Shown: positions 1 to 30,466 of the stretch, one piece after another
Position numbering within the stretch: position 1 is the stretch's first letter
Layout of the letters: every line of letters begins with the position of its first letter
Assembly: GCA_024640485.1 (NCBI GenBank)
Contig: JAHEEY010000001.1
Coordinates: 1-30,466 of the forward strand
DNA length: 30,466 nt
Source of the DNA: Chloroflexota bacterium
GTDB lineage: Bacteria; Chloroflexota; Anaerolineae; Promineifilales; Promineifilaceae
Direction of reading: 5' to 3'
Notes under the pieces: generated by a model
Seen by the model: only the letters and a program-made list of their open reading frames with translations
What the model was told of the DNA's origin: nothing
Databases searched by the model: none
Position numbers and translations under genes: made by a program

Positions 1-891
1 GTTGACGATGGTGGGGCTGACCGTGTGGTGCAGCAAGGGGTCCATGGTGCGCAGCTGTTCCCCTAATAAATCAAGGAGCCGGTCCGTTAGCGGCGGCTGA
101 AGCAGGCCGCGGATTGCCAGGTTGGCTGGGAACGAGATCGCCGCCGCTATCGCCTCAAACATCATTCTGGCTGATGGGGTGACATGAACCGGAAGCCGTT
201 GACTGTTCAGATGGCTCAAGACATGCCCCAACTTGCCCATGGTGCCGTCCCGCAGCGGCATGGAACCGTGCCCTCCCGGCCCGCTGAACGTAACCCGCAG
301 GTGACAATATTGCTTCTCGGCCACCATGATGGGATAAAAGCGCTTGCCAACCATCTCCATGCTGAAGCCGCCAAATTCGCCCAGCGCGTAGCGCACCCCA
401 GCGAACAGCTCAGGATGGGATTCCACCAGGTATTTGGCGCCGAAAGTCCCGGCGTTTTCCTCATCGCTGAGAATTGCCAGAATGATATCGCCTGGGGGGG
501 TGATCCCTTCCGTCGCCATCCGCATGAATGCGGCGACCATCATGGCGATGCCTCCTTTCATATCCAAAGCTCCCCGGCCCCAAATGTAGCCGTCAACCAG
601 ATCTCCCTGGAAGGGGGGATGCTGCCACCGTTGGTTGGCGGTAGTTACCACGTCAACATGGCCCTGGAGCAGTAGGGGAGACGAGCGCCCGCGCCCCTGA
701 ATGCGGGCGACCAGGTTAGGACGGCTTTCGTCAAGTGCCAGGATAGTGGTTTCGATGCCGGCGCCTTGCAGCAGCTTGTTGATGTATTGGACGCACGCGG
801 CTTCATTGCCTGGTGGGTTGGTGGTGTCAAAGCGGATCAGCTGCTGCAGAAGTTCACTGGGCTGCAGAGAGATGGGATCGATATTGGACAT
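1..891 (-). CDS. M20/M25/M40 family metallo-hydrolase (ArgE/DapE-like), 3'-truncated by the window edge
   Basis: Translated by hand because it is absent from the ORF track (no stop in window). ATG at 891 with AGGAG SD; MSNIDPISLQPSELLQQLIRFDTTNPPGNE...LLLQGHVDVV...IWGRGALDMKGG...ILSDEENAG. HxDVV, GRGxxDMK and DEE are M20 metal-binding motifs. Confidence 0.93.
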   Translation of the reverse strand, partial: MSNIDPISLQPSELLQQLIRFDTTNPPGNEAACVQYINKLLQGAGIETTILALDESRPNLVARIQGRGRSSPLLLQGHVDVVTTANQRWQHPPFQGDLVDGYIWGRGALDMKGGIAMMVAAFMRMATEGITPPGDIILAILSDEENAGTFGAKYLVESHPELFAGVRYALGEFGGFSMEMVGKRFYPIMVAEKQYCHLRVTFSGPGGHGSMPLRDGTMGKLGHVLSHLNSQRLPVHVTPSARMMFEAIAAAISFPANLAIRGLLQPPLTDRLLDLLGEQLRTMDPLLHHTVSPTIVN

Positions 892-1000
892 TGTTTGCTC
901 CTACGGTTTAATCAATATGTCTCAAGAACCACCTACAAAATGACCTGGTCTGAAACACGCGGAAGCTCAATCGTTCCAAGAGAGTTGGGAAACAAGACCT

Positions 1001-1420
1001 TCAACCATCAAGATCGCCTGAAATCAAGTGAAAATGCAGGTGCGGGATTTCCTGAAACGGCCCGCCGTTGCAGATTAGGCGATAGCCTGCCTGTTGAAGG
1101 TTCAATTCTGCTACGATGCTTTGGACAGCTTGGAATAAATCAGTCAAAAAGTTGGTGTCGGCACCGCTGATATCCATCAGGCTGCCCAGCCGGCTTTTGG
1201 GAAGGAGCAAAATGTGAGTTGGATAGCTGGGCTGAGGGTGATGGAAAGCGACAAGGTTAGGCGTTTCGCGCAGTCGCTTTAAGGGGATGACAAAGCTCAT
1301 GTGAGTTACTGTCCAGCTGATGAATCGCCGGCAGAGCGGTGAACGGGCCAACTGGAACAGCCATTGAAAGCTAATGAGATTTCTGACTGAAGGCCGGGAT
1401 GTTCCGGTTCTAGGCCCCAT
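1001..1420 (-). CDS. HIT (histidine triad) domain protein
   Basis: C-terminal GYRLICNGGPFQEIPHLHFHLISG (HxHxH triad) and AFHHPQPSYPTHILLLPK. The start codon is uncertain and may lie downstream. Confidence 0.88.
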   Translation of the reverse strand: MGPRTGTSRPSVRNLISFQWLFQLARSPLCRRFISWTVTHMSFVIPLKRLRETPNLVAFHHPQPSYPTHILLLPKSRLGSLMDISGADTNFLTDLFQAVQSIVAELNLQQAGYRLICNGGPFQEIPHLHFHLISGDLDG

Positions 1421-1616
1421 GCTCGATATCTTCGACTCCAGTTGAAAATTGGTCGCCCATTTAATTGGCGCAATCTATTGGGCGCTGTGACGCCCGGTAG
1501 CGAAAGGTGCCAGGTTAAACAAGAGGCCATAGGGTTAGTTATCCAACCGTATGACCTCATAAATCATGATGATATACGCATTATGGGGCGGAAGCGCGTC
1601 CATGAGCGTGCTGCAA

Positions 1617-1838
1617 TTAGGGACCGAACTGATCCAGTACCGGGGCGTAGTGGCAGCGGCAGCCTCTAGGGTGTGAACAGCCCTCCGCAGGGAGCTGGGG
1701 AACATCGTCAAATTCGTATGCGCCGGCGATAGCCTGGCATGCCGGGCAGCAGTCACGAGCGGCTAAAATCCTAACCTTCGTAGCTAGCCCCTCACGTATA
1801 TTCTTCAAGGCAGCGCGTTGTTCTGCTAACTTGTCCAC
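1617..1838 (-). CDS. Small Cys/His-rich hypothetical protein (73 aa)
   Basis: GTG at 1838 preceded by AAGGAG. Contains DCCPAC and GCSHPRGCRCHY motifs. Confidence 0.75.
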   Translation of the reverse strand: MDKLAEQRAALKNIREGLATKVRILAARDCCPACQAIAGAYEFDDVPQLPAEGCSHPRGCRCHYAPVLDQFGP

Positions 1839-1957
1839 ATTTCTCTCCTTTTCAGGTAATTTGCCGCCAGATTTTACCAGCAACTACCGAACAAGACACG
1901 CCATCTACGGTGCGGGTGAGGGTATCAGAAGATAATCCATGGACGGCAGCTCAACTT

Positions 1958-1966
1958 TGTTATAAT
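1958..1966 (+). promoter_or_regulatory. Extended -10 promoter (TGtTATAAT) of the CHAD gene, probably leaderless
   Basis: TGTTATAAT ends 6 nt before the ATG at 1973; no SD sequence. Confidence 0.6.
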
Positions 1967-1972
1967 TCAATC

Positions 1973-2866
1973 ATGGAATCAACATCACAGATCTCATCTC
2001 AAATGCACATCGCCGAGTTGGGCCGGTTCATTTTAGCGGCTGAGCTGGCGACAATACGCCAGCATCAGGAGCCGTTGGCCCAGCAGGCTGACGTTATCGC
2101 GGTCCACGAGACCCGGAAAGCGATCCGGCAGATCTTCACCGCGATCAAGCTGTTTCACTCTTTCTTCGAGCCAGATGCCTTGAAGGCGCAGTTTGGACAA
2201 TTGCGAAAGCTGATGCGCCGGCTGGGACGCAGCCGGGATATCTCTGTTTTTCTGCAAAAGTTAGCGATTTATACCGAGACCAACCCGCCGCTGCCGGCGC
2301 TGGAAGCGTATTGGCGGCAGCAGCTGGTTGTCGCTGATGAATCGCTTCAGGGGTACCTGGAAAAGCCGGAGCGTGCCGTACTGATGGATGATCTGGAGCG
2401 CTTTGTTCATACCCCCGGCGCTGGTGTGCCGGCATTGGCGGATCCATTTGCCCCAACGGCAGCCGGCTTGCTGCTGCCGTCTTTGATCTATGATCGGGTG
2501 GCTTCGGTGAGGGTCTTTGATGGGCAAATAGCAGGCGCCTCGCTGAAGCAGCTGCACCAGCTGCGGATTCAGGTTAAGGAGCTGCGCTACAGCCTGCGAT
2601 TCTTCGACTTGATGTTGGGCGAAGAAATCGCGCCGTTATTGGAGACTTTGGAGCAAATGCAGGAACTGTTCGGCAATCTGAATGATGCCCGGGTATCGCT
2701 CGATCTGCTGGATGAAATGCCGGAGCATGACGGTGAAATCGCGGCCTATCGCGCCGCCAAGGAGGCTGAAATCAGACAGCTGATCGCAGCTATCCCATCG
2801 CTGTGGTCCAGCTTCAATTCTCCCGCCTGGCGTCAATCCCTGGCGGCGGTGTTGGCAACCCTCTAG
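1973..2866 (+). CDS. CHAD domain-containing protein (polyphosphate-binding family)
   Basis: VHETRKAIRQ, LGRSRDISVF, LHQLRIQVKELRYSL and LQELFGNLNDA-type motifs; all-helical. Start chosen at ATG 1973. Confidence 0.88.
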   Translation: MESTSQISSQMHIAELGRFILAAELATIRQHQEPLAQQADVIAVHETRKAIRQIFTAIKLFHSFFEPDALKAQFGQLRKLMRRLGRSRDISVFLQKLAIYTETNPPLPALEAYWRQQLVVADESLQGYLEKPERAVLMDDLERFVHTPGAGVPALADPFAPTAAGLLLPSLIYDRVASVRVFDGQIAGASLKQLHQLRIQVKELRYSLRFFDLMLGEEIAPLLETLEQMQELFGNLNDARVSLDLLDEMPEHDGEIAAYRAAKEAEIRQLIAAIPSLWSSFNSPAWRQSLAAVLATL

Positions 2867-2921
2867 AATACCATAGGACGGCGCACCTGGAATTTGGTGA
2901 CGCTGATTGCGGGAGGTTAGC

Positions 2922-3245
2922 ATGGGCTTTTTGAAAAAGCTTTTCAGTACAGGTAAGAGCAAGGAATACGTCGACACTCGCGGCCTATATTTCTACGCAC
3001 AGTGTGACCAATGCGGCAGCCGGGTTCGAGTCCGGGCGGACAAGCAGAATGATTTGAATCGGGATGGCGAGGGCTTTGTCTGGCACAAGACTATTGTCGA
3101 CAACCGCTGTTTCCGCCAGATGCCGGTGGTCGTCCACCTGGACGGAAACTATCGGGTGCGATCCCAAGAGATAGAAGGTGGGCAGTTCATTTCCAAAGAG
3201 CTTTACGAGCAGCCGGAAGCTGACTTACCGGCAGCCGGCGAATAA
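2922..3245 (+). CDS. Hypothetical protein with CxxC motif
   Basis: GGAGG SD before ATG 2922; MGFLKKLF...YAQCDQCG...WHKTIVDNRCF. Confidence 0.75.
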   Translation: MGFLKKLFSTGKSKEYVDTRGLYFYAQCDQCGSRVRVRADKQNDLNRDGEGFVWHKTIVDNRCFRQMPVVVHLDGNYRVRSQEIEGGQFISKELYEQPEADLPAAGE

Positions 3246-3358
3246 CCAGGCGCCTTAAGGGCGCATATGTTCAGTAATGCGGCTGTCATTGGGTGTCTCG
3301 GGGAGCTGCCACCTAACCGGTTGCGACCGCTGCGAGTCGCAGAGGAAGTGAAATTACG

Positions 3359-3652
3359 ATGAGTGATTCTGAAATTGTGATGTATAAGTCTAGCTACTGC
3401 GGGCACTCCTTGGCAGTGGAAAGCTTTCTGAAGCGGCGCCAAATCCCCGTCAAATTGATCAATATCGACGGTGATGTGGAAGCCCGGCAGACGGTGATGT
3501 CGATCAACAACGGGTTCGCCAGTGTGCCGACATTGATTTTCCCGGACGGCACCCATTTGACTGAGCCATCCTTTCGCCAGCTGCGGGCGAAGCTGAACCT
3601 GGAATCGGTTGGGTTAATTGATCGACTGCGGCGGATTTTTGGATCAAATTGA
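3359..3652 (+). CDS. Glutaredoxin/mycoredoxin/NrdH-like protein (CGHS active site)
   Basis: IVMY-SSYCGHS; GFASVPTLIFPDG contains the cis-Pro VPT motif of the thioredoxin fold. Confidence 0.85.
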   Translation: MSDSEIVMYKSSYCGHSLAVESFLKRRQIPVKLINIDGDVEARQTVMSINNGFASVPTLIFPDGTHLTEPSFRQLRAKLNLESVGLIDRLRRIFGSN

Positions 3653-3730
3653 TCGCGGTCGTAAATTCCCGGTGTGACCGGTCGCCGGGCGGCGCTCTGG
3701 CTAACGCCCCTTTGTTACCTAGGAGCCTTG

Positions 3731-4240
3731 ATGTTACCCATTGTTCTCATCGCATTGGCATTCTTGACGGACCGGCTGTCCAAATGGTGGGCAGCTGATT
3801 TCTTTGCGGAACACGGCGATGTCACCATCAATCAGTTCCTGACCTTGAAGGAGACCTATAATCGAGGGGTCGCCTTTGGGATGTTTCAGGGCATCGGCCC
3901 CCTGGTGGGTTGGCTGACCATTGCCGTTCTGGTGGCCATGCTGGTCTATATTGCCAAGACACCCCGCCAAATGGTGCTGCTGCGCAGTGGTTTGAGTCTG
4001 ATTGTAGGCGGCGCTCTGGGCAATCTGGTGGATCGGATCACGGTTGGCCAGGTATTGGATTTCATCCAAACCCCGCTCCGTTCGGGCATTTTCAACGGGG
4101 CCGATGTGATGATCAATCTGGGGATGGTGCTGGCGCTTGTAGGCAGCTTCCGGCAGCCGCGGGCTGACCTTGAGGAAGAACAAGTCGACTCGCTCGAGCC
4201 GCTCGCCCACACAGATGAGATCGAAGCCGAAACTGAATAG
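3731..4240 (+). CDS. lspA: Lipoprotein signal peptidase II
   Basis: DRLSK, NRGVAFG, GGALGNLVDR, VLDFI and IFNGAD motifs; AGGAG SD before ATG 3731. Confidence 0.93.
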   Translation: MLPIVLIALAFLTDRLSKWWAADFFAEHGDVTINQFLTLKETYNRGVAFGMFQGIGPLVGWLTIAVLVAMLVYIAKTPRQMVLLRSGLSLIVGGALGNLVDRITVGQVLDFIQTPLRSGIFNGADVMINLGMVLALVGSFRQPRADLEEEQVDSLEPLAHTDEIEAETE

Positions 4241-4436
4241 GCCATCAGGCCGCATCTTGGATAATCAGGTGGCGCAGGGAGTGGTCCAGTCAGCAGCGCG
4301 GTTTGTGGCAGCTGCCGAATTCATGCATACTAAGGTCGCTAAGCAGGGTTCATATTGAACCAACTTGGCGAATGACCATCGAAGGCGGTTGGTGGGGAGT
4401 GATCATTCTTTTCCATCTGCGGCGCAGTGAGGCAAC

Positions 4437-5633
4437 ATGACAGAGCTAGGATTTCTAGAAAATTTCGTACACAAGCAGGTCGACTTCAAATTCGCTGGGG
4501 AAAGGCTGCAGTTCTATCTGTCGCAATCTCTGTTCAGTAGTTTTGATATCGATGACGGCACCCGGCTGTTGTTGAAAAGCATCGCCAACCAGGTAAAGCT
4601 GGATGAAGTGAACACGCTGCTTGACATTGGCTGCGGGGTAGGAGCCATCGGCATCTGCCTGAAGAAAGCGAATCCCAAGATTGAGGCGGTATTCCAGGAT
4701 AGGAACGCGTTGGCGCTGGCTTTCACTCGCCTGAACGCGCAGTTGAATCAGCTGGAGCCGGTGACGGTGCAGAGCAGTCTGGCTCTGGATGAAAGCGACG
4801 GCAAACAGTATGATCTTATCGTCTCTAACCTGCCGGGAAAGGCCGGCCCACCGGTGTTGAAGGCGATTTTGAGCCGGATCCCGGATCATCTGAGCGAGAC
4901 CGGGGTGGCGGCGGTGGTCATTGTGAAGCCGTTGGCGCAATTGGTGGAAGAGACGCTGACAGAAAACGGCAGCGAGATCCTGCTGCAAGAAGACGGCAAG
5001 GGGTACGTCATTTTCCACTTCCGGCATGGGGAAACTCCGCATGAGCCGGAGGGCGCCCTGGACCCCTATTTGAGAGGCAGCTTCCCCTTCAAGTTTGGGA
5101 AGTCCACCATGGACCTGATTACCGCTTTTAATGTCCCGGAGTTCGACACCTTAGGATTTCACACCAATCTGGCCATCAACCTGATCAAGAATAAGCAGGT
5201 CCAGGGCAAGGTGCTGCTTTGGAATCCCGGCCAGGGCCACTTCCCGGTATACCTGGCCCATAAATTTGGGAAAGCGATCACTCAGTACACGGTGGCAAGC
5301 AGGGATCTGCTGAGCACAACAGTTACCCAGCTCAATTTGACCGCCCATGGTGTCCCCCAAGAGCAGATCCGATCAGCGCATCTGCCCCATGTTCTGGAAG
5401 TCGAAGGGCTATTTGACTTCATCGTCCTGTTCCCTGATATTGATCCCGGTGTTCCCTGGGAACAAGCTTTGCTGCAAGGCTGTCACCAGCTGTTGGCGCC
5501 TAAAGGGAGGCTGCTGGTGACCGCCAAGAGCGCGTTCATGTTCCGGCTGCTGCAAAGGCACCGCGGTTTCGGCATGGGGACCGATAAGAAACGGCATGGT
5601 TTCCGCTCGGCCATACTGAAGAAGGCGGGATGA
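4437..5633 (+). CDS. Class I SAM-dependent methyltransferase with two MTS-like domains (RsmC/RlmG-like architecture)
   Basis: SLFSSFDIDDGTRLLL, LLDIGCGVGAIG and YDLIVSNLP; second degenerate repeat PEFDTLGFHTNLAI...LLWNPGQG...FDFIV. Confidence 0.8.
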   Translation: MTELGFLENFVHKQVDFKFAGERLQFYLSQSLFSSFDIDDGTRLLLKSIANQVKLDEVNTLLDIGCGVGAIGICLKKANPKIEAVFQDRNALALAFTRLNAQLNQLEPVTVQSSLALDESDGKQYDLIVSNLPGKAGPPVLKAILSRIPDHLSETGVAAVVIVKPLAQLVEETLTENGSEILLQEDGKGYVIFHFRHGETPHEPEGALDPYLRGSFPFKFGKSTMDLITAFNVPEFDTLGFHTNLAINLIKNKQVQGKVLLWNPGQGHFPVYLAHKFGKAITQYTVASRDLLSTTVTQLNLTAHGVPQEQIRSAHLPHVLEVEGLFDFIVLFPDIDPGVPWEQALLQGCHQLLAPKGRLLVTAKSAFMFRLLQRHRGFGMGTDKKRHGFRSAILKKAG

Positions 5634-5674
5634 TCTGCTTGAGCGCAGATGCTTGCTGAGGATGGCGATCGCCG

Positions 5675-5995
5675 TTGCGCACCAAAACCCTGTGGATTAG
5701 AGAAGAATACCTGCAGGCCATATTGACCGGGCACAAACGCATTGAAGTGCGGGTTGGGTACAGCAATATCAACCGGCTGCAGGCCGGTGATCAGCTGTTG
5801 TTGAACGACAGACATCGTTATCGCGTCAAGCGTATCGGCCGGTATGCTGACTTCGCGGAGCTGCTAGACCGGGAGGAGCCATCCGCTATCGCCCCCGGCA
5901 CCCCTGCCGGCGAGCTGCTGGCGAAGATGCGGGCCATCTACCCACCCGAAAAGGAATCTTTGGGTGTTGTCGCCCTGGAGATTGAACCCGTATGA
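5675..5995 (+). CDS. ASCH (PUA-like) domain protein
   Basis: LWIREEYLQAILTGHKRIEVR contains the GxKxxExR motif; ends GVVALEIE. TTG start. Confidence 0.85.
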   Translation: MRTKTLWIREEYLQAILTGHKRIEVRVGYSNINRLQAGDQLLLNDRHRYRVKRIGRYADFAELLDREEPSAIAPGTPAGELLAKMRAIYPPEKESLGVVALEIEPV

Positions 5996-6150
5996 GCCTG
6001 AATGTTCATCCGCTGAACAGCGCCGCCAGCGGCAAGTCGATGCCAAACCAGATCGATCTCACTGCCGGATATTGAGTCACACCCCTTCAACTTCGCCAAT
6101 CTTGAAATCTTAATTCTTCGATGAGAAGATTGCGATGCACAGCCGCCGCA

Positions 6151-6179
6151 TTGGGGAAGTCCCGAATATCGGATAAAAT
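6151..6179 (+). promoter_or_regulatory. Putative sigma70-type promoter TTGGGG-N17-TAAAAT
   Basis: -10 ends 9 nt before ATG 6189; no SD sequence. Confidence 0.4.
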
Positions 6180-6188
6180 CATCCCCTT

Positions 6189-7268
6189 ATGCGAGACTTA
6201 ACTGTGGTTTGCCACGAACTCAACAAAGCTTTTTCAACAACACCGGTTGTCCAGAACGTGTCATTTGAACTGCGTTCTGGCGATATTTTGACCCTGCTTG
6301 GCCCCAGCGGCTGCGGCAAGACCACCACCCTGCGCCTTATCGCTGGATTTGAGCAGCTCGACAGCGGGCGTATCGATATCGCCGGTAAGGTGGTCGCCTC
6401 CGATCGCATCCACATGCCCCCAGAGAAACGGCGGGTCGGGATGGTTTTTCAGGATTATGCCATCTTTCCCCACCTGAATGTGGCCGGCAATGTCGCATTT
6501 GGTTTGGAGCGAGGAAAACAGGCGGCTCGGCAGGCGGAAGCGATGCTGGAAATGGTGGGGCTGCCAGGTTTGGGCCAGCAGATGCCCCATGAATTATCCG
6601 GTGGGCAGCAGCAGCGGGTGGCGTTGGCCAGAGCCCTGGCGTTGGATCCAGTCATTTTGCTGTTGGACGAGCCGTTCTCCAATTTGGATACCAGCCTGCG
6701 GGCGCAGGTTCGCAGAGAAGTGCGAGATCTCCTAAAGGAAAACGGGGCTACGGCGGTGTTTGTTACACATGATCAAGAGGAAGCGCTTTTCCTCGGCGAT
6801 CAGATTGCGGTGATGAATGAAGGGGTCCTGGAGCAGGTAGGTACGCCGGTAGATCTATTCCACCGGCCGAAGACCCGGTTTGTGGCTGAATTCATGGGCC
6901 AGACCGATATCATCCCGGGACAGGTGACCGCAGATGGCGTAGAGACGGTGTTGGGTCTGCTGCCGCAGGCGCTGCCTCAACTGCTGGGGAAGCAGGTTGA
7001 GGTTGCCCTTCGGTCTGATGATGTTGGTTTGTTCGAAGATGACTCAGAACTGCCGGCTTGGCTGAATGGGAGCGCCAGAGACGCCACCGTCCTTTCCCGC
7101 CAGTTTATCGGGATCGCTTACATTTATGAAGTGGGGCTGGAAAATGGTTATCTGGTTCACAGCTGGCAGCCCCATACAGTCGACTTTCCCCCCGGGACAA
7201 AGGTGAAAGCCGCATTCCGCCACGATCACCCGCTGACCTGTTTCCTTGATGGGAAAGCAGCGTGGTAG
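6189..7268 (+). CDS. ABC importer ATP-binding protein, FbpC/PotA-type with C-terminal TOBE-like domain
   Basis: GPSGCGKTT, VFQDYAIFPHL, LSGGQQQR, LLLDEP, VTHDQEEA, FVAEFMG. Confidence 0.93.
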   Translation: MRDLTVVCHELNKAFSTTPVVQNVSFELRSGDILTLLGPSGCGKTTTLRLIAGFEQLDSGRIDIAGKVVASDRIHMPPEKRRVGMVFQDYAIFPHLNVAGNVAFGLERGKQAARQAEAMLEMVGLPGLGQQMPHELSGGQQQRVALARALALDPVILLLDEPFSNLDTSLRAQVRREVRDLLKENGATAVFVTHDQEEALFLGDQIAVMNEGVLEQVGTPVDLFHRPKTRFVAEFMGQTDIIPGQVTADGVETVLGLLPQALPQLLGKQVEVALRSDDVGLFEDDSELPAWLNGSARDATVLSRQFIGIAYIYEVGLENGYLVHSWQPHTVDFPPGTKVKAAFRHDHPLTCFLDGKAAW

Positions 7269-7367
7269 CGATCTGGGGCAGATCCTGATCGATTTAATCT
7301 ATCCTTCCTGGTCTGAGGTGATTTTAGGGGAGGGCGCTTTCCGCCGGTGATGGCGGCGCCTAGACGC

Positions 7368-7395
7368 AAAAAAAGCCCTGACACCAGGGCTTTTT
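7368..7395. terminator. Bidirectional intrinsic terminator between the ABC ATPase and the tRNA cluster
   Basis: A-tract-GCCCTG-acac-CAGGGC-TTTTT. Confidence 0.8.
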
Positions 7396-7410
7396 CGATC
7401 GAGGTGATAA

Positions 7411-7481
<71 letters not shown>

Positions 7482-7525
7482 ATAAACAACACCAGCAGGC
7501 TTTTCGGGGCCTGCCGATAAAAACA

Positions 7526-7599
<74 letters not shown>

Positions 7600-7624
7600 T
7601 TGTTAACCTAGCCATGATGGCTAA

Positions 7625-7697
7625 TGCCAGGACCCAGACTCGAACTGGGGACACCTGCATTTTCAGTGCAGTGCTCTACCAACTGAGCTATCCCGGC
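7625..7697 (-). tRNA. tRNA-Phe (GAA)
   Basis: Reverse complement GCCGGGATAGCTCAGTTGGTAGAGCACTGCACTGAAAATGCAGGTGTCCCCAGTTCGAGTCTGGGTCCTGGCA; CCA not encoded. Confidence 0.97.
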
Positions 7698-7728
7698 GAG
7701 GGGCATTACCCACTCCAAGACAACGGAG

Positions 7729-7757
7729 ATTCTATCCAAATGGGCGCTGAATGTCAA
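7729..7757 (-). promoter_or_regulatory. Near-consensus sigma70 promoter of the tRNA-Phe-Gly-Cys operon
   Basis: TTGACA-N17-TAGAAT on the minus strand, about 30 nt upstream of tRNA-Phe. Confidence 0.85.
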
Positions 7758-7794
7758 ATATTCTAATTATCGAAACCGCCTCCTCGGTCATATC

Positions 7795-7823
7795 TCGCCA
7801 GCTTTCAACTGCTTCACTATAAT
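7795..7823 (+). promoter_or_regulatory. Putative promoter of the ABC-LytTR gene
   Basis: TCGCCA-N17-TATAAT, divergent from the tRNA promoter. Confidence 0.5.
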
Positions 7824-7928
7824 CTTTGGAGGGATCAACGAGCTGCGTTCGCCGCCATACGCTGCGAACCTCCTTGAACCTTGGTTCCCTTGAACGAATA
7901 CAACTGAAGTTAGGGCAGAAGATCAGCG

Positions 7929-8921
7929 ATGATTGAGCTAAAACGATTGCAGAAAGTAGTCGACCACCGTACGGTTCTCGACATCGATTCAGTCTTGGTA
8001 GCTGATGGCGAAATCGCAGCTGTGGTTGGTCCTGCCGGGAGCGGCAAGCGGGCGCTGCTGGACCTGCTTATCGGACGGGCAAGTCCAACGGTTGGCGCGG
8101 TGAGTTTCGACAGCCTGAATCCGGCTGAAGACAAGGGGGCATTCAGCCAGCGCGTGGGTGTGGTCTTCGCTGAAGACACCTTGTATCGACGTCAGTCTGC
8201 CAAAGGGAACCTCCGGTTTCTCTGCCGGCTGAGAGGGCTGCCTGAGACGCGGGTTCAAGAAGTGCTGGCTCAGGTCGGGCTGGCAGATCACGGTAGTGAG
8301 AAGGCGGAGAAGCTGCCCACAGGACTTTCGCGGCGGCTGGCGTTCGGATGCGCCATTCTGCATCAACCCGACACCTTGATTGTGGTGGAGCCATTCCGCA
8401 GATGTGATGATACCAGCATCAGCTTGTTGGGCGGCTTGATGCGGCAGCTGGCCGATGAAGGCAAGAGCCTGCTTATCTTGGCGGACAACAACGCCAACCT
8501 CGTTTCCCTCTGCGACACGATCTATTCCTTGGAGCAGGGGCGTATCGTCGATGTGCGCAAGCCGGCAGAAGAGGAAGCGTCTGTCATGCCTTTCAAAATC
8601 CCGGTTCGTTTGGAGGGCAGTATCGCCCTGGTGAACCCGGCTGACATATTGTACGCGCTGACGCAAGATGGGCGCACCTATCTGCAGACCAGTGACGAGC
8701 GGCTGCCTACGCAGTACACCATGGCCGAATTGGAGGAACGGCTTTCCCGCCGCGGCTTTTTCCGGGCGCACCGAGGCTACCTGGTCAACCTCCAGCATGT
8801 CAAAGAGGTCATCCCTTATACCCGCAGCAGTTTCAGCTTGAAGCTGAATGACGCCGATGAGACCAAGATCCCCTTAAGTAAAGAAGCGGCCCGGGAGCTG
8901 CGAGATCTACTGGGTTATTAA
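7929..8921 (+). CDS. Degenerate ABC ATPase domain fused to a C-terminal LytTR DNA-binding domain
   Basis: N-terminal ABC fold with GPAGSGKR, LPTGLSRR and LIVVEP. C-terminal DILYA...LEERL...FFRAHRGYLVNLQHVKEV...IPLSK is a LytTR signature. Confidence 0.9.
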   Translation: MIELKRLQKVVDHRTVLDIDSVLVADGEIAAVVGPAGSGKRALLDLLIGRASPTVGAVSFDSLNPAEDKGAFSQRVGVVFAEDTLYRRQSAKGNLRFLCRLRGLPETRVQEVLAQVGLADHGSEKAEKLPTGLSRRLAFGCAILHQPDTLIVVEPFRRCDDTSISLLGGLMRQLADEGKSLLILADNNANLVSLCDTIYSLEQGRIVDVRKPAEEEASVMPFKIPVRLEGSIALVNPADILYALTQDGRTYLQTSDERLPTQYTMAELEERLSRRGFFRAHRGYLVNLQHVKEVIPYTRSSFSLKLNDADETKIPLSKEAARELRDLLGY

Positions 8922-9016
8922 TCCTCTGCGCCTACCGCCATCGGAGCCACCGCTTCCCCTCTATCCTGGACGAGCTGTTGTTCCGTCGCCACGATGTCCC
9001 CGACAGCCCAGCTGGT

Positions 9017-9067
9017 ACCATTCGCCCTTGTTCTGGCACTTCTTAACCCGATCTCAGCACCTTCCGG
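9017..9067 (+). repeat. Three imperfect 9-bp direct repeats with 12-bp spacers (LytTR-type binding sites)
   Basis: ACCATTCGC (9017), ACTTCTTAA (9038), ACCTTCCGG (9059); exact 21-bp period. Confidence 0.6.
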
Positions 9068-9077
9068 CGGGTTTTTG

Positions 9078-9106
9078 ATGAAAAGCTGCCGGCTCCACTT
9101 TATACT
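9078..9106 (+). promoter_or_regulatory. Promoter of the ABC exporter operon (weak -35, strong -10)
   Basis: ATGAAA-N17-TATACT, starting 10 bp after the last direct repeat. Confidence 0.55.
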
Positions 9107-9225
9107 GTACATATGAGTGATGCGGCTAAATGCCCGGCCGAAACTACAGCCTTCGCAGCCATCTGGCGGATCTAGCCGGCAGCAGAGAATAACGAGCATT
9201 AGCCGGGTAAGATTGGGAGTCAACC

Positions 9226-9963
9226 ATGTATGCCATAGAGGTGCGAAACCTAACCCGACGATATCAGGATACCCTGGCGGTGGACGATATCTCCTTCAGT
9301 GTGGATCCGGGTGAGATCTTCGGCTTTCTGGGACCCAACGGCGCCGGGAAATCGACTACTATCAAGGTTCTCACCGGGCAGCTTCGCCCTACTTCAGGCA
9401 GCGCCACGGTAATGGGGTGTGATGTGGTCTCGGGGCGCCAGCAGCTGAAGCCTCAGATTGGAGTTGTTTTCGAGCACCAGAACATCTACGAACGAGAGTC
9501 AGCTCAAGGCAATCTGCGGTTTTACGCGCGCCTCTACGGCGTTGATAGGTCCAGGGTCCAAGCAGTGCTCTCTCAAGTGGGCTTGACCGAACGGGCCCGC
9601 GAGAAGAGCAAGAATTACTCCAACGGGATGAAGCAGCGGCTGCTGATCGCCCGGGCGCTGCTCCACCAGCCGGCGCTGCTGTTTCTCGATGAACCCACCC
9701 GGGGGCTAGACCCTAATGTGGCCCGAGAGATCCGGGCGATCATCTCTGATCTGGCGGATCTGGGGGTCACGGTGTTCTTGACCACCCATTACATGGAAGA
9801 GGCGGAGCAGTTGTGTGATCGGGTCGCTATCATTGATCAAGGGCGGGTGGTGGCGCTGGGTACGGTTGAGCAGCTCAAAGCTGAACATGCTCAAGACGGC
9901 TGTGCCAATCTGGAGGATCTATTTGTGCATCTGACCGGCCGTCATCTGGGCCAGGATCATTGA
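9226..9963 (+). CDS. ABC-2 type exporter ATP-binding protein (DrrA-like)
   Basis: GPNGAGKST, YSNGMKQR, LFLDEPTRGLD and TTHYMEEA all intact; GGGAG SD. Confidence 0.93.
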   Translation: MYAIEVRNLTRRYQDTLAVDDISFSVDPGEIFGFLGPNGAGKSTTIKVLTGQLRPTSGSATVMGCDVVSGRQQLKPQIGVVFEHQNIYERESAQGNLRFYARLYGVDRSRVQAVLSQVGLTERAREKSKNYSNGMKQRLLIARALLHQPALLFLDEPTRGLDPNVAREIRAIISDLADLGVTVFLTTHYMEEAEQLCDRVAIIDQGRVVALGTVEQLKAEHAQDGCANLEDLFVHLTGRHLGQDH

Positions 9964-10072
9964 ACCGATGCCGCTGCTGCCCATGGCACAGCCGGTAAGG
10001 GCGGCAGCTAGCGATGGGCGGGGCAGCTTTAAGCTGCCGAACATGTGGATTTTGAAGTAGGTAGGCGCGAAA

Positions 10073-11173
10073 ATGAACAGAAGCTTTAGGAACGCCACCA
10101 GGCGGCGGCAAATAATTTTGGCAGTGGCAGCCAAGGATATTGTGGACGCGCTGAAAAACAAGACGATCATGACCATGATGATCGGGCTGGCCTTGACAAT
10201 GCTTGCCAGTCAAGGGCTGCCCTTGTTGCTGAAGCTGAATCCGGTGACCAGGGTCGTGGTCTATGACCCAACTGGTTCCAGCTTGATGGAACAGCTGAAA
10301 GGGCGCGATCAATTTCGGCTGATCCAGGCAAAGTCTCTGGAAGAGATGGAAATAAGGATAACGGAAGCCAGTGAAGTGATGATCGGGGTCGCTTTCCCAT
10401 CTGACATCGACGAGATGGTAGAGCATGGGGATGAGCTGGTGCTGGAAAGCTATCTGGTCCATTGGTCCAGCCGTTCAAAGCGTCAGGCAGTATCCGAATT
10501 TCTCAAGGGACAGCTGCTGGGGGTGATAGATCCGCCGGCAGCGGTCCAGCTCCGTGAGAATATCCTCTATCCCCAGCCAGATGCCAGTGGGCGGCCGTTT
10601 GTGGTGTCGATGAGCCTCGTCATGGTCATCGTTATGGTGGGCGGCCTGTTGGTGCCCTACTTGATGATGGACGAGAAAGAGAGCCATACGATGGAGACGC
10701 TGTTGGTATCTCCGGCTAGCTACAGCCAAGTCGTGATGGGGAAATCAATAGCCGGTGCTTTCTACTGTATCTGCGGCGTGGCGGTGATGTTGGCTTTCTA
10801 TCATGCCATGGTTCATTCGTGGTGGCTGGCGATATTGGCGGTCATTGGCGGCGCCCTGTTCTCGGTCACCATCGGGCTGCTTATGGGCACGCTGTTCAAC
10901 AACCCCGCATCGATGAATCTGTGGTTGGGGGTGCTGCTGGTACTGCTGCTGTCGCCGGTATTCCTGGTAGATACGATGGGGCCCTTGTCGCCATCGCTAT
11001 TGAAGAGCGCCCTGCCGTACTTCCCCACAGCAGCAGTGGCAGAGATGCTGCGGGCTTCTTTTTCCAGCGGCATTTCAGCAGATATGATCTTGCGAAATGT
11101 GGTGGTGGTGGCGGTCAGCAATGCGCTGCTCTTTGTCCTGGTCGTTTGGCGGGTCCGCCAGATGGATAGGTAG
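10073..11173 (+). CDS. ABC-2 type permease (one N-terminal TM, extracytoplasmic domain, five TMs)
   Basis: AVAAKDIVDA, MMDEKESHTMETLLVSPAS...VVMGK; hydrophobic C-terminal half. Confidence 0.9.
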   Translation: MNRSFRNATRRRQIILAVAAKDIVDALKNKTIMTMMIGLALTMLASQGLPLLLKLNPVTRVVVYDPTGSSLMEQLKGRDQFRLIQAKSLEEMEIRITEASEVMIGVAFPSDIDEMVEHGDELVLESYLVHWSSRSKRQAVSEFLKGQLLGVIDPPAAVQLRENILYPQPDASGRPFVVSMSLVMVIVMVGGLLVPYLMMDEKESHTMETLLVSPASYSQVVMGKSIAGAFYCICGVAVMLAFYHAMVHSWWLAILAVIGGALFSVTIGLLMGTLFNNPASMNLWLGVLLVLLLSPVFLVDTMGPLSPSLLKSALPYFPTAAVAEMLRASFSSGISADMILRNVVVVAVSNALLFVLVVWRVRQMDR

Positions 11174-11257
11174 CGCGCTGCCTGAGTTAGGAACGATTGT
11201 ACGGCGGCTGCCGTAAGGGTGTGGGCATCAGCCGCTGATATGTAAGGGATTGTTAAA

Positions 11258-12346
11258 ATGAACGGTATTAGAATACTACCTATCCAGAATGCTCGAATCG
11301 TCTGGGCTATTGCCGCAAAAGATCTTGTCGATGGCTTTCAGAACCGGACCATATTGAGCGGCATCGCTACGGTGCTCTTTTTGATGTCGTTGTACCATTG
11401 GTTTCCCAAGCTCTATAAATCAGACCACATCGACGTTGTCGCTTTCGATGCCGGCGGGTCACAGCTGGCAGATGAGATGGCGGATGATCCCGGCTTCAGA
11501 TTGTGGCTGGCGAATTCCGAGCAGGAATTGCGGGCATTGATGGGAGAGGGTGATGCCGGCGAGATCGGCATCGTGATCCCGGCAGACAGTGATCAGCGGA
11601 TGAATGGCGACGAGATTATCGAGCTGCAAGGGCACGTCCTTTGGGACAGCCGGCACAACGCGGATCAGTTGGCACTGGATCTCGAACAAAGGCTGACAGA
11701 GCTGAGCGGCCATCCAGTGAGGCTGAAGCTGGGCAGTCCGGTGTACCTGCAGACCGGGGCCATGGGAACGGTGAGGTTCATCGCTGTCTCACTGGTGATT
11801 ACCACATTTTTCACCGGCGTGCTGATCATTCCCAATCTGATGTTCGAAGAAAAGGAACGAAAGACCCTGGAGACACTCCTGATATCACCGGCAAGCATCA
11901 GGCAGGTGGTATTTGGAAAGGCATTGGCGGGCACTTTGCTTTGCCTGCTGATGACCGCCGTGGCAGTTGCTTTCAGCTGGCGCTATGTAGTTAGCTGGGG
12001 CTTGACCCTGGCGGCCACAGTCAGCGGAATCCTATTCGCCGTTGCCTTGGGCCTGGCGATGGGGATCTTTCTAGAAAATAAACAGCAGGCAAACAGCTGG
12101 ATGCTCATATTGGGCAATATCCTGCTGGTGCCAGTATTCCTGTCGGCCATGGATCCGATTCTGCCCCAGGTGGTTCGGGAGATCCTTCCCTGGACGCCGA
12201 TGGTTTCGCAGGCGCTGCTGTTCCGGTACGGATTTGCCGGCAGCGCGGCGGCTGGGCAGATCTGGCCGGCGCTGTCGATCGTCTTGGTAGGGGCTTTGAT
12301 TTTGCTGGCGCTGGTCGGCTGGAAAGTGAATCGTATCAGCTGGTAG
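11258..12346 (+). CDS. ABC-2 type permease, paralog of 10073-11173
   Basis: AIAAKDLVDG, MFEEKERKTLETLLISPAS...VVFGK. Confidence 0.9.
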   Translation: MNGIRILPIQNARIVWAIAAKDLVDGFQNRTILSGIATVLFLMSLYHWFPKLYKSDHIDVVAFDAGGSQLADEMADDPGFRLWLANSEQELRALMGEGDAGEIGIVIPADSDQRMNGDEIIELQGHVLWDSRHNADQLALDLEQRLTELSGHPVRLKLGSPVYLQTGAMGTVRFIAVSLVITTFFTGVLIIPNLMFEEKERKTLETLLISPASIRQVVFGKALAGTLLCLLMTAVAVAFSWRYVVSWGLTLAATVSGILFAVALGLAMGIFLENKQQANSWMLILGNILLVPVFLSAMDPILPQVVREILPWTPMVSQALLFRYGFAGSAAAGQIWPALSIVLVGALILLALVGWKVNRISW

Positions 12347-12370
12347 GCAGTTGGAGAAGCAGATGAGGAC

Positions 12371-13381
12371 ATGGCTTTGAAGAAGGCGTTTCATGAACTG
12401 ACCAGCCGGGGCAAAGCCGGCCGATTGCGGCTAATGGCCCGCAAGGCGCTAGAGCAATACGATTTGAAGGTCAGCCGGATCAGGTTGATCAGCAACGATA
12501 TGAACGGCATTTTCCGGATCGACACCCACGGAGGCGCCAAATACATCCTGCGGGTGGCGCTGCCAGCCGGTGGGCACAGCGTAGCTAATCTGCGCTCTGA
12601 GATGATCTGGCTGCAGGCGCTGGCGCAGGACACGCAGCTGAGCATACCGCAGCCCCTGGCTGCCCGAGATGGACGGTGGGTCATCGAGGTGGCTGTCGAG
12701 GGGGTTCCAGAGCCGAGACTCTGTATGATTTTTGGCTGGGTGCCCGGCGGAGACCTGGCCAACCATATCAGCGTGGTTAACATGACCAAACTTGGCCGGC
12801 TGTCAGCTGAGCTCCACGTTCACGCGGCCGGCTTTGAGTCCCCGCCTTCATTCGATATTCTGCGCTTTGACAAGGTGTTCCCTTTCCCTGAGCCGGTGGT
12901 GCTGTTCGACGACGCTCACAGCCATCTTTTTCCGGACGGCCGGCGGGAAATCTACCGTCAGGCGGTCGACTGGGCTCAATCGGCTATCGACGCCCTGCAG
13001 GCGGCTGGGGAGCCGATGCGGGTCATTCATGGAGATCTTCATCAGTGGAATGTGCGCTGGTATCGGGGGCTGCTCTCGCCCATTGATTTCGAGGATATGA
13101 TGTGGGGCTGGCCGGTACAAGACATCGCTGTCACTCTCTATCACTTGTGGCAGCACCCCCAGTACCCGGCGCTCCGGCAGGCGTTTCAGAGAGGATATCA
13201 GACTCACAGCCTCTGGCCCGAGCGGTACCCGGGGGAGATTGATGCATTTATTGCCGCCAGAGCCGCCGGGATGGTCAATTTTGTGATTCAGAACAACGAT
13301 CCGGCATGGGAAATCGACTTGGTTGAATATAGTGAGAAAGCTGCGCGGCAGCTGCGCGCCCTTTTAGACCAGCGTCATTGA
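12371..13381 (+). CDS. APH/homoserine-kinase-type II superfamily phosphotransferase (AmiN/YerI-like)
   Basis: YILRV, IHGDLHQWNV (catalytic loop), PIDFED (metal-binding) and DIAVTL. Confidence 0.88.
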   Translation: MALKKAFHELTSRGKAGRLRLMARKALEQYDLKVSRIRLISNDMNGIFRIDTHGGAKYILRVALPAGGHSVANLRSEMIWLQALAQDTQLSIPQPLAARDGRWVIEVAVEGVPEPRLCMIFGWVPGGDLANHISVVNMTKLGRLSAELHVHAAGFESPPSFDILRFDKVFPFPEPVVLFDDAHSHLFPDGRREIYRQAVDWAQSAIDALQAAGEPMRVIHGDLHQWNVRWYRGLLSPIDFEDMMWGWPVQDIAVTLYHLWQHPQYPALRQAFQRGYQTHSLWPERYPGEIDAFIAARAAGMVNFVIQNNDPAWEIDLVEYSEKAARQLRALLDQRH

Positions 13382-13471
13382 TCCTGCATCGTTTCGGCGC
13401 GTCCTAGACCGTATCCTTCACCTTAGCTTCAACCAAGCCGCCGCCCACCAAGGGGAACGAAGGAGTATGCG

Positions 13472-14608
13472 ATGATAAAGAATATACGGCGCTGCCTTCT
13501 CTTGATTTGGCTGTTGATGTTTACTATCGGCTGCCAGGAGGCGGCTAAGGAGCCGCCCGACTATTGGCCGACGGACGGCTGGCGGACAACTTCCCCGGAA
13601 GAACAGGGAGTCAGGTCAGAGATTCTGGCCGATATGCTGGCGCTGGTCCAGGCGGAAGCGTATGCTATTGACAGCATCATGGTCGTGCGCAACGGCTATG
13701 TGGTGTTGGATACCACCATCTACCCATTCCTCCAGGGTTCCAGACACATTATCTATTCCTGCACCAAAAGCGTGGTATCCGCTTTGGTAGGTATCGCCAT
13801 CGACCAAGGCGCTATCGACGGCGTGCAGCAGCCGGTGACGGCCTTCTTCCCAGAGCTGGCCATCGAGAATTTTGACTCCCAGAAGCAGGAGATGACCCTT
13901 GAAGATCTGCTGACCATGCGCAGCGGGCTGGCTTGCCGCGATTCTTACCTGTACCGGTGGCAGGGGCTGCGTGAAATGGAGCAGAGTGAAGATTGGGTGG
14001 CCCACGTCCTGAGTCTGCCGATGGTAGAGGCCCCAGGCAGCCGCTTTGAATACTGCAACGGCGCCTCCTTCTTGCTGTCAGCCATTCTTCAGGAAACCAC
14101 AGACCAGACCGCTTTGGCGTATGCTCAAGAAAACCTGTTCGGCCCGCTAGGGATCGAAGATGTGGACTGGAAAGCCAATCCTCAGGGGATAAATATCGGC
14201 TGGAGTGATCTGTACATGAGGCCCGACGACATGGCCAAAATCGGATTACTCTATCTTCATGAAGGGCAGTGGGACGGCGAACAGATTATCTCGGCCGGCT
14301 GGATTCGGGATTCTACCCGATCCTATGTTGACGCCACCCTGCAGGATGGGTATGGTTATCAATGGTGGGTGAGCGACAGCGGTGTCTATATGGCCTTGGG
14401 CTATGCCGGACAGTTCATTTTCGTTGTGCCGCAGAAAGGGATGGTGGTGGTGTTCACCAGCGATTTGCCAGAGGATCAGTTTGCTGTCCCCCTGGGGCTG
14501 CTCAGCCAATATATTATCCCGGCAGCTGATTCACCCTCTCCCTTAGCGGCTGATCCGCAGAGCCAGGAAGCGCTTCAGACGCTGACTGTCTCATTGAGGG
14601 AGCCGTAG
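13472..14608 (+). CDS. Beta-lactamase-family serine hydrolase, probable lipoprotein
   Basis: Signal peptide ending FTIG-C; SCTK (SxxK), LLTMRSG, FEYCN (YxN), GYGYQWW and ALGYAGQ. Confidence 0.9.
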   Translation: MIKNIRRCLLLIWLLMFTIGCQEAAKEPPDYWPTDGWRTTSPEEQGVRSEILADMLALVQAEAYAIDSIMVVRNGYVVLDTTIYPFLQGSRHIIYSCTKSVVSALVGIAIDQGAIDGVQQPVTAFFPELAIENFDSQKQEMTLEDLLTMRSGLACRDSYLYRWQGLREMEQSEDWVAHVLSLPMVEAPGSRFEYCNGASFLLSAILQETTDQTALAYAQENLFGPLGIEDVDWKANPQGINIGWSDLYMRPDDMAKIGLLYLHEGQWDGEQIISAGWIRDSTRSYVDATLQDGYGYQWWVSDSGVYMALGYAGQFIFVVPQKGMVVVFTSDLPEDQFAVPLGLLSQYIIPAADSPSPLAADPQSQEALQTLTVSLREP

Positions 14609-14782
14609 GGTCCACGCTGCCGTGAAAAGCCGCAACCCAGGAGGATTGGGCTGCGTATAGATGCAAGAAGCTGTAAGGTCTGAGCGGGGAGCAGACAGAG
14701 GGGGCACCTTGAGCAATACGCGTACCCTGGCTAGAAACATCAACTGAATGAGCCAGGCGGAAATACATCAGGAGAGAAGTAG

Positions 14783-15703
14783 ATGCATACAGTAGAGGTT
14801 TCACATCTTGCCAAGCGGTTTGGTGATATCGAAGCGGTGGTGGATGTCTCCTTTGCCATCGAACCCGGCGAGATATTTGGCATGCTAGGACCTAACGGCG
14901 CCGGGAAAACCACCACGATTCGGATGATGATGGACATTTTTAAGCCCGATGCCGGCAGCATCAGTGTGTTAGGCGGCCCGCTAGATCTACCGAAAAAGCG
15001 GCGGATCGGCTACCTGCCGGAAGAAAGGGGGCTCTATAAAGATCAGAAGCTCGGCGCTACATTGACTTACCTGGCGATGCTGAAAGGGCTGGATCAGAAG
15101 ACCGCTGAAGGTCGTTTGGGACAATGGCTGGAACGTTTCGACTTGACTGATTACCGTCAGAAGAAGGTAGAAGAGCTGAGCAAGGGGATGCAGCAGAAGG
15201 CCCAGATTATCGCCACTTTGCTGCATGAGCCCGATTTGATCGTCATCGATGAGCCGTTTTCGGGGCTTGATCCCGTCAATACCCGGTTGGTCAAACGCAT
15301 CTTTGAAGAGCAAAGGGATGCTGGCAGGTCCATCATTATGTCCACTCATCAGATGTATCAGGTCGAGGCTCTGTGCAACCGGATTGTGCTGATCAATGAA
15401 GGACGCTCTGTGCTTTACGGCCGGGTGGAAGAGATCAAGCGCAATTTCGCCGGCAATGCGGTGGAGCTGAAAGGGCAGGGGGATTTCACTGAAATCCCTG
15501 GCGTTCTGGAGACACGGCAGCTGAATGGCAGCTGGCATCTGGCCCTGGAAATCGGGGCAGATCCTCAGGATGTGTTTCGTGCTTTGGCCAACCGTGACGG
15601 GGTAAAGATCGATCGTTTCGAGCTGGCGGAGCCATCACTCGATGATATCTTCATCAGCGTCGTGCAAGACGGCAATCACGGATCGGAGGCGGGGCATGTC
15701 TAA
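14783..15703 (+). CDS. ABC exporter ATP-binding protein (NatA/YhaQ-like with C-terminal DUF4162-like domain)
   Basis: GPNGAGKTT, GYLPEERGLY, LSKGMQQK, IVIDEPFSGLDP, MSTH and EPSLDDIF. Confidence 0.93.
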   Translation: MHTVEVSHLAKRFGDIEAVVDVSFAIEPGEIFGMLGPNGAGKTTTIRMMMDIFKPDAGSISVLGGPLDLPKKRRIGYLPEERGLYKDQKLGATLTYLAMLKGLDQKTAEGRLGQWLERFDLTDYRQKKVEELSKGMQQKAQIIATLLHEPDLIVIDEPFSGLDPVNTRLVKRIFEEQRDAGRSIIMSTHQMYQVEALCNRIVLINEGRSVLYGRVEEIKRNFAGNAVELKGQGDFTEIPGVLETRQLNGSWHLALEIGADPQDVFRALANRDGVKIDRFELAEPSLDDIFISVVQDGNHGSEAGHV

Positions 15704-16901
15704 CTTCTGGTTGGTGGCCAAGCATGAATACCGCAATGTGGTCATGCGCCGGGGCTTTGTGATCGGTACCGCCGCCGTCCCTTTGGGGCTGGCGCTGTTG
15801 ATTGGTATGGTCATTCTGGTTGAGAGATCGAGCGAAAACCGGCTGCCGATAGGATATGTGGATCAGGTTGGATTCCTGGACGAGAATGCGCAGCCGGCTG
15901 CCGCCGATGACGAAGAGCGGATTGAAATACAGGCGTTCGCGGATGAAGCCAGCGGTGTCCAAGCGCTGGAGCAGGAGGAGATCCAGGTACTATTTGTCTT
16001 CCCTCCCGATTACCCGGAAACGGTAAAAACAGAGCTGTACTACTTGGAGAAGCCCCCCAGCAATGACGTCTGGCGCGAATTCGACGATTTCGTACGGCTC
16101 AATCTGGTGCGCGGACTGCCAGAGGATGTGGCCTACCGCATGCTGGAAGGGACTAATGTGGTTGTCTATGACACTGCCAGTGACCGGGAGTTTAGTGAAA
16201 GCAGTATTATCAATGTTATCTTGCCCATGGTAGCCAGTTTCTTCTTCTTCTTCGCCACCATGTCGGCTGCCGGCTACCTGTTGGGGGTGATCGCCACCGA
16301 AAAAGAGAACCGGATGATGGAAACGCTGCTGACATCGCTGACACCGGGACAGCTGATCGGGGGCAAGGCGCTTGGATTATTATCGGCGACGCTAACCCAA
16401 CTAACCGTCCATATCGTTACCGCGCTGCTGGCCCTGAAATTTGCTTCACCGGTCATCGAAGCGTTGCAGAAAGCGGTGATCCCCTGGGAATATCTGGGAC
16501 TGTTAGCCCTGTTTTTCTTCCCGGCATACACGCTGGTTGCGGCGGTGATGGTTGCCATCGGCAGCGCCGCTGTTGAGATGCAGCAGGCACAGCAAGTCTC
16601 CGGCATCGTCAACCTCTTTTTCATCGCGCCGTTCTTTTTGGTCGCGCTGCTCTTTTCCAACCCGAATCACCCGATCATTGTCTTTATGACCTTATTCCCG
16701 ACTACCGCCTTCCTGACGGTTTCACTCCGTTGGGGGCTGGGGTCTATCCCGACGTGGCAGTTAGGCTTGAGCTGGGTCATTCTGGTCGGATCGACCGCGT
16801 TTATGATTTGGGCGGCTGCCCGGATCTTTCGGGCTGGTATGCTGCGCTACGGTCAGCCGCTGACCTTTAAGGGCGCCCTGGCATCGCTTCGCAACCAATA
16901 G
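15696..16901 (+). CDS. ABC-2 type permease (NatB/YhaP-like)
   Basis: ATG 15696 overlaps the ATPase 3' end, with GGAGG SD; VIATEKENRMMETLLTS...LIGGK. Confidence 0.9.
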   Translation: MSNFWLVAKHEYRNVVMRRGFVIGTAAVPLGLALLIGMVILVERSSENRLPIGYVDQVGFLDENAQPAAADDEERIEIQAFADEASGVQALEQEEIQVLFVFPPDYPETVKTELYYLEKPPSNDVWREFDDFVRLNLVRGLPEDVAYRMLEGTNVVVYDTASDREFSESSIINVILPMVASFFFFFATMSAAGYLLGVIATEKENRMMETLLTSLTPGQLIGGKALGLLSATLTQLTVHIVTALLALKFASPVIEALQKAVIPWEYLGLLALFFFPAYTLVAAVMVAIGSAAVEMQQAQQVSGIVNLFFIAPFFLVALLFSNPNHPIIVFMTLFPTTAFLTVSLRWGLGSIPTWQLGLSWVILVGSTAFMIWAAARIFRAGMLRYGQPLTFKGALASLRNQ

Positions 16902-16902
16902 G

Positions 16903-18174
16903 ATGGATAGCATGAGAACGATTTGGTTGGTCATAAAACATGAGATTTATACGACGCTTAGAAAGCGCTCTTTCTGGGTGATGACGTTTATCATGCCGGC
17001 GATTCTGCTGGCCTTTAATACCTATGCGGTGATTCAGGACAGCGATATTGGCGGATCTGAGGAGAGTGAAGCAGAGTCAGGCCCTGCCAGTTTGCCTGCT
17101 ATTGGCCTTGTAGATGACGCTGGCTTGCTCAAAGAGATGCCGGAAAGCTTTCCCCAGGACCTGTTTACCCCCTTCGCGGACGAAGCAGCTGCTATGTCGG
17201 CGTTGGAAGCCGGTGATCTGGAACAGATAGTCCACGTCCCTGCTGATTACTTAGCGACTGGCGAGATCCTGGTCTATGATCAAGAGTTCAAGCTCATGAG
17301 CAGCGGTGACGATATGGGTATCGCTTTTGGCAGCAGCAGTGACTGGGTGCTGCCCTATCTGATCAACTACAACTTGAGCGGGGACGAGTCGCTAACCGTA
17401 AAGCTGCGCAATCCTACCCCAGGCAGCATTGCCGAGCATCATGTGGTCCGGCCTACGGCAGATGCGATTGAGGGGGATGAGCGGGTGATGGCGGAGATCA
17501 TCGCCAGGGCGATGCCTTACATCTACTACTTCATCTTGATTATCAGCAGCGGCTATATGCTGACCAGCGTCACGGCCGAGAAGGAAAACCGCACAGTAGA
17601 AGTGCTCCTGCTCAGCCTTAATCCCCGCCAGCTGATGCTGGGCAAGATCATCGGGTTGACCGTTGTCGTCCTGGTGCAGATGTCCGTCTGGTTTGCCGGC
17701 GGCGCGCTGACAGTGGGGCAGAGCTCCAGCTTGTTGAATATCTCGGCCTTTGATTTTCCGCCAGGATTCTTTATTTGGGCGACGCTCTTTATGCTCGGAG
17801 GCTATCTGCTCTATGCCTCGGTGATGGCTGCGGTTGGGGCAATCGCCAATACGGCCCGCGAAGGCAATCAAATCACCTGGATTCTGATTCTGCCGCTGAT
17901 GCCCACATTGATGTTTGCCGACAAATTCTTGACTGAACCTAACGGAACGCTTTCCATGGTGCTCAGTATGTTTCCCTTCAGCGCGCCCAGTGCTATGGTG
18001 ACCCGATTGGCCGTCGCTGATGTGCCCTTGTGGCAGCTGGGAGTCAGCCTCGGAGGATTGGCGCTGACGGCGTATCTGATGATCATGCTGGCCAGCCGTT
18101 TCTTCCGTCCGCACCACCTGCTGTCAAAATCCAAATTCAACTGGCGCCGATTTGCTGCCGCCCTGCGTGGTTAG
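16903..18174 (+). CDS. ABC-2 type permease (NatB/YhaP-like), second subunit
   Basis: SVTAEKENRTVEVLLLS...LMLGKI and PFSAPSAMVTR. Confidence 0.9.
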   Translation: MDSMRTIWLVIKHEIYTTLRKRSFWVMTFIMPAILLAFNTYAVIQDSDIGGSEESEAESGPASLPAIGLVDDAGLLKEMPESFPQDLFTPFADEAAAMSALEAGDLEQIVHVPADYLATGEILVYDQEFKLMSSGDDMGIAFGSSSDWVLPYLINYNLSGDESLTVKLRNPTPGSIAEHHVVRPTADAIEGDERVMAEIIARAMPYIYYFILIISSGYMLTSVTAEKENRTVEVLLLSLNPRQLMLGKIIGLTVVVLVQMSVWFAGGALTVGQSSSLLNISAFDFPPGFFIWATLFMLGGYLLYASVMAAVGAIANTAREGNQITWILILPLMPTLMFADKFLTEPNGTLSMVLSMFPFSAPSAMVTRLAVADVPLWQLGVSLGGLALTAYLMIMLASRFFRPHHLLSKSKFNWRRFAAALRG

Positions 18175-18200
18175 GGTCTGACACCGGTTCTCGCCAACAC

Positions 18201-18236
18201 AAAAAAGGTCACCTTAATGGTGACCTCTTTTGTTTT
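18201..18236. terminator. Bidirectional intrinsic terminator between the convergent exporter and sulfur operons
   Basis: AAAAA-AGGTCACC-ttaat-GGTGACCT-CTTTTGTTTT. Confidence 0.82.
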
Positions 18237-18265
18237 ATAGAAGGCTATTCTGCTGATGATTGGGG

Positions 18266-19498
18266 CTAGCCGCAGCCTCCGCTGGTGGGCGCCCGCTTCA
18301 GTTCTAGCTCCACTTTGGGAACAAAGTTCAATTCGAACTGGTGAGGATCTGGTTCCGCGGCCGCGTGCCGGGAGCCCAGGGCGGCGTCAAACGCAAATTG
18401 GAGCTGGTCTTGCCCCGCCGCCGTGACCGCATATTGGGCCTTGAATTCGTCGCCGGCAAATTGATCCAGCCAGCCGTTGATGCCGCCGCCCAGGATATAG
18501 ACATTGGGCACGCTCTCAGCCTGCAGCGTCTTCCACGCCTCGGTTGCGGCAGCTTCATCATTACTCATGACGATGAAGACAGCATTAGCTGGTTCCATGT
18601 GCAGATCCGCGATGACATTGGGGAGTTCTGCCTGGGGGACATTCTTGGCATCCAGGATGTGGAACAGGTTGAAGTTGGCCTCATCCCGGACGTCGATCAT
18701 CATTGGTTTGAGCTTGGTATCATGCAGCAGTTCCAGCAGCTCGCCGGGATCAATCTGTACCGCTCGTTCTGACAGAATTTCGCTCTTTTCAGCGGCGATG
18801 GTTTGCCAGCGGTCTTCGGTGGTCGGTTGGCCAACGGCGATCAGGGCGATGGAAACGATCACCAGCGCGCCAGCGGCGCCATAACGCCATTTAGGCGCTT
18901 TCTTGGGTTCCATGCCGCCAAAAATCCGTTCCAGCTGTTCCGATCCCCAGAACATGAATAGGGCCATGAGAACGACCAGCAGTACGACCGTGCCGGTCTC
19001 CAAACCTAGCCAGTCGGGAAGGGTGAAGCGGCCCATATAGGAGGAGTTCCAGAAGCCTTCGAAATTGCTGACAGTTTCGCCGAACATGAAGACGCCGAAC
19101 AGTACCCCCAGGGTAAAGAAAATGCCGTCGATTTTGGCAGTCGCCACTGCGACCAGCGAAGTGCCGGGGCAGAAACCGCCGATGATGAACCCGGCGCCCA
19201 TGATGAGTCCGCCGACGATTCCTGGCCAGAGGTAGGTCGGGTTAACCCAGACCAGGTTGTAGTCCAGCAGCCCCAAGGAAGAAGCGGTGAAGATGAGGAC
19301 CATGGCCACAATGATGCCGGTGAACATGACTTTCAGGACGGTCATGTCTTTGAAGTAGAATTGAGCCGCCAGTTTGCGGGAATTGCCGAAACCAGCGATT
19401 TCCAGAGCGTAGCCGAAGGCGACGCCGATCAGCGCGAATACGACGTAGGCGCCCCAGTGTCCCAGCAGTTCGCTTAAGGGTAAAGGAAACGTTGTCAT
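18266..19498 (-). CDS. YeeE/YedE (sulfur transporter) half-protein fused to a rhodanese-like domain with C-terminal GGCG
   Basis: GVAFGYALEIAGFG, GGLIMGAGFIIGGFCPGT (YeeE); IDVRDEANFNLFHILDAKNVP...VYILGGGINGW (rhodanese fold); AGGAG SD. Confidence 0.87.
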   Translation of the reverse strand: MTTFPLPLSELLGHWGAYVVFALIGVAFGYALEIAGFGNSRKLAAQFYFKDMTVLKVMFTGIIVAMVLIFTASSLGLLDYNLVWVNPTYLWPGIVGGLIMGAGFIIGGFCPGTSLVAVATAKIDGIFFTLGVLFGVFMFGETVSNFEGFWNSSYMGRFTLPDWLGLETGTVVLLVVLMALFMFWGSEQLERIFGGMEPKKAPKWRYGAAGALVIVSIALIAVGQPTTEDRWQTIAAEKSEILSERAVQIDPGELLELLHDTKLKPMMIDVRDEANFNLFHILDAKNVPQAELPNVIADLHMEPANAVFIVMSNDEAAATEAWKTLQAESVPNVYILGGGINGWLDQFAGDEFKAQYAVTAAGQDQLQFAFDAALGSRHAAAEPDPHQFELNFVPKVELELKRAPTSGGCG

Positions 19499-19571
19499 AA
19501 TTTTCTCTCTCCTGCAGTAGGTCGGTCACAGACGGGCGGGCAGCCGATCTGCAAACAGCCAATGCGTGGGT

Positions 19572-20141
19572 TTAGTTCCAGAATTTCCGGACGAAATAGG
19601 CCAGGGCGTAGGCGCCGCCGAATACGGCGAACATAAATGCCCAACTGCCAACGGACAACACGGAGCCTCCAGACAAAGCTTGACCAGAGGTGCATCCGCG
19701 GGCGAAGCGAGCGCCGTACCCCATCAGGCCGCCGCCGATGAAGGCGGTGAGCCAGCGGGTGCGGGTGCTGATTTGGGGCCCTTTATTCGTTTCCAATTTG
19801 ACGCGGCCGTTTATCAAGCCTGAGATGAAACCGCCGACAATAGTGCCGGCTGTCAGGAAGACAATCCAGCTGTCCAGGGGGTTTCTCTCACCGCCGGCCA
19901 TTTCCAGCAGATAAGGAACGCGATCAACATGCCCCGGAGCTACCAGGTCTTCGAAGAAGACCACAAACCGGTTCAGGCCGCCGGACGCGCCCAGGCCGCT
20001 GCCGGTTATAAAGAAAGCCAGGAACAGGACCACGCCCAGCATAATGCCGGCGGCATACGGGTTGGTGTATGCTTTTTCGACCCGCTTGCTCAAGCGACCC
20101 GATGCGGCAGCTGTGGATTCAGGTGATGTAAAAGCTGTCAT
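19572..20141 (-). CDS. YeeE/YedE family half-protein
   Basis: NPYAAGIMLG, GLGASG and GGGLMGYGARFARGCTSGQALSGG; GGAGG SD. Confidence 0.9.
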   Translation of the reverse strand: MTAFTSPESTAAASGRLSKRVEKAYTNPYAAGIMLGVVLFLAFFITGSGLGASGGLNRFVVFFEDLVAPGHVDRVPYLLEMAGGERNPLDSWIVFLTAGTIVGGFISGLINGRVKLETNKGPQISTRTRWLTAFIGGGLMGYGARFARGCTSGQALSGGSVLSVGSWAFMFAVFGGAYALAYFVRKFWN

Positions 20142-20276
20142 AGTATTATTCTGCCTCCATAATGAGCGATTGCTCTTTCACTGGTGCGAAACACATAGCC
20201 AATGTTGCGGTCATATGCTTCGCACCAGGGTAGTTGCCCTTTAGGGCAATGCTCGTGGTTGTAGAGAACCTTTCCC

Positions 20277-23024
20277 CTAGTCACCAGTCGCAGGTGCTTG
20301 AGAGCTCTGGTGTACTTCCAGTTCATCCCAGCCCATAATCATTGATTTGATGCCAGCCATCGGCTTGTGGCCGGTGGTGGTCAAATAAACGTGACCAACG
20401 ATGAAGGTGGCAAACAGCCAGGCGATAATCGTGTGGAACGGCGCCAGGAACGGCAGTCCGCCCAGCTTGGCGGCCACTTCCGGCCACCGCTGCACGCCCC
20501 ACATGAAGATGCCGGTCAGCATCTGCAGCGGCAGCAGCACATTGAGGATGCTGAAGTAGGTGATCTGCTGCAGCGGATTCAGTTTTCTGTCGACGGTCTT
20601 GTCGAAGGGATGTTCATCCCCTTTGAAAATACCGCGGATATAGAAGGTTGCCTGGGTGATCGTCTGGCTGAAGAAACCTCGCGGCTGCGGCAGATATTGG
20701 CGAATTTCGCCGCTGGCCAAATGGTAGAAGACTGCCAGGGCAGCATTGACTACCAGAACGGCTGCCAGGACATTGTGTACCTGCACCATATATTTGAAGC
20801 TGAAGCCGCCGAACAAGTGCGGTTTGTGAATGACCAAGCCGGTGACGATCAGGATCAAGATGGCTGTTGTCTGCAGCCAATGCCACAGCCGCTCGTAGAC
20901 GCCGTACATGTAGACTTCCTGCAGTTCCGGCTCGTGGACTGGGCGTCGACGGGCGGCGAAGAAGCGCAGTCCGCCGTGGGTGATCACCCCGACGATGGTC
21001 GCCAGGAAGATGAAGAGCCCGGCCCGGTCGATCAAGCTGACATTGTTATGCCCCAGGACATATAGGTCATCCGCCGCCGTCTGCGGCTGGTAATACAGTT
21101 TGCCGTCATCAGTGGTGACTAGCTCGCCGCTGAACGCGGTGTTGCTGTCGGTGACGAAGGTCGGCATCACCCCGCCTGGCATCTGGTTGGCCAGCAGCAT
21201 CGGCTGGGCGATCCGCGACTCTTCAGTGTGGCAGGTATCGCAATCTTTGGTGGCCCATTGTCCGTTGGTGACATCGTGGTTGATGCTGTACGGTTGGACC
21301 TCACCAATGATACGGGGATTTTCAAGGCCCAGGGCCTGCAGCCGTGACTGGATCAGCGCTTCCTTCTCAGCCGTGTCGATCCGCAGCTCTTCCGCATCGA
21401 GCTTGTTGTTCCCGTCGGCATCGAACGCGGCCAGGATATCGGACTGATAGCTGTCGCCGTCGAACCAGGCAGCCTGCAGGTCCAGCAATCTTACCGGTTG
21501 GGCCGGTTCGCCATAAACCCAAAACCACGAGCTGACCAGGTTGTAGGGAGCCAGCAGTTGGCCGCCGTCATTTCCCTGGCGGCTCAACAAGACTGGCGTG
21601 TAGCCATTGATCAGAGAGTTGCTGCTGATTTCGCCATCGACGCCCCGGAGGGTCGCGGCGGGAGAGCCGTCCAGCTGTAAAACGGTCCAGTCCACATCTT
21701 GGCGAGTTGGCGCGTAGATGAAGGGGATGTGGCACGATTCACAGCTAAGGCTGCTGACATGCTTATCTTTGTAGGGCAGCCAATCGTGGGTCGCATCGAC
21801 ACTGTGGCACGATTCGCAGCGGCGCAAAGTGTTGTCGAGATCCGGCGCGACGGTCCCTTGGGCGCTCTGCCCCTTGGCAAATTGGTGCAGCGGTCGCTGC
21901 AGATATTCACCGATGTCGATCCGTCGGGGGTCGAAGATGAGGTGGCCGGGTTTGGACTCAGACAAGTCCTGGTAATAGACAGGATTGTTGAGGGAATAAT
22001 GGCAGTCGGTACAGGCTACTACCCGTTCGGTATGTATGTCCCAAGAACGGGAGAGCGATTCTTTGCCCGAAAGGTTCAGCCCAGAGTCTGAGAGGCGTTG
22101 GGGCGAGATGACTTGACCGGTGGTTCCAGTAGTCCACTCAGCCAATGATGCCTGGTCCAGAGTCAGTGGTGTCGATAGATCCATGTGGACAACGCCGTGG
22201 CATTGGCCGCAATTCTCGTTGGTGGGATCCTGAATCGTGACGAATTCGACAGTCAGGTAGCCGTCACTGTCAAACGCATCAGCATTCCAATTCCAATTCC
22301 CGTCTTCCTGGGAGATGATGCCGGTGCCCAACAGGGTGGCGCTGCTGGCCCATTTGAATGAACCAGCCTGCAGCGCTGCGATGCGGGCATCATTGTTGGG
22401 GTTTGACAGATGGCAGAGGAAGCAGTTCATTTCCACAGTGCCGGAGTCCTGCCAGTTCCAGGCTGCGGCTTCGCCGGTTTCCGGATCAATGGTGGAGGTT
22501 TCTACATTGCCAGCATCTGCAGCTAGTGAAGCCAGCGGGAACCCGCTGCGGCTGAATACCGCTGGGCCGCCGCCGACATGTCGGGCGCCGAACAGCTTGA
22601 TCCAGTCAGCGGTAGTCAGATCGACGGTGGCGCTCCCCCGAGGAGTTAGGGTGCGATAGGTCAAGGGATTCCATTTGCCGAAGTAACCAGGGCTGGTGTC
22701 CCAAGGGAGGCCATTTTCAACTGTGCCGTTATCGCTGTAATCGTCCAGGCCCACGGAAGTGTGGAAACTGTGTTCGGCGATGAATTCGGTGTCGTGACAG
22801 CTGCCGCAGGTTTGCATCGTAGAGACCGGCTTGCCGCTCTCTAGCACGCTTTCGCCAGCATCATCGAGGAGCTGAAAAGTAGGATGCAGCGGCGAGATCG
22901 GGCTCGTTTCTTGAGCGGACGCCGGCTGTCTGATGAGTATCAAAAGCGCGACCAGCAATACACCCGACAGGATTGTGTAAAGCAGCAGTCTGGGTTTTGA
23001 ATGATTATGGCTGATTGTGTACAT
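20277..23024 (-). CDS. Multiheme c-type cytochrome (7 CxxCH, OTR-paralogous) fused to C-terminal cytochrome b (PhsC/Ni-hydrogenase cyt b type)
   Basis: Signal peptide ending PASA-QE; CGSCH, CFLCH, CGQCH, CTDCH, CESCH, CESCH, CDTCH; then TM helices with ERLWHW, VQVHN, KLNPLQ and FH...VGHVY. Start placed at ATG 23024. Confidence 0.9.
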   Translation of the reverse strand: MYTISHNHSKPRLLLYTILSGVLLVALLILIRQPASAQETSPISPLHPTFQLLDDAGESVLESGKPVSTMQTCGSCHDTEFIAEHSFHTSVGLDDYSDNGTVENGLPWDTSPGYFGKWNPLTYRTLTPRGSATVDLTTADWIKLFGARHVGGGPAVFSRSGFPLASLAADAGNVETSTIDPETGEAAAWNWQDSGTVEMNCFLCHLSNPNNDARIAALQAGSFKWASSATLLGTGIISQEDGNWNWNADAFDSDGYLTVEFVTIQDPTNENCGQCHGVVHMDLSTPLTLDQASLAEWTTGTTGQVISPQRLSDSGLNLSGKESLSRSWDIHTERVVACTDCHYSLNNPVYYQDLSESKPGHLIFDPRRIDIGEYLQRPLHQFAKGQSAQGTVAPDLDNTLRRCESCHSVDATHDWLPYKDKHVSSLSCESCHIPFIYAPTRQDVDWTVLQLDGSPAATLRGVDGEISSNSLINGYTPVLLSRQGNDGGQLLAPYNLVSSWFWVYGEPAQPVRLLDLQAAWFDGDSYQSDILAAFDADGNNKLDAEELRIDTAEKEALIQSRLQALGLENPRIIGEVQPYSINHDVTNGQWATKDCDTCHTEESRIAQPMLLANQMPGGVMPTFVTDSNTAFSGELVTTDDGKLYYQPQTAADDLYVLGHNNVSLIDRAGLFIFLATIVGVITHGGLRFFAARRRPVHEPELQEVYMYGVYERLWHWLQTTAILILIVTGLVIHKPHLFGGFSFKYMVQVHNVLAAVLVVNAALAVFYHLASGEIRQYLPQPRGFFSQTITQATFYIRGIFKGDEHPFDKTVDRKLNPLQQITYFSILNVLLPLQMLTGIFMWGVQRWPEVAAKLGGLPFLAPFHTIIAWLFATFIVGHVYLTTTGHKPMAGIKSMIMGWDELEVHQSSQAPATGD

Positions 23025-23129
23025 AGTTAGTCCCGTGGCCAGGCATTGACTTGGATGGATTCTAGGCTCTGCGAGCCGGCCCATTCCAGATCAATTGCCT
23101 GCCGCTGATTATTACCTTTTGGACATTCC

Positions 23130-24572
23130 TTATCGTGAACCCAGGAAGGTCTCGTCTCGACCACCCCAACGTAGGGGGTCACCATAGTAGCCCAGCGCTT
23201 CCCAATCAATGCGGCCGGTGTCGCCATGGCATTCCTGGCACTGCAGGGCGTTCTCTTTGGGCTGGACCATGTGGCTTAGGTTCCAGTACATCTCTGTGGG
23301 AGCGAATCCGTATTCGCCGCTGTAAGCCATGCCGGAAATTTCCGATCCCAGGGTTACGGCTTTGTCCCAATCGAAATCAGTCCAATAGCCACCTTCGCCC
23401 ACCGTTTTCGGCTGCAGGATGTAGTTGTACTGACTATCGTAAATCTGTGTGGCCCGGTGAATCTTGAAAGGCCAGATCTTGGCTGTCGGGTCGGTGATGT
23501 CACCCAGGGGCATGTTGAGGACCGTAGAGACGGTCGGATCAATGAGATCGCCTAAAATGTACCGGTCAGCCTTCCCATTGAACCAGGCGTACTCCGGCGT
23601 GAAGCCGCGCTCGTAGACGAAGGCGCCTTTGATTTTAAGATAGACATGGGGATCTTCCGGCAAATCTTGCCCAGCAGCGGACCAATCCCATTCCATCTTG
23701 GTTGGCTGACGAACCGCACCTTCCGGCACATGGCATGTTTGGCAGGCGACCGTATCCACATGGGCGGTGATGCGTTCGTCTTCATGCAGCGATTCGTCGT
23801 GGCACTCGGTGCAAGCCAATACATTGCTGTCATCGGCGCTGACCGAGATACTGTGACCTTTGACCAGGTGATCTTCGGTCTTGTGACAGTCAGTGCAGAC
23901 GAAATCATATCGTCCCATATGAACGTCGATATCCTCGGAAGGGAAATAGAGGCTCTCGTCCAGATCGCCGTGTTTGACGGCATTGCCGCCTCCGCCGTTG
24001 AAGTGGCAGCTGCCGCAGTTCTGGCGGGTGGGTGTGCCTACGCTCTGGGCAGCCGCCAGGAGGTCAACCCCTTCTGCCGGCAGCCCCTTGGCTGCTTTCG
24101 TATAAGTGCCAGTATCGGCGTGGCAGACCAGACAGTCGACGTTCCCTTCATCAGAGAAATCGAAGTTCGCATCTTCCCAGCCATAACCGGCGTGACACCG
24201 GGTACATCCAGGCCAGTTGCCCTGAATGCCGATGCAGAAATTGTTGATCTGATTTTTCTTGCCGATAGTGACCGGTTCATCGCGGCCTGGCAGCATGACC
24301 GGTTCGCTCTCCCAGGTGTAATGAACGGTCTCTGCCACCTGATGGGCGGCGTCTTCATGACATGCCAGACAGGCGGCGGTAACTTCCGGACCAGTTTCGA
24401 AGGTTCCCGACAGGAGGTCGGTATGATCTGTGTGCGGGGCCCGTACGGGGACGCCAGCCCAAGGGTCCTGCTCTGTCTCCGGTTCCCCGGAAGCGAATAG
24501 TGCAATTGGGATAATCACCAGTGACAAGGTGACTATCAAACCAATAACCCAGATGTATTTGAAATCTTTCAT
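23130..24572 (-). CDS. otr: Octaheme tetrathionate reductase family c-type cytochrome
   Basis: Eight CxxCH (CLACH, CTRCH, CLVCH, CGSCH, CTDCH, CTECH, CQTCH, CQECH), the family motif GKKNQINNFCIG, KIWPFKIH and LSHMV; N-terminal hydrophobic signal or anchor. Confidence 0.88.
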   Translation of the reverse strand: MKDFKYIWVIGLIVTLSLVIIPIALFASGEPETEQDPWAGVPVRAPHTDHTDLLSGTFETGPEVTAACLACHEDAAHQVAETVHYTWESEPVMLPGRDEPVTIGKKNQINNFCIGIQGNWPGCTRCHAGYGWEDANFDFSDEGNVDCLVCHADTGTYTKAAKGLPAEGVDLLAAAQSVGTPTRQNCGSCHFNGGGGNAVKHGDLDESLYFPSEDIDVHMGRYDFVCTDCHKTEDHLVKGHSISVSADDSNVLACTECHDESLHEDERITAHVDTVACQTCHVPEGAVRQPTKMEWDWSAAGQDLPEDPHVYLKIKGAFVYERGFTPEYAWFNGKADRYILGDLIDPTVSTVLNMPLGDITDPTAKIWPFKIHRATQIYDSQYNYILQPKTVGEGGYWTDFDWDKAVTLGSEISGMAYSGEYGFAPTEMYWNLSHMVQPKENALQCQECHGDTGRIDWEALGYYGDPLRWGGRDETFLGSR

Positions 24573-24811
24573 ATTGTTTTACTGCTTACTATGCTATCGA
24601 GAATAGATGCTTTACTAGACGACAACCCAGTACTCTACTGTGCGAGTCCGAGCTCGGAATACGGTGACGTAAAAATAGTTGATTCTTGGGATGGCTTTCG
24701 GTAATGACGGCTCAAATCCCCACTTCAGCTTTTCAGCGCGCTGCTAAAATCCGTTCCATGCACTTCTCCAAGACGTGTAGCTTTGGCTCAGTTCAGTAAT
24801 CATTCCGCCCG

Positions 24812-25144
24812 TCAATCAGCTTCCGCCAGCAGTTCTGATTGCCGCGCAACTGCATCGCGAAGGATTACCCGCATCTCGTTGAGAATCTCTATCATCCGTT
24901 TGTCCGCGAGTCGGTATATGACCGCCGGCCCCTGGCGTTCCGTTATCACCAGCGCGCGCTGTCGCAGCACGCGCAAGTGCCGAGAAATAGTCGGCTGGGG
25001 AGTGTGCAGATGATCTGCCAATGCAGACACATTCAGAGGCTGTTCGTCCAAGGCGTACAGAATCTGAATCCTCTTCGGATCGCCCAATGCCTGGCAAATG
25101 TTGGCGTGCAGCATTGATAGTTCATCAATCGTTGGTTTATGCAT
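24812..25144 (-). CDS. ArsR/SmtB family transcriptional regulator
   Basis: ICQALGDPKRIQIL...VSALA...QPTISRHLRVLR...V...RQG..IYRL winged HTH. Confidence 0.92.
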   Translation of the reverse strand: MHKPTIDELSMLHANICQALGDPKRIQILYALDEQPLNVSALADHLHTPQPTISRHLRVLRQRALVITERQGPAVIYRLADKRMIEILNEMRVILRDAVARQSELLAEAD

Positions 25145-25159
25145 AAAGCCGTTTTATCC

Positions 25160-25189
25160 TTCATGTATTCGGATATCCGAATATATGAA
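25160..25189. promoter_or_regulatory. 30-bp near-perfect palindrome, probable ArsR operator
   Basis: TTCATGTATTCGGATATCCGAATATATGAA; 14 of 15 pairs complementary; 15 nt upstream of the arsR ATG. Confidence 0.75.
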
Positions 25190-25227
25190 GATATTATGAG
25201 AAATGCGGGCGCGTGAACATGGACAGA

Positions 25228-25257
25228 TGTCACAAGTAGTGTGTGACAATTGTCACT
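25228..25257. promoter_or_regulatory. Crp/Fnr-family-like box with an additional inverted half-site
   Basis: TGTGA-CAATTG-TCACT (25242-25257) plus TGTCACA (25228-25234) inverted against TGTGACA. Confidence 0.45.
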
Positions 25258-25294
25258 ATCAGATTCTTTGGGGTGTTTTGAGGCGGGGTTTAAA

Positions 25295-25654
25295 CTATTT
25301 GTCGTCCAACAGCTCGGCGATTCTCTCTTCCAACCTGTCGAGGTCCCAGCTGCCCTGATCATGAATAATGGAGCGCAGCATCGGGTCTACTTCGCTGATG
25401 GTGTCCAGAATGTCACCTAGCAGCTGCTGTTGTTCTATGACTCGAGTGATTTCATTCGGGGATGAGACCATGTCGCGAAGAATGGCTCCATCTGAGCGCG
25501 ATGCGATGAAAGGTTGGCTGATGCCTTCAACATAAACGTGGGTGCGCTGACCCGGTCCGCGACCCTCATCGATAGGCGCCAGCCCCACAATCCTGTCTGA
25601 CCTGAAATATTTGCCGTAGCCTAGAGCTACCATCTCGCCAGTTGCGACTCTCAT
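25295..25654 (-). CDS. Hypothetical protein, N-terminus weakly reminiscent of RemA/DUF370
   Basis: GGAGGAG SD before ATG 25654; MVALGYGKYFRSDRIVGL...FIASRS; helical C-terminus. Confidence 0.7.
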   Translation of the reverse strand: MRVATGEMVALGYGKYFRSDRIVGLAPIDEGRGPGQRTHVYVEGISQPFIASRSDGAILRDMVSSPNEITRVIEQQQLLGDILDTISEVDPMLRSIIHDQGSWDLDRLEERIAELLDDK

Positions 25655-25805
25655 CTCATCTCCTCCAGTTGCGAGATATTGCTCCCTGATGAATGAATAT
25701 CTCACGGAAAAATCGCCTTCGAACCATTAAATTGACGAAACGTTGGGCGGCTGGGATATTGAGCGGCCTGTTGGCCGCTGGTCTAGAGCGGCTGTCTAGA
25801 CCGGC

Positions 25806-27230
25806 TTAATTGCTGTCACCCGATGAAGCTGCCGGAATAAAGGTCTTGTACACCCGTGGGGCGTAGATAACATTATCGGATGTAAGGGTCTGCCCATGTT
25901 TGCCGCCTAAGGCAAAGATGCGCACTTCTACGCTGGCGACGCCCAGATCTGACCAGGTTGAAAACTCTGAGAGCTCCGGGGTGTTGACTACCTGCCAGGT
26001 CTGGGTGTTGGGATCATATACTTCACTGTACAGGATCTCATCCGTTTCATTGGCGCCGCCGATGACATAGAGCTTGTTGAGGACGGTCGCCGCTCCGGCA
26101 CCGGACCGAGGCAGCAGCATGTCGGGGCAGCTGCTCCAGGTTAGTGTGGATGTGTCGAAACGATTGCAGGAGGAGAGATCCGCCTCGCCGTTGCGCCCAC
26201 CGACCACATAAAGCTGTCCCGTGACCGCTTTGCCGGCGGCGAAGGCCGCCGGGTGAGGCATCGACGGCAGCGGCCGCCAGCTGTCTGCGCCAACATCATA
26301 GACAAAATTGGTGTCTAGGAAACCACTCTCATCCCATCCGCCGAATAGATATAAGAAGCTGCCGTCGGAGATGGCCAGCCCACCGGCAATTGGCTGAGGG
26401 ATAGCGGTAACGGCACGCCAGGCATCATTGGCAGGGCTGTACACTTCCACAACATTGGTGGGGGTACCATCCGCGGCCCGCCCACCGGGGACGTAGATCT
26501 CGCCAAATAGGACGGCTGCGGAAGCGTCGGCAACGACGGTGGGTTTGGAGGCGGCCTGGCGCCAGCTCTGGGTGGTGGTATCGAACACGTTAACGGTGCC
26601 AACGACGCCATCTGCTGTTTCACCGCCAATCTGATAAACATTGACGCCTACAGCGGCTGCCGCCATATGGGCAACGGCCAAGGGCAAAGGGCGGCTTTGG
26701 AACCAATCGCTGTCCCCAAGGCGCGTTTCTTGGAACAGCTCCGGGGTCGCTTCCGGCCCCGGCTTGAGGGCGCGCTGGCCGAATCCGAACCACAGAGCGG
26801 CGACCACTGCGATCGTCAGCACGGCTGTCGCGGCTGCTGTTCGCCAACTGAAGGGACGGGCTGCCGGCGGCACCGATATGAGATCCGAGGTGGTTTCGGC
26901 TGGGGACGTCGGCTCATCTTCCAACTGTTCTTCAGGCTCTTCGGACGCGGGGAGCGGCAGTTCAGGGCTGTCCGGCACTACAGCAGCTGTAGAAGGGGAA
27001 GCAGCTGCATCTTCGCTGGCGATGATGATCAGGCGCTGCTGGAGAGCCGTTGTCGTCGCTTCGGTTCGCGAAGAAGCCCCCAGCTTGCTAAAGATATTGC
27101 GCAGGTGGACCTTTACGGTGTTCTGGCTGATCAGCAGGCTGGCGGCGATTTCTTTGTTGGAAGCGCCTTCAGCAACACATTGCAGCACTTCCAATTCACG
27201 TTGACTGAGAGAGTCACCAAGTTCAGGCAT
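25806..27230 (-). CDS. LuxR-type HTH - transmembrane - Kelch-repeat beta-propeller protein
   Basis: LSQRELEVL...GASNKEIA..L.IS.NTVKVHLRNIFSKLG..SRTEA; hydrophobic segment AAATAVLTIAVVAALWFGF; six GG...W Kelch repeats. Confidence 0.9.
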   Translation of the reverse strand: MPELGDSLSQRELEVLQCVAEGASNKEIAASLLISQNTVKVHLRNIFSKLGASSRTEATTTALQQRLIIIASEDAAASPSTAAVVPDSPELPLPASEEPEEQLEDEPTSPAETTSDLISVPPAARPFSWRTAAATAVLTIAVVAALWFGFGQRALKPGPEATPELFQETRLGDSDWFQSRPLPLAVAHMAAAAVGVNVYQIGGETADGVVGTVNVFDTTTQSWRQAASKPTVVADASAAVLFGEIYVPGGRAADGTPTNVVEVYSPANDAWRAVTAIPQPIAGGLAISDGSFLYLFGGWDESGFLDTNFVYDVGADSWRPLPSMPHPAAFAAGKAVTGQLYVVGGRNGEADLSSCNRFDTSTLTWSSCPDMLLPRSGAGAATVLNKLYVIGGANETDEILYSEVYDPNTQTWQVVNTPELSEFSTWSDLGVASVEVRIFALGGKHGQTLTSDNVIYAPRVYKTFIPAASSGDSN

Positions 27231-27237
27231 CGGTTTG

Positions 27238-27266
27238 ATTATAACTAGGCAGGAATTATCGGTCGA
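27238..27266 (-). promoter_or_regulatory. Promoter of the LuxR-Kelch gene, probably leaderless
   Basis: TCGACC-N17-TATAAT on the minus strand, 7 nt before the ATG at 27230; no SD. Confidence 0.6.
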
Positions 27267-27332
27267 AAAGCCGCCGGAAACCGAGTCTTTCAGAGGCAGC
27301 CTTTACTGGGCCATGTAATATGCGTTGATTCA

Positions 27333-28424
27333 CTATGGTATTGGCACCGGCTCAAATGGCGACGGAAGCGTGTAGGTGCCGCTGATGGGTAGGGTGCTGG
27401 TAATCGGCAGGCTGCTGGGCTCTGTCGGTGTGGGCGTCGGTGTGGCGGTCAAACACGCTTCCCTGGCTTCGGTCAGTTTTTCGCTCAGGAGCTGGCTTTG
27501 ACCATGTTGGCTCGCTTCTTGATAGAGCGGTTCGGCAGGGCACCAATCCATGCCGTTGGCGTACTGGTCGCCATAGGCGATCAGCGCTTCATGAAGACGC
27601 TGGCAGGAAGATTGGTAGAAGGGGGCCGCCAGGCATAGGTCGCGGAAATAGTAGGTTGTGGCCCCCCAGTTAACATTGTAGAAGGCGATACCCTGCAGAT
27701 ACAACTCCGCCCAAATGCGGTAGTCTGTTACTTCTGCCGGCAAATCGCCCAGCCCCTCCGCCTGGTCCAGATACGATAATCCTAACTCCACCTGTTCCCC
27801 TCCGAGGAACTGCAGACCCAAACCGATATACGCTTCATACAGCATCTGGTCGGTTTCGTTTCGTTCGTAGTTTGGATATTGCCATTGGAAAGAGACCAGC
27901 GCGGGTACCGCCTCATCCCAGCTCTCATCGGCGACCAGCTGTCGCAGGCGATGGAGTTCGCTGTTGGGATCCTCGATCGGTTCAGCGGATGGAGTTGGTG
28001 AAGGGATTGGGGTGGCAACCGGCGATGGCGTGATGGCGGCAGGCGGGGTAAGCAAGGTGTTGAGGTGACCCTGCGCCTCTTGGAACAGTGACTGTGCCTC
28101 AGCTTTATCAGGCGCCCGTTCCAGAACCCATTCCAACCGTCGCAGCGCCAGCGCGAAACTGCCTTTGTCGATATCTTCTCTGGCCAGGTCAATCTGCCGC
28201 TCAATCTGCTGTACGAATTCGGTTTCGCGCTTTTCCATTAAGCTTGATTGACCGCTGTGCCATCCCAGATAGAAGACAGCCAGATACCAGGCTAACAGCA
28301 AAGATAGGCTGAGCAAGAGGATCCCCAGACCACGTCTGAGCCGGCGGGAACGGGGCGCATCCGCGGGCGCATCATCAGGGCTATCGTTTTGCGGATTCTC
28401 TGTTGGTGGTAACAGGTCACTCAT
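27333..28424 (-). CDS. Single-pass membrane protein with TPR-like helical repeats and Pro/Thr-rich tracts
   Basis: TM GLGILLLSLSLLLAWYLAVFYLGW; ALRRLEWVLERAPDKAEA-type helices; TPSPVATPIPSPTP and TATPTPTPT tracts. Confidence 0.75.
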   Translation of the reverse strand: MSDLLPPTENPQNDSPDDAPADAPRSRRLRRGLGILLLSLSLLLAWYLAVFYLGWHSGQSSLMEKRETEFVQQIERQIDLAREDIDKGSFALALRRLEWVLERAPDKAEAQSLFQEAQGHLNTLLTPPAAITPSPVATPIPSPTPSAEPIEDPNSELHRLRQLVADESWDEAVPALVSFQWQYPNYERNETDQMLYEAYIGLGLQFLGGEQVELGLSYLDQAEGLGDLPAEVTDYRIWAELYLQGIAFYNVNWGATTYYFRDLCLAAPFYQSSCQRLHEALIAYGDQYANGMDWCPAEPLYQEASQHGQSQLLSEKLTEAREACLTATPTPTPTEPSSLPITSTLPISGTYTLPSPFEPVPIP

Positions 28425-28546
28425 AATTGTATTGAGATAAATAGAGCGCCGCTTCTTGCAAGGGTCGGACGAACGGCTTTCTGGGATTCACCAGGCCGAA
28501 GGATTCTGGCCGAAGCGCCACAGGCTAATCTGCCTCAAGTATACCT

Positions 28547-29653
28547 TCAGTTGGCGGTCATGTCTCGATATACCGAAACCGTCTGAGCGGCGATTTGGGC
28601 CTGGGTGTATTGATTCAAGACCCGTTGCCGGCCCTTGCGGCCCAGTTCGTCGCGCAGGGTGTCCGACCGCATCAGCCGCAGCAAATGGTCGTGAAGGGCA
28701 TCGACGTCATCTTCTGGAAAAACTAATCCGGCAGGGCCGATGACGTTGGGGATTTCACCGCTTTGGGAGCCGATCACCACAACCTCGGTCGCCATCGCTT
28801 CGATCAGCACTCTTCCGAACTGCTCTTTCCAATTGGGCAGAGTGCGTGACGCCAAGACCAGGGCATCCATGCCCTGCAGGTAGGCGGGCATCTGAGCCGA
28901 GCTGATGGCGCCGTCAAAATGGACCCGATCGAGAATGCCCAACTGCCGGGCAAGCTGTTCCAGCTGGAGCCGAATGGGGCCTTCGCCGGCGATATGTACC
29001 TGCCAGATGCCAGGCAGCTTGGCGGCAGCTTTTAGGAGTATGTCGATCCCTTTTTCCGGAACCAGGCGCCGGTTGGCGGAGCCGATGACGAACCCTCGGC
29101 CGGGATCCCTTCGCTGAGGTGGATGAAACATATCTGGATTGACCCCAAATTGGGGGATCACTTGATAAGGCCCTTGGTACCCTTTGTTCTTCCACACCCC
29201 CACCGATTCTTGATTACCCATAATGGCGTAGTCTACATGGGATAGTACTTGCTTTTCCATCCAGCTGAAAGGGAAGGGGTATCGCCGCTGCAGATTCTGC
29301 CAGCTGAAAAACAATGTCTTGGCACCCACCGACTGGGCCTGGCGCATCGCCATCCAGGTCGCCAGATTATAGGGTTCTTCATCGATGTGGAGGATGTCAG
29401 GCTTGAATTCCAAAAGCCGCCGTTTCAGCCCGGGGTAATAGTGGAAATGGAATTGGCCGTTAAAGCGGATGGGTTCTGCAAGCAGGTGGTATCCCGTGGT
29501 ATGGCTCCGCTCCAGCTCAATCGCCCCCGTGGGGTCGTCCCAGGAAGGGGGGACCACCACCACCAATTCGACGTCATCGAATCGGGCGATTTCCTCAAGT
29601 TTGGTTTGATAGGACCCGACTAGGCAGGCCTTGGAAAGCATTAAAATGCGCAT
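28547..29653 (-). CDS. Glycosyltransferase family 4 (GT-B fold)
   Basis: MRILMLSK, KPDILHIDEEP, EKGIDILL and EQFGRVLIEAMA (E-x7-E). Start placed at ATG 29653. Confidence 0.92.
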   Translation of the reverse strand: MRILMLSKACLVGSYQTKLEEIARFDDVELVVVVPPSWDDPTGAIELERSHTTGYHLLAEPIRFNGQFHFHYYPGLKRRLLEFKPDILHIDEEPYNLATWMAMRQAQSVGAKTLFFSWQNLQRRYPFPFSWMEKQVLSHVDYAIMGNQESVGVWKNKGYQGPYQVIPQFGVNPDMFHPPQRRDPGRGFVIGSANRRLVPEKGIDILLKAAAKLPGIWQVHIAGEGPIRLQLEQLARQLGILDRVHFDGAISSAQMPAYLQGMDALVLASRTLPNWKEQFGRVLIEAMATEVVVIGSQSGEIPNVIGPAGLVFPEDDVDALHDHLLRLMRSDTLRDELGRKGRQRVLNQYTQAQIAAQTVSVYRDMTAN

Positions 29654-29763
29654 AAATGGCGTTGGTTGGATTGCGAAAAACTCGATTACAATTCGATGAC
29701 GTTTGGCTCCCGGGCTAGTCATCGGCAACCATCAATGCCTGCTCACACACTCCTTTGTGAACA

Positions 29764-29791
29764 TTGACACAGAGGTCTATTTTGCTATACT
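29764..29791 (+). promoter_or_regulatory. Strong sigma70-type promoter of the GT39-like gene
   Basis: TTGACA-N16-TATACT with an extended TG. Confidence 0.7.
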
Positions 29792-29833
29792 TGCCCTGGT
29801 TTGACAACTTTGCGTCAGGATAGGAAATCAATT

Positions 29834-30466
29834 GTGCAGCAACGCAGCGGCCCAGCCCATTTGGGGTGGGCTTTGTTACTTTTAGCCATATTGATGGCGG
29901 CTTTTCTGCGGTTCTGGCAGTTGGGCGAACTGCCTCCTGGCCTCTACCGAGATGAAGCGTATAACGGCCTGGATGCCCTTGATGTTCTGCAAGGGAAGCA
30001 CTCGCTATTTTTCACGGCCAACAACGGCCGAGAACCAGCCTACATCTACCTGACCGCTCTCTCCCTCTCAATCTTTGGTCGCTCCCCGCTGGCGGTACGC
30101 CTGGGGGCGGCTGTCATCGGCACTTTGACAACCTGGGTGACTTACCGGCTGGCTGCCGTCTGGTTTGGCCGGCGGGCAGGCCTGTTAACAGCCTGGATGT
30201 GGGCGGTCACCTTGTGGCCGGTTCACCTCAGCCGTATCGGCCTGCGCTCGATCATGATGGTCCCGTTTCTGGCGGCGACCTTTTGGTTGGGAACGCGTGC
30301 CTATCAAGAGCGAGACAAGCCCTGGCTGTGGTTCTTTGCGGGCCTTGTCTACGGGGCCAGCTTCTATACCTATCTGGCAGTTCGGTTTACGCCGCTGCTG
30401 CTGCTCCTAATCGGCGGTTATCTGCTGTGGCGAGGCCGGCTGCGTCAAGTGTGGCCAGGTGTGCTC
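29834..30466 (+). CDS. GT39/ArnT-like polyprenyl-phosphate-sugar glycosyltransferase, 3'-truncated by the window edge
   Basis: Translated by hand: GTG...FLRFWQLGELPPGLYRDEAYNGLDA...ANNGREP...AVRL...HLSRIGLR...FYTY; DE motif; polytopic hydrophobic protein. Confidence 0.85.
   Translation, partial: MQQRSGPAHLGWALLLLAILMAAFLRFWQLGELPPGLYRDEAYNGLDALDVLQGKHSLFFTANNGREPAYIYLTALSLSIFGRSPLAVRLGAAVIGTLTTWVTYRLAAVWFGRRAGLLTAWMWAVTLWPVHLSRIGLRSIMMVPFLAATFWLGTRAYQERDKPWLWFFAGLVYGASFYTYLAVRFTPLLLLLIGGYLLWRGRLRQVWPGVL

Follow-up and report, generated by a model that had tools for sequence, protein, structure and literature searches.

A receiver-less LytTR regulator with a catalytically degenerate ABC ATPase domain, encoded beside an ABC-2-type exporter in Chloroflexota

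Examination of a 30,466-nt stretch of DNA from a Chloroflexota bacterium of the family Promineifilaceae (contig JAHEEY010000001.1; the whole of this stretch is called the window) revealed a gene whose predicted product joins an ABC-type nucleotide-binding domain (NBD) to a LytTR DNA-binding domain. The open reading frame (7929..8921, + strand, stop codon counted in) codes for 330 aa and lies about 105 nt 3' of a promoter-like site, TCGCCA/17 nt/TATAAT (7795..7823, +), assigned by consensus alone with 10 of 12 matches. Downstream on the same strand are found an intact DrrA/ABC-2-type ATPase of 245 aa with all canonical catalytic motifs (9226..9963; the 9226 ATPase) and two ABC-2 permeases of 366 aa (10073..11173) and 362 aa (11258..12346), both matching ABC2_membrane_3 and 34% identical to each other. 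An APH-family phosphotransferase gene (12371..13381, +) starts 24 nt past the second permease and may be co-transcribed with the exporter genes. It stands outside the conserved module, none being seen among 80 related loci; an 88%-identical relative has a gene at the equivalent position. The 304-nt spacer between regulator and ATPase genes holds no membrane ORF in the window, the next gene being the ATPase itself, and some relatives have a small Gly-rich membrane ORF inside this spacer. No histidine kinase gene adjoins the fusion in the window, where the flanking genes are a tRNA cluster and the ABC genes, and a search for known RNA elements returned only three tRNAs and nothing in the 5' leader or the spacer.

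A Pfam search of the fusion returned ABC_tran (PF00005) over residues 22-156 (60 bits, E 4.8e-16) and LytTR (PF04397) over residues 231-328 (83.7 bits, the cut-off being 22.6; positions 2-97 of the 98 in the profile). It gave no Response_reg match, the N-terminus being the NBD. The protein can be divided into a pseudo-NBD with a complete ABC ATPase fold (residues 1-212; 7929..8564, +), an acidic and flexible linker recognised by a drop of pLDDT in the AlphaFold2 model (residues 213-225; 8565..8603, +) and the PF04397 DNA-binding domain (residues 226-330; 8604..8918, +). Mean pLDDT of the model is 93.2, with values of 93-98 over residues 1-210, about 65 over residues 211-220 and below 50 at 218-220. 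The pseudo-NBD matches LptB with a Foldseek TM score of 0.84-0.86 (normalised to LptB) and an rmsd of 2.2-2.7 A over about 224 columns; Pfam, the model and the LptB match all indicate that both the RecA-like core and the helical subdomain of an NBD are present. The LytTR domain carries the FFR-x-HR-x-Y-LVN core, with FFRAHRGYLVNL conserved, has 3d6w as its nearest solved sequence (E 2.4e-12) and is the best-conserved portion of the fusion family. A structure search of the reviewed proteins of Swiss-Prot found none with the two-domain fold; its matches were ordinary ATPases covering the NBD part only.

Gap-free alignment of the pseudo-NBD to the 9226 ATPase (34% identity over 206 residues, E 7e-39) allowed us to read each catalytic position on the + strand. 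Walker A, GPAGSGKRA (8028-8054), keeps Lys40 and has Arg41 at the Ser/Thr position; the Q-loop Gln is replaced by Asp83 (8175-8177, within FAEDTLY); the signature is LPTGLSRRL (8313-8339), corresponding to YSNGMKQRL in the 9226 ATPase; Walker B, TLIVVEP, has Val153 at the Asp position followed by the kept catalytic Glu154 (8385-8390); the H-switch His is Asp186 (8484-8486, within LILADNN); and the D-loop is RRCD. The Walker A Ser/Thr, Walker B Asp, Q-loop Gln and H-switch His of an active ATPase are thereby all missing. The preliminary description had listed Walker A, signature, Walker B and H-switch as broken, and sequence and alignment bear out every motif state that it gave; the survival of the catalytic Glu and of the Walker A Lys refines that list. 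Analysis of the sequence thus confirmed that the predicted product is a LytTR regulator which has no receiver and whose NBD is catalytically dead.

Homologs share this degeneracy. The H-switch His and the Q-loop Gln are each found in 0/95 fusions, the Q-loop position being Asp in 77 of them; Walker B Asp is kept in 25/95, Walker A Ser/Thr in 37/95 and Walker A Lys in 68/95. All 81 NBDs adjoining fusions keep Walker B Asp, catalytic Glu and H-switch His. The clades differ in what is left. In the Anaerolineae, to which the window belongs, the Walker and H motifs are dead and the Mg ligands lost, the catalytic position is Glu or Asp, and the signature Gly and D-loop Asp are kept. In the Ktedonobacteria, Walker A is intact (GxxGSGK followed by T/S), Walker B Asp is kept and the catalytic Glu has become Gln (LLLLDQP). 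In more distant members, including those of Bacillota, the P-loop is gone entirely, so nucleotide binding, or ATP, cannot be the input of the whole family.

Constraint on the pseudo-NBD is unevenly distributed. Compared with real NBDs, the H-loop, the two Walker motifs and the C-terminal segment show the greatest relaxation, with entropy raised by 0.84 to 1.54; the signature helix is little relaxed (+0.38) and the helical subdomain least of all (+0.27). This pattern speaks for docking on the exporter. Some substituted positions are themselves conserved, namely Asp83, the EPF motif and Cys159-Asp160. Gly27, Gly56, Arg136, Pro155 and Asp160 are near-invariant; these residues are fold determinants of every NBD and alone provide no argument for an interface.

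The module of pseudo-NBD-LytTR fusion, intact NBD and ABC-2 permeases recurs in Chloroflexota and Bacillota, and the fusion family is large, with more than 2,000 matches scored and dozens of 50%-identity clusters. Proteins of the family are often annotated as 'ABC-2 type transport system ATP-binding protein', a misleading label, and cultured carriers include Ktedonobacter robiniae, Ktedonospora formicarum, Thermogemmatispora aurantia, Tenuibacillus multivorans and Alkalicoccus urumqiensis. Under a strict search, 73 of 80 Chloroflexota loci have a transporter gene (NBD and ABC-2 permease) within 5 kb; of the other seven, six lie at contig ends and the last (L108) has a permease 411 nt away by a laxer ORF search. 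All four distant loci sampled, at least two of them from Bacillota, are linked to exporter genes, with a single permease gene each. In one relative (L005) a MalT-like regulator takes the place of the ATPase immediately downstream, and the contig ends about 600 bp further on. The genes run in the same direction in Anaerolineae and are divergent in Ktedonobacteria, whereas the Leptofilum group has the permease first. The 9226 ATPase is 55-74% identical to the fusion-adjoining ATPases of most other Chloroflexota loci and 39-40% identical to those of the Leptofilum group. The preliminary description had proposed that the dead NBD docks on the transporter, an idea that homologs unlinked to ABC-2 exporters would have contradicted; linkage proved near-universal, over three gene orders and two phyla, and docking comes out of this check as plausible.

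In the tree, all pseudo-NBDs, from either phylum, group as a single clade separate from the adjacent NBDs, with which they co-diversify on branches two to three times longer. The domain had been called paralogous to the downstream ATPase, which is indeed its best non-self match in its own genome; a local duplication is not upheld. We rejected the adjacent ATPase as a recent source, whether by duplication or by gene conversion, since the pseudo-NBDs are a single clade across phyla and, of 70 identical residues, only 19 agree at the third codon position; the split must therefore be ancient, and it is family-wide. In Leptofilum/Ardenticatenaceae the same regulator clade is paired with a different NBD lineage, and any contact between the two proteins therefore cannot be strictly partner-specific.

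Comparison with relatives also revealed a candidate target of the LytTR domain. In relatives, the spacer before the NBD gene is 130-770 nt long, has its own promoter (TTGCAA, 17 nt, TATACT(G)) and contains three direct repeats with a CCATTC core and a 21-nt period beside the weak -35 and TATACT -10. CCATTCA occurs in 38/61 spacers against at most 8 in shuffles, and repeats were counted 31 times at a distance of 21 nt, 8 times at 20 nt and 10 times at 41/42 nt, shuffles giving 0.08 per distance; orientation is biased (138 vs 42). Among co-directional loci, matrix matches were found in 44/47 regulator-to-NBD spacers against 8/47 regions upstream of the regulator gene. Many relatives also have a terminator-like hairpin between fusion and NBD genes (GCGCC, 4-nt loop, GGCGC, then a T-run). 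With the divergent arrangement of Ktedonobacteria, regulator and exporter genes have a spacer in common, and autoregulation may occur there.

The promoter of the window aligns in register with that of the relatives, having a weak -35 ATGAAA (9078-9083), a 17-nt spacer and a -10 TATACT (9101-9106), all on the + strand (9078..9106). An alternative -35, TTGATG (9075-9080), was dropped, its spacer being 20 nt. Three candidate half-sites precede the promoter on the + strand with an exact 21-nt period (9017..9067), and their register is that of the triple CCATTC/CCGTTC repeats found in relatives: the strong R1, ACCATTCGC (9017-9025; 10.5 bits on the family matrix), the weak R2 (9038-9046) and R3, ACCTTCCGG (9059-9067), weak on the matrix and conserved in the near relative L118. 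R2 and R3 fail the family matrix, and their assignment as sites is made by positional homology. A simple search for repeats within the window's two spacers gave nothing useful, the repeats being visible only by comparison with relatives. A phased-triple matrix search of the window's own genome was not discriminating: a paralogous module on contig C477 ranked eighth, and the window's own site was absent from the top matches because R2 and R3 are degenerate. The presence of phased repeats on the exporter promoter makes the exporter the likely regulatory target.

We propose that the fusion is a receiver-less LytTR activator of the adjacent exporter which uses its pseudo-NBD, docked on that exporter, as input, and we put the chances of this reading as a whole just short of even. 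Its parts are not equally firm. Very probably, the LytTR domain binds the three candidate repeats and activates the exporter operon, that is, the intact ABC-2-type ATPase and the two permeases; spaced 21 nt apart just 5' of the weak -35 of the 9078-9106 promoter, these repeats would lie on one DNA face. The subsequent steps, reversible docking and transcription that follows exporter load, are taken together a tentative suggestion that may well fail. The pseudo-NBD, which keeps the NBD fold and in which constraint on helical subdomain and signature helix is close to that in real NBDs, would dock reversibly either on the coupling helices of the permeases, in place of a real NBD, or on the open face of a real NBD. 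The docked regulator would be held at the membrane, busy transporters could not hold it, and exporter transcription would track exporter load without a kinase. The pseudo-NBD could then be described as a decoy of the exporter motor, docking on idle permeases or open NBDs and keeping the LytTR domain at the membrane until transporters become occupied and release it, a picture that we offer with reserve. In a comparison aimed at the permease-facing region, similarity between pseudo-NBD and the NBD of its own locus exceeds that to other NBDs only over residues 76-127 in Anaerolineae, by a tiny amount (0.430 vs 0.409, +0.021; +0.019 in a non-redundant subset, where only 11 of 19 loci show it), and the excess is absent from the 13 Ktedonobacteria loci. 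Third codon positions indicate that similarity over these residues is kept at the protein level and not through gene conversion.

If the decoy reading were true, the locus would offer kinase-free flux sensing by a transcription factor that reads transporter occupancy directly, and the lineages would represent successive stages on the way from enzyme to sensor: the Ktedonobacteria proteins look able to bind ATP and dead for hydrolysis, as in a natural E-to-Q mutant, those of Anaerolineae are without Mg ligands and the distant Bacillota-type ones without a P-loop.

In a rival reading, the regulator works independently of the transporter and makes no contact with it. The pseudo-NBD might be an oligomerisation module, or one binding a small molecule or nucleotide, so that a cytoplasmic ligand, possibly the exporter substrate or ATP, gathers two or three LytTR domains on the repeats; we consider this rather unlikely. 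Direct substrate sensing is usual for efflux regulators, and the Glu-to-Gln change of Ktedonobacteria corresponds, as a natural variant, to the E-to-Q mutations by which NBDs become locked as ATP-bound dimers. The window's clade retains the Walker A Lys (68/95) and Glu/Asp at the catalytic position, the Asp of its Q-loop position is conserved and not drifting, and the regulator gene has its own promoter apart from the exporter genes, as a soluble regulator would. However, with the P-loop lost in distant members and the Mg ligands in the window's clade, ATP is not a signal common to the family, a substrate pocket is unknown in NBDs, and constraint on the helical subdomain beside a relaxed catalytic core is left unexplained.

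It is much less probable that the fusion is a stoichiometric transporter subunit, forming with the intact NBD a heterodimeric motor in which one ATP site is degenerate and the other works, each of the two different permeases holds one NBD partner, and DNA binding is secondary. The window does have one NBD gene and two distinct permease genes, but ordinary ABC-2 systems commonly have two permease paralogs to a single NBD gene, and the presence of just one permease gene in each of the four distant loci sampled implies that the permease pair is symmetric there. Although the dead Walker and H motifs with kept signature Gly and D-loop Asp resemble the degenerate half of heterodimeric exporters (PMC7756269), the long spacer with its own promoter and often a terminator-like hairpin, as well as the divergent genes of Ktedonobacteria, would be unusual for subunits. 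Finally, a decaying remnant, with a functionless N-terminal domain in a constitutive LytTR factor or a pseudogene, would fit the degenerate motifs and the long branches, but is hardly credible given a ~330-aa full-length architecture kept in more than 100 clusters at 62-88% identity in two phyla, the very confident domain model and the conservation of Asp83, the EPF motif and Cys159-Asp160 as substitutions.

Full-text literature searches found no published description or characterisation of ABC-LytTR fusions. Known LytTR inputs are receiver domains or separate membrane inhibitors, and as far as could be found, no transcription factor with an ABC pseudo-ATPase for its input domain has been described. 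If the pseudo-NBD does read the state of the exporter, it would constitute a compact third route of flux sensing beside MalK-MalT and BceAB-BceS, and would clearly exemplify the recruitment of a pseudoenzyme for sensing. In MalK-MalT of E. coli and in BceAB-BceRS flux sensing of Bacillus, the activity of an ABC transporter is proposed to determine, via protein-protein contact, how strongly transporter-related genes are transcribed. There, the regulator or kinase is a separate protein in contact with the real ATPase or permease, whereas here the regulator itself carries a copy of the ATPase domain, and the contact is only inferred.

The LytTR response regulators AgrA, ComE, BlpR, PlnC/D and AlgR bind phased direct repeats 5' of a weak -35, and NatR controls the natAB ABC-2 operon of Bacillus subtilis (NatKR-NatAB). 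The fusion shares with the AgrA/ComE class its DNA-binding domain and direct repeats that recur every 21 nt or so right next to a poor -35, and with NatKR-NatAB an ABC-2 exporter as probable target. Unlike regulators of the AgrA/ComE/LytR class, it lacks both a REC domain and a phospho-acceptor Asp, no histidine kinase is encoded next to it, and its input domain is a pseudo-ATPase.

Heterodimeric ABC exporters also contain an NBD that does not hydrolyse ATP, its Walker B and H-loop residues being changed and its NBD structure preserved (PMC7756269, PMC7544095), a likeness to the pseudo-NBD, which is degenerate and retains NBD structure. The NBDs of those exporters stay transporter subunits, joined to transmembrane domains by fusion or by assembly (PMC7756269, PMC7544095), whereas the pseudo-NBD is joined to a DNA-binding domain and probably transcribed separately. 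The LytTR Regulatory Systems (LRS) of Streptococcus mutans and relatives, such as HdrRM, BrsRM and the ABC-linked SMU_433/434, SMU_1070c/1069c and lmo0984-0987, resemble the locus in having a LytTR regulator without receiver or kinase, and some LRS operons are conserved beside ABC transporter genes (PMC6193735). LRS regulators are considered to be controlled by membrane sequestration (PMC6193735), a mode of control that docking would give the fusion too. They are small, LytTR-only and autoregulating proteins, each bound by an inhibitor of its own, a distinct membrane protein whose gene comes next in the operon (PMC6193735). In contrast, the fusion carries a 212-residue pseudo-NBD, the window has no gene for the inhibitor that an LRS would include, and the repeat motif is located on the exporter promoter, being found upstream of the regulator gene in only 8/47 co-directional loci.

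Positions 7929-8921 (+) of the window carry an open reading frame of 330 codons whose product joins a degenerate ABC nucleotide-binding domain (pseudo-NBD, residues 1-212) to a LytTR DNA-binding domain. The Pfam LytTR match (residues 231-328) is strong, at 83.7 bits for a cut-off of 22.6, and the ABC_tran match (residues 22-156), at 60 bits against 118 for the neighbouring ATPase (9226-9963), is weak for this family. BLASTP aligned the fusion with this ATPase over 206 residues without a gap (34% identity, E 7e-39), so that the catalytic positions could be read directly. Walker A (GPAGSGKRA) retains Lys40 and has Arg41 in place of Ser/Thr, the Q-loop (FAEDTLY) has Asp83 in place of Gln, and the signature reads LPTGLSRRL where the ATPase has YSNGMKQRL. 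Walker B (TLIVVEP) has Val153 in place of Asp and retains the catalytic Glu154, the D-loop (RRCD) retains Asp160, and the H-switch (LILADNN) has Asp186 in place of His. The preliminary description had listed the broken motifs correctly. AlphaFold2, given 97 family sequences, modelled the protein with very high confidence (mean pLDDT 93.2) as two domains connected by a floppy linker at residues 211-225. The N-terminal domain of the model superimposes on LptB with a TM of 0.84-0.86 and an rmsd of 2.2-2.7 A, and is thus predicted to be a complete ATPase fold from which only the catalytic chemistry has gone.

With the fusion as query, a word-indexed search gave 2,389 scored proteins (E <= 1e-5), and the top 120 all measure 328-357 aa and possess both domains; an exhaustive search of 50%-identity representatives revealed dozens more full-length, remoter fusions at 26-48% identity. 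Joint alignment of 95 fusion proteins with 81 ATPases encoded beside them established that catalytic degeneracy is a family property and no accident. The H-switch His occurs in 0/95 fusions and 81/81 adjacent ATPases, the Q-loop Gln in 0/95 (Asp in 77/95) and 66/81, the Walker B Asp in 25/95 and 81/81, and the Walker A Ser/Thr in 37/95 and 78/81.

The losses track lineage. Ktedonobacteria fusions (loci L090-L113) have a canonical Walker A, keep the Walker B Asp and carry Gln at the catalytic Glu (LLLLDQP), a natural counterpart of E-to-Q trapping mutants, and so would probably bind ATP without hydrolysing it. Anaerolineae fusions, including that of the window, keep the Walker A Lys and have lost both Mg ligands, and in remoter fusions, some of them from Bacillota, no P-loop is recognisable; from these sequences, nucleotide binding could not be the function common to the whole family. 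Column entropies of 49 Anaerolineae pairs indicated where the pseudo-NBD is relaxed relative to the real ATPase: most strongly in the H-loop strand (+1.54), the C-terminal segment (+1.14), Walker A (+1.00) and Walker B/D-loop (+0.84), and slightly in the signature helix (+0.38) and helical subdomain (+0.27). In working ABC proteins, the latter two regions are turned towards the coupling helices of the permease and towards the partner NBD.

A lack of linkage between homologs and ABC-2 exporters, which would have counted against the preliminary description, was not observed: the homologs are linked. Among 80 loci from species-representative genomes, nearly all labelled Chloroflexota and one Gammaproteobacteria, an ATPase and/or ABC-2 permease gene lies less than 5 kb from the fusion gene in 73; six of the other seven are truncated by a contig end on the side concerned, and the last (L108) has a divergent permease found by a laxer search. 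At Anaerolineae loci, such as the window with its permeases at 10073-11173 and 11258-12346, the regulator gene is followed by the ATPase gene and by one to four permease ORFs. In Ktedonobacteria, including the cultured Ktedonospora formicarum, Ktedonobacter robiniae and Thermogemmatispora aurantia, regulator and exporter genes are divergent, with a spacer of 180-480 nt in most loci. Four distant members, two of them named Bacillota (Tenuibacillus multivorans and Alkalicoccus urumqiensis), also present regulator, ATPase and one ABC-2 permease. The distribution is patchy: 7 of 41 genomes sampled around the window's own carry the fusion, and a genome of the same genus is without it. The window's genome holds a second module on contig C477 (L119, 1-3974), with a fusion cut by the contig start (60% identity to that of the window over residues 75-329), an ATPase sharing 65% identity with that of the window, two ABC-2 permeases, and a spacer containing CCATTC, CCATTG and CCGCTG at 21/20-nt steps. 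In the relative P0086 (64% identical; L005/L006), a 933-aa MalT-like LuxR-family regulator (8019-10820) stands directly 3' of the fusion in place of the ATPase; about 600 bp of contig remain beyond this gene, and an exporter could still follow.

Maximum-likelihood analysis of 33 pseudo-NBDs together with 32 adjacent and 15 unlinked NBDs placed all pseudo-NBDs, from Chloroflexota and Bacillota alike, on one side of a single branch (SH-aLRT 88) within the DrrA/ABC-2-type ATPases. In the Chloroflexota, the branching of the pseudo-NBDs parallels that of the adjacent ATPases, with the same sister pairs (e.g. the window and L004, L102 and L105), so the module has been inherited as a unit, except in the Leptofilum/Ardenticatenaceae group (L078-L082, L085, L087, L032). 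There the regulator still belongs to the Anaerolineae clade and the neighbouring ATPase to another lineage (39-40% identity), gene order is permease-first, and the regulators have lost the D-loop Asp and signature Gly. This partner switch and motif loss, a single evolutionary event, at most hint at a changed NBD-NBD contact. Nothing in the window points to recent gene conversion between fusion and ATPase: among 70 identical residues, third codon positions agree at 19.

A spacer of 130-770 nt invariably lies between the regulator and ATPase genes. In 61 such spacers, CCATTCA is present in 38 (at most 8 in shuffles) and a block TTTTTGTTGCA ... TATACTG is also common. Matches to C[CG][AG]TT[CT] are spaced at 21 nt in 31 cases, at 20 nt in 8 and at 41-42 nt in 10 (0.08 per distance in shuffles) and are biased in orientation (138 versus 42), counts whose significance is overstated by the relatedness of the loci, though many genera contribute. 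The usual layout in relatives consists of three repeats of consensus GC(G/T)CC(A/G)TTC(A/G), the third lying 18 nt 5' of a TTGCAA-like -35, followed after 17 nt by TATACT; at many loci this third repeat forms part of the loop of a GCGCC/GGCGC hairpin with a T-run behind it, and the hairpin may also terminate the regulator transcript. A repeat matrix matched 44/47 of these spacers, a partly circular figure as the matrix was built from them, against 8/47 regions upstream of regulator genes, a contrast that stands. The window's spacer has this layout in register: candidate half-sites R1 (9017-9025; 10.5 bits, the sole well-scoring repeat), R2 (9038-9046; poor) and R3 (9059-9067; conserved with the near relative L118), then ATGAAA (-35, 9078-9083) and TATACT (-10, 9101-9106). 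LytTR activators such as AgrA and ComE bind repeats that lie upstream of a weak -35, at about -50 to -95; given this shared geometry, the fusion is very probably an activator of the adjacent exporter operon.

The same spacer contains a perfect 10-nt inverted repeat without an Rfam family match (9085-9094, GCTGCCGGCT; 9174-9183, AGCCGGCAGC; 79 nt between arms); its upstream arm falls in the promoter spacer, its downstream arm in the 5' leader of the ATPase gene. In many relatives (L118 6281-6484, L004 8458-8634, L035, L045, L065, L041, L064, L072, L088), a small Gly-rich membrane protein (57-81 aa; typical segment ...DNPGLLGVGPAIG...) is encoded between the two genes, 3' of the regulated promoter. 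It is absent from that position in the window, and could serve as an accessory subunit, act as an inhibitor in the manner of the LytTR Regulatory System (LRS) or be a substrate precursor.

An NBD has three known binding partners: nucleotide, a partner NBD and permease coupling helices. As nucleotide binding is lost in most lineages, the conserved capacities left are protein contacts, and docking of the pseudo-NBD on the exporter, as proposed in the preliminary description, would be the most economical source of its input, a tentative reading. Its support is circumstantial: exporter linkage, co-diversification, helical-subdomain constraint and a small excess of pseudo-NBD/NBD similarity within loci at residues 76-127 (0.430 versus 0.409), retained in a non-redundant subset (p about 0.004) but at 11 of 19 loci, and absent in Ktedonobacteria. 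Docking would also be in keeping with receiver-less LytTR systems, whose members are kept in an inactive state at the membrane (PMC6193735). Oligomerisation or a ligand switch independent of the transporter is somewhat less likely, and the natural E-to-Q proteins make it a real possibility in Ktedonobacteria at least. Against the fusion being a fixed pump subunit speak the separate promoters and divergent arrangements.

Immediately upstream of the regulator, on the opposite strand, are three tRNA genes (Cys-GCA, Gly-GCC, Phe-GAA; 7411-7697) with a near-consensus promoter-like site (7757-7729; TTGACA, 17 nt, TAGAAT). The near relatives L118 and L004 have the upstream gene order in common with the window, with a methyltransferase gene in both and, in L118, ASCH and ABC ATPase genes as well. 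On the plus strand, the exporter is followed by an APH-family phosphotransferase (12371-13381) and a serine hydrolase of beta-lactamase fold (13472-14608), neither of them conserved across the family at large, and then by a second ABC-2 exporter, also found in L004, with a DrrA-like ATPase bearing a DrrA1-3_C domain (14783-15703) and permeases at 15642-16901 and 16903-18174. At 20277-24572 (-), a 935-aa protein whose C-terminal domain is of the cytochrome b561 type (Ni_hydr_CYTB) adjoins a 480-aa multihaem cytochrome c (Cytochrome_cB, Cytochrome_C7 and MtrC-like matches), possibly an extracellular or membrane electron-transfer module.

Databases name the fusions 'LytTR family transcriptional regulator DNA-binding domain-containing protein' or 'ABC-2 type transport system ATP-binding protein'; none of the reviewed UniProt entries has the same two-domain fold, and a full-text literature search found no study of an ABC-LytTR fusion. 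The fusions represent a real and conserved class of regulators, apparently unstudied. The fusion belongs to the LytTR domain family and is excluded from the active ABC ATPases. Lacking a receiver domain, it is not a response regulator, and it is no classical LRS either, as the window has no dedicated membrane inhibitor and no clear autoregulation. The class is best filed as LytTR one-component regulation with a pseudo-ATPase as putative sensory input domain.

Follow-up and report, generated by a model that had tools for sequence, protein, structure and literature searches.

To our knowledge, no physiological role has been established for the octaheme cytochrome OTR since its structure became available in 2004. 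The Shewanella oneidensis enzyme (PDB 1SP3; family TIGR04315) is found as a soluble protein in the periplasm and lacks partner genes of its own. It shows its best in vitro activities with nitrite and hydroxylamine, a role with sulfite has been suggested, and it is dispensable for tetrathionate respiration, the otr deletion having no tetrathionate phenotype (PMC12949373, 2026). Tetrathionate induced otr 36-fold in sediment microcosms (PMC8528874), lucinid symbionts have otr adjoining soxY and soxZ (PMC11237559), and a two-gene module of Otr and cytochrome b561 was noted for Ignavibacteria Ch128a (PMC7509429). Other periplasmic multiheme reductases, MccA with MccCD and NrfA with NrfH or NrfBCD, each obtain electrons from quinol through a membrane module of their own. 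For the transport of reduced sulfur across the membrane, YeeE is a thiosulfate transporter with N-out topology (PMC7449682), and PmpAB-type halves of YeeE are associated with the uptake of zero-valent sulfur, and a hand-over from SoxYZ to a YeeE-like importer is described (PMC11582611). Here, we describe an operon that joins Otr to a putative electron-input protein of the membrane and to a split sulfur channel with a cysteine-bearing arm. It is located in a 30,466-nucleotide stretch of DNA from a Chloroflexota bacterium, referred to below as the window, and a description of it was not found in the literature searched (open-access papers and preprints).

Structure and conservation of the operon

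The operon consists of arsR, otr, a gene for a heptaheme/cytochrome b fusion and two genes for the halves of a YeeE protein, the second with a rhodanese domain, all on the minus strand (Table 1). The initial annotation had proposed five co-oriented genes encoding 15 CxxCH motifs between an upstream operator and a downstream terminator. Five minus-strand ORFs were indeed found, the motifs add up as eight in Otr and seven in the fusion, and a palindrome and a hairpin bound the gene set on either side; the family calls (ArsR, Otr, cytochrome b, both YeeE halves and rhodanese) agree with the profile scores. The terminator was classified as bidirectional because T-runs flank the hairpin on both strands.

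Table 1. Features of the operon and its boundaries, with positions in the window
Feature	Position	Strand	Remarks
CRP/FNR-type palindrome	25242..25257		TGTGA-N6-TCACA with 1 mismatch; candidate site, ~63 nt upstream of predicted start point
-10-like hexamer CATAAT	25193..25198	minus	read from sequence
Predicted ArsR operator	25159..25190		32-nt palindrome; overlaps predicted transcription start
ArsR/SmtB-family regulator	24812..25144	minus	110 aa; NF033788 84.9 bits, cut-off 55
Otr, octaheme c-type cytochrome	23130..24572	minus	480 aa; TIGR04315 565 bits, cut-off 375
Otr catalytic residues (by homology)	Lys105 24258-24260; Cys113 24234-24236	minus
Fusion protein	20277..23084	minus	935 aa; likely start Met21 at 23024; signal peptide
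Fusion, Otr-derived heptaheme domain	about 21099-22907	minus	7 CxxCH
Fusion, cytochrome b domain	about 20316-21038	minus	five-helix, PhsC/FdnI-type; PF01292, residues 727-917
PmpA-like YeeE C-terminal half	19572..20141	minus	189 aa; PF04143 82.2 bits, profile positions 164-309
YeeE N-half/rhodanese gene	18266-19498	minus	whole ORF
PmpB-like YeeE N-terminal half	18830..19498	minus	PF04143 54.2 bits, profile positions 10-165
Rhodanese-fold domain	18449..18763	minus	no catalytic Cys; PF00581 49.3 bits, cut-off 22.2
C-terminal arm	18269..18298	minus	KRAPTSGGCG-stop; Cys409 codon 18272-18274
Intrinsic terminator hairpin	18206..18226	bidirectional	perfect 8-bp stem; common to operon and convergent ABC-2 permease gene

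Conservation of this arrangement was surveyed with two independent probes, the fusion protein and the rhodanese tail. Among about 64 loci examined, the gene order was identical in every locus that was long enough, in the three phyla Chloroflexota, Neomarinimicrobiota and Calditrichota. The fusion yielded 47 loci with the same order wherever the contig permitted, and the rhodanese tail 17 loci, 16 of which have this order; the remaining one is a decayed copy. Strict synteny of the five genes thus extends over about 63 loci, and in the one genome with decay (locus L069) the operon genes have decayed together. Intergenic gaps in relatives are as short as 12–30 nt, and the regions flanking the operon show no conservation between loci. 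The co-occurrence of otr, the fusion gene and yeeE, proposed earlier as a check, is thus strict with both probes, and the five-gene set is a real, self-contained unit, as the initial annotation had supposed: its genes are kept together and their surroundings are not. No molybdoenzyme is encoded in the cluster, in line with the earlier view that none is needed. The Chloroflexota host, regarded as probable in the initial annotation, is supported by the source names of homologs (Anaerolineales, Ardenticatenaceae and Promineifilaceae), and the cluster was found in 19 genomes of a phylum sample of 401. In a search of sequencing runs for evidence of expression, the locus was detected in four sediment DNA runs and in no RNA run.

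Otr and its fused paralog

Otr scores 564.8 bits against TIGR04315, placing it within the family, and carries its eight CxxCH motifs at residues 68, 123, 147, 186, 226, 254, 277 and 445. Its alignment with Shewanella OTR spans the entire mature protein (513 bits), and its GKKNxINNFC segment matches 1SP3 residue for residue, with Lys56/Cys64 of the latter corresponding to Lys105/Cys113. Judged by this alignment, the Lys/Cys active site known from the Shewanella enzyme is preserved, and reductase activity is predicted. The two proteins also have the number of heme motifs and an extracytoplasmic location in common. Unlike its Shewanella counterpart, Otr from the window has a hydrophobic anchor or signal at the N-terminus and is always encoded together with a dedicated partner that links it to quinol, as well as with a split YeeE channel and its cysteine arm.

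The heme domain of the fusion protein is itself homologous to Otr, as established by profile–profile alignment (hhalign, 99.6%, E 6e-23), in which residues 1–480 of Otr extend over residues 30–662 of the fusion. Hemes 1 and 3–8 are retained, the CxxCH of heme 2 is replaced by F-G-x-R-H169, the active-site Cys is missing and the TIGR04315 score is only 30.7 bits. According to these comparisons, the domain is an Otr paralog minus the catalytic heme 2 and not a functional member of the family. A structural match of the heme domain to 1SP3 was also sought with Foldseek and none was found, because the heme-free model has low pLDDT in this part; the sole match came from the cytochrome b domain.

The cytochrome b domain (PF01292, 78.8 bits; cut-off 30.1) has the four-helix core of its family and four invariant His ligands (His735, His770, His884 and His898), two of them 14 residues apart in the last helix, and matches the FdnI structure 1kqf_C with a TM score of 0.65 (Foldseek). 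PhsC is its best-scoring relative, although the domain is not a member of this equivalog (NF011582, 137.9 bits; cut-off 204). The chain from quinol via cytochrome b and a heme wire to Otr that had been proposed for the locus is coherent in its architecture, but the wire has to be redefined as a catalytically disabled copy of Otr. In the two-gene modules of Otr and cytochrome b561, Otr likewise adjoins an FdnI/PhsC-type cytochrome b, which is taken as the quinol dehydrogenase. The host genome encodes such an Otr and cytochrome b module on another contig (C43), the cytochrome b of which is 37% identical to the C-terminal domain of the fusion. Compared with these modules, the operon in the window inserts the heme-2-less Otr paralog between Otr and the cytochrome b, to which the paralog is fused, and adds the YeeE/rhodanese genes and ArsR. 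The general layout resembles that of the Mcc and Nrf systems, but unlike MccCD, NrfH and NrfBCD the quinol module here unites a cytochrome b and a degenerate form of the reductase itself in one protein.

A split YeeE channel with a cysteine arm

Both YeeE halves lie above the PF04143 cut-off of 27 bits and cover complementary halves of the profile. The C-terminal half aligns with residues 237–326 of StYeeE and contains Cys150 (RGCTSGQ), invariant in all 41 sequences; the PmpB-like half has the invariant Cys110 in GGFCPGTS. This corresponds to PmpA and PmpB of Serratia (PMC11582611), two half-size YeeE proteins that each have a single conserved cysteine, corresponding to StYeeE Cys91 and Cys293. 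The initial annotation had suggested a YeeE/TsuA-type transporter. However, the scores fall far below the cut-offs of the TsuA equivalogs (NF052577, 40 vs. 400; NF041049, 19 vs. 645), the protein is split over two genes, whereas TsuA is a single polypeptide of about 330–350 aa with three conserved Cys, and the first-loop Cys is absent; the C-terminal half scores equally for YedE/FdhT (39.7 bits) and TsuA (40.4 bits). On sequence grounds, the channel is a split YeeE of the PmpA/PmpB type.

Unlike PmpB, the PmpB-like half has two additional transmembrane helices, six in total according to an AlphaFold model that is poor in the membrane half (pLDDT under 50 for a large part of residues 35–110), and continues into a rhodanese-like domain with the cysteine arm. 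The alternation of Lys and Arg across its loops fits an N-out, C-out topology. By homology and the positive-inside rule, the rhodanese domain is predicted to face outward into the extracytoplasmic space, because six helices and this charge pattern agree with the N-out orientation established for YeeE (PMC7449682). The domain matches the rhodanese fold with TM scores of 0.65–0.8 (pLDDT 80–90), and its catalytic position is occupied by Ser312 (codon 18563-18565) in an invariant Ser-Asn-Asp-Glu (SNDE) motif. It ends in an arm whose low pLDDT indicates a flexible tail. GGCG forms the very C-terminus in 36 out of 38 homologs from the loci, and among the best 120 database homologs 119 have GGCG or GGCGS and one has SGSCG. 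In two relatives (L031 and L038), the codon of the arm cysteine is TGA, followed by one further codon and a stop. SelB scores above the cut-off in both genomes, and the TGA is a candidate selenocysteine codon. A search for a SECIS element after the TGA in these two loci found hairpins that were not better than those in shuffled sequences, and no Rfam match.

A Gly-Gly-Cys-Gly end on an arm is reminiscent of SoxY in SoxYZ, which has a C-terminal GGCGG arm, and the rhodanese fold resembles Sud (PDB 1QXN), which transfers polysulfide sulfur in the periplasm of Wolinella and is a weak sequence match (E 0.005). Like these extracytoplasmic proteins, the domain would bind sulfur through a cysteine and offer it to a redox enzyme. 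The likeness to SoxY is an analogy only, since there is no SoxY fold and no match to PF13501; in contrast to Sud, the cysteine of the catalytic loop is replaced by Ser, and unlike both, the putative carrier has a covalent connection to a channel. Because the rhodanese domain lacks its cysteine, is predicted to lie outside and ends in the GGCG arm, hand-over on a carrier cysteine appears likelier than the import of a free product.

Regulatory region

Conservation of the two palindromes upstream of arsR in relatives greatly exceeds the background. In 23 of 35 relatives, the region upstream of arsR carries a CRP/FNR-type site, as compared to 1.6% of background windows, and the distance from this site to the predicted ArsR operator is constant at ~74 nt. 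The predicted operator itself was found within two mismatches in 28 of the 35, including the Neomarinimicrobiota locus L038. Its core, TATTCG-N6-CGAATA at 25166-25183, is an exact palindrome and the only exact match in the window, where no second ArsR operator was found ahead of otr. At the position of the CATAAT hexamer, relatives carry TATAAT or TATACT.

The regulator contains an HTH_5 domain (55.8 bits; cut-off 22) and remains below the cut-offs of the models for TsoR (71.8 vs. 115 bits) and BigR (44 vs. 155 bits). Its single cysteine, Cys17 (codon 25094-25096), is invariant in all 37 sequences, aligns with a BigR Leu that precedes the sensing Cys of that protein, and matches no characterised persulfide-sensing Cys pair. 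Dithiol sensing of the BigR/SqrR type, which involves a Cys pair in helices α2 and α5, was rejected for this single-Cys protein. An ArsR-family regulator gene next to the two half-size YeeE genes is a further parallel to PmpA/PmpB, which are under PigS/BigR control; the single regulator Cys and its position differ from BigR, and cytochromes take the place of the persulfide dioxygenase as partners.

Proposed function and alternative explanations

On balance, we lean slightly towards regarding the locus as encoding one membrane-bound, outward-facing and quinol-fed Otr reductase complex equipped with a device for handling sulfur. In a first step, the diheme FdnI/PhsC-type cytochrome b domain of the fusion would oxidise menaquinol, and the electrons would cross the seven c-hemes of the heme-2-less Otr-derived domain, which would thus act as an Otr-shaped docking wire. 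Secondly, they would reach the catalytic Otr with its Lys-ligated heme 2 and nearby Cys. Thirdly, an S-S compound such as tetrathionate, polysulfide/S0 or a thiosulfonate/persulfide adduct would be presented on, or its product captured by, the terminal Cys (putatively Sec in some relatives) of the GGCG arm, held by the Cys-less rhodanese-like domain that is anchored on the outside of the PmpB-like half. Finally, the outer Cys150 and inner Cys110 of the channel would relay sulfur across the membrane, where it may modify Cys17 of ArsR and so lift repression at the operator over the transcription start; a CRP/FNR-type factor 74 nt upstream would provide a second input, probably linked to redox state or anaerobiosis. 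The first two steps are supported by homology; the last two, as well as the identity of the substrate and the directions of sulfur movement and electron flow, are what we infer. The sulfur substrate suggested by the initial annotation is favoured by the genomic context, in particular by a variant cluster (ArsR, an Otr-cytochrome b fusion and two YeeE genes) that adjoins genes for DsrC, DsrE, an SQR-like flavoprotein and a CoADR-rhodanese. More tentatively, and as a possibility that we would not call probable, Otr-family cytochromes might be carrier-dependent, with a sulfur adduct (thiosulfonate, persulfide or polysulfide) on the terminal Cys or Sec of the tethered SoxY-like arm as their natural substrate, so that Otr, the dead paralog-cytochrome b and the channel would form one complex coupling quinol oxidation to reductive sulfur release and a transmembrane Cys-to-Cys relay.

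An alternative along the lines of the initial annotation is that Otr reduces free tetrathionate or another soluble oxyanion to thiosulfate, which the split YeeE would import in a TsuA-like manner, with the rhodanese domain and its tail as accessories. Membership in the Otr family, the in vitro tetrathionate activity of OTR (PMC12949373), the induction of otr by tetrathionate (PMC8528874), thiosulfate transport by YeeE (PMC7449682) and the synteny of the operon are all compatible with this route. It appears unlikely nevertheless, as the YeeE halves are of the PmpAB type and far from the TsuA equivalogs, Shewanella lacking otr shows no tetrathionate phenotype (PMC12949373), and the invariant terminal Cys and its exchange with TGA on an outward-facing dead domain would be left unexplained.

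Operation in the oxidative direction is improbable. Sulfane sulfur or thiosulfate would then be exported or caught on the arm and oxidised by Otr, and the electrons would pass via the heptaheme domain and cytochrome b to the quinone pool. FdnI-type cytochrome b, the fold matched here, runs in this direction in formate dehydrogenase-N, the variant cluster adjoins DsrE, DsrC and the SQR-like protein, and SoxXA-type heme enzymes load thiosulfate oxidatively onto SoxY. On the other side, menaquinone is the quinone expected in Anaerolineae. It cannot be reduced by the thiosulfate/tetrathionate couple (+198 mV, cited in PMC8528874); moreover, the best match of the cytochrome b, PhsC, is a quinol-oxidising subunit, and DsrA was looked for in the host genome and not found.

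We regard a selenium system as very improbable, in which Otr would reduce selenite or Se-S species and the YedE-like halves with their Cys/Sec arm would traffic selenium for selenoprotein or selenouridine synthesis. The equal scores of the C-terminal half with YedE/FdhT and TsuA, the TGA variants of the arm, the presence of SelB and SelD, and the listing of Sec forms of YeeE and TIGR04315 proteins (PMC13188914) speak for it. However, a respiratory-scale wire of fifteen hemes would be excessive for the uptake of a trace element, and the sulfur-trafficking neighbours of the variant cluster argue for sulfur. SelD occurs in 299 of the 401 phylum genomes and the cluster in only 19, and therefore no specific selenium association is apparent, in a comparison that does not discriminate because SelD is present in 75% of the sample. 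Equally improbable is a nitrite, hydroxylamine or sulfite reductase that merely shares its promoter with a separate sulfane-sulfur homeostasis unit of ArsR, PmpAB and rhodanese: the substrate preferences of OTR (PMC12949373) and the existence of ArsR (PigS/BigR) and PmpAB operons without cytochromes (PMC11582611) would fit, but the four structural genes occur together in every locus examined in three phyla, decayed jointly in L069, persist when the arrangement of Otr and cytochrome b changes, and are separated by very short gaps in relatives.

Implications and related arrangements

Anaerolineae are abundant in sediments and wastewater, and a quinol-fed Otr complex of the proposed kind would add a common, unannotated pathway for sulfur intermediates to this class. 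More than 1000 protein clusters from sediments and sludge represent an OTR-type active site that is locked to a dedicated quinol module and to a sulfur channel whose arm ends in Cys or, putatively, Sec. The operon offers a testable sulfur-based role for Otr that can be addressed through one cysteine, one regulator with its operator, and one topology. The fusion would further exemplify an enzyme that recruited a disabled copy of itself as electron-input subunit, and if Otr were carrier-dependent, the system would be a heme-based, molybdenum-free counterpart of Psr/Sud and Sox chemistry.

Distant Otr representatives sampled for context comprised two contigs that were too short and two orphan otr genes, and the informative ones were P0243 and P0245 only. 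A Hydrogenedentes locus (L052) with a different multiheme/cytochrome b fusion, devoid of Otr and YeeE, was set aside. At one further locus (L037), a neighbouring Otr variant is paired with NrfC/NrfD-like partners.

Gene organization and conservation of the operon

All five co-oriented open reading frames of the initial annotation were recovered on the minus strand at the same coordinates (see table), as were its CxxCH motifs (eight in Otr and seven in the fusion protein) and the terminator downstream. The genes encode an ArsR/SmtB regulator (NF033788, 84.9 bits vs. a cut-off of 55), an octaheme cytochrome (TIGR04315, 564.8 vs. 375 bits), a 935-aa fusion protein that has multiheme signatures and whose C-terminal domain is a cytochrome b (PF01292, 78.8 bits), and two proteins that according to Pfam divide YeeE (PF04143) between them: a 189-aa protein resembles its C-terminal half, and a 410-aa protein contains the N-terminal half followed by a rhodanese domain. 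The operon is flanked by genes for ABC-2 transporters, a LuxR-Kelch protein and glycosyltransferases, which are unrelated to it and not kept in relatives. Close upstream, the LuxR-Kelch gene and a 136-aa ORF are probably unrelated as well, as only the LuxR HTH part finds matches near the cluster, weakly, in three relatives.

Coordinates of the operon and associated features (L-numbers, homologous loci; G000, source genome)
Feature	Location	Strand	Description
arsR	window 24812-25144	-	
otr	window 23130-24572	-	
Fusion gene	window 20277-23084	-	
YeeE C-half	window 19572-20141	-	
YeeE N-half/rhodanese	window 18266-19498	-	
Terminator	window 18206-18226		Perfect hairpin, T-runs either side, between operon and convergent ABC-2 permease gene
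ORF	window 25295-25705	-	136 aa, no family match
LuxR-Kelch gene	window 25806-27230	-	LuxR-HTH protein with six Kelch repeats
Second CRP-like site	window 25216-25231		Weaker half-palindrome TGTGA-N6-TCCAT, positions counted by hand
Spacer palindrome	window 24647-24658		TCCGAGCTCGGA, perfect, 12 nt, between arsR and otr
Second Otr locus	G000 contig C43:8631-12282		Divergent LysR regulator, 550-aa Otr, separate 242-aa cytochrome b; L001 covers part
Decayed copy	L069 (G220:C18:14985-32498), about 11800-13500		Fragments of fusion, YeeE C-half and rhodanese domain; stops and frameshifts
Unfused variant	L074:1753-4271		658-aa heptaheme domain; 4-nt overlap with cytochrome b gene
Third kind of Otr module	L037:15653-20152		Ardenticatenaceae MAG, directly downstream of conserved cluster; 787-aa Otr with extra c3-type hemes, 4Fe-4S NrfC-like protein, NrfD-like membrane protein
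TGA variant	L031:14609-14623		TGA then AGC-TAA
TGA variant	L038:14395-14409		TGA then GGC-TGA

A large protein collection contains more than 2,300 homologs of the fusion protein, of which the top 120, all full-length, share 58–65% identity; their sources are Anaerolineales, Ardenticatenaceae, Promineifilaceae and unclassified Chloroflexota. When species-representative genomes were searched with the fusion protein, 48 loci were obtained, and gene order (arsR-otr-fusion-YeeE(C)-YeeE(N)/rhodanese) was identical wherever the contig was long enough, including one Neomarinimicrobiota and one Calditrichota MAG. The rhodanese-plus-tail part alone served as a second, independent probe: in a phylum-wide sample of 401 genomes it matched 19, of which 18 belong to a single family, and 16 of the 17 loci fetched had all five genes in unchanged order. 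Since both probes recovered this order, the linkage that the initial annotation had proposed to survey is conserved from either end. The remaining locus, L069, retains only decayed fragments of several operon genes, without a match to arsR or otr; the genes of this copy were lost together. The operon acts like a cassette whose surroundings vary.

Every component has known relatives, and the pairing of Otr with a cytochrome b was noted in passing (PMC7509429). Among the open-access papers and preprints searched, however, we found no description of the five-gene operon, of an Otr-derived electron-input subunit or of the rhodanese-arm/YeeE fusion, and database names for the proteins are generic only. 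New here are the heme-by-heme mapping of the pseudo-Otr (the heptaheme domain of the fusion), the conserved two-site promoter architecture, and the unfused and alternatively fused variants; the locus offers good experimental handles on the old question of Otr.

Otr and its proposed electron-input partner

The entire mature Otr can be aligned with Shewanella OTR (1SP3; 513 bits). The stretch GKKNxINNFC is kept, with Lys105 as the unusual heme 2 ligand and Cys113 as the neighboring cysteine. The N-terminus carries a long hydrophobic segment without lipobox, which may be a membrane anchor or signal.

In a profile-profile comparison (hhalign 99.6%, E 6e-23), the Otr family matches the fusion family from one end to the other, residues 1-480 of Otr falling on 30-662 of the fusion. 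Otr heme motifs 1 and 3-8 have their counterparts in the fusion's seven CxxCH motifs. At the catalytic heme 2 the fusion has F-G-x-R-H instead, with an invariant His169, and the active-site cysteine of Otr is not kept. Seven c-hemes are indeed joined to a cytochrome b, as initially annotated, but because of these two losses the supposed heme wire is itself a disabled copy of the enzyme. The peculiarity of the operon's quinol module is that it is built from the enzyme's own fold. The C-terminal part consists of one transmembrane helix and a four-helix FdnI-like core with invariant His735, His770, His884 and His898, the latter two spaced by 14 residues as in FdnI. Foldseek retrieved FdnI (TM 0.65) and the hydrogenase-1 cytochrome b for this domain, and PhsC is the best NCBIfam relative of the fusion (137.9 bits, below its cut-off of 204).

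Other arrangements occur. In L074, pseudo-Otr and cytochrome b are two separate, overlapping genes, which reflects either a frameshift or an ancestor-like state before fusion. In a distant representative, P0243, a single 1094-aa protein combines Otr itself with a cytochrome b, and in L037 a further Otr variant adjoins NrfC- and NrfD-like genes. Otr enzymes therefore plug into several kinds of quinol module. A second Otr in the source genome has the simpler arrangement LysR-otr-cytochrome b (645 bits to TIGR04315; 43% identity to the window's Otr and, for the cytochrome b, 37% to the fusion's C-terminal domain), with no YeeE genes up to the contig end at 12604.

Split YeeE channel and rhodanese arm

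The two YeeE halves resemble the split PmpA/PmpB system (Li et al., PMC11582611), the C-half corresponding to PmpA and the N-half to PmpB. Each has one invariant cysteine, Cys150 in RGCTSGQ and Cys110 in GGFCPGTS, and these align with the two essential cysteines of StYeeE. The N-terminus of StYeeE is external, and the topology of its second half is inverted by helix 7 (PMC7449682). The AlphaFold model of the N-half protein has six helices: four of the half, the helix 7 equivalent and one more. Over 35 homologs, its successive loops contain 0, 2.5, 0.1, 1.0, 1.2 (with 3.3 D+E) and 2.5 K+R. This alternating pattern fits an N-out orientation, and we consider it quite likely that the C-terminal rhodanese domain lies outside.

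A rhodanese fold is predicted with confidence for this domain (pLDDT 80-90), with an invariant serine, within SNDE, at the catalytic position. The protein ends in an arm, GGCG-stop (Cys409), found in 36 of 38 locus homologs; GGCG or GGCGS is retained by 119 of the best 120 database homologs, the other having SGSCG. In both exceptions, L031 and L038 (Neomarinimicrobiota), the cysteine codon is TGA, followed by one codon and a stop. SelB scores above the curated cut-off in both genomes, and hairpins follow the TGA, although these are statistically not distinctive and have no Rfam match. Judged from sequence, the TGA probably encodes selenocysteine, making the two proteins candidate GGU(S/G)-stop selenoproteins, a form not seen in the selenoprotein list of PMC13188914. 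A Cys/Sec swap at exactly this residue would be expected of a reactive, functionally central thiol.

Direction, substrate, and mechanism

Homology supports an outward-facing Otr with intact active site, a quinol-linked diheme cytochrome b attached to an Otr-shaped scaffold that carries seven c-hemes, and a YeeE-type channel that is split but retains the two essential cysteines. Menaquinone is the quinone expected in Anaerolineae. Otr, the fusion and both YeeE proteins might form one complex in which electrons would flow from menaquinol to Otr, while the terminal cysteine of the arm would handle a substrate or product that the channel then passes. In our preferred model, Otr would work on an S-S-bonded adduct held by the arm, much as SoxY binds thiosulfonate and Sud polysulfide; this hypothesis fits all features. 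The reductive direction is favored, because the closest cytochrome b relative is the quinol-oxidizing PhsC and because the potential of tetrathionate/thiosulfate (+198 mV, as cited in PMC8528874) would not allow this couple to reduce menaquinone.

A sulfur substrate is favored over nitrogen oxides, since Otr is obligatorily linked to channel and arm, otr adjoins soxY/soxZ in lucinid symbionts (PMC11237559), and tetrathionate induces otr transcription in sediment microcosms (PMC8528874). The surroundings of the P0243 variant (ENA ERZ24794672) point the same way: ArsR, the Otr-cytochrome b fusion and two YeeE genes are followed by SQR-like flavoprotein, DsrC-like and DsrE-like genes, and upstream lies a CoADR-rhodanese (persulfide reductase type) under a second ArsR. 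The plain label of tetrathionate reductase is nevertheless argued against by the 2026 finding that OTR is dispensable for tetrathionate respiration in Shewanella (PMC12949373). Selenium handling could be read from the TGA arm variants, from SelB in their genomes and from NCBIfam scores, but gains no specific support, as SelD is near-ubiquitous in the phylum. The second-best NCBIfam relative of ArsR (71.8 bits vs. a cut-off of 115) is TsoR, which controls a selenoprotein operon including a rhodanese/DsbD-like membrane protein (PMC13188914). The source genome (91% completeness) encodes several molybdopterin oxidoreductases, all outside the operon; DsrA was not found in it.

Promoter architecture and regulation

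The operator initially annotated at the upper boundary is a conserved regulatory-type site, yet it is of CRP/FNR type (TGTGA-N6-TCACA) and not the ArsR palindrome. The predicted ArsR operator lies about 74 nt further downstream, 5' of arsR and just downstream of a -10-like CATAAT. It is a palindrome of 32 nt, and its core, TATTCG-N6-CGAATA, has no second copy in the window. With at most two mismatches this core is present in 28 of 35 relatives, the Neomarinimicrobiota locus among them. The CRP/FNR-type site was found in 23 of the 35, at a distance to the operator that hardly varies, compared with 1.6% of background windows. ArsR has one invariant cysteine, Cys17; a BigR-type sensing role was rejected, as it aligns with none of BigR's sensing cysteines. 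The main CRP/FNR-type site is followed after about 23 nt by the second CRP-like site, which is near -41 of the predicted promoter. The arsR-otr spacer, which contains a further palindrome, is unusually long (239 nt; down to 12–30 nt in relatives).

Follow-up and report, generated by a model that had tools for sequence, protein, structure and literature searches.

A split YeeE-type channel half fused to a cysteine-less rhodanese domain with a conserved terminal cysteine, a candidate outward-facing sulfur or redox arm

The fusion protein described here joins the N-terminal half of a YeeE-type channel to a rhodanese domain that has lost its catalytic Cys and that ends in a GGCG tail, and its gene sits in a conserved operon with the other channel half, an octahaem cytochrome c of the Otr family and a haem c/b fusion. 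We hypothesize that the tail, whose Cys is replaced by an in-frame TGA codon in some relatives, faces outward and serves both Otr and the channel as an arm that either carries sulfur covalently or does redox chemistry, a reading to which we give about an even chance. The window, i.e., the whole stretch of DNA that was analysed, comprises 30,466 nucleotides of a Chloroflexota genome (contig JAHEEY010000001.1).

Domain make-up of the fusion protein

The product of the gene (P0001) is ordered as YeeE N-half, extra TM helix, Cys-less rhodanese domain and GGCG tail, with the following features:

18266..19498 (-), gene of the 410-aa fusion protein P0001 (open reading frame and translation, Pfam PF04143 and PF00581, AF2)
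18917..19477 (-), membrane core, residues 8-194, equivalent to YeeE H1-H7 (Pfam, VIA alignment)
18833..18889 (-), extra TM helix, residues 204-222 (AF2 helix, family hydropathy)
18464..18748 (-), rhodanese-homology domain, residues 251-345 (Pfam, PDB alignments, structural matches with Z 12)
18299..18463 (-), ordered C-terminal extension, residues 346-400 (AF2 pLDDT 86-97, alignment consensus)
18269..18298 (-), flexible tail, residues 401-410, ...LKRAPTSGGCG (pLDDT, alignment)
19169-19171 (-), codon of Cys110 in the FCPG loop
18272-18274 (-), codon of Cys409, with the stop at 18266-18268

An earlier note, made from the sequence alone, had described a YeeE half fused to a Cys-less rhodanese with a GGCG tail, and this description was borne out by the open reading frame, Pfam and PDB alignments. 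Pfam matched the Sulf_transp N-half at residues 43-200 (profile positions 10-165 of 310, E 2.2e-14) and Rhodanese PF00581 at residues 251-345 (E 7.3e-13). The AF2 model has a pLDDT of 92.6 and a pTM of 0.88, and its only low-confidence part is the last 10 residues (mean pLDDT 58); the C-terminal extension is packed on the rhodanese domain and ends in a conserved PKV-x-L-x-L strand (AF2, alignment consensus). The membrane part aligned to chain residues 1-221 of YeeE (6lep_A and 8j4c_B) with Z 8.9-9.1, a structural match that came from VIA alignment only: Foldseek against PDB returned the rhodanese domain with the YeeE part unmatched, and YeeE was absent from the top 60 of a PDB-sequence profile search. 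Rhodanese-fold matches in VIA included 3gk5, 1yt8 and GlpE among others, with a best Z of 12.2.

Profile and structure thus agree on the rhodanese fold, while the catalytic Cys is missing from it. In alignments to solved rhodaneses, Ser312 stands where Sud (1qxn) has its catalytic Cys, and neither the FIVMSNDE loop (residues 308-315, bases 18554-18577) nor its continuation, SNDEAAA, holds a Cys. The loss is a property of the family: among 92 full-length members representing 50%-identity clusters, the column of the catalytic position reads S47/G13/A10/D9/T4, with a Cys anywhere in the loop window in 4/92 and at the catalytic position itself in 2/92. P0001 has two cysteines in total, C110 (FCPG) and C409, and the translation confirms the earlier observation that the sole Cys of the soluble part is that of the tail, which is encoded by GGA GGC TGC GGC TAG at 18266-18280.

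Conservation of the terminal Cys

The GGCG terminus was found in 118/120 close relatives of P0001, and one of the last four residues is a Cys in 86/92 of the full-length representatives. In an alignment of 91 relatives (29-76% identity), where mean column identity is 32%, C110 and C409 are invariant (91/91) and G408 is conserved at >=90%, so the alignment check for which the earlier note had called came out in favour of the terminal Cys at all three levels. Tails among the relatives read GGCG, GGC, GGCS or EGC; two representatives (P0185 and P0247) have no tail Cys at all, and one metagenomic contig has TGG (Trp) at this position. These comparisons put the tail motif far beyond chance, and they support the view that the rhodanese domain, Cys-less elsewhere, has its conserved reactive residue in the tail Cys. 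A sorting signal of the GlyGly-CTERM or MYXO-CTERM type was rejected, as the chain stops one residue past the Cys and has no TM segment beyond the motif. Literature searches that combined YeeE, rhodanese, Otr, SoxY and terminal cysteine gave no description of such a fusion or of its tail.

Predicted selenocysteine in relatives

Four distinct relatives (L026, L088, L095 and L094/L096) have TGA in place of the tail-Cys codon, and after it come one Gly codon and a true stop. These genes read GGG-TGA-GGN-stop, with GGC/GGA/GGG/GGC as the Gly codon, and their sequences are 55-78% identical to one another, the Gly codon varying synonymously. In 5/5 TGA loci versus 10/80 Cys loci, a hairpin starts 15-17 nt from the U of UGA, as scored by a position-specific test rather than by a curated bacterial SECIS model. 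These SECIS-like hairpins have a 6-7 bp stem and a 3-nt loop that starts with G in L026, L088 and L094/L096 and with U in L095. TGA and Cys loci could not be told apart by minimum free energy over the 39 downstream nt, since intrinsic terminators of the Cys loci fall in that stretch. In the one genome tested, that of L026, SelB (326.6 bits) and SelA (573.9 bits) scored over their cut-offs. A metagenome pattern with the full YTPK...GGG context gave 0 matches, and a looser TGA-tail pattern gave 3 loci, all true family members. The GGUG relatives combine an in-frame TGA at the Cys column with the hairpin and, in that one genome, with the Sec machinery, and some relatives are predicted to carry selenocysteine at the tail position. 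Such Cys/Sec alternation would mark the tail residue as chemically active.

That the TGA forms are pseudogenes was considered and dismissed in view of the retention of TGA across 55-78% identity, the hairpin enrichment and SelA/SelB. P0222 (tail GGGWG), a candidate for TGA read as Trp, has a real TGG in its DNA and does not count towards Sec. A broader objection is that the terminal Cys is no chemical centre, but a metal or haem ligand, an attachment site or a structural residue, with TGA arising as a truncating mutation or assembly error. A single TGC-to-TGA change does yield TGA-GGN-stop by itself, and the TGG contig and the two representatives without tail Cys point in the same direction. 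However, the synonymous Gly-codon changes around a retained TGA, hairpins at a fixed distance and the presence of SelA and SelB all argue against it, and invariance over 29-76% identity is unexpected for the structural end of a disordered tail; we consider this explanation very improbable. The GGUG tail was not among the entries retrieved for rhodanese, YeeE, multiheme and C-terminal in a selenoprotein catalogue (PMC13188914), and GGUG forms would add a selenoprotein type not found in the searched parts of that catalogue.

Operon and partner genes

The arm gene closes an operon on the same strand, whose other features are the following:

19572..20141 (-), P0002, 189-aa YeeE C-half, directly upstream partner (Pfam PF04143, NCBIfam TsuA/YedE matches)
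20277..23084 (-), 935-aa multihaem cytochrome c (7 CxxCH) with a dihaem cytochrome b membrane domain, CbcL-like (Pfam)
23130..24572 (-), 480-aa octahaem cytochrome c of the Otr family, 8 CxxCH (phmmer against 1SP3, Pfam PF11783)
24812..25144 (-), 110-aa ArsR/SmtB-type HTH regulator with one Cys, heading the operon (open reading frame; L001/L002 homologues HTH_20/HTH_5)
18206..18226 (no strand assigned), hairpin with T-runs on both strands (terminator scan, sequence)

P0002 covers positions 164-309 of 310 of the PF04143 profile (E 6.3e-23), and the two proteins together account for the profile and its loop cysteines. The YeeE-type cysteines that the earlier note had pointed out are both present, although on separate chains, with Cys110 in P0001 and Cys150 (codon 19692-19694) in the RGCTSG loop of P0002; their equivalence to Cys91/Cys293 follows the mapping given for PmpB/PmpA in PMC11582611, not a direct alignment. 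RGCTSG is retained in 87/88 loci, and in the loci compared the YeeE C-half is always immediately upstream of the arm gene. The 935-aa protein matches Ni_hydr_CYTB at residues 727-917 (E 5.5e-22) in addition to weak multihaem family matches in Pfam, and represents a CbcL-like quinol/quinone module. The Otr homologue matches 1SP3 with E 7.5e-153 (phmmer) and keeps GKKNxINNFC, which by our own residue count on the 1SP3 chain corresponds to Lys56 and Cys64. The hairpin is a likely bidirectional terminator closing both the operon and a convergent ABC-2 permease gene.

The cassette of Otr, CbcL-like haem c/b fusion, YeeE C-half and arm gene is present in 56/58 loci, counting those with >=5.2 kb of upstream DNA, and an Otr-like gene, cytochrome b and the YeeE pair are still together at 36% identity. 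The HTH regulator occurs in many, but not all, loci. The channel pair stands without Otr in two loci (L073 and L048), and an aminotransferase class V gene adjoins one relative instead. None of the genes annotated in the cassette or in its flanks belongs to the SoxZ, SoxB or SoxXA families.

Sidedness of the rhodanese domain and tail

The YeeE crystal topology, the helix count and the alternation of charge together lead to the strong inference that the rhodanese domain and its tail lie outside the cytoplasm, where the operon's c-type cytochromes also are, and thus favour the outer face in a question of sidedness that the earlier note had left open. In the crystal structure, the N-terminus of YeeE is outside and H7, which reverses the topology, ends inside (PMC7449682); an extra TM helix after H7 would therefore return the chain to the outer face. 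This helix has a family mean KD hydropathy of 1.93 and is found in every tail sub-group, the loop before it (residues 195-203) is K/R-rich (family mean 2.85 K+R), and the net charge along successive loops of the family runs -0.25 / +0.82 / -1.02 / +0.95 / -0.55 / +1.73. The channel accordingly differs from a nine-TM single-chain YeeE: it is made by two genes, and its N-half carries an extra TM helix and a soluble domain placed on the outer side. In the cluster of a 36%-identical relative, one lipoprotein-type and one signal-anchored rhodanese likewise end in GGC.

This placement bears directly on the proposal of the earlier note that a built-in sulfur carrier replaces YeeD or SoxYZ. In its cytoplasmic version, the carrier would stand in for the TusA-like YeeD/TsuB and accept sulfur from thiosulfate where the channel opens to the inside. 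The cassette does lack a TusA-family gene, the single TusA match of the genome being on another contig (C575), and YeeD is reported to be essential for YeeE-mediated uptake in other bacteria (PMC11073785). YeeD/TsuB is cytoplasmic, however, so an arm outside the cytoplasm cannot stand in for it; the stand-alone GGC-tailed rhodaneses of the related cluster have a lipoprotein signal or signal anchor, and the conserved partners are c-type cytochromes, which act outside the cytoplasm. We thus give the cytoplasmic version hardly any credence and regard the replacement of YeeD as unsupported. The more general idea of a built-in sulfur carrier fares better, as an invariant Cys in a flexible tail, with TGA replacement, fits a carrier or redox arm.

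Proposed role of the arm and alternatives

We propose that P0001 and the 189-aa protein would form a split YeeE/TsuA-type sulfur channel to which P0001 supplies H1-H7, and that the Cys-less rhodanese and GGCG tail would sit on the outer face alongside both c-type cytochromes that the operon encodes. The tail thiol (predicted to be a selenol in some relatives), besides which the soluble part has no reactive group, would act as a tethered swinging arm that forms a covalent adduct with inorganic sulfur (i.e., persulfide/polysulfide, S-thiosulfonate or S-sulfonate) and presents it to the catalytic haem pocket of Otr. Otr would in turn trade electrons with the quinone pool via the haem c/b fusion, and the arm would give product to, or take substrate from, the outer channel mouth at Cys150 of the C-half. 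That sulfur is carried covalently, that the arm touches Otr and the channel, which way electrons flow and what the substrate is all belong to this proposal. Because the arm gene almost always lies beside otr, the tail is probably a reactive handle that links Otr to the channel, and there is precedent for parts of the scheme in that split YeeE proteins (PmpAB) have been proposed as heterodimers and SoxT has been proposed to import SoxY-bound sulfur (PMC11582611).

Several points weigh against such coupling. The Otr homologue retains its own active-site Cys64 and thus has no obvious need for an external thiol; Otr of Shewanella is soluble, prefers nitrite and hydroxylamine in vitro, and its deletion has no tetrathionate phenotype (PMC12949373). 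In addition, a basic linker precedes the P0001 tail and would face the positively charged outer vestibule known from YeeE (PMC7449682), a pairing that disfavours docking of the unloaded tail. The loci L073 and L048, with the channel pair but no Otr, and the relative beside an aminotransferase class V gene also speak against it. A more specific version, in which the substrate of this large Otr clade is a sulfur adduct on the Cys/Sec tip of the arm rather than a free ion, and in which the four proteins form a membrane supercomplex that links electrons of the quinone pool to reactions of protein-bound sulfur and sends the product directly through the YeeE channel, is one that we regard as unlikely.

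The same tail could instead work as a redox relay, making transient mixed disulfides (or selenenylsulfides) with Cys150 or Otr Cys64 and reducing or resolving adducts with electrons from the cytochromes. Cys/Sec alternation is typical of redox-active residues, the residue is penultimate in a tail that is flexible in AF2, and the candidate partner cysteines are conserved (RGCTSG in 87/88 loci, NNFC in Otr). Redox tails of this kind are known from thioredoxin reductase (GCUG) and DsrC (penultimate Cys). On the other hand, there is only one tail Cys and therefore no resolving partner within the arm, and ordinary YeeE proteins function without such an arm (PMC7449682, PMC11073785). We consider a relay unlikely; present data do not draw a clear line between it and the carrier model.

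The cassette might alternatively handle selenium or tellurium oxyanions, with a YedE-like channel moving Se species, a selenotrisulfide-type adduct on the arm, cytochromes reducing selenite or tellurite, and the ArsR-type repressor sensing the metalloid. YedE-family proteins have been tied to Se transport (PMC11582611), there are weak NCBIfam matches to YedE selenium-transporter models, an ArsR-family regulator heads the operon, SelB is encoded in both the present genome and that of L026, and a rhodanese lipoprotein, ExtH, is reported to belong to a selenite-linked Geobacter cytochrome cluster. Yet the best NCBIfam and Pfam matches are thiosulfate/sulfur transport models, the YedE equivalog reaches 17 bits against a cut-off of 200, neither selD nor yedF is in the cassette, and the extra catalytic rhodaneses of the distant cluster fit sulfur transfer. 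A metalloid module thus strikes us as improbable, more so than the relay.

Comparison with known systems

The carrier reading has its closest functional parallel in SoxY (PF13501), which is likewise extracytoplasmic and has nothing reactive other than the Cys of its Gly-rich C-terminal tail; SoxY works with the c-type cytochromes SoxXA, and a YeeE-like SoxT has been proposed to take its sulfur (PMC6067878, PMC11582611). The description of the tail as SoxY-like in the earlier note therefore stands as functional analogy and goes no further: P0001 has no SoxY match at E <= 0.1 (Pfam), nor was one found in its own genome (90.8% complete), and the SoxY arm is GGCGG on an immunoglobulin-like SoxY fold, whereas that of P0001 and its relatives is GGCG or GGC, a similar but not identical motif, on a rhodanese fold. 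The P0001 arm also differs from SoxY in being membrane-tethered by fusion to the channel and in the selenocysteine predicted for some relatives.

With YeeE/TsuA-YeeD/TsuB (6LEO/6LEP, 8J4C), the P0001/P0002 pair shares a homologous membrane part (VIA Z about 9 to residues 1-221), and with both YeeE and PmpB/PmpA it shares a Cys91-equivalent in the N-half and a Cys293-equivalent in the C-half. PmpB/PmpA are further alike in having YeeE halves as adjacent genes. In contrast to YeeE/YeeD, P0001 adds a TM helix and an outward rhodanese, has no TusA (PF01206) match in Pfam itself, and belongs to a cassette without a TusA-like partner; in contrast to YeeE and PmpAB, the gene order is C-half then N-half and the neighbours are respiratory cytochromes rather than assimilation genes. 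The 480-aa neighbour resembles Shewanella oneidensis Otr (1SP3) in all eight CxxCH and the Lys56/Cys64 motif, and differs in that its gene is almost always beside a haem c/b quinone module and an armed channel.

Among structural matches of P0001, Sud of Wolinella (1QXN) and PspE and YgaP of E. coli are single rhodanese domains that are periplasmic or membrane-anchored, and Sud passes polysulfide sulfur to a respiratory reductase. These proteins carry sulfur on the loop Cys, whereas in the arm family the loop Cys is absent and the reactive residue has moved to the C-terminal tail. A reactive Cys/Sec at or beside the C-terminus is also found in thioredoxin reductase (Gly-Cys-Sec-Gly), DsrC and NF041203 (CxU), and by analogy with the first two the tail may be a flexible arm visiting another active site. 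NF041203 is described in PMC13188914 as a rhodanese-related (seleno)protein with a terminal Cys/Sec motif, and P0001 matches it weakly (18 bits versus a cut-off of 115). Compared with these three, the arm has a single chalcogen instead of a pair, is placed outside the cytoplasm and is fused to a channel.

Implications and distribution

If it acts as proposed, the arm would be a new build of covalent sulfur carrier, in which the rhodanese loop Cys is traded for a terminal Cys and the carrier is fused to the transporter that it serves. The crystal structure of Otr has been available since 2004. A 2026 study again found no role of Otr in tetrathionate respiration (PMC12949373), and the near-obligatory partnership of otr with an armed sulfur channel offers a testable hypothesis for the Otr substrate. 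By analogy, an armed channel also supports the proposal that YeeE-like SoxT channels receive their sulfur from a carrier. Should the adduct-on-arm reading of Otr hold, it would amount to non-Sox, carrier-based sulfur respiration or oxidation that is widespread in Chloroflexota and several other phyla.

The family is large: >5000 of the clusters built at 90% identity matched, and members occur in at least 599 species genomes. MAGs of Lysobacterales, Gemmatimonadota, Acidobacteriota and Myxococcota are among the carriers of the cassette, and MAGs labelled Caldilinea aerophila (L025 and L046) have the channel pair. A search for RNA evidence turned up four runs, all of them DNA from sediment metagenomes. 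Anaerolineae-type Chloroflexota from sludge, sediment and groundwater commonly have the arm family, which may therefore matter for sulfur cycling in these settings.

Domain composition of the arm protein and its partner

We analyzed the arm protein together with the product of the adjacent gene:

18266–19498, minus strand: arm gene, an ORF of 410 residues
19572–20141, minus strand: YeeE C-half gene (189 aa), directly upstream of the arm gene, matching YeeE profile positions 164–309 and containing GCTSG

By profile and structure, the arm protein belongs to both the rhodanese-fold and YeeE families, and it lacks both the catalytic Cys of active rhodaneses and the single nine-helix chain of YeeE. 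The C-half covers the complementary part of the profile that the arm protein's YeeE half matches, and the two form a split YeeE channel, with the N-half in the arm protein. The earlier note had described a YeeE half fused to a rhodanese domain, the motifs FCPG and GCTSG, a rhodanese loop without Cys, and a terminal GGCG holding the only Cys of the soluble part, and each of these readings was borne out. The only cysteines of the arm protein are C110, part of the FCPG motif, and C409, next to last in the tail ...KRAPTSGGCG. Alignments to solved rhodaneses placed Ser312 of the loop FIVMSNDE (residues 308–315) under the catalytic Cys of Wolinella Sud, with Cys at no position of the loop. The rhodanese fold has lost its catalytic Cys.

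Conservation of the terminal cysteine

A word-indexed search returned more than 5000 relatives, and the tail read GGCG in 118 of the best 120 (68–95% identical, mostly Chloroflexota MAGs). When representatives of 50%-identity clusters were searched exhaustively, 346 proteins were found at E ≤ 1e-30, of which 92 were full-length; 86 of these 92 carried Cys among the last four residues, in tails reading GGCG, GGC, GGCS, GCGG or EGC. In an alignment of 91 sequences, which were 29–76% identical to the query and had a mean column identity of 32%, just 11 columns were invariant, C110 and C409 among them, and G408 was at least 90% conserved. An alignment had been proposed as a check on the terminal GGC, and in this one the terminal Cys is invariant; in some relatives its codon is TGA, as described below. 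The feature is real and strongly non-random. The RGCTSG motif of the C-half was likewise retained in 87 of 88 loci. At the rhodanese loop column, the residues found were Ser, Gly, Ala, Asp or Thr, with Cys at the catalytic position in just 2 of the 92 full-length representatives. Two cluster representatives, P0122 (VMMCNNESE) and P0248 (VLYCNNETM), have Cys at the classical loop position in addition to the tail Cys, and may be intermediates between loop-Cys and tail-Cys rhodaneses.

Probable selenocysteine forms of the tail

Tails were listed for 82 loci, one of which (L026) ends in ...SGGG-TGA-GGC-TAA. A shortened representative (P0163, locus L088) ends in ...VVGGG-TGA-GGA-TAG, and three loci came from scanning metagenome contigs for this tail pattern. 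All three truly belong to the family and have the Otr cassette in whole or in part; their tail codons are GGG-TGA-GGG-TAA (L095) and GGG-TGA-GGC-TAG (identical in L094 and L096). These TGA forms represent four distinct proteins with 55–78% mutual identity, and the closest relatives of L026 are Cys forms. The Gly codon 3' of the TGA varies synonymously among them, which indicates that the TGA was kept over considerable divergence with the next codon under selection; a fresh nonsense mutation would lack both features. Every TGA locus also has a G+C-rich hairpin of 6–7 bp with a 3-nt loop, starting 15–17 nt from the U of UGA and distinct from the terminator further downstream, and a position-specific hairpin test was positive in 5/5 TGA loci compared to 10/80 Cys loci. 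Genes for both SelB (326.6 bits, cut-off 242) and SelA (573.9 bits, cut-off 268) are present in the L026 genome. Judged from these sequence features, the tail of some members very probably ends in GGUG, with selenocysteine in place of Cys. The window's arm gene has TGC at this codon, and SelB is nonetheless encoded in its genome. Residues that alternate between Cys and selenocysteine are classically nucleophilic or redox-active.

Two single loci deviate in other ways. In L026 (11251–11285), the SECIS-like hairpin that follows the TGA has GGCTGCGGCTAA as its 3' arm, the sequence that normally encodes the family tail (Gly-Cys-Gly-stop). The +1 frame across the hairpin region is open and ends in ...AAGCG-stop; this hairpin may derive from a duplicated or displaced copy of an old Cys tail. 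On a farmland metagenome contig (L087, 1290–1303), the tail codon is TGG (Trp), giving GGGWG-stop, perhaps through a sequencing error or through a mutation that inactivates the tail.

Sidedness of the rhodanese domain and tail

In the YeeE crystal structure, the chain begins on the outside and ends on the inside, with H7 reversing the topology between the halves H1–H6 and H8–H13 (PMC7449682). An AlphaFold2 model of the arm protein built from the family alignment (pLDDT 92.6, pTM 0.88) showed the H1–H7 pattern followed by an additional helix (204–222) and then the soluble domain, and its membrane part aligned with residues 1–221 of YeeE chains 6lep_A and 8j4c_B (Z about 9, VIA-align). The extra hydrophobic helix was found in every tail sub-group. 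Family-wide, K+R minus D+E in successive loops was −0.25, +0.82, −1.02, +0.95, −0.55 and +1.73, an alternation that follows the positive-inside rule for a chain with its N-terminus out and the loop ahead of the extra helix in. Taken together, YeeE homology, the extra helix and the charge pattern indicate that the chain ends outside, and we strongly infer from homology and sequence that both the rhodanese domain and the tail are exposed to the periplasm or at the cell surface. Such a topology is consistent with a 36%-identical relative, whose cluster has two further rhodaneses ending in GGC, one bearing a lipoprotein-type signal and the other a signal anchor. The C-half is predicted to be N-in/C-in from its basic N-terminus and basic second loop, in agreement with the inverted arrangement of halves in full-length YeeE. 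The proposal of a built-in carrier arm was right in spirit and wrong in naming YeeD as the protein replaced, since an arm on the outside could not substitute for the cytoplasmic YeeD.

Operon and genome context

The remaining features of the region are as follows:

20277–23084, minus strand: haem c/cytochrome b fusion (935 aa), seven CxxCH and a Ni_hydr_CYTB membrane domain
Upstream of the arm gene, same strand: Otr octahaem cytochrome (480 aa), matching Shewanella Otr (1SP3; E 7.5e-153)
24812–25144, minus strand: ArsR-type regulator (110 aa), first in the operon
25806–27230, minus strand: fusion of a LuxR-type HTH and Kelch repeats (474 aa), just upstream of the operon region
14783–18174, plus strand: ABC ATPase and two ABC-2 permease genes, converging on the operon
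18206–18226: hairpin with T-runs on either side, closing the operon; terminator common to the convergent ABC genes

Two related loci (L001 and L002) have the four genes in the same order: Otr, haem c/b fusion, YeeE C-half, YeeE N-half-rhodanese. Where at least 5.2 kb of upstream sequence was available, 56 of 58 loci had the cassette, among them MAGs labelled Lysobacterales, Gemmatimonadota, Acidobacteriota and Myxococcota. The grouping recurs in the 36%-identical relative, with an Otr-like gene, a separate cytochrome b, the YeeE pair and rhodaneses in one cluster. Partnership of the arm and channel with Otr and a quinone-linked haem module is almost obligatory. The window's Otr homologue retains GKKNxINNFC, which holds Lys56 and Cys64 by residue count on the 1SP3 chain. 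The 935-aa fusion is similar in architecture to Geobacter CbcL, and an earlier, separate suggestion is that it would be an Otr paralogue without the catalytic haem.

The ABC-gene adjacency is not conserved, since the arm gene has other downstream neighbours in L001 and L002. The ArsR-type regulator, with tblastn matches in many, not all, related loci, has a single Cys (HANICQAL) and in this differs from the two-Cys persulfide sensors BigR/SoxR. Within the window's own genome (90.8% complete), we found no match to SoxY, one TusA gene on another contig, and just one tail-Cys rhodanese and one YeeE N-half. One relative with a ...REGC tail (L083, 833–3792) is followed by a gene for a 577-aa aminotransferase class V (cysteine desulfurase-like) protein, and no Otr cassette is on its 4.2-kb contig, which is so short that the upstream context lies off it.

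Proposed function

The arm, which by strong inference lies outside the cytoplasm in the compartment where c-type cytochromes function, may carry a sulfur adduct between Otr and the channel, a general model that we give about an even chance. A sulfur species would bind covalently to the tail chalcogen, and the loaded tail would move back and forth between the catalytic pocket of Otr and the outer channel mouth, much as the SoxY arm works with SoxXA/SoxB. Plausibly, the thiolate or selenolate would attack the S-S bond of tetrathionate or polysulfide to give an S-thiosulfonate or persulfide, which Otr might then reduce with quinol-derived electrons; the opposite, oxidative direction is equally possible. 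That Otr itself acts on arm-bound sulfur seems to us rather unlikely. Several points speak against the model. Otr possesses its own Cys64, and the linker preceding the tail is basic, as is the channel vestibule. In addition, Otr is weak on tetrathionate, its deletion gave no tetrathionate phenotype, and sulfite reduction has been suggested instead (PMC12949373).

Comparison with known systems

SoxY, to which the earlier note had likened the arm, is indeed functionally closest (PMC6067878), although profile search found no homology of the arm protein to SoxY or to TusA/YeeD. Among entries matching a term search, a recent prokaryotic selenoprotein catalogue includes several rhodaneses in which Sec lies in the loop or in a CxU motif at the terminus (NF041203, which the arm protein matched weakly) and a YeeE with Sec in its channel loop, and no GGUG tail on a YeeE-rhodanese fusion (PMC13188914). 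Our full-text literature searches found no paper on the fusion, on the tail or on a connection with Otr, so that the YeeE-rhodanese with a Cys tail is apparently undescribed in the literature searched. Terminal redox tails resembling the arm are the Gly-Cys-Sec-Gly of thioredoxin reductase and the penultimate Cys of DsrC. The carrier-arm principle is already known, and the YeeE-rhodanese with a Cys tail is a new form of it.

A biogas-reactor relative's cluster (L084) encodes two stand-alone exported rhodaneses ending in GGC (6264–7373 and 9247–9858), one with tandem domains, a lipoprotein-type signal and cysteines in its loops, the other with a signal anchor and Ser in the loop. Such ends on stand-alone proteins indicate that the Cys-tipped tail is a separate module, not bound to the channel fusion.

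Follow-up and report, generated by a model that had tools for sequence, protein, structure and literature searches.

An OTR-fold cytochrome c without the heme-2 site, fused to a dihaem cytochrome b: a probable electron-input module for the adjacent octaheme Otr of a Chloroflexota bacterium

The window (the whole stretch of 30,466 nucleotides analysed, from contig JAHEEY010000001.1 of a Chloroflexota bacterium) contains an operon in which the gene of interest, P0001, lies between a gene for a true octaheme Otr and genes for YeeE/YedE-type sulfur transport:

24812..25144, minus strand: ArsR-family regulator at the operon head (PF01022)
23130..24572, minus strand: true octaheme Otr (P0002), with eight CxxCH motifs, Lys105 and Cys113 (TIGR04315)
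20277..23024, minus strand: heptaheme cytochrome c/dihaem cytochrome b fusion (P0001), 915 aa from M21
19572..20141, minus strand: YeeE/YedE-type sulfur transporter half (PF04143), conserved downstream in related loci
18266..19498, minus strand: YeeE/YedE half plus rhodanese domain, ending ...SGGCG (PF04143 and PF00581), conserved downstream

The open reading frame of P0001 occupies 20277-23084 (minus strand) and stays open upstream of M21 as far as 23084. The start at M21 (position 23024) is shared by homologues, of which more than 2000 have equal length, and by an identical 915-aa database entry (P0005), so that the gene span of 20277-23024 given in a preliminary description of this DNA stands. 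The product of the upstream gene scores 564.8 bits on TIGR04315 (cut-off 375), and its key residues are invariant in our Otr alignment (A3). A survey of 80 related loci, found with the family alignment A1, places the ArsR-family regulator gene in most of them. A scan of the operon for promoters and terminators returned chance-level results, and a protein-atlas feature search returned generic multiheme clusters only.

P0001 runs from a signal peptide through a domain with seven CxxCH motifs and one linker helix to a dihaem cytochrome b of the FdnI/HyaC/PhsC type, a domain composition that we regard as established (full-length model pLDDT 82, pTM 0.76; the signal-peptide region forms helix 10-32 in this model). 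Its elements are as follows, with residues numbered on the open reading frame:

22911..23024, minus strand: signal peptide, residues 21-58, ending ...PASA/QE (direct sequence reading and hydrophobic segment)
21042..22910, minus strand: OTR-fold heptaheme c domain, residues 59-681 (AF2 model, 1SP3 match, hhalign)
22794..22808, minus strand: heme 1 motif CGSCH (C93), assigned to OTR heme 1; invariant in alignments A1, A2 and A4
22671..22679, minus strand: G136-K137-W138, aligned with the Lys ligand G104-K105 of Otr (weak hhalign of the N-terminal piece)
22566..22592, minus strand: degenerate heme-2 site F165-G-A-R168-H169-V-G-G-G, both Cys replaced (family alignment; CTRCHAGYG in Otr)
22410..22424, minus strand: heme 2 motif CFLCH (C221), assigned to OTR heme 3; invariant (collinear N-terminal alignment)
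22197..22211, minus strand: heme 3 motif CGQCH (C292), OTR heme 4 (hhalign)
21999..22013, minus strand: heme 4 motif CTDCH (C358), OTR heme 5 (hhalign)
21804..21818, minus strand: heme 5 motif CESCH (C423), OTR heme 6 (hhalign; BLASTP)
21729..21743, minus strand: heme 6 motif CESCH (C448), OTR heme 7 (hhalign; BLASTP)
21228..21242, minus strand: heme 7 motif CDTCH (C615), OTR heme 8 (hhalign, C-terminal piece)
20967..21041, minus strand: linker transmembrane helix TM0 with invariant H703-G-G-x-R (H703 in 79/79; helix in the full-length model)
20334..20906, minus strand: four-helix dihaem cytochrome b domain, residues 727-917 (PF01292; Foldseek)

The c domain has the fold of OTR. When its AF2 model (pLDDT 90.5, pTM 0.90) was compared with the whole PDB, the sole match was OTR of Shewanella oneidensis (SO_4144, PDB 1SP3; Foldseek E 8.8e-9), and VIA-align superimposed 348 of 436 residues at Z 13.1 (runner-up Z 2.3), the fold being shared along the whole chain. 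This homology surfaced through profile-profile and fold comparison only: searching the PDB with a sequence profile made from the full-length alignment gave no OTR hit at E <= 1. Structure-based identity to 1SP3 is ~17%, and the OTR-family model TIGR04315 reaches 30.7 bits on the c domain against its cut-off of 375, as a local match to residues 416-466 only. Local-mode hhalign between profiles of the family (40 sequences) and of OTR (16 sequences) gave a probability of 98.5% (E 3.3e-15), pairing WDIH..CTDCH with IDVH..CTDCH and LSCESCHIP with VACQTCHVP; the C-terminal piece alone gave 93.5% (E 2.3e-7), pairing SINHDV..CDTCH with LSHMV..CQECH. The motif parallels with the neighbouring Otr that the preliminary description had picked out by eye are thus real, and the structural comparison that it proposed as a check bears out the homology to OTR.

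The heme-binding motifs of this domain can be matched to those of OTR one for one. P0001 contains exactly seven CxxCH motifs, the number reported before, and all 14 Cys of the mature protein lie within them, leaving no spare Cys (CxxxCH, CxxxxCH and CxxCK motifs were looked for in the sequence and none found); OTR-family proteins have eight. Profile alignments pair P0001 hemes 3-7 with OTR hemes 4-8, whereas the assignment of heme 1 to OTR heme 1 has as its sole basis the weak, collinear N-terminal hhalign. Hemes 1 and 3-8 of OTR and most of the distal His have their counterparts in P0001, and both proteins place ~165 residues between the last two hemes. The register of a BLASTP alignment between P0001 and the neighbouring Otr (E 9e-9) set heme 4 on the wrong Otr heme and was corrected by hhalign. 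Seven His outside the motifs (H67, H108, H351, H400, H433, H442 and H603) are invariant or nearly so among 40 diverse family members, a number that suffices for seven bis-His hemes, and all seven c hemes of P0001 would accordingly have a conserved distal His partner. Heme count, ligation and any contact with Otr are predictions from sequence and from AlphaFold models that are heme-free.

Heme 2 of OTR is its Lys-ligated catalytic heme, and it is this site that P0001 has lost. Six eight-heme relatives (P0150, P0206, P0210, P0214, P0216 and P0198) carry C-G-x-C-H-x-G-x-G exactly at the position of FGARH, with conserved flanks; the equivalence of FGARH and the heme-2 site is therefore established independently of direct profile comparison with Otr. 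The stretch FGARHVGGG had previously been placed at the heme-2 position, and this equivalence holds, with the coordinates (about 22567-22594) corrected to 22566-22592, residues 165-173. Direct hhalign of the N-terminal piece against Otr also sets FGARH on CTRCH, collinearly but with a probability of 12% (E 0.0024). For heme 1, Lys and heme 2, the match between the N-terminal part and Otr is proposed tentatively, mainly from alignment within the family. Position 137 is Lys in all six eight-heme relatives and K, R, N, Q or G among 16 members with a degenerate site. The KKNQINNFC segment of the neighbouring Otr (K105...C113), whose absence had been remarked on, is indeed missing from P0001, the matching stretch reading FGKWNPLTY; the c domain thus lacks the catalytic heme 2 and the nearby active-site Cys that mark the OTR family, and its K137, at the position of the Lys ligand, is variable among its relatives. 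The eight-heme relatives, in keeping both CGxCH and a conserved Lys, bear out the earlier claim that the catalytic heme-2 site was lost. In the best tree, computed for the family and OTR, one branch separates all 36 rows with seven hemes from the eight-heme rows and OTR (support 67/94), which is moderate support for heme 2 having been lost only once in the family.

The remnant of the site is better preserved than might be expected. Among 79 fused homologues R168 is kept in 76, H169 in 75, and position 137 is K or R in 65; the near-invariance of R168 and H169 in the P0001 subfamily is unexplained if the site is a mere relic. Such conservation, which exceeds the need of a dead relic, would suit a heptaheme domain that is still an enzyme, with either one five-coordinate heme or an R168-H169 pocket that accommodates a non-covalent eighth heme or an anionic substrate. 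We consider this very improbable, given that no spare Cys is available for covalent heme attachment, that the conserved distal His equal the hemes in number, and that the whole heme-2 loop is deleted in many other family members which are nonetheless partnered with Otr; to our knowledge, a non-covalent heme within a c-type multiheme fold is without precedent. Since heme 2 is lost and each of the seven other hemes has a conserved distal His, the heptaheme domain, which faces outward, would only pass electrons on.

At the C-terminal end, the fusion to cytochrome b noted in the preliminary description is real. Residues 727-917 score 78.8 bits on PF01292 (cut-off 30.1), and Foldseek superimposes this four-helix domain on FdnI (1kqf_C) and HyaC (6g94_A) at TM 0.63 and prob 1.0. 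The nearest named family is PhsC (PRK15006/NF011582), in which the domain is not a member (137.9 bits, below the cut-off of 204). H735, H770, H884 and H898 are invariant and, by analogy, are the putative b-heme ligands. P0001 is a membrane protein in which a copy of OTR minus its catalytic heme is joined to a two-heme cytochrome b.

The anchor has parallels beyond P0001. The H-G-x-x-R motif of TM0 recurs in family members that are not fused, and a second octaheme Otr of this genome (contig C43) ends in a TM0 of its own with this motif. The gene after this Otr encodes a cytochrome b that is 38% identical to the b domain of P0001 (E 4e-50). The presence of an anchored Otr with a cytochrome b elsewhere in the same genome indicates that the membrane anchor of P0001, earlier described as gained, was probably inherited. 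Judged from the tree, covalent fusion to cytochrome b arose or reverted at least three times.

Gene order ties P0001 to Otr. An otr gene lies directly upstream of the heptaheme gene in 77/77 Chloroflexota loci that have upstream DNA, and distant members, whether fused or not and including those of other phyla, likewise have Otr upstream. Three independent natural single chains (P0232, P0215 and P0267) run from an Otr C-terminus into a heptaheme N-terminus from which the signal peptide has been removed. This obligate synteny and these fusions back the proposed dedication of the protein to its Otr paralog. They also bear on whether P0001 might, like CbcL or ImcH, be a quinol dehydrogenase of general use or a conduit for extracellular electrons, functionally unrelated to Otr and adjacent to it through inherited gene order. 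CbcL of Geobacter sulfurreducens (GSU0274) does combine a periplasmic multiheme c domain with an FdnI/HydC-type dihaem cytochrome b in one chain, an architecture that P0001 shares. It is listed among the inner-membrane quinol oxidoreductases (PMC11492766). Against a role of this kind stand the invariable adjacency to Otr (also in distant subfamilies and other phyla), the in-frame Otr-heptaheme fusions and a c domain with the OTR fold and no other multiheme fold, and we give this alternative hardly any credence. CbcL itself, compared here in organisation, has nine hemes against 7, serves extracellular electron transfer and has no dedicated enzyme partner.

The most likely role of P0001 is electron transfer between the quinone pool and the adjacent true OTR, and we put the probability that it serves an Otr respiratory complex as its membrane module for electron input at roughly 0.8. 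Menaquinol would be oxidised at the cytochrome b domain, and the electrons would cross the two b hemes and the seven c hemes to enter the eight-heme chain of the upstream Otr, which may be soluble or tethered at its N-terminus and would reduce its substrate outside the cytoplasmic membrane. We infer physical docking to Otr as well as the direction of flow and the substrate; the YeeE-type channel and rhodanese transcribed with otr point to a sulfur compound, tetrathionate for instance, as the most likely substrate.

The data would fit either direction of electron flow. The solved structures nearest to the b domain, FdnI and HyaC, work as quinone reducers in their native complexes, as is established for Fdn-N and Hyd-1; multiheme chains are reversible in principle, and the operon includes YeeE-type thiosulfate/sulfur channels and a rhodanese. 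Otr might on these grounds oxidise a reduced sulfur compound (thiosulfate to tetrathionate, for example, or sulfur borne on the rhodanese tail), with the heptaheme domain and cytochrome b passing the electrons to the quinone pool. We hold this reversal to be unlikely, the nearest named family of the b domain, PhsC, being the quinol-oxidising subunit of thiosulfate reductase.

Electron input from quinol to Otr, the reading that we prefer, touches on an old question. A structure of OTR has been available since 2004, but its native function is still described as cryptic and no physiological donor of its electrons is known. The heptaheme-cytochrome b family would give OTR a dedicated, genetically linked connection to the quinone pool, and with this link encoded beside otr the role of OTR becomes testable.

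The architecture had been put forward as undescribed. This holds for the family, in that searches of the literature on heptaheme/tetrathionate reductase/cytochrome b proteins and on Anaerolineae OTR turned up no account of it, and no named model for it was found in Pfam or NCBIfam; its logic does have precedents, in CbcL for the chain of c and b domains and in MmcA for a conduit devoid of heme 2. Otr genes with an adjacent cytochrome b and a predicted membrane link have been reported from Thermosulfurimonas dismutans (TDIS_1882/1883; PMC4911364) and from Ignavibacteria (Ch128a; PMC7509429). Both pairs have the same two-gene form as contig C43 of the present genome, and neither paper describes an intervening OTR-fold heptaheme module, which in P0001 is present and fused to the cytochrome b.

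MmcA, of the Methanosarcina Rnf complex, is related to OTR and conducts electrons while attached to a membrane complex (bioRxiv 10.1101/2023.04.20.537704). Like P0001, it has an OTR-like scaffold with seven hemes from which the second heme motif and its Lys ligand are gone; all seven hemes of MmcA are bis-His. The P0001 family parallels MmcA of methanogens in using this scaffold as a wire. Unlike P0001, it is archaeal, is encoded in an rnf operon, and has neither a cytochrome b nor an Otr partner; the neighbours of P0001 are arsR, otr and yeeE-type genes. P0001 scores 21.7 bits on the MmcA model TIGR04314 (cut-off 250), outside that family, and a genome search with this model gave no match on the heptaheme domain at E <= 0.01, its matches being the two Otr genes of the genome. 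The different families and contexts indicate that the heme-2 losses in MmcA and in the P0001 family were probably independent.

The preliminary description also held that P0001 arose by gene duplication from OTR. Descent from OTR is supported by fold and profile, with the correction that the split of the heptaheme domain from OTR is ancient. A recent duplication within this genome was considered and rejected: a search of the genome did not turn up the heptaheme domain a second time, and the divergence from Otr is deep, with ~17% identity, a long branch separating the family from OTR in the tree, and a family of 858 clusters at 50% identity from at least 565 species genomes. P0001 also differs from OTR in outline, with ~150 more loop residues, including an EF-hand-like loop, and a C-terminal membrane helix and cytochrome b.

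How the trio came about allows a broader proposal, whose chances we see as evenly balanced: that Otr, the OTR-derived heptaheme domain and cytochrome b form the main natural electron input for Otr enzymes in many phyla, and that they arose by duplication of an anchored Otr, one copy being pruned of its catalytic heme to become the wire and the other losing its anchor while remaining the enzyme, as a second, independent loss of heme 2 besides that of archaeal MmcA. On this view the trio, together with YeeE and rhodanese, would make up a self-contained system for quinol-driven respiration and uptake of sulfur compounds in those Chloroflexota that abound in sediments and activated sludge. The heptaheme family is also a clean natural case in which an enzyme scaffold was turned into an electron wire through the pruning of one heme. 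Intermediates survive within the family as eight-heme, degenerate-loop and loop-deleted forms, and the living anchored eight-heme forms occur with or without a second Otr; the eight-heme P0206, for instance, has a cytochrome b and no neighbouring Otr.

The minus-strand open reading frame 20277-23084 encodes 935 residues, within which Met21 (window 23024) is the start found in homologues and in an identical 915-residue database entry, in agreement with the end coordinate of 23024 used in a preliminary description of this DNA. The product (P0001, hereafter the fusion) carries a heptaheme c domain and a cytochrome b in one chain. The gene directly upstream is a bona fide Otr (octaheme tetrathionate reductase, P0002), scoring 564.8 bits on the OTR model TIGR04315 (cut-off 375), with eight CxxCH motifs and with K105 and C113 both invariant. 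The features are laid out as follows:

20277-23024, minus strand: fusion gene
23130-24572, minus strand: Otr gene
Fusion N-terminus: signal peptide, ending PASA/QE
Fusion soluble region, ~620 residues: exactly seven CxxCH motifs (C93, C221, C292, C358, C423, C448, C615)
Fusion residues ~682-706: one hydrophobic linker helix
Fusion residues 727-917: four-helix Ni_hydr_CYTB domain (PF01292, 78.8 bits)

The seven motifs match the count first made by eye; all 14 Cys of the mature protein lie within them, and an eighth covalently bound heme is therefore impossible. A full-length model (pLDDT 82, pTM 0.76) places four membrane helices after the linker helix, and fold comparison of the b domain with FdnI (1kqf_C) and HyaC gives a TM of 0.63; its nearest named family is PhsC, whose 204-bit cut-off it does not reach (137.9 bits). 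An H703-G-G-x-R motif in the linker helix is invariant (79/79 fused homologues) and is also kept in unfused family members having just that one helix.

By sequence methods alone, the relationship of the c domain to OTR appeared equivocal: a PDB profile search with the fusion alignment did not find OTR, and BLASTP against the neighbouring Otr gave E 9e-9 with one heme out of register. Profile-profile comparison of a 40-sequence family alignment with a 16-sequence Otr alignment (Prob 98.5%, E 3.3e-15) settles the homology, matching fusion hemes 3-6 one for one to Otr hemes 4-7 and reproducing the motif pairs quoted in the preliminary description; the C-terminal piece alone aligns Otr heme 8 to fusion heme 7 (Prob 93.5%, E 2.3e-7). 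The homology is also borne out by structure prediction and superposition. In a Foldseek search with a confident AlphaFold2 model of residues 55-690 (pLDDT 90.5, pTM 0.90), the Shewanella OTR structure 1SP3 was the single significant PDB match (E 8.8e-9); VIA-align superimposed the two across the whole chain (Z 13.1, 348/436 residues aligned), and exhaustive comparison with 48,161 PDB representatives again returned 1SP3 as sole hit (next best Z 2.3). This agrees with the literature, where OTR stands structurally apart from other multiheme cytochromes (PMC9250108).

Two further features of the c domain were observed. At A312 (window 22149-22151) and L479 (21648-21650), Cys occupies both positions in 61 of the 79 fused homologues, neither in 18, and one alone in none, which looks like a structural disulfide swapped for a hydrophobic pair in P0001 and some relatives. 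A loop conserved family-wide, FDxNGDGxLDxxEL (residues 554-567, window 21384-21425), lies in a beta-rich region between hemes 6 and 7; it resembles an EF-hand (weak Pfam EF-hand_5 match, recoverin-type matches in a PDB profile search) and may be a calcium site.

We examined the fate of the Lys-ligated catalytic heme 2 of OTR, whose position the preliminary description had assigned to FGARHVGGG of the fusion (residues 165-173, window 22566-22592), opposite CTRCHAGYG of Otr. HMMER with the c domain against 1.84 billion cluster representatives matched 858 clusters, nearly all with seven CxxCH motifs; a small group (P0150, P0206, P0210, P0214, and P0216) has eight, as does P0198 if a CxxxCH is counted as its first motif. 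In these six, the additional motif (C-G-x-C-H-x-G-x-G) aligns exactly with F165-G-A-R168-H169-V-G-G-G of the fusion and its flanks are conserved (MAFFT), upholding the assignment. Direct profile comparison of the N-terminal piece with Otr is weak (Prob 12%) and collinear, pairing heme 1 with heme 1, G136-K137 with G104-K105, FGARH with CTRCH, and heme 2 with Otr heme 3. The Lys position reads GK[WFY] in 6/6 eight-heme members, varies between K, R, N, Q, and G in the 16 members whose site is degenerate, and stands at K48/R17/N6 among the 79 fused homologues; the Lys tracks the presence of heme 2. Many other members have lost the entire loop between hemes 1 and 2, and the three classes therefore form a series from intact site to relic to deletion. 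Seven non-motif His (H67, H108, H351, H400, H433, H442, H603) are invariant or nearly so in 40 diverse members, several aligning with distal histidines of Otr, and would be enough for seven bis-His hemes. Residual catalysis by the heptaheme domain is unlikely; the near-invariance of R168-H169 in the fused subfamily speaks for it, and exceeds what a mere relic site would require. Eight-heme P0206 (L098:5001-7732) and P0150 (L089:4591-8702) retain CGxCH and Lys, and may be catalytically active intermediates.

The suggestion that the fusion is dedicated to its paralog is strengthened by gene neighborhood. Close relatives are encoded by 565 or more species genomes. The 80 top-ranking genomes are without exception MAGs of Chloroflexota (Anaerolineae, Ardenticatenaceae, Promineifilaceae, Caldilineaceae, Ca. 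Leptofilum), and among these an Otr gene lies immediately upstream in 77/77 loci that include upstream DNA, with the whole arrangement conserved: arsR - otr - fusion - yeeE half - yeeE half/rhodanese. Distant members are arranged similarly:

P0233 (a fusion): otr - P0233 - two sulfur-transporter genes
P0130 (Latescibacterota MAG): otr - P0130
P0160: otr - P0160 - separate cytochrome b
P0131: arsR - otr - P0131 - cytochrome b - two sulfur-transporter genes
P0150 (eight hemes): otr - P0150 - cytochrome b

In three independent proteins (P0232, P0215, P0267), an Otr with standard heme spacing runs without a break into the heptaheme module at its HP.F.LLD start, and the signal peptide of the module is absent; these are genuine gene fusions and not read-through artefacts. 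P0232 (L088:185-3727) runs on into cytochrome b, giving 15 c-heme motifs and a b domain in 1180 residues, and is followed by the two transporter genes. Such natural fusions speak for physical cooperation between the two proteins.

We put the probability that the fusion acts as a relay between the quinone pool and Otr at about 0.8, and have less confidence in the direction of flow. The b domain would exchange electrons with the quinone pool, two b hemes would carry them across the membrane, and the seven c hemes would pass them to Otr, which would reduce its substrate outside the membrane. In the operon, the presence of YeeE-type channel halves, a rhodanese domain, and an ArsR regulator points to a sulfur compound as that substrate. 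Reverse flow, in which substrate oxidation feeds quinone, is a less likely alternative.

The preliminary description held that the paralog had gained a cytochrome b anchor; the fusion stands, whereas the gain is probably better read as an ancestral anchor kept and then fused to its cytochrome b. A second Otr locus of the same genome (contig C43, L007:4632-8283) encodes a LysR regulator, an eight-heme 550-residue Otr ending in the same membrane helix as the fusion linker (…IGIVIHGSMRV), and a separate 242-residue cytochrome b 38% identical to the fusion b domain (E 4e-50); as far as the contig end, it has neither heptaheme module nor YeeE genes. In the simplest history, an anchored Otr with cytochrome b was duplicated, after which one copy kept the anchor and gave up the catalytic heme, and the other stayed catalytic and gave up the anchor. 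IQ-TREE supports the split between Otr and the family (100/100) and places all 36 seven-heme rows on one side of a branch, opposite the eight-heme rows and Otr (67/94), which is compatible with, and not proof of, a single loss of heme 2. Eight-heme P0206 has a cytochrome b and no adjoining Otr. In the tree, covalent joining of the anchored protein to cytochrome b was gained or reversed on at least three occasions.

No Pfam or NCBIfam model covers the c domain (database names are generic), and the papers searched hold no description of the family, in keeping with the earlier view of an unrecognised architecture; partial precedents are CbcL and MmcA. CbcL joins a multiheme c and a cytochrome b in one chain, as the fusion does. 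It is listed in PMC11492766. The closest functional precedent for the c domain is MmcA of Methanosarcina, an OTR-related heptaheme conduit on the Rnf complex in which the second heme motif has been lost together with its Lys (bioRxiv 10.1101/2023.04.20.537704). The fusion falls outside the MmcA family (21.7 bits versus a cut-off of 250), and the MmcA model TIGR04314 instead matches the Otr genes of this genome; loss of heme 2 in the two families was therefore probably convergent. Otr beside cytochrome b has been noted in genome papers (PMC4911364, PMC7509429), although the OTR-fold module was not recognised there. The evidence supports a large, Otr-dedicated family in which MmcA-type heme pruning and CbcL-type fusion come together. 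The initial observation is confirmed and its interpretation supported, with refinement by a probably ancestral anchor and the MmcA precedent.

Around the operon, the YeeE-half/rhodanese protein (window 18266-19498) ends in a Cys-bearing tail (...RAPTSGGCG), and just upstream on the same strand, window 25806-27230 encodes an N-terminal LuxR-type HTH (GerE) followed by Kelch repeats.
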